Assembly (NCBI GenBank): GCA_002269645.1
Contig: NIVC01000272.1
Span: forward strand, 62,001-126,000
Length of the DNA stretch: 64,000 nucleotides
Direction of reading: 5' to 3'
Source of the DNA: Macrostomum lignano
Taxonomy: Eukaryota
Position 1 is the first letter of the stretch. Each line of letters starts with the position of its first letter. The notes under the pieces were generated by a model. That model was given only the letters and a program-made list of their open reading frames with translations. It was not told the DNA's origin and searched no databases. Of the stretch, positions 1 to 64,000 are shown one piece after another. A program made the position numbers and the translations under genes.

Positions 1-200
1 AGTCCCCCTGCCCGCCTGCTGGAGTCCCACCTCGATTCAACCCTCGACCCCCGATTCAACGATCAACCGTCGAACTCGCTCGAATCAATAAGTGTTGGCA
101 CAGGGGGCTTCCAGATTCCTTTTTCAAATATTTATTTTCCAATGTCTGTCATTGTAATGGCGAAAATCAACACTTGAAAACTGCATGGTAAGGAGGATGA

Positions 201-229
201 TGTGTCTGTCTGTGTCTCTGTGCGTGTGC

Positions 230-278
<49 letters not shown>

Positions 279-286
279 TGTGTGTC
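201..286. repeat. (TG)n microsatellite
   Basis: Direct reading. Confidence 0.95.
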
Positions 287-706
287 TCAGCTCTCCACAG
301 CACTTCCCCTCTCCCTGGCTCCACCCGCGCGCGGGTTTGAGCACCCTGTGTGCACTTTTGCTCCCCAACTCCCGCGTGAGCCTCCCTGCTGCACGCCGGC
401 CCCAATCCGCCTCTTCATCATCCCTCAGCGGCCTTCCTGCTCCGCTTCAAGTCCGGCCCGCTCCATTTCTAGGATAGGCTGGAAAGTCGCGCTGCTTGTT
501 TAGTGTGAAAGCAGTGCCGGCAGGATTCAGACCGATTCACTGCCTGCAAATTATGATGGAGCAACAGACTCGCGTCTGTTTGGGTGTCGGGATGCTGGAT
601 GGAATCTTGAAACTGAGGCAGATGTTGAGTCTGGCGTGTAGGTTGTGGATGATTGCAGAAAGGCGGAACTAGTAAAGATAAGGGCATTATTGTGAATTAG
701 AGTGTC

Positions 707-1375
707 AGGGAGTGACAGTCATGAGAGTGACAGTCATGCGAGTGACAGTCGTGCGAGTGACAGTCATAGGACCCTCGTAGAAGCAATAATCAGAGGAGTG
801 ACAGTCAAGGGAGTGACAGTCAAGGGAGTGACAGTCAAGGGAGTGACAGTCAAGGGAGTGACAGTCAAGGGAGTGACAGTCAAGGGAGTGACAGTCATGA
901 GAGTGACAGTCGTGCGAGTGACAGTCACAGGTCCCTCGTAGAAGCAATAATCAGAGGAGTGACAGTCAAGGGAGTGACAGTCAAGGGAGTGACAGTCAAG
1001 GGAGTGACAGTCAAGGGAGTGACAGTCAAGGGAGTGACAGTCATGAGAGTGACAGTCATGCGAGTGACAGTCATAGGACCCTCGTAGAAGCAATAATCAG
1101 AGGAGTGACAGTCAAGGGAGTGACAGTCAAGGGAGTGACAGTCAAGGGAGTGACAGTCAAGGGAGTGACAGTCAAGGGAGTGACAGTCAAGGGAGTGACA
1201 GTCAAGGGAGTGACAGTCAAGGGAGTGACAGTCAAGGGAGTGACAGTCAAGGGAGTGACAGTCAAGGGAGTGACAGTCAAGGGAGTGACAGTCAAGGGAG
1301 TGACAGTCAATGGAGTGACAGTCAATGGAGTGACAGTCAATGGAGTGACAGTCAATGGAGTGACAATCAGACAGT
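707..1375. repeat. 15-bp minisatellite GAGTGACAGTCAAGG with three higher-order spacer blocks
   Basis: Unit repeats; spacer GACCCTCGTAGAAGCAATAATCAGAG recurs at about 770, 930 and 1077. Confidence 0.95.
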
Positions 1376-2141
1376 CAATGACAGACACTCTGAAAGGCCT
1401 AAAGTGAGACAGGCAGACAGTGTGGTAGGCCAGACAGAATGTTCAAGCTACAAAAGTGAGAAGCAAAGGATGCAGCTGATGATGCTGGGCCCATGGATAC
1501 ACATCAGAACTGACTGATTCAAAGAGGCACTCGCCCTTACCTGGAGACAGAGCAACTCAAGTAAAGCACTCCGGTAAACAAAGTCACACGGGCGACCTCA
1601 AGGCAAACTGCTGGATAATTAATAGGCCAGGGCCATGCACAGAGGCCGGGCAGCTGCCCGAGTACAAAGAGGAACCATCCAAGTATAAGAAGAAGAGTCA
1701 AGCTTAGACAGACACGTGGCAATTGTGAGCAAGAAGTTATTAATCCTTTCTGAGCAGTCATTGTGAAGCCTGTCTCGATTACCCCTCCGGCCGTTGTCTC
1801 TGCTCTCCATCCCCCAGCCTCTCCCCGCCCATCTCTCTCATGAGCTCTCGCGCTACTGAGCTGCAAAGTTGGAGCAGCTCAACTCTGCAGCTTTGGAGAG
1901 GGCAGAGGGAAGCTGGGCAGCTCAGCTTTCAAAGTTCCAGCGATGGAGGGGCACACGGCATCTGGTAGCCAGGGCAGACGGAATTGCTAGACGATAGAGG
2001 CACCGCATGCGTGGGCGTGAGGCAGGCAGTCAGCTTTTCTGTTGGTTAATGTAATTGTGAAATAGTCAGTCAACTGAGCACGAGAGTGACTATGATAATG
2101 ACATTCAGATTGTGAACGATTTTGAGAAGCACTCTGACCAT

Positions 2142-3505
2142 GGGAATGAGAATGACACAGGCCATGAAAATGACACAGGTTGTGAGAATGGCCATGAGAA
2201 TGACACAGACCGAGAGAATGACACAGGCCATGAGAATGATACAGGCCATGAAAATGACACAGGCCATGAGAATGACACAGGCCATGAGAATGACACAGGC
2301 CATGAGAATGACACAGGCCATGAGAATGACACAGACCGAGAGAATGACACAGGCCATGAGAATGGCACAGGCCATGAGATAGACACAGGCTGTGAGAATG
2401 ACACAGACCATGAGAATGACACAGACCATGAGAATGATACAGGCTGTGAGAATGGCCATGAGAATGACCATGAGTATCGTGAATGACACTGGAAGATAAG
2501 AATGACCATGAGAATGACCATGAGAATGGCTATGAGAACGACCATGAGAATGGCAATGAGAATGTCAATGAGAATGGCAATGAGAATGTCAATGAGAATG
2601 TCAATGAGAATGGCAATGAGAATGGCAATGAGAATGTCAATGAGAATGTCAATAAGAATGGCAATGAGAATGTCAATGAGAATGTCAATGAGAATGGCAA
2701 TGAGAATGTCAATGAGAATGGCAATGAGAATGGCAATGAGAATGTCAATGAGAATGGCAATGAGAATGGCAATGAGAATGTCAATGAGAATGACCATGAG
2801 AATGGCAATGAGAACGGCAATGAGAATGGCAATGAGAATGGCAATGAGAATGGCAATGAGAATGGCAATGAGAATATCAATGAGAATGGCAATGAGAATG
2901 GCAATGAGAATATCAATGAGAATGTCAATGAGAATGGCAATGAGAATGGCAATGAGAATGGCAATGAGAATATCAATGAGAATATCAATGAGAATGTCAA
3001 TGAGAATGGCAATGAGAATGGCAATGAGAATGTCAATGAGAATGTCAATGAGAATGTCAATGAGAATGGCAATGAGAATATCAATGAGAATGTCAATGAG
3101 AATGGCAATGAGAATGGCAATGAGAATGGCAATGAGAATATCAATGAGAATATCAATGAGAATGTCAATGAGAATGGCAATGAGAATGGCAATGAGAATG
3201 TCAATGAGAATGTCAATGAGAATTTCAATGAGAATGGCAATGAGAATATCAATGAGAATGTCAATGAGAATGGCAATGAGAATATCAATGAGAATGTCAA
3301 TGAGAATGGCAATGAGAATGGCAATGAGAATGGCAATGAGAATGGCAATGAGAATGGCAATGAGAATATCAATGAGAATATCAATGAGAATGTCAATGAG
3401 AATGGCAATGAGAATGGCAATGAGAATGGCAATGAGAATGGCAATGAGAATGGCAATGAGAATGGCAATGAGAATGGCAATGAGAATGGCAATGAGAATG
3501 ACACA
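2142..3505. repeat. Compound minisatellite: 18-bp GAGAATGACACAGGCCAT grading into 12-bp GAGAATG(G/T)CAAT
   Basis: Direct reading. Confidence 0.95.
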
Positions 3506-4546
3506 AGCAAAAGTGGTTGCAAAAGAAGTGCATTAGAGAGCAGCGCAGGCACACAGAGCAGCCTTGTTAATCCCCGCCGGACTATACAGTGGCGCCAAGC
3601 CGGTGAATTCGCTGCTCACAGACAGTCCCAATGGAAAGGGCAGCAAAGAAATTCCCAACCAGCTTGGTAACGGGATGCTGCTACTCGAGCCCGCACTGCA
3701 GCGGCAACCCCCCCCCTGTCCGCCAACCCCACCTCTCCCAGCAGCTCTGCCTCCCCTCATCCGAACTGCGGTTTTATTATACAAGTACTCGAGTGCAGCA
3801 ATAACTCTCGGCCAAAAATACCGCAGTAGGGCAGTGATTAATGACCGGCACTGACCCCCCCCCCAGACCCCAGTGCAGTCTCACTTTCACTCCCGGAGCT
3901 CTGGGTTGCCAGCCGCAGCTGATCAATTTTGGACCAGCGAGCCGGCCCAGTTCAAGCACCCATCTCACCCACAATCCTGAGTCCCTCAATGCAGGCCATG
4001 ACTCACTCACACACCTCACTGACTGTCGGCCAAATTAAAAAATATTGACGCTGGAACTTCTGAAATTATATTAGAGATTTCTGGCTTGATCTGCTGAGGC
4101 TGCATTCCCTGACAGAATCTGCATTCCAATTTCTGCATGCGGCTTAGAAACAACAGCTAACTGTGTGTATTTTTTAACTCCATCTCTCTGTCCCTCTCCC
4201 GACCCTGTGGGACAAAAGAGAGTAGCGCGAGAGGACCAGCCGCCAGACCCTCAGTGCCTGGTGAATGAGTGCCCCGGAGTGGCAGCAGGGGCGGCAGGGT
4301 TGGAGGCGGCAGGGCAGATCGGGGAGTGCATCCTCCTCTCAGCCAGAGGAGTGCGCGCCTGTTTCCATTCTGCTCTCGGTTTTGGGGGGGGGGTAGCGCT
4401 GAGAGCTGCGGCTGCGGAGACAGGGGGGAGAGGAGAGAGATGACCGGCACGCAACTCCCCTCTCCCGACCCCTCTCTGCTTCTCCTCTCCGGCTGAGCTC
4501 AGCTAGAAATCCTGCTGCAGTTGCTGGGCGGATCGATGCCGGCCCG

Positions 4547-4557
4547 CTGATTGGCTG
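4547..4557 (-). promoter_or_regulatory. Candidate CCAAT box in GC-rich region about 450 bp upstream of Cav2 ATG
   Basis: CTGATTGGCTG on + (CAGCCAATCAG on -) in a CpG-rich stretch; transcription start unknown. Confidence 0.3.
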
Positions 4558-5005
4558 GCGGCCAGGGTCAAGCCGGTGAAATTGCCAGCGTGAGACTGCG
4601 AGCCCGCGGCTGCAGCTTATGTAGCGAGAAATCCACGGGATATCGGGGAAGATAAGCTGCGCCCTCCCCCCTCGGATACGCACCGGCCTCTGGAACATCT
4701 GGTTATAGAGAGCCACTCCTCAGCTGCAGCGATAATTGCCCATAACGGAAGAAGAGCAGAAGACAAGCAGCTGCAGAGAGGCGCGAGACACGGCAGCACA
4801 TCCGGGACATGCCGCGCCAGTTACTGTGTCGGTTGAGTCCCGCCGGCCCGACCGGCGCACGACGGTGACCAGCGGCGCCAACTGAGCAGTCAGCGGCTCA
4901 GGAATCTGAGCTGCTCTTCACCCACCCCACAACTCCCCCAGCAACAACTGCGAACTCCCCTGAAGAATCCACAATCACCCCCACTGCCCATCCGCGTCGC
5001 CCAGG

Positions 5006-40157
<35,152 letters not shown>

Positions 40158-41060
40158 GGGGCGCCGCCTTGGCCCTTCTGCACTGCTCCCTCCTCCCTCG
40201 CACTGCCTCGGCTCAGAAAGCCTTCAGAACTGCGTCTGGTCTGCAGAAACGTCCCGCGCCACCTCAAGTCAGTATTTTGTCGCTTGCCTTCTGCGCCTCA
40301 GCAGCTTTTTCACAACTCATCCGTGACGCCGCTATCGCTGGCTGTTTGTTCTCAACTCCCTCGATGTGTTCAGACCCGTCTCTATCTACTACTACAAGTA
40401 ATGCTGCTTTCTCTGCTTTTGATGTTCACTTCGCATTCGATAGATGAAATGAAATTCGCTGCTCTACCGCACCCTGCGCGTTTTCTCCTCGCTTTTCTTT
40501 CACATGCTACTCAAAGTACACAGTGCTGGGTCTGTAAGCGCCGTTTAAAAAATCTGGTTTCGTTTGTAATAGACTTGTAAGTACTTTTTCAACACATGCG
40601 GCGCCAAGACTGTAAGGTTGCTCACACATTGACAAGTTTTGGAACATGTATGCAAAGCAAACTTCCCTCTCCTTCACTATTTAACCGCTAATTCTATTGT
40701 TCAACTGTGATTAATTATCTGCGATGCAATCGCAGAACCAACAAGCTGCTGATTAAAAGTGCGCAGCCGAATTGCTCCGTCTCATTTTCTAAAAATTTCA
40801 ATTCTTTGTTGAGTAGAGTTTTGCCGCATGAAATACCTGCCTGGCTTGTAAGCTTTTGGTGAGTCAGACGAGCGAGCCTGCTGGTTCTGCTTTAATAGAG
40901 CTGACAGGATGAAGGCTGAAGATGGAAGACTGGCAGGCGCGTCTCGTGCTAAACAGGAAGCAGGTTAAGAACTGACTGTTGCATCAGCTTGAGTCTTGAC
41001 TAATTAGCGCATAAATGCTTTATTGGAAATGCAAAAACCTTGTGACAGTGTCACTTTATA

Positions 41061-41066
41061 AATAAA
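41061..41066 (+). terminator. Candidate polyadenylation signal for Cav2
   Basis: AATAAA about 900 nt after the stop codon; not verifiable from sequence alone. Confidence 0.3.
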
Positions 41067-41194
41067 CTACTACAAGTAGCAGCCATTGCGACTACTGAGG
41101 CTGCAAGTCCAAAGAGTATTTTTCAAACTTTAAATATGTAGGTCAATAGCAGGTCAATAGTGCAATTCTCGAACCGTAATATTTCCCGCTCAGG

Positions 41195-41342
41195 CAGGCG
41201 CATAGCCAGGATTCACGTTAGGGGGGGGGACAGAGACATAAATCCATCTCTGATGGAAGCGATGAAAGCAAAATAAAAAAATTTTGCCCTCCAGGGGGGG
41301 GGGGGCACGTCCCCAGTGTCCCCCCCCTTGGCTACGCCCCTG
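41195..41342. mobile_element. 148-bp hAT-type MITE
   Basis: Imperfect TIRs CAGGCGCATAGCCAGG / CTTGGCTACGCCCCTG; perfect 8-bp target duplication CGCTCAGG at 41187-41194 and 41343-41350. Confidence 0.85.
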
Positions 41343-41869
41343 CGCTCAGGTTTGCGAAGATTCGAAATCACTATCTGTATGGCGATTTTTCAACCTAAAA
41401 ACTGAAATTAGGTGGAGGAGTGATTCCTAACAGACTAATCGCCACAGCGAAGTCTGTATCAGAGCTATCGGATCCCTCTGTTGGATCGGAACTGAGTGGA
41501 GAATCATCGAAACCCCCATCTCTCTGTCTCACTAGACCCCTAGTAGGATAAATAAGTTGACATGCATGTAAGGTCCCTATTTACATGTAAGCCATAATAT
41601 CTGTAGCACAAACAAATAACTTTTCATACCACAATGTCTATGAACAGTTTGCTTTGAGATATTTATACGAGCGTACATATTATCACTTAATTTATGCACA
41701 AAATAAAGTTCGACTTCGACCGTCTTCGACCGACGAGAGGCATTACTGCCCATTCCGCCAACTCTCGTGAGCAGCCACACATGCGCACGGATATGTACGC
41801 AGTCATACGCACAGGCACACACTCATACAGGAGTGTACAGCGGTCCTAACTTTATTTACGATCGTTAGG

Positions 41870-42042
41870 CATGTACACTTCACACTTTGTCTTGGGGATT
41901 GGCGCTCAAGATCGTTATTTGCACGAGCAGAGACAAGCCGAGATCTTCAACTTAGCCCCATTATAATGTGACTGCAATGGAATCGAGCCTGGGCTGCTGG
42001 CACATGAGAGCGCCGCGCTAGAACACTAAGGCTACGGCCCCC
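41870..42042 (-). mobile_element. tRNA-derived SINE-like element
   Basis: Minus strand begins GGGGCCGTAGCCTTAGTG (A box) ... GGCTCGATTCC (B box) with non-tRNA tail; left boundary approximate. Confidence 0.55.
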
Positions 42043-42891
42043 ATCTACGGTCACCTTTTAAAGTGCCGAAGCTCTGGCGGACAGGCGAAAGAATTGTCGT
42101 GATATTCGCGAGGCATCAAAAGTTGGGCTACTGTGAAGTTCCACTTCGTTTAGCCTTCGTTTAGGCTTCGTTTAGGCAATAACACAGGCAATTTTCTATT
42201 GCCTATGCATGCTTGCTCACAATTTTCCAATTAGCCGGCAACTCTGACAAAGAAATTAGCTCGTATAAGCATACGCTTTCCACTGAATTACCTAGCATAT
42301 GCATAGAACGCTCTTACACTAATTAGATAAGTCATTCCGGCTGAGGGAATCTCTGCTGAGTAAATAGACTGGTTTCATCCCAAATTTCCTTTGTCGGATC
42401 GCGAGCAAACTCATGACGTCTGACTGGATAGCTGACGCACTCTGAACCTCAGCAAACATAAAGTTCTAACCTGCTGGCCCAACAGTCCTTCATTTGAAAC
42501 AGACAGTTGGTTTGTTCTAGAGTCCGCTTGCTAACTTGCCGAGATTCGGAACTTTACTTTGCATTCCGTTACAACCGCACGGCCCTCACTAGGCGTTTCG
42601 TCGACTGCCTGTTGGCTGACGCTGGCGCCCCGGATTCGGCCGGCGGCGCGGCTTTCATTCGCGACCTGGCCTTGAGGCGCGCCCTGTGACTTGTTGTTAT
42701 TCTGTTATTGTTGTTGTTATTCCCAAAGTTTAACGACTGTTGGGGTAAACTGATAATTTGAAGGTCCTTGTGATGGTTTAACTAAGATTTTAAGATCCAA
42801 TGGTCTTTACACTCGTATAATCGACAGTCTCAGACAGTTTCATTAATTGGCCTACCTAATGAGTTGCACAATATTCTGAAAGGATTTTTAG

Positions 42892-44276
42892 GATTCCACT
42901 AATCAGGAGATACAACTAAAGGTGTGGCTGCTATTGGTAAGCTCATAAAATGTTGTCTTTGAAGTTTCCCTACAGAGCTTTGATGCTAGCTGCAATTCAT
43001 GTTGTTATTGCGGCACTGGAACGACAGTCGCTTGGCCTGGAGAGAAAAGTTCAACTCCAGTCTGGACCATATCCACGCAATCACCCTTCCAGCTTCGTAC
43101 CTGTGGCAACCTGACGCATCTTTTTACGATGTGTGAGCCAATTCTGCTTGAAGCTAAATAGCTGCGCCTTTCAGAAAGTAATAAACTGGTTAAATAGTAT
43201 AATTATAACTCCGTCCGTCATGATTGTTTTCATTAAAACAATTTAATCTAGAGTTGAGCTCCTAGATGCCACGAAAGGCCGCGCGATACTTTCGGTGATG
43301 TCGTCAGGCATTGTGCTACAGAGCACCGGAATGACTCTGTCCACCAAGTGCAGCATGCAAATGCAGCTGTTCCCGTTTACGAACAAAACTGCTTAGTCAG
43401 GCTCTCGAGTCTGCAGCAAGTCACAGGATCGACTCGAATCCGCAGAATGATACACCGACTGGGTACGTCATGAAGAGCAGCGAGTTCTACATTCTGTGGG
43501 TCCAGTTAGAAAACTGGTCGTTTGGCCTCTATGACACAGCCGTGCTCCGGGTCGGATTTCAGGTGAGTTTTTGTCCGAAATTTGGTAATATGAGTAATTC
43601 GTGGGATAATGTTAACAGCCATAAAATAATGGACCAGGATTTGTAATTGTAGCGACTTCCGACTTTCTACATGATAAACCTGATGCTGCCCTGCATTCTT
43701 CTCCTTGGAGCCTCCGCGCTCGCCTTCTGTCTGCCTCCCGAGTGCGGCGAGCGAGTCTCCTTCAGCATCACCATCGTGTTGTCCATGTGCGTATTCCTGC
43801 AGCTGGTTGGCAACTACACGCCCACACAGAGCGAGTGAGTACCTCAGTGAGTACCTCGAAGTATCTCTATTACCGCATTGCCTTGAAGAAATTGATCCGA
43901 ATTTGACACGCTTCACATTCCAGCCTGGTACTTCAGCTTGGCCGTGCTCATGACAATTCTGAATGTGCTCTGCAACGCATTTGTTCTCAGCTGTCACTTC
44001 AGACAGAAGAGCAGCGTCAGCAGCCGGTTCGTCCGTGCACTCTTCCTCAACCGATTCGTTGTCGGAGAAAACTCTGAGCGGAGAGTCACACGCACTGAAG
44101 CCGATGCGGATGACAAAGTATCGGCATCTCAGACTTCCAACGGATGGAAGACAGTCGGATCTTCCGTTGGCCGGGTGTTCTTTAAAGTGTTTGTCAGCTT
44201 CGGAGTCGCAATGATGGTCGTGCCATTTGCTATTTTCTGTGTAAAATCTAATACTAACTGCCTTGGCGAGCTCTAG
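42892..44276 (+). pseudogene. nAChR-like Cys-loop channel gene A, probable pseudogene
   Basis: Exons 42892-42936 (45 nt, DSTNQEIQLKVWLLL), 43014-43132 (HWNDSRLAW...LWQPDASFYD, acceptor reads CGG not CAG), 43252-43562 (Cys-loop KCSMQMQLFPF..QNC with two -1 frameshifts), 43653-~43846 (M1-M2, PPECGERVSFSITIVLS, followed by in-frame TGA within a 12-bp duplication AGTGAGTACCTC), 43924-44276 (M3-M4). No signal-peptide exon recognised. Confidence 0.75.
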
Positions 44277-44626
44277 GATCCATGGAACTTATGAATAATT
44301 ATGATCTCGATTTTTCGCCTTCAGTTTTATACGAGTGTATCTAACATATGAGCTACATCTTTTTCTGTCAAAATGTCGGGAAAAATAAAAGGAAAATGGA
44401 AAAAGAGGCTGGCAAGTCAACGTTGACTCCTGTAATTCTATTTTCTTAAACAGTAATATTTTCTGCTCTTGCTACACCAAATTTATTAGCTCTGAAGCTC
44501 TTCTTTTACAAATATTGATAGCAGTGAAAGGGATAAAACAATGGCCAGAGTTTGGTGTTCAGATTATTTTGCAAATTAGCTCTAAGAAAGAATATTTTCA
44601 AAATTACAAAAACTTAGTATTTTTAC

Positions 44627-45184
44627 TGTGGTGTCTGGCCTGTTGAGTGCTCTTGCACTTGGTCGTTTGAGTTTTTGCATGCGCCCTAAGCGACCATCCC
44701 CGGACCAGACCCTACCGGCTGGTAGGGGGTCGCCGGCCCGGCTTGAGTCTCCCCGCGGCGGACACTGATTGGCTGGACTTGTGAGTTTGTGTTTTTCGCT
44801 CTAGCCCCCATTCAGTCAGATCTGCTCGGTGGGCACGCTGATTGGCTGAGGGGTCGTTTCTTTTAGTAGTGGTTCCATAGCTAGAGCGTCATCACGCCTG
44901 CGACTGTGACCACTGCAGCACAGCAGCGAAGTATATTGTATATTATTGTAGTACTGTACCGGTTACTTTATATAGTGTGTACAACATACAGTATCGAAAC
45001 TAGAAGCACTCAAGAGTGTCATCACACCTCGAGCCGCAGCGTGAACTCTGAGTGTCACAACAGCAGACGGAGCAACCTATTATCGCGTCGTCACGCCAGC
45101 TTGTACAGTATTCATATAAGTACAAGACAGAGCGTCACTACGCCTGCTATATTACGTATAACCTACTGTACCCGGGACTGGGCA
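44627..45184 (+). repeat. Unclassified dispersed repeat, copy 1 (internally deleted), with two CCAAT boxes
   Basis: Reverse-complement match to 50652-50970 and 51335-51570. Confidence 0.75.
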
Positions 45185-45645
45185 CTCCAGGCCCATCCAG
45201 TCATTTTAGTATCTGTGGGGCAGACGAGGACAGTTAAGCAGGAAAACCTTTACAATAGAAGAGCGAAAATGACATTGGATACAATTCAGAGACCTGCACA
45301 TTATTTCGAGTCAGCAACTTTAATATTAGCAGAAGATAACCGAAAGCCATTTATTCATAGAGGAGACTCTGCATATCGACAGCAGATTTATATTTGCACA
45401 GCATACAGTGATCGGTCTCCAGCCTGTGAGTCAGTTCACTCAACTACAGGACCTAGCTGCTGAGTCTGCTCGAACTCTCAAATCAGCTAATTGAGTCGGG
45501 TAAATACGATAATTTTAGGCAAAGCAAATACTGGACCATTCGTGTTTGCACAATTAATGCGGGGTTAGGACTGCACATTGGTGGCTACTAAACTGATCCC
45601 TACTTTATATTTGTGCTCACCGCCATCAGTCCGACACTGTCCGCC

Positions 45646-48600
45646 ATGTTTTTTCTCACTAGCCTCATCGTATCCTTCGCTGCTCTGCTTGCTGCTTCAA
45701 CCGCTGAAGTTGCCAATGACGTCTCACAGGACGCTGCCGTGATGGCGGCACTGAAGCTGGGCACCGAGTACAACAGGGCGGTCCGGCCGCCCCCGGACAA
45801 CGGCACCGCAAACACTGTGAACTTGTTTATCTTTCTGTACAGCCTCGCCAAAGTGGTGAGTTGATCTTCGTTGTTGCTCTTCCGGACATGAATTTACAGC
45901 AAGTATCCACTGAATGTTTCAGAACTCTGCGTCTCAGGAGGTGACACTGCAGTTTTTACTCGGGAAGGTAACTACAGAAGATAATTTGTTTTAATAATAC
46001 TGTGTACTAAAACCAGGAAATCCGGAGATTTTAGTTTCAAGTCGCATGACCAAGACGTTATTTTCACTCGTAATTCGTGATCGCGAGGCGATTCGAAGTT
46101 GTCTAAGTGATGGGTTCAGCCTTCTATAGCCTTTGATCGGAGACTTCTTGGGCCTCGGAGTGCAGAAATTAATCACTGAGCACTCTCTCCCGTCAGACGG
46201 TCAGTCAGCCCCAGGTAGCGAAGATACAAGCGGCTGGGTCCCCGATAGCTAAGAGAGGACAGCGAGAGACAAGCAGGGAGAATTGGAAAAAAAGTTGAAA
46301 TCAGCTAATCCAGAGATCAAACTAAACCCGCTGCCACCAACCCGCTGCCTCTGGAAATCGGGTTTCCGACTAGAAGGGGCTCTGAGACAACCTGCGAACC
46401 GGTTTCTTTTTGCTGCCAACCTCGAAGTCATAGCGGCTTCAATGGGCAGTGAGTTGCAAGTGTACTTGTATGCGCTAGTCGCTAGAGCGGGGGTTGGGAG
46501 TTGCTATTTCACAGTATGTACGTGCTTTCCACTCACCCTCTGTCTCTATCGTCTATACCCAATTATTCAAGTCGTTGTATCGCATTTAACCTGCGTATCG
46601 ATCTAATAAACGCCAAGCAGCTTCGTCAACTCTCAGTCGTACGGTATCTCTCTCTGACCATGCAGGGACAGTGTGGGCTTTTGCCGGGAAGTTCTGGCGA
46701 TTCTCTATGCACCAATGAATGCTCAATTAATACTCAGCAATAGTCAAAAGTTCCACTATCCAAGCGAGATGAAAATTTTATCACTTATTGCGACAACTTC
46801 TCACTCACAATTCAACCCTCAAGTTACGCCGCTACTCGTGGGCCGCCGCGAGGAAGGGAAAATAACAGTTTGATTTTTATGCAATACGCAGTCAGAATCG
46901 CGTTGCTTAATAACGCATGCGAGATCCCCTCGCACGCAGAAGTGCGGCGACTCTGCGGGGCGTCCTTTGTAAGCTGCAGCCAAGCCTTTTCAGTGGTATG
47001 ACGCAGCTCCACAACATTCTGTGGTGGATAACTCTTTTCGAATGCTGCATTTTAGGAAGTCCCAGACATGCTCGATGGGATTCATGTCTGGGGGACCGGG
47101 AAGGCCAGCGCAGAGTGCGCAGCTGTAGCTGTTCTTTCAGTTGACTAACACCATCGACTCGGTGTGGCGGCGCGTTGTCATCCTGGATATTTAAGGAGAC
47201 CCAAGCCACCCCAAGTGGCAATAAACTTTGCGCGTGCCTTAAGTTGCGTCGCTCGCAAAGTGGAAAAAATTAATCTCGCTTGGAGGGTGGAACTTTCGAC
47301 TGTTGCTGAGTATATGTACTTGCTCGCTTTTGGACTGAAAATTGTCCACTGGTCTGTAAATGGTGCTGATGGCAGAACTATCAGAGCCTTCAAGAGATCC
47401 CTAGACTAACTCTGAATGATTCCTTCCTGCTGCTTTGCCGCCTGGGACAGCACAAAAGTACACCCCTGGCAAATGGTTTGCCTGATTTCGGAATCTGACT
47501 GATTGATAGGTTAAGTGAAAGGAAGCTGCAATGCTTCGTTCCGCTGCGACATTCGACTCAATAAATTACAGCCACTCATCGTGGCTAGCAAGGCTAAAAA
47601 GAAAGATCGAACTTAAAAGAGAGAGATGCGATTTGGTTTTTCTCCTAAATCCACACTTCTTTGAAATTGTGTTGGAGTAAATAAGCAGTTATTCCCAGCA
47701 CATGAAAGCAAATAACTAAAAGTGCAAAGGGCTCGGAAAACAAGTGCGCTCCGATAGAGCAGGTCAAGAAAGCTTCTCAGCCAATAATCAGAGTTTCAAG
47801 CTGCTGGTGGCCAAGAAATTCACTGTGACAAAGACATGCAGCAGGGTGCTGCTGCTGCTCTAAGATGATTTAGATCTAGGGAGTCTAAAGCTTGCAGAGG
47901 ACGTTTCATCGACGTTAACCCGGCGCTTTCGGGGTACTTAGCTGCAGCGTCTCGAGCGGGCATGTGCACGGTGGCTTATCCAACCCGGTTATCAGACCGA
48001 CAGCCGGATAAACAACGTTTTCGAGAGCCAGGCCGGCCTTGAATATCCTTCCAGTGGCCAAATTGTTATACCAAGCGTCGAATTTTCTGATTGGACGAGC
48101 CCGGAATGACTAGCTTGATTTTGATTGGCTGAGCTTTCAGACCCTGAAAATCCTCTGCACCGGGCGACCTCTTAGACACCACAGGAACTTGACAGGTGCG
48201 GTCATAAATTTAAAAAGCACGGAAAATTCCAACTAAAAATATCTCTGCTAGAGATCCTGGCCCCAAAAGTTACAGGATTTTTTGTGTGGAACAACCAGTC
48301 GATTGAGTTAGGATAGAAAGTCCTAACGGGGATCAGAATTGGCGGGTCCTATGAAGCCAAAATTTGACAGGTACTGGATTGTAGATCAAAATCGACCCAT
48401 CAGTACAGCTGGTCTTTCGGTATTTTCTTTTCTTCTAGCATCAGAACAATTCTCGTATCTTTACGAGCAACACGAATTCACATGTACATGTCGAAATTCT
48501 CTTTAAATTTCTGTAGCATTGGTTCGATTCGCGACTGGTGTGGAATTCAACGCCTAATCGGACATTGGACACCACCATTCCCCTCTGGGTTCCGCCTCAA

Positions 48601-51600
48601 ATGGTTTGGACACCTGCTATTACAGTCGACACTGTGTGAGTTGACGAAAGTTTTTTAACCTGTTGACATCATCAAAGTAAAAATGTGCTTCGAACTTCGA
48701 ACGCAGAGTGGAGATGAAGCATGTTGTACTGGACGAGTCGCCTGTTTCGATCAGTGCAGCTGGATGGCTTCGTCATAGTACTGTGCTTCTCGTGACCTTC
48801 AAATGTCAAATGCAAATGCACCTGTTTCCTTTCGACAGTCAGATGTGTGGCGTTAGCATCCGGTCTCAAACACCTGCCACCACGGCGCTCAACTTACTTT
48901 TTGACAAACAATATTCTGTCGAAAGATACTTGTCAAAGAGCAACGAATTCTGCATCAAGAAGGTTTTCCTAAAGAAATTTAATATAGATGCTCTAACTGC
49001 GCCGATGCTTCTGCTTACGTTTCAGGTAAGAAAAATCGTAAAACAGTAAAAAATCTATGTACGAGCTGTAAATAATCAGCGGTCGCAGTGCGTCACCACA
49101 GTGCAGCAGTGTGTACCATGACCTTTGTGCCCGCTGGGCACTTATTCTTGCCTTTTAATGCCATAAACTACATTTAAGCCCGCTTGTAGGAGTCAAACTT
49201 ACTTTAATGCAAATTAGCGGGCAGTTAATAGTACATTAATACCCATGCTTTAAGGGCGTTAATGGGAAAATCAGAGGGCGCCGTTAGGCACCCGAGGATT
49301 TCTCATTAACGCCCGCAAAGCATGGGTATTACTATCATTGTGCCATAGACATTTGTGTCCTTGACAAAGTGGCAGTTAATACATTAACTGCCCGCTAATT
49401 TGCATTAGAGTAAGTTTGAAATAGACAATCGGGCGTTAAATGTCATTGACTGCCCGCTAATTTGCATTAGAGTAAGTGTGACTCGTGCAAGCGGGCTTAA
49501 ATGTAGTTTATGGCATTAAAAGGCAAGAATAAGTGCCCAGCGGGCACAAAGGTCATGGTACAATGACATTAACTGCCCGCTAATTTTGTCCCACTTTGTC
49601 AAGTACTATTGGTTTTGTCAGCCTAACTGAGAATAAAGCCATCCAAAGTGAGAATCCTGCCTACGCTGACTGCGAAGGGCCTGGCTGCGTGCAGCCTTAG
49701 TCTATGGGCCATAGACAATAAAGGACAAGCAAAGTGATAAAAAGCCATCCAATGTGAGAATCGATTGGTCTATGCGTCGTATTCTTTTATTTTGCTTGTC
49801 CTTTATAGTCTATGGCTCATAGACTAGGCTGCACGCAGCCAGGCCCTTCGTATTCAGCGTAGGCAGGATTCTCACATTGGATGGCTTTTTATCACTTTGC
49901 TTGTCCTTTATAGTCCATGGCTCATAGACTAAGGCTGCACGCAGCCAGGCCCTTCGCAGTCAGCGTAGGCAGGATTCTCACTTTGGATGGCTTTATTCTC
50001 AGTTAGGCTGACAAAACCAATATTAGACAATAATATCATAATATTATCTAAGAGTTTAAACATTCAGCGGACCATAAAACCATAGAAAACCATAGAAAAC
50101 CTAGATTGATTCGTATAGATGAAATTCAATTTTTCAAATTCTATTTTCGATGGCTAAAACTGAATTTAAACAGTTCAATTCAGACTTTAAACTCACAATC
50201 ACTGTGACTAAAATGTCAGAACACATGTGTGCTCAATCAGACGTTTTCACAGGCCAAACAACGGGGTAGGAAGCGCAGTGTGTAAGCTGAGCAAACCAGT
50301 CTAGGCTGCATTCTTGGCAACCATGATGGCATCCACAACTGACTCCGCAATTCTCTGCAGTACCATGAGACGCCAATCCTGTATTAGATTTCGTCTGGTG
50401 GACTCTCGCTTCGTTTGCAGAGTGGGTGCGACTTGTCTGAATTTAACTGCACTGTGTCTTAAATTCAGGGTTCTGCCTGCGCCCGAGCGATGGGCCATAG
50501 ACGTTTTGACCAATAGAGGAAAGTACGTGTAGAAACTTTAGTTAAATATAATTGACAGGGTCTTGAAATAAATTCTCGAATTCATAAACAAAACAAAAAA
50601 TGCTATACATGCAGTACTCATAAATATTGTCGTAACCCGCGTCGTTTTGGGTTCCCAGTCCCGAGTAAAATATATTATACGTAATATAACAGGCGTAGTG
50701 ACGCTCTGTCTGTACTTTTATGGATACGAGCAGGCGTGCGACGCCCTGCGATAATAGTTCGATCCCTCTGGTGTTGTGACACTCAGAGTTCACACTGCGG
50801 CTCGAGGTGTGGTGACACTCTCGAGTGCTTCTAGTTTCGATACTGTAGGTTGTACACACTATATAAAGTAACCGGTACAGTACTACAATAATACACAATA
50901 TACTATACGCTGCTGTGCTGCAGTGGTCACAGTCGCAGGCGTGATGACGCTCTAGCTATGGAACCACTGCTACGGCAAGGCCTCAGAAAAGCTAAAGAAG
51001 CGAATGAACTCGGGGTTCTACCGGTGCCAGAAGCTGTGAGGCTCGTTCGAATATCGCTACCACTTGACCGCTTTATTTGCTCGCAATCAATTGAGTCCTC
51101 GCAGTAAGAGACCGTCTAGACACGGCTCGCTTGAGTATCACATGCAAAATTAGGAGACTTCGCAGTAAGACACCGTCTTTACGACTCGCTTGAGTATCGC
51201 TAGGTTAGTTTGAAGAGCTAGGCGAGGGGAGTGGAGCGGAGTGCGGCCAGCTGGCTGGGCCAGGCTTGAGCACTGTATACCACTTAACAGGGTAGAGGGG
51301 CAGACAGCGTGAGAGAGAGAAACGCCAAACAAAAGAAATGAACTCTCAGCCAATCAGCGTGCCCGCCGAGCAGATCTGACTGAAGAGGGGCTTGAAAAGA
51401 AAAACACAAAAACACAAGCCCAGCCAATCAGTGGCCGCTGCGGGGAAAGACTCCAGCCGGACAGAGCGCCCCCCCCCCAACCAGCCAGAACTGGTCTGGG
51501 GATGGCCGCCTAGGGCGCACGCAAAAACAACTAAAAAATTGCAAGAGCACTCAACAGACCAGACATCACAATATACGAGCGTATTTTAAATATATAAATA

Positions 51601-52422
51601 AATTACATATATAATTAAATATATAACTAAAAATAAATAATATAATATGAAAATATGAAGGCCAACATCACGGACTACTTAAGTATAAACGACAATTAAG
51701 TAGTCCGTGGCCAACATATGCGTATGGTTATTTTCAGAGACGGGTGGCGTTCTACGTGACGAACCTGCTCTTTCCGAGCATCCTCCTGCTCGCCATCTCC
51801 GCACTCGCATTCCGAATGCCTCCAGACTGCGGCGAGCGAGTCTCCTTCAGCATCACCATCGTGCTGTCCATGTGCGTGTTCCTGCAGCTGGCTGGCAACT
51901 ACACGCCCACGCAGAGCGAGTCCGTGCCGCTCATCAGTGAGTCGCGAGATGGTTATTGTGCTGACCGAATCTCTGTACATGTATGCTTATGCGGTCACAA
52001 TTTCCGTTGCAGCTTGGTACTTCAGCATCGCAGTATTGATGACAATTCTGAACGTGCTGTGCAATGCATTCGTGCTGAGGTGTCACTCCAAGCAGCATAA
52101 AAATGCTTACGTCAGCAACCGGCTGATCCGTGCTCTGTTCCTTAACCGACTCGTGACTGGGAGGAAGCCACAGGTGGATGCTGCACAAGATACAGCTGAC
52201 CAGTCTGAGGGCTCTGATGGAGCCATCCCGCCAAGTCCCCTAACAACGACCAATGAGTGCAGCATTGTTGTAGCGTCAGCCGACAAAGTGTTCTTTGCGA
52301 TGAACATCTTCGTCACTGTGCTTACAGTCATAGTCACGAGTGCATTTGCAGTCAGTGCGTATTCGAACAATTGCATTGAAGGAACCTTCTCTTCGTTGGT
52401 TGATTTGGTCAAAGACGAATGA
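45646..52422 (+). CDS. nAChR-like Cys-loop ligand-gated cation channel subunit, gene B, intact, 433 aa, non-alpha type
   Basis: Exons 45646-45855, 45923-45967, 48517-48635, 48707-49025, 51738-51936, 52013-52422; 1302 nt open frame, all GT-AG. Signal peptide, YNRAVRP, WFDSRLVW, Cys-loop CQMQMHLFPFDSQMC, M2 GERVSFSITIVLSMCVFL, four TM segments; 45-nt exon as in nAChR genes; AATAAA at 52547. Confidence 0.9.
46733..47310 (-). mobile_element. Internally deleted Tc1/mariner element in intron 2 of gene B
   Basis: About 38-bp TIRs (CTCAGCAATAGTCAAAAGTTCCAC.. / ..GTGGAACTTTCGACTGTTGCTGAG), TA on both flanks, transposase C-terminus on - strand: QDDNAPPH, WPSRSPDMNPIEHVWD (one frameshift), PRRVAALLRARGSRMRY-stop. 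Confidence 0.88.
49113..49562. mobile_element. MITE/foldback element in gene B intron 4
   Basis: Inverted arms GTACCATGACCTTTGTGCCCGCTGGGCAC.. / ..GTGCCCAGCGGGCACAAAGGTCATGGTAC. Confidence 0.8.
49607..50022. mobile_element. Second MITE/foldback element in gene B intron 4
   Basis: About 155-bp near-perfect inverted arms TATTGGTTTTGTCAGCCTAACTGAG.. / ..CTCAGTTAGGCTGACAAAACCAATA, TA termini. Confidence 0.85.
50652..51570 (-). repeat. Unclassified dispersed repeat, copy 2 (inverted, longer)
   Basis: Reverse-complement match to 44627-45184 plus about 370 bp absent from copy 1. Confidence 0.75.
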
Positions 52423-53990
52423 ATGAAGAGAAACGTGATAACGTGATGCTACGGTGCGCCTGTGCACCATGAGCTTATCAGTAGTGACTGAACTTTTGCT
52501 ATCGATAGCTTTCATCTTAAATTTCTAATATCTTGCGTAGTCTCGAAATAAAACTGAAAGGTTTGTGTACTTTATACGAGCGTAAATGGTTGATAGCAAT
52601 CAGACTTTCGGTAACTACTATAACTTAACTTAACATTACAATTATCTTAATTCAAACGGTTCTACACAAAATTCTGAAGATATGGCTTGGGATAGTGTTT
52701 GGAAGACTTGCGATCTTGAATGCTGGAACTTTGCTACGATTATGTTTCTTCTATTCAATGGATGGATGTTTCGCTTGCATAGATAAAGTTTTAATTCTTT
52801 TATCTGTGGCAGGGTGCGCATCGCCACCTACTGCTTTTTGGAATTCACTCGAAAACCCTGCGATTTTCTCAGAACTATTGTAAGCCAGAGTATTTTCGAA
52901 ATATTAGTTGTAGCCCATTCTCGATTCGCGAGCCTTTAATGCGTCACTTTTGCATAAATTTTCTCTGAGGTTGATGCACTTGATCGGGAAACCCGCGCGT
53001 CTAGTTGATCCCAAATGCTTGGCCTCACCAATGCGAATTTACCCTTTGTTTGATAGACTTGCGGACCCCGTATCATAAACTCTGTATTGTCTTGTGATCG
53101 GTAGTAACAGTCTTTTACTGTGAAGACTCAATTTATTACATAGCTAGGGTTAAGCTAAAGTTTTTTGCCATAGTCAGAGGTTTCGGCATACTCTGTTCGA
53201 TTATAGTTTTTCCTATCTTTCAGCGCTTCTCCCTTTTGCTCACTTCCTCGCACTGAACGCAACGTTTTTTTGACTCACCTACCCTGTTTGTTAAAACAGT
53301 TTAATACTTATCTCATCCCTGTACTTCGTTTACTTCACCTAATTTTTTGATGCCCGTTTTCGCTCTTTGAGCATTGCGTTATACGAGTAGCGATTAATTT
53401 TTTTCGTGCAAGATACTCGGTATTATGATATCTAATATTTCAACGTTAAGACGGTAGAGGGGTTCTTTGTTTTTATTGGAATGTGCTCATGCCAAGAAAC
53501 CTGGTATGGTTTGAGGAGTAAAGTTTTTGTTTATACCATTGTAAGTCTGTACTATACTACCCTCACTCGTAATCGCCTAGTGCACCGGCCTATTCCGCTT
53601 CAAGCCACCTTTCTCAGCTCCGACTTTCTAATTTGTTATAACGTACGAGTGTAAATTGCAAATTATGCAAACTTATCAACCCAGGCTAAAGCCTGTGTCA
53701 ACCCCGCCTTTTATAAAATTGAGAATCAATACGTACCTGGCACAAGACTCAAGTGTGCTCAACTTGAGTATCTTGCTTTGTGTAGCTACTATTGGCAATG
53801 CGGCGCTAGCGCCAAGTGTTAAGTTCTCTATTCTTCATATTCTCTTGTTAACACAGTAAATAAGGCTTTCGTGACAATGCAAACAACAGAATATTGCTAT
53901 TGAATTAGAGTTTATTCATACACGCTATAAAACCCATTGGCTCAAGTTGTTCCCTCATGATGTGTCGCAATCAGTCAAACTCCGTCCGTC

Positions 53991-56407
53991 ATGGTTCCTC
54001 CCAGTTGCCTCATCGTCTCCTTCGCTGCTCTGCTCGCTGCTTCAACCGCTGAAGCTGCCAATGAAGCCTCGCCGGACGCTGCTGTGATGGCGGCGCTGAA
54101 GCTCGGCACCGAGTACAGCAGGGCGGTCCGGCCGCCCCCGGACAACGGTACCGCAAACACTGTGACCTTGTTCATCTTTCTGTTCAGCCTCGTCAAAGTG
54201 GTGAGTTGATATTTGCTATAGCTCTTCAAGACATTGATTTAATCAGCAGTAGTCTTTGTCAACTTCGCAGGACTCAGCGTCTCAGGAGGTGACACTGCAG
54301 TTTTCTCTCTCGAAGGTCAGTACTTGCTTATATCAATTAAAATAGAGCGATATTTTGTCGAATTGGTTTCATTAAGAAAAGAACCAGCTAAAAGCTTTTA
54401 AAACCTCATCGTAGCAATGGTTCGACTCTCGACTATCATGGCTGACGAAGCCAAATTCGTCATTCGGCGGAGTGCGGAGAATATCGGTTCCCTCAAAAAT
54501 GGTCTGGATACTGGTCTTACTTTCGACAATGTGTGAGTTGATGTCCCCTGTCTTTTGCCATCTCGCAGCAATTTATTAATTATGTTTCCCAATCTATTAC
54601 AGGTTGGGAATAAAAGACCTTTCACTGGACGAGCCGCCTGTTTCAATTTTTATCAATGGATTGGTTCACCACCAGAAAGAGCTGCTCGTCACGTTCAAGT
54701 GTCAGATGGAGATGCAATATTTTCCGTTTGACAGTCAGAAATGCGGCATTAGCATCCGGTCTCAAAATTTACCTCACGAGACAATGCTGAAAACAAATTT
54801 CAACAGAGACTTTCCTACGGAAAAATACTTGTCAAGGAACAACGAATTCTGCATCAAGAGAATCTTTCTGGAGAAGCATCGATTGGATTTAGTTGATGCA
54901 GTATTCTTGCGCTTAAATTTCAGGTAAGAGAAAAAAATGTGCACGATAATTTCTAAGGATGATTTCGTAATATTTATACACACACTTGCTACTGGGCAGA
55001 GCAGCTCAACGGTCTGACTCTCGCATCATGACCCTGGTTCGATTCCGTGCGAGGCCATATTCATTTGGGGCTTTTGTGTACTTAAATTATCCAAAGGCTT
55101 TCGTGCGATTCACCCCTATGAGATTATGATTATTATTTCAGCTCGTATATGCTAGGCCGAGGCATCCTATACCACTTTTTCTCTTTAGCCTCTGCTTAAG
55201 CCTTTCGGAACTTCAGGCCTCTTTCAAACTATAGAGCCTTTTTCGACATGAAATACGCGTTTTAGCCCACCCATTGGAGCAGGATTTGCGCCTTGATGCA
55301 TGGACTGTTTCTGCGTTGCATGTTTCTCTAACCGGTTTGCTCGGAAGCCGAGCTTCTTGCTCCCAATTGAAATCACCTTTGAGTATGATTATCAATTTAT
55401 TGAATTTGATCTAATCAATACGAGCGTAAATGCAAACAAAAAATAGTTTACATCAATGTACCGTTTGATTGTGTCTTTAGCGCCTGTGCATGATGCTAAA
55501 CTTCCCGTGGACTGACCGTTTCACACGTGTTCATAAAGCCTCGGTAGTCTTTTGCTCCGAGGCTCATACGCTTATGAACACGTGTTCACGTTCATGTTAC
55601 GTGAACACATGAACACGTTATGAACACGTTTATGAACACGTGTTCATAAAGCCTCGGTAGTCTTTTGAACGTAACAATTAGACAGATCAACCTAAAAGTG
55701 TTATTGCATTGCTTCTCTTAAGAGACGGTCGGCGTTCTACGTGACGAACCTGCTCTTTCCGAGCATCCTCCTGCTCGCCATCTCCGCACTCGCATTCCGA
55801 ATGCCTCCAGACTGCGGCGAGCGAGTCTCCTTCAGCATCACCATCGTGCTGTCCATGTGCGTGTTCCTGCAGCTGGCTGGCAACTACACACCGACACAGA
55901 GCGAGTCCGTGCCGCTCATCAGTGAGTCGCGAGATGGTCGTTGTGCTGACCGAATCTCTGTACATGTATGCTTATGCGGTCACAATTTCCGTTGCAGCTT
56001 GGTACTTCAGCATCGCAGTAGTGATGACAATTCTGAACGTGCTGTGCAATGCATTCGTGCTGAGGTGTCACTCCAAGCAGCACAACAGCGCTCACGTCAG
56101 CAACCGGCTGATCCGTGCTCTGTTCCTCAACCGACTCGTGACTGGGAGGAAGCCACAGGTGCATGCTGCACAAGATACAGCTGACCAGTCTGAGGGCTCT
56201 GATGGAGGCATCCCGCCAAGTCCCCTAACAACGACCAATGAATGCAGCATTGTTGTAGCGTCAGCCGACAAAGTGTTCTTTGCGATGAACATCTTCGTCA
56301 CTGTGCTTACAGTCATAGTCACGAGTGCATTTGCAGTCAGTGCGTATTCGAACAATTGCATTGAAGGAACCTTCTCTTCGTTGGTTGATTTGGTCAAAGA
56401 GGAGTAA
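53991..56407 (+). CDS. nAChR-like subunit gene C, complete exon set but two single-base deletions (pseudogene or sequence error)
   Basis: Exons 53991-54200, 54271-54315, 54415-54532 (118 nt, one C short at TGG ATA C[C]T GGT), 54603-54923 (321 nt, one T short at GCA GT[T] ATT), 55723-55921, 55998-56407. Confidence 0.8.
54995..55070 (+). mobile_element. tRNA-derived SINE remnant in gene C intron 4, orthologous copy at about 59400-59485 in gene D
   Basis: AGCAGCTCA A-box-like and GGTTCGATTCC B box; same position in both paralogs. Confidence 0.5.
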
Positions 56408-58087
56408 TTTTATCTTGTTTCAATGCTATTAAGCACCAGTGCAGAAATACGTGCGTATTTTGCTATCGCTAGCAAAGGTGGTCAGGATTTTAAGTAAATA
56501 AATAATCTTTCCACTCGTTGAAAACTAAAAAGTGACATGGAAAAATCTAATGCTGAAAAAATTCAGTCTTGTTCCGCTTTCAAGATCTCGGAGGCGTCTT
56601 GGGAAAGAGAAAGAGCTAGTTTCTCAGCGATGCACTGACAGTACATTGACAGACATCAATGACAGAGAAACGATTTGAAGAATGGGTAGATGCTTTAGCA
56701 TTTATATTTAGGGCAGCTTTGCATGATTAATGCTCGACCCTATCAGAATTCTTTCAGTGGGAGCGGAAAGAATTTCTTTATATGATAAGGTTTTGGAATT
56801 TAACTCAAGATGCACGTGAAACTTTTCGTGTATTTTTTGTACGCTTGTACGCTCGTAAAATGAAGAAAGATGTTGCCTAGTTCCGCTTCTCAGTGACTTC
56901 TTTGTCACGCTCATTTGAAAATTTGTAACGGATTAAAGTTTGACTGATCTCGTTTTCTATTTCTTGTCCATATCGTACCTCATTTTGGTGAAAATTTCGC
57001 ATCATATTCGTAGTTACCTCGTAGTTTTTTATGGGACTCGGTAGCTGCCCATGGACTGACGGGATGAATTTTGATTATGTTCGTGTGCCAGGATACTTTT
57101 CGTCGATGCTGCCTCGCAACAAGTACATTAAAAATGGAGGTTCAATTACTGGTTTTATACATATTTAACTGATCCATGACAGTTTATTTGACGATGCCAT
57201 TAATTACGAGCTAATTGGTTATGCTGGATGCGGTACATGCAGAGGTCCACAGCCTATAAACGTGCGACAACAAAACGCTCTCAGTAAAAAACTAACGAAA
57301 GCAGATTTAAATCTTGCGTAGAAAATCATGCAGTAAAACAAAAACCTAAAAATGTTTCAACGAAACGGAAAAAATAACTCCAGAAAGTTAACTAGCAAGC
57401 TTCTACCCCCCGTCAGGGAGGCAATAAAGAATGGAATAAATGTTTTGAATAATCTACATGTAGCCTTTGAGCTTGTAGAGTCACTGTTGTTAGTTTCTGG
57501 AGGAAAATGATGTTTAAAGCAAAACAGCATCAGCCCTGAAAGCCAGCTGTGTAGCCTGAGATATCAGCTCCCCTTTTTGAGCTTTGGCTCTGAGCAACTC
57601 TCTCACACTACGCTCGTAATGTGTTATCATTTTTTCAGCTGATAGTTATTTTACACAATTGGAAAACAAAAATACCAGAAACAACTCTTGAATTTTCGTT
57701 TTCCTCTAAAACATACGTGTTACCCACGGGTGCAACTTGCATCTTGTAGAAAATTATTCCGCCGAATCGCATCTCGCCGAAAAGCATTTTTCCGACATGC
57801 ACATAATCAACACTCTCAGTTCGTCGAAGCAAAATATGAAACTTTGAAGTGTCTCATTTCGCTGAAAAGCATCTCGCCGAAGTTTTCAAAGGCGTGTTAC
57901 GAGCTAATAGGTCATAAGATGCCACCATGGTTTTTACAGATTATCCACTAGTTCAGAGGATTATTCAGTAGGTTCTGATTCAACGCGTGATACGGTACAC
58001 CAAACGGTTATTAAATCAGTCACGAATCCGAGTGTTGTACTTCTAAGTAACTGTAACTGTCTCTGTTAACCACCCATGGACAATATA

Positions 58088-58678
58088 GCATTTTGCGTTG
58101 CACTTAAGCTTACGGGCAAATCACTTAATCCTAAGTGGCAGAATTACACTGGCGAGGGCAGCTGCCGATCGATTCTATGGTCTCAACTGGTGGCTAATGG
58201 GCAATTTACTTTAGCCTTAGGGTACAGACTTAATCCATTCATGCTCTATCGCAGTTTGAAACGCTTTCAATCGGCCGCCCAGTGGGTGGTGCTGTGGCAA
58301 GGGCATAATTTTAATCGGTCAATATGAGCAACATATGAGCAAATGAGCAAAGTATGAGCAAATGAGGGAACATCGGCAGGTGGTTGGTTGGCCATAACAA
58401 AGTGGGAAAGTAAACAACAGCAGCTGCAACACAGTTCTGGCAATGAGCCAAAATGAGCATAACATGGACCATGTTGAGCTCATTTTGCTGCGAGCCTTAG
58501 CTTCTAGTTCGCTTTTATAGAGCATGAATGGATTAAGTCAGTGCCCCCAGGCTTAAGTAACTTGCCCGCCAGCCAACGGTTTGGGCCATAGACTTGATCG
58601 GCAGCTGCCCTCGCCAGTGTAATCCTGCCACTTAGGATCAAGTGATTTGCCCGTAAGCTTAAGTGCAACGCAAAATGC
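58088..58678. mobile_element. MITE/foldback element immediately upstream of truncated gene D
   Basis: About 165-bp inverted arms GCATTTTGCGTTGCACTTAAGCTTACGGGCAAATCACTT.. and reverse complement at 58516-58678. Confidence 0.8.
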
Positions 58679-58819
58679 AAAGTGCAACGCAAAAGCAAAA
58701 TGCAAAATGCCAGAAATATACTTGAAAATCCCCCCTAGTCTCTGAGTTGTGCGAATAGTTTTCCCACAGATATAAAATACTTGGCAATATTGGTGCAGGA
58801 CAACTTAATCAGCATTCAG

Positions 58820-60824
58820 CACTTTTACTCACTATCGACTATCATGGATGGCAATGTCTAATTCAGCATTCGGCGGAGTGCACAACATATCCGTTCCTTC
58901 AAAATTGTTGTGGATACCTGATGTTACTGTTGACACTTTGTGAGTTGAGGCCCCGTTTCTGTCGCCCGCCATCTCGCAGCAGTTTATAATGCTTTTTCCC
59001 CATGTCTTACAGGATGGAGATAAAGGATGTTACCCTGGACGAGCCACCTGCTTTAATTTTTAACAGCGGATTTGTTCAACACCAGAAAGTGCTGCTCGTC
59101 ACGTTCAAGTGTCAGATGGAGATGCAATATTTTCCGTTTGACAGTCAGAAATGCGGCATTAGCATTCGGCCTCAAACTTTACCGCACGAGACAATGTTGA
59201 AGATATTTTTTCTACAAAACTTTTCTACAGAAAAATACTTGGCAAGGAACAACGAATTCTGCATCAAGAGAATCTTTCTGGAAAAGCATCGACTGGACGT
59301 ACTTGATGCGGTTATTCTTGTGCTTAAATTTCAGGCAAGAAAGAATCACGTGCACTTTATTTTCTAACGAACTATTTCGTATTTTTATTACATTTACTTG
59401 CTACAGAGCAGCTCAGAGGTAAATGTGTTGACTCTCGCGACATGACGCCTGTGTGTTCGATTCCGTACGTGGCCACATTCATTTGGCTTGTGCACGAAAA
59501 TTAACCGAAGTTTTTCGTGCCATTCAAACCTGTTAGGGCCAACATCCAAGGCACCGAGAATGCACCTTGCCTGACGACTAGAAAGTCAGAATCGCTGTAC
59601 AGCCTGGGTGAGCTTGTATGAGTGCGTGCCTGTGTACAGTAGTAAAATTACCTCAGTGCTTGTGGGACAATGTCACTGAAGGCTTTGCGCCAGGGCGCCC
59701 GCAGCCCTCTTTCAACCTATAGATACTAATTCGACAAGAAATACACATTTTAGCCCACCCATTACAGCCGAAGGGAGGAGGGACCTTGATGGACTGTTTC
59801 TGAGTTGCATGTTTACTTGCTCGAAATAATTCGTACCAAAACCGATCGCGATATTTCTTGCGATCGGTTTGGTACGAAGGCCTCGCTTCTCGTTCCTAAT
59901 TGAAATCCTTTCAAGTAGGACTACAACTTTGTTGGATTTGACCCAGTAATTAAATGCAAACACAAATAAGTTCACTTGTATGCATGTACCGTTTTATCGT
60001 GGATTTAGAGACTGCGCAAGCTGCTGAAATTCGCATTGAACAGATCGTTTTGCGAGTTAAAAAAGTCATGGTAGTCTTTTAAATGTAGCAATTTGGATAG
60101 ATTAACCTGAAAATATGCTATTGCATTGCTGCTTTCAAGAGACGGTCGGCGTTCTACGTGACGAACCTGCTCTTTCCGAGCATCCTCCTGCTTGCCATCT
60201 CCGCACTCGCATTCCGAATGCCTCCAGACTGCGGCGAGCGAGTCTCCTTCAGCATCACCATCGTGCTGTCCATGTGCGTGTTCCTGCAGCTGGCTGGCAA
60301 CTACACACCGACGCAGAGCGAGTCCGTGCCGCTCATCAGTGAGCCTCGAGATGTTCGTTCTGCTCACCAAATCTCTGTACGTGTATGCTTATAAGTTCAT
60401 AATTTTCGTTGCAGCTTGGTACTTTAGCATCGCAGTAATGATGACAATTCTGAACGTGCTGTGCAATGCATTCGTGCTGAGGTGTCACTCCAAGCAGCAC
60501 AACAGCGCTCACGTCAGCAACCGGCTGATCCGTGCTCTGTTCCTCAACCGACTCGTGACTGGGAGGAAGCCACAGGTGGATGCTGCACAAGATACAGCTG
60601 ACCAGTCTGAGGTCTCTGATGGAGACATCCCGCCAAGTCCCCTAACAACGACCAATGAGTGGAGCATTGTTGTAGCGTCAGCCGACAAAGTGTTCTTTGC
60701 GATGAATATCTTCGTCACTGTGCTTACAGTCATAGTCACGAGTGCATTTGCAGTCAGTGCGTATTCGAACAATTGCATTGAAGGAACCTTCTCTTCGTTG
60801 GTTGATTTGGTCAAAGACGAATGA
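58820..60824 (+). pseudogene. nAChR-like subunit gene D, 5'-truncated duplicate
   Basis: Exons ~58820-58939 (5' end degenerate, +1 nt), 59013-59334 (GC donor CAG|GCAAGA), 60140-60338, 60415-60824; no copy of exons 1-2 found between 56407 and 58820. Confidence 0.75.
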
Positions 60825-61849
60825 ATGAAGAGTAGTTACATAATGTGATAACTTGATGGTACCGTGTGGTTTTGCACTATGTTCTATCAAGGAGAAAATT
60901 AGCTTATCAGTAGTGAATGCACTTATGCTATCGACCGTTTCTATCTTAAATTTAAATTTCTAATATATTTCGTAGTCTCGAAGTAAAACTTAAAGGCCTG
61001 TGTACTTTATACAAGCGTATTCGTTGATAACAATTAGATTTTTTGTAACCAACAAATCGCCGATTACAATGTTTGGGAGACTTGCAACCTTGAATTGCTG
61101 GAACTTTGCTATATTTCTTCTATTCAATAAATAAATGTTTAGCTTGCATGGATAAAGTTTAATTTCTTTCATCTGTGGCAGGTGCGTATCGCCCCCTACT
61201 GCTGTTGTGAATTCACTCGAAAACCCTGCGATTTCTCTGAATTATTGTTAGCCCGAGGATTTTCGAAACATTATTCGCAGTCCATTTGCTATCATTCCAG
61301 AATCACGCGCGTCTTTACCCTGAATGCGTCACTTTTCCAGCAATTGTCTCTGAGGTTGATTCCCTTGCACCGGGAAACCTGCGCGTCTTGTTGATCGAAA
61401 ATGATTGAACTTACCAATGCGAATTTACTCTTTCTTTGAGAGACTTGCGGACCCTATATCGTAAACTCTGTTAATATGAGTTGACAGAGAGCCCAAATAA
61501 ACTTAATACTTTTAGGGAAAGAGACTTTATTCGCCACTAAGATGCAGACTGCAGGATCCCCTGAACGTGGTCGCCCCGGCTGGATTAACAAAAAAAGATG
61601 TTTTTTGTGACGCAATTGTAAAACGTGAAACTTTAAACCAGAAAATATGGGATTTCAGTTTCCTTAAAAAATTGTTTATCAAAGCACTCATGATTTAGGA
61701 AACGTGAAAATGGATCGAGAAATCGTCGACTTTAATGAGGAAACAGTTTTGTATATAACTCTGTGCCGGACAAAATATGCTTAAAATAATTTTAAGAGCT
61801 TTAGAAATGTTAAGGGTAGTGAGGGTAAGGAAATTTAAGGGTATTATCT

Positions 61850-62065
61850 GTTGATCTGTTGTCTGTTATCTATCTGTTATCTATAAGTGCTGCTGCTCAA
61901 GCTACAGGGACCGCTCAGGCGAGACCAAGGGTGAACGGCGAGATACCCTGACTGGCTTTTGACTGGTGCTGGCGCCTAGGACCAAAATGGGGTGTGAATT
62001 TTTAGAGCCATGACCTAAAGACGCGCTCTCCGACTTCTCTCCCCTTTCTGGCCATTGAGTGGTTT

Positions 62066-62117
<52 letters not shown>

Positions 62118-64000
62118 CATTGATTGCGGAGTGCGGCTCCTTCAGATGGGGACCCAATCGAGGGCACCCAGGAGCCGCGCCACCAAGTGACCATCGGCAA
62201 GGTCGTTTAGGTTATAAACTCCAAACAAGCGGCGTGTCGAAGCCAAGGCATCCAAGCCGCGGCCGCATGCCAAGCGACGGACTCGACGACCGCCTTGTAG
62301 ACAGTGCGGAGGGTGTCACAGTCCCAGCCCCACTCTCTGTTGGCCAGGGCGCGGAAGATGCTGCATCGGCGGTGCAACTTAGAAACAACTTCGGCCGTCT
62401 GGCACTTGAAGGTCAGGCCACCGTCAATCCAGACGCCGAGGTATCGTACCTCACGCTTGGTAGGGAGACGAGTGCCAGAAATCGACAGGTTTAGAGGGCG
62501 ATTTCGCTCGCTCCGATCGCGCGTGTACAGACAGCACTCAGACTTGGAGGGGTTTAGGTCGATTCTCAGGTCGGCAGCCCAGTTTTCAATGCGGTTTAGC
62601 GCAGTCTGAATGCGAAATTCCAGCTCGTTAGTGTTCCGACCGGTAGTCCAAATGCCGAGGTCGTCAGCGAATCCCCCGTAGCAGACCTGGGGGACCAGTT
62701 TGTCCCGCCAGTCGTTGATGTACAGGAGAAACAGAATAGGAGAGCTGACGGCCCCCTAGGGCACCCCCTCGCGGAGGGGCCGCCACTTGCCGACCTCCTC
62801 ACCGACACGCACAGCGATTTGACGCCCTTCCATGAAGCTGGCGAACCAGCGAATAAAGCGACCGGGCAGGCCTTCGTCCATAAGACGAGCGAAAAGCTTT
62901 GCCCGCCAAACCCGGTCGAACGCCCTTGAGCAATCGAGCGTGACGGCCAACGTCTTGAGGTGGGGCCTTCTTTCCCATCCGTCCTGGATTTCTTGCACGA
63001 GGCGAGCTATTTGTTCCTCGCAGCTCCGGCCGCGTTGAAATCCCGCTTGCCAGGGCTGCAGAGTGCCGTTGGTCTTGAGCCTATGCATCAGCCGGTCAGC
63101 ACCATCCGCTCCATGAGCTTGACGCAGATGGACGTAAGGCTGACGGGCCGGAAACTGGAGCAGTCTTTGACTGACTTTTCTGTAGCGCTCCCCAGCCGCA
63201 CCAAATTTTTGAGTACGTGCCCCAGAGGATATTTGGGGTCTTTGGTCTTCAGTCTTCAGTCTTTGGGGTCTTTTTCGTCTTTAAGGAGAGGCACGATGAT
63301 GGCCTTTTTCCAGACTCCAGGACAGTGGCCAAGGCTCCAGCAGCGGTTGAACACCTTGAGCCAGGCCAACTGCCAAGTTGTCGGCAGATTTTTAAGGAAG
63401 GCCGTTTCAATGTCATCTGGGCCACACTTTTTGGTGACATCCAGCTTGCATAAGGCACGCTGAAGTTCCCCAAGGGAGAACTGGCTTTCGTGGTTGGTGT
63501 TGCCCAGGGCCTATTTGCGGTCTCGACCTTAAAGGCGCGGTCACGGGCATCATGTTTGAGAGAGCTACGAGCTAATAGACACATAGAAACGCCCAAAGGC
63601 GTTAGCCTTTTCCAGGTCCGTGCGGTGTTCGCGATTGTTAACAACGATGTTCTCGTTTTTCGCCGTGCTCTTATCCCCAGTCTCCAGTGTCTTGATGGTG
63701 CGCCAAATCTTCTTAGGGTCGGATGAGGAGGAAAGGTCCTGGACGTAGGATTTCCAGAACTCCTGCTTCTTTTCCGCACAGCGCTTATTGAGCTCCGCAT
63801 TTTTGTTGCGCCAGGCATCAGGATCGCCCAGGCTTCTGAGACAATTTTTTTCCTCGCGAATGTGAGAAAGCTCCGCATCCCAGTACGGTTTTTGATTTCC
63901 ACCGACTTTCTTGAGCGGGATGCTGGCGCTGGCGGCCTTGGACATTCTCTTACAGAGACGGTCAATTTGCTCTTTAATAGTACCCTTGTTGAGTCCATCG
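61850..64000 (-). mobile_element. Decayed non-LTR retrotransposon (LINE) reverse transcriptase region, continuing beyond window end
   Basis: Minus-strand motifs FRPVSLTSI.VKLMERMV, QAGFQRGRSC, LDCSRAFDRVW, GVP*GAVSSPILFLLYIND (TAG at 62756-62758), FADD at about 62660, YLGVWID; frameshifts present; (CAA)n run at 62065-62116; exact 3' end and clade not resolved. Confidence 0.9.

Follow-up and report, generated by a model that had tools for sequence, protein, structure and literature searches.

Loss of the acetylcholine (ACh) aromatic box is widespread among divergent nAChR-like subunits of molluscs, annelids, hemichordates and nematodes (PMC6896357; PMC10338036), and orphan receptors that have lost their ACh-binding residues have been well documented in related invertebrates. 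Cephalopod chemotactile receptors (CRs; CRT1, PDB 8EIS and 9E6B) are nAChR-like cation subunits that do not use this box and that expanded within a single lineage; a passage of PMC10338036 that cites van Giesen 2020 reports the loss of their neurotransmitter site. The orphan nAChR-like expansions of lophotrochozoans (Jiao et al. 2019, PMC6896357; Alvinella Alpo, PMC10338036) consist of cation-type Cys-loop subunits in tandem arrays. Their clades are restricted to particular lineages and show great diversity in the ligand-binding domains; the receptors are orphans, and many of them lack the vicinal cysteines or the principal binding residues.

Here, we analysed a 64,000-nt stretch of the Macrostomum lignano genome (hereafter the window), which holds an array that shares these features with the lophotrochozoan expansions. 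However, it belongs to a flatworm, a group outside the sampling of those surveys. Its genes contain introns and have six exons, whereas the lophotrochozoan ones are retroposed and intronless; genes B-D have lost all of their aromatic cage, which Alpo4 retains; and the Macrostomum clade is set apart by an invariant unpaired cysteine (NE[FY]C). What the locus chiefly contributes is a flatworm-specific clade, one more among the many orphan nAChR-like subunits.

Organisation of the array

Maps of the window made with tblastn placed four copies resembling pentameric ligand-gated ion channels (pLGICs) at 42892-60824, all on the + strand. The original prediction of four paralogues at this place stands as to their number and position, but not as to their equivalence: B is the sole copy with an intact reading frame and canonical splice sites in the window. 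That is, the array consists here of one intact gene and three damaged copies, with the following features:

42588..42689, + strand: end of the reading frame of an upstream gene, about 200 nt before exon 2 of gene A; 73% identical to residues 58-90 of P0170
42892..44276, + strand: gene A, pseudogene; exons 2 (42892-42936), 3 (43014-43132), 4 (43252-43562), 5 (43653-43846) and 6 (43924-44276)
45646-52422, + strand: gene B, intact; 6 exons, 433 aa
45646..45855, + strand: B exon 1; ATG, open frame, GTGAGT donor; encodes signal peptide, N-terminal helix and beta1
45923..45967, + strand: B exon 2; 45 nt, NSASQEVTLQFLLGK, loop D strand with Leu at the Trp position; AG/GT borders, phase 0/0
48517..48635, + strand: B exon 3; 119 nt, HWFDSRL...WTPAITVDTV, loop A with Asp at the Tyr position
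48707..49025, + strand: B exon 4; Cys-loop, loop B (IRSQT), NEFC, short loop C
51738..51936, + strand: B exon 5; pre-M1, M1 and M2 (GERVSFSITIVLSMCVFLQL), as far as PLI
51937-52012, + strand: B intron 5; 76 nt, GTGAGT...TTGCAG
52013..52422, + strand: B exon 6; M3, short intracellular loop, M4, stop codon
53991..56407, + strand: gene C; exons 53991-54200, 54271-54315, 54415-54532, 54603-54923, 55723-55921 and 55998-56407; two frameshifts in the window
58820..60824, + strand: gene D, 5'-truncated copy; exons 3 (58820-58939), 4 (59013-59334), 5 (60140-60338) and 6 (60415-60824)

Exon 1 of A was sought in the 2.9 kb upstream and was not found; the frame end of the upstream gene leaves no room for it. 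Beyond residues 58-90, P0170 is an intact A-type subunit. The exon-3 acceptor of A reads GG in place of AG, its Cys-loop exon (exon 4) is spread over three frames, a TGA lies in frame at 43836-43838, and 5 nt are deleted at the M2/M3 border; A has two frameshifts in total. At the amino acid level A is 44% identical to B. Gene C carries two 1-nt deletions (54510/54511 and 54902/54903) relative to the UniProt model P0001, which equals C over 375 aa except at just these two sites and also equals part of D; the source of P0001 carries C in intact form. For D, exons 1-2 were not found in the 2.4 kb upstream. Its exon 3 comprises 120 instead of 119 nt, the extra base at the exon start putting the exon out of frame, and exon 4 is followed by a GC donor.

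Gene B has an open frame of 1302 nt with six canonical splice junctions. It is the only copy in the window able to encode a full protein, with a predicted signal peptide, a beta-sandwich extracellular domain (ECD), the Cys-loop, M1-M4 and a short intracellular loop. The frame change at the M2/M3 border of B-D was considered as a shared frameshift and rejected, since a 76-nt GT-AG intron lies there; once it is spliced out, the sequence reads PLITWYF and lines up position by position with PLIG(E/V)Y of nAChR and 5-HT3A. The exact protein of B was not found in the UniProt/NCBI protein collection, where the nearest entry is 74% identical. Look-ups of exact sequences (P0001 and several window ORFs) for an independent assembly or transcripts gave no match. 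Pfam searches of the ORFs within the large introns of B and in the C-D spacer returned no domain, and an upstream Ca2+ channel ORF used as protein query returned no M. lignano protein. Public M. lignano models of the locus are wrong in that neighbouring genes are fused, the 45-nt exon is skipped and antisense tails are included.

Superfamily membership and pore

In B, Pfam detected Neur_chan_LBD (E 2.9e-27) and Neur_chan_memb (E 2.2e-20). The Cys-loop has the form C-x13-C with FPFD (CQMQMHLFPFDSQMC in B), the protein aligned across M1-M3, and an M4 segment was also found. By these domains, the Cys-loop motif and four predicted transmembrane helices, B belongs to the pLGIC (Cys-loop) superfamily. 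The Cys-loop and a cation-type M2 with Glu at -1', Leu at 9' and Val at 13', both noted in the original prediction, can be read directly in the translations. The M1-M2 loop (PPDCGERVSF) contains the -1' Glu and lacks the anionic-type Pro-Ala-Arg motif, and the best 60 matches of a whole-protein search against PDB were all 5-HT3A or nAChR. These features assign the predicted subunits to the cation-selective branch (nAChR / 5-HT3 / ZAC type). Judged by its motifs, B carries all elements for folding, pentamerising and cation conduction, namely FPFD, the pre-M1 Arg, -1' Glu, 9' Leu, 13' Val and PLI after M2. An AlphaFold2 model of P0001, based on an 8-sequence alignment, was of low confidence (pLDDT 50.6, pTM 0.37); its helix/strand pattern fits the pLGIC fold class, and Foldseek with this low-confidence model retrieved 5-HT3A and nAChR chains without discriminating between them.

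A Macrostomum clade under constraint

We searched for the family with a profile of P0001-P0003. Scores above about 136 bits per domain came from M. lignano proteins only, those of this species lying at 168-343 bits. The proposed lineage-specific expansion is upheld: M. lignano was the sole species to yield close relatives. The clade received NJ bootstrap values of 91% (core) and 84% (extended set) and comprises at least nine lineages, spread over several tandem arrays. A second array, at the P0153 locus, was found on three contigs of GCA_002269645.1, and M. lignano loci are present in about three near-identical copies. Sequence comparison supports the region being a tandem array of Macrostomum-specific, putatively cation-type Cys-loop subunit genes.

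Across the family, a near-invariant M1-M2 pore exon contrasts with hypervariable ligand-binding exons: amino acid identity amounts to 71-89% in M1-M2 versus 24-40% in the ECD exons, and within the P0153 array to 94-97% versus 32-47%. dN/dS was 0.4-0.55 in the ECD (0.42-0.46 in exons 3-4) and 0.27-0.36 in exons 5-6. Values below 1 in the ECD indicate constraint, not diversifying selection, and dN/dS gave no sign of positive selection.

Because the window holds a single undamaged copy out of four, the array may be in decay. The locus could even be non-functional, a remnant of genome duplication in which B has so far escaped a disabling mutation. The high redundancy implied by about three near-identical copies would fit, as would the missing annotated counterpart of B in UniProt or NCBI and its swollen introns 2 and 4 (2.5 and 2.7 kb, with a repeat copy in intron 4). 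However, B has kept its long frame and all its splice junctions, dN/dS lies far below 1 in every part, C is undamaged in the P0001 source, and the conservation of M1-M2 throughout the family indicates working channels. We consider a non-functional locus very improbable.

Loss of the acetylcholine site

Alignment to mouse 5-HT3A and nAChR-like sequences showed that the box residues and the extra Cys had been quoted correctly for A-D. At the loop B Trp position B, C and D carry Gln (IRSQT, IRSQN and IRPQT), at the loop A Tyr position Asp, and the loop D Trp is replaced by Leu in B and Ser in C. Loop C of B-D is short (about 22 residues versus 28 in CC-bearing sequences) and contains neither CC nor Tyr. 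A retains the loop D Trp (KVWLLL) and the loop A Tyr (SFYDV) but no other box residue, and is a pseudogene. B, C and D therefore lack the set of an ACh-gated nAChR (loop A Tyr, loop B Trp, two loop C Tyr, loop D Trp) as well as the vicinal Cys-Cys at the loop C tip that marks alpha-type nAChRs. The residues of a 5-HT3 site are likewise replaced (loop B Trp, loop D Trp/Arg, loop E Tyr, loop C aromatics). By alignment, B has none of the cation-pi aromatics for ACh or 5-HT (Tyr A, Trp B, loop C tyrosines, Trp D) and no vicinal Cys, which supports the view that the canonical ACh aromatic box is gone in these predicted cation-type Cys-loop subunits. All core members of the clade are without Trp B and have Q, I, A or V instead. 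The NEFC motif of B-D contains an unpaired extracellular Cys (NE[FY]C; Cys207 in B) in the beta9 / loop F region, which is invariant in the clade.

A pocket of this kind could also belong to subunits that bind no agonist. If B and its relatives, by analogy with vertebrate beta1, alpha5 and beta3, were structural or accessory partners of a canonical ACh-binding alpha subunit, the receptor would stay ACh-gated and the degenerate pocket would just reflect its non-binding faces. The retention of pore and gating elements beside lost binding residues is in line with such a role. In our sequence comparison and tree, many phyla have non-alpha nAChR-like subunits that lack CC or Trp B, and the dN/dS of the ECD is compatible with relaxed constraint. 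But the Trp of loop D, on the complementary face, is lost in B and C too, so that they would present no normal (-) face to an alpha partner. In addition, Trp B is missing from a whole clade of at least nine lineages and several arrays; the accessory subunits known so far are small in number and conserved rather than hypervariable. An accessory role thus seems unlikely, although it is the strongest of the alternatives.

We consider it reasonably probable that the locus is a tandem array of Macrostomum-specific cation-channel subunits, in which B likely contributes to a channel that ACh cannot gate via the canonical pocket. B would form this channel alone or with other members of its own clade, and a ligand or stimulus other than ACh would gate it.

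Relation to known receptor classes

The description of the subunits as nAChR-derived was not borne out. In phmmer searches of the whole protein against PDB, the best solved-structure match was 5-HT3A (122 bits), followed by nAChR beta2 (107) and alpha7 (98), and the ECD alone was equidistant from several classes, with about 46 bits alike versus 5-HT3A, nAChR beta4/beta2, octopus CRT1 and GluCl. With canonical nAChRs (alpha7, beta2, muscle beta, delta) the predicted proteins share fold, Cys-loop, cation-type pore, 9' Leu and 13' Val, but B-D lack Tyr A, Trp B, Tyr C1/C2, CC and Trp D, and identity is 23-25%. Among the Foldseek and phmmer hits, these nAChRs rank on a par with 5-HT3A. With 5-HT3A they share an identical M2 start (GERVSF), PPD(S/C)GE in the M1-M2 loop and an MX-like helix after M3. 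Exon 2 of B aligns with the DEKNQ..W segment of 5-HT3A, and we take a 45-nt exon for the loop D strand to be common to B and the 5-HT3A gene; a literature search on exon sizes of 45 bp and 110 bp found nothing. However, the serotonin-site residues (Trp B in the W183 region, W90 of loop D, the loop C/E aromatics) are missing here, and overall identity is about 27%. In an NJ tree computed without an anionic outgroup, the clade formed a long separate branch whose neighbours were divergent hemichordate "alpha2-like" sequences; it lay outside the CC-bearing groups and did not join the mouse/hagfish/fish 5-HT3 group.

The array might instead be a chemosensory family that arose independently of cephalopod CRs, is expressed in sensory cells and detects environmental chemicals. 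Its lineage-specific tandem expansion, hypervariable ligand-binding exons and invariant pore would suit this role, and a lost neurotransmitter site is also reported for cephalopod CRs (PMC10338036, in the passage citing van Giesen 2020). But the family does not belong to the CR clade: its close relatives are from M. lignano only, and CRT1 is no nearer than other pLGICs (ECD 45.9 bits, as for 5-HT3A, nAChR and GluCl), which indicates independent lineages. Sensory expression and hydrophobic agonists are established for the CRs, whereas the Macrostomum family is known here from sequence alone. Positive selection was not seen, and the same features occur in many orphan nAChR-like subunits, whose functions are probably diverse (PMC6896357). 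Box loss is so common in divergent subunits of many phyla that by itself it is no pointer to chemosensation. We hold a chemosensory family to be quite improbable. Equally doubtful is the broader proposal that the clade represents independently evolved non-neurotransmitter sensors, a flatworm counterpart of cephalopod CRs, whose remodelled pocket, possibly with a free thiol, would detect environmental or metabolic chemicals.

Should the predicted subunits prove to be functional channels gated by a non-cholinergic agonist, this would be a further independent re-use of the nAChR/5-HT3 scaffold for a new ligand, and the case would sit in a tractable, transgenic flatworm model.

Exon divergence and probable gene conversion

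Because the pore exon is nearly unchanged while divergence is rapid in the exons of loops A, E, B, F and C, the copies would differ chiefly in what they recognise. This pattern speaks in favour of ligand diversification. If true, an invariant pore exon combined with hypervariable binding exons, maintained by gene conversion, would be a neat example of modular receptor evolution. Gene conversion has probably homogenised B, C and D in their 3' halves: between B and C, dS was 0.91 in exons 3-4 versus 0.056 in exons 5-6 (Fisher p 1e-17). At the nucleotide level, exon 5 of B is 97.5% identical to exon 5 of C and D. Between B and C, intron 5 is 97% identical and exon 1 89.5%.

Results

Gene structure of the array

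Four collinear copies of a Cys-loop subunit gene, A to D, lie on the + strand at 42892-60824; tblastn with pieces of their reading frames found no other such copy in the window. Exon models for the array were built by hand from the sequence and checked by script. For gene B they comprise:

45646-45855, +, gene B exon 1
45923-45967, +, gene B exon 2 (45 nt)
48517-48635, +, gene B exon 3
48707-49025, +, gene B exon 4
51738-51936, +, gene B exon 5
52013-52422, +, gene B exon 6

The splice junctions of B follow GT-AG throughout, and its coding sequence of 1302 nt gives a protein of 433 aa that matches Pfam Neur_chan_LBD (2.9e-27) and Neur_chan_memb (2.2e-20). Introns 1, 3 and 5 measure 67-76 nt, introns 2 and 4 2.5 and 2.7 kb. 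Between M2 and M3, the reading frame of B, C and D seems interrupted, owing to an intron of 76 nt (GTGAGT...TTGCAG); once it is spliced out, the residues of the resulting PLITWYFS... line up one by one with PLIG(V/E)YF of 5-HT3A and nAChR. One repeat occurs in inverted copies at 44624-45185 (between A and B) and 50651-51573 (B intron 4) with 81-89% identity, and this repeat, of which intron 4 carries a copy, partly accounts for the 6.8-kb span of B against 2.4 kb for C.

Binding-site and pore residues

We aligned the array copies to mouse 5-HT3A (from the PDB alignment) and to nAChR-like sequences. The residues on which the original prediction had based its claim of channels without an acetylcholine aromatic box were confirmed. 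The loop B Trp position is Gln in B, C and D, all three of which have Asp at the loop A Tyr position and a short loop C without vicinal cysteines (CC) or Tyr. At the loop D Trp position we found Leu in B and Ser in C, the exon being missing in D; gene A retains both the loop D Trp and the loop A Tyr. The M2 helix reads E(-1')RVSFSITIVL(9')SMCV(13')FLQL. At the level of predicted residues, the alignment demonstrates that B has the elements for folding, pentamerising and passing cations, and that the cation-pi site is gone.

B, C and D share a further cysteine in the motif NEFC, one residue past the conserved GEW-motif Trp position, which is itself Phe in NEFC. This residue, extracellular Cys207 in B (window ~48950), has equivalents in all the M. 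lignano clade members described below, but is Tyr in A. E205 and C207 of NE[FY]C are invariant in the seven-member family alignment, and in most members the Cys has no partner Cys in the extracellular domain (ECD). Loop C of the M. lignano protein model P0169 contains another Cys (GACQE), which could pair with it.

Relatives and phylogenetic placement

Searching 5.8 billion proteins by word index, with B and with the family profile, yielded relatives in M. lignano only. The full HMMER scan of 1.84 billion representative proteins returned 11451 matches, whose per-domain scores against B leave a gap between M. lignano proteins at 168-343 bits and all others, from ~136 bits down. The upper group holds the M. 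lignano protein models P0002, P0003, P0005, P0006, P0007 and P0009/P0153, together with P0170 (280 bits). The next tier starts with M. lignano P0075/P0169, after which come nAChR-like proteins of Lottia, Pecten, Elysia, Lingula and amphioxus, intermixed with hagfish 5-HT3A. Trp B is absent from all core family members (Q, I, A or V instead) and retained in the outlying lineage P0169/P0075.

In a neighbour-joining tree of 175 subunit units, which contained no anionic outgroup, the core M. lignano group was monophyletic in 91% of 200 bootstraps, and the group extended by P0153/P0009 and P0075 in 84%. In this tree the clade appears as a long branch adjoining divergent hemichordate "alpha2-like" sequences; it falls neither within the CC-bearing nAChR groups nor with the 5-HT3 group. 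That B serves as an accessory subunit in cholinergic heteromers is an alternative that we consider unlikely.

Among solved structures, whole B matched 5-HT3A best (122 bits), ahead of nAChR beta2 (107) and alpha7 (98), and its ECD alone scored ~46 bits each against 5-HT3A, nAChR beta4/beta2/epsilon, octopus CRT1 and GluCl. The description of these channels as nAChR-derived is therefore too specific; the data support B as a Cys-loop subunit of cation type that belongs to the nAChR/5-HT3 branch. A structure model was of low confidence.

Damaged copies and public gene models

The remaining copies deviate from the gene B model:

42892-44276, +, gene A, damaged
53991-56407, +, gene C, six exons as in B, with frame lesions
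58820-60824, +, gene D, 5'-truncated

Exon 1 of A was not found within 2.9 kb upstream, and only ~200 nt separate the upstream reading-frame stop (42689) from exon 2. The exon 3 acceptor is GG, the Cys-loop exon is readable only by using three frames, and the M2 exon has lost 5 nt and is interrupted by an in-frame TGA (43836-43838). Directly upstream, the frame at 42588-42689 (+) shares 73% identity with residues 58-90 of P0170, and the remainder of P0170 is an intact A-type subunit. Hence this neighbour and a working A-type copy persist at a paralogous locus, whereas A in the window has decayed.

Exon 3 of C has 118 nt versus 119, and exon 4 is short by one further base. With an N at 54510/54511 and at 54902/54903, C translates into a sequence that matches the UniProt M. 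lignano model P0001 along 375 aa without a difference. Since P0001 reads through both sites, an intact C exists in another assembly or copy, and the indels in the window may be real lesions or assembly errors. In D, exons 1-2 are absent from the upstream sequence searched, exon 3 starts with one extra base and is thus frame-incompatible with a phase-0 exon 2, and a GC donor follows exon 4.

Compared with 53991-60824, the UniProt models P0001 and P0002 prove artefactual. P0001 leaves C just before the stop codon and continues into D exon 4, and it omits the 45-nt exon 2. Its 100% identity to C exon 1 and D exon 4 identifies the window as M. lignano DNA. P0002 ends in a C-terminal tail translated from the antisense strand of an M2 exon. 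In models P0005 and P0006, three to four subunit units are fused.

Exon-wise divergence

Divergence between genes B and C by exon group
Exons 1-2: nucleotide identity 87-90%, dS 0.16, dN/dS 0.65
Exons 3-4: nucleotide identity 62-66%, dS 0.91, dN/dS 0.42
Exons 5-6: nucleotide identity 97%, dS 0.056, dN/dS 0.36

Synonymous change between B and C differs strongly between exons 3-4 and exons 5-6 (Fisher p 1e-17). Exons 5-6 (51738-52422, 55723-56407 and 60140-60824) are 97-99% identical in all B/C/D pairs; for exons 3-4, the identity of B to C/D is 56-66%. This pattern suggests that the channel half of B, C and D, truncated D included, underwent repeated gene conversion or is under very strong constraint. 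For intron 5, B and C share 97% identity (only 82-84% in pairs with D), which together with the dS contrast points to gene conversion of the channel half.

Values of dN/dS were below 1 in every exon group compared (0.46 for C versus D in exons 3-4), so constraint prevailed during most of the divergence, and C and D, if pseudogenes at all, became so recently; the B/C/D comparisons gave no dN/dS signal of positive selection. Given the lesions in A, C and D, the array could also be a decaying, unused locus, which we regard as highly improbable.

Family members mostly lie in tandem arrays. Family-wide, identity is 71-89% in the M1-M2 exon and 24-40% in the exons that encode loops A, E, B, F and C; between neighbouring genes of the P0153 array, the values are 94-97% for the M1-M2 exon and 32-47% for ECD exons. 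The P0153 locus, with three tandem family genes, is present on three contigs of GCA_002269645.1 (NIVC01000984, NIVC01003722 and NIVC01003094). This fits a multi-copy M. lignano genome, in which any locus, A-D included, may have several near-identical copies.

Proposed function and comparison with orphan receptors

We propose that B, either as a homomer or jointly with other clade members, would form a cation channel that is not opened by acetylcholine or 5-HT via the canonical pocket. Some other agonist or stimulus would gate it, and the paralogues would differ chiefly in the ECD.

In molluscs and other lophotrochozoans, highly diverse nAChR-like genes have undergone massive tandem expansions specific to single lineages, and in Crassostrea gigas all principal binding residues are kept in only 13 of 33 alpha-type subunits (PMC6896357). 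Annelid orphan receptors (Alpo) and cephalopod chemotactile receptors have been discussed as non-cholinergic derivatives (PMC10338036). The array as a chemosensory receptor family, as originally predicted, is in our estimate quite improbable. M. lignano pLGICs have so far been catalogued only as "nAChR-like" (PMC6881066). In our tree, subunits without Trp B also occurred in bivalves, Lottia, a nemertean, hemichordates, nematodes and a tardigrade. Given the described expansions and the loss of Trp B elsewhere, the locus is a flatworm-specific addition to an already known receptor type.

Neighbouring features

The window also contains:

5400-40200, +, voltage-gated Ca2+ channel alpha1 gene
5584-8508, minisatellite in an intron of this gene, 24-nt unit x122
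24227-25707, intron minisatellite, 30-nt unit x49
31818-32870, ORF of the Ca2+ channel gene (Pfam Ion_trans, GPHH, Ca_chan_IQ)
33573-34969, intron minisatellite, 56-nt unit x25
62210-62755, -, reverse-transcriptase fragment (Pfam RVT_1, E 2e-11)

The best named relatives of the Ca2+ channel ORF are type-A/Cav2-like, and its gene's intron minisatellites are large. The RVT_1 fragment, downstream of the array, is probably a retrotransposon remnant.
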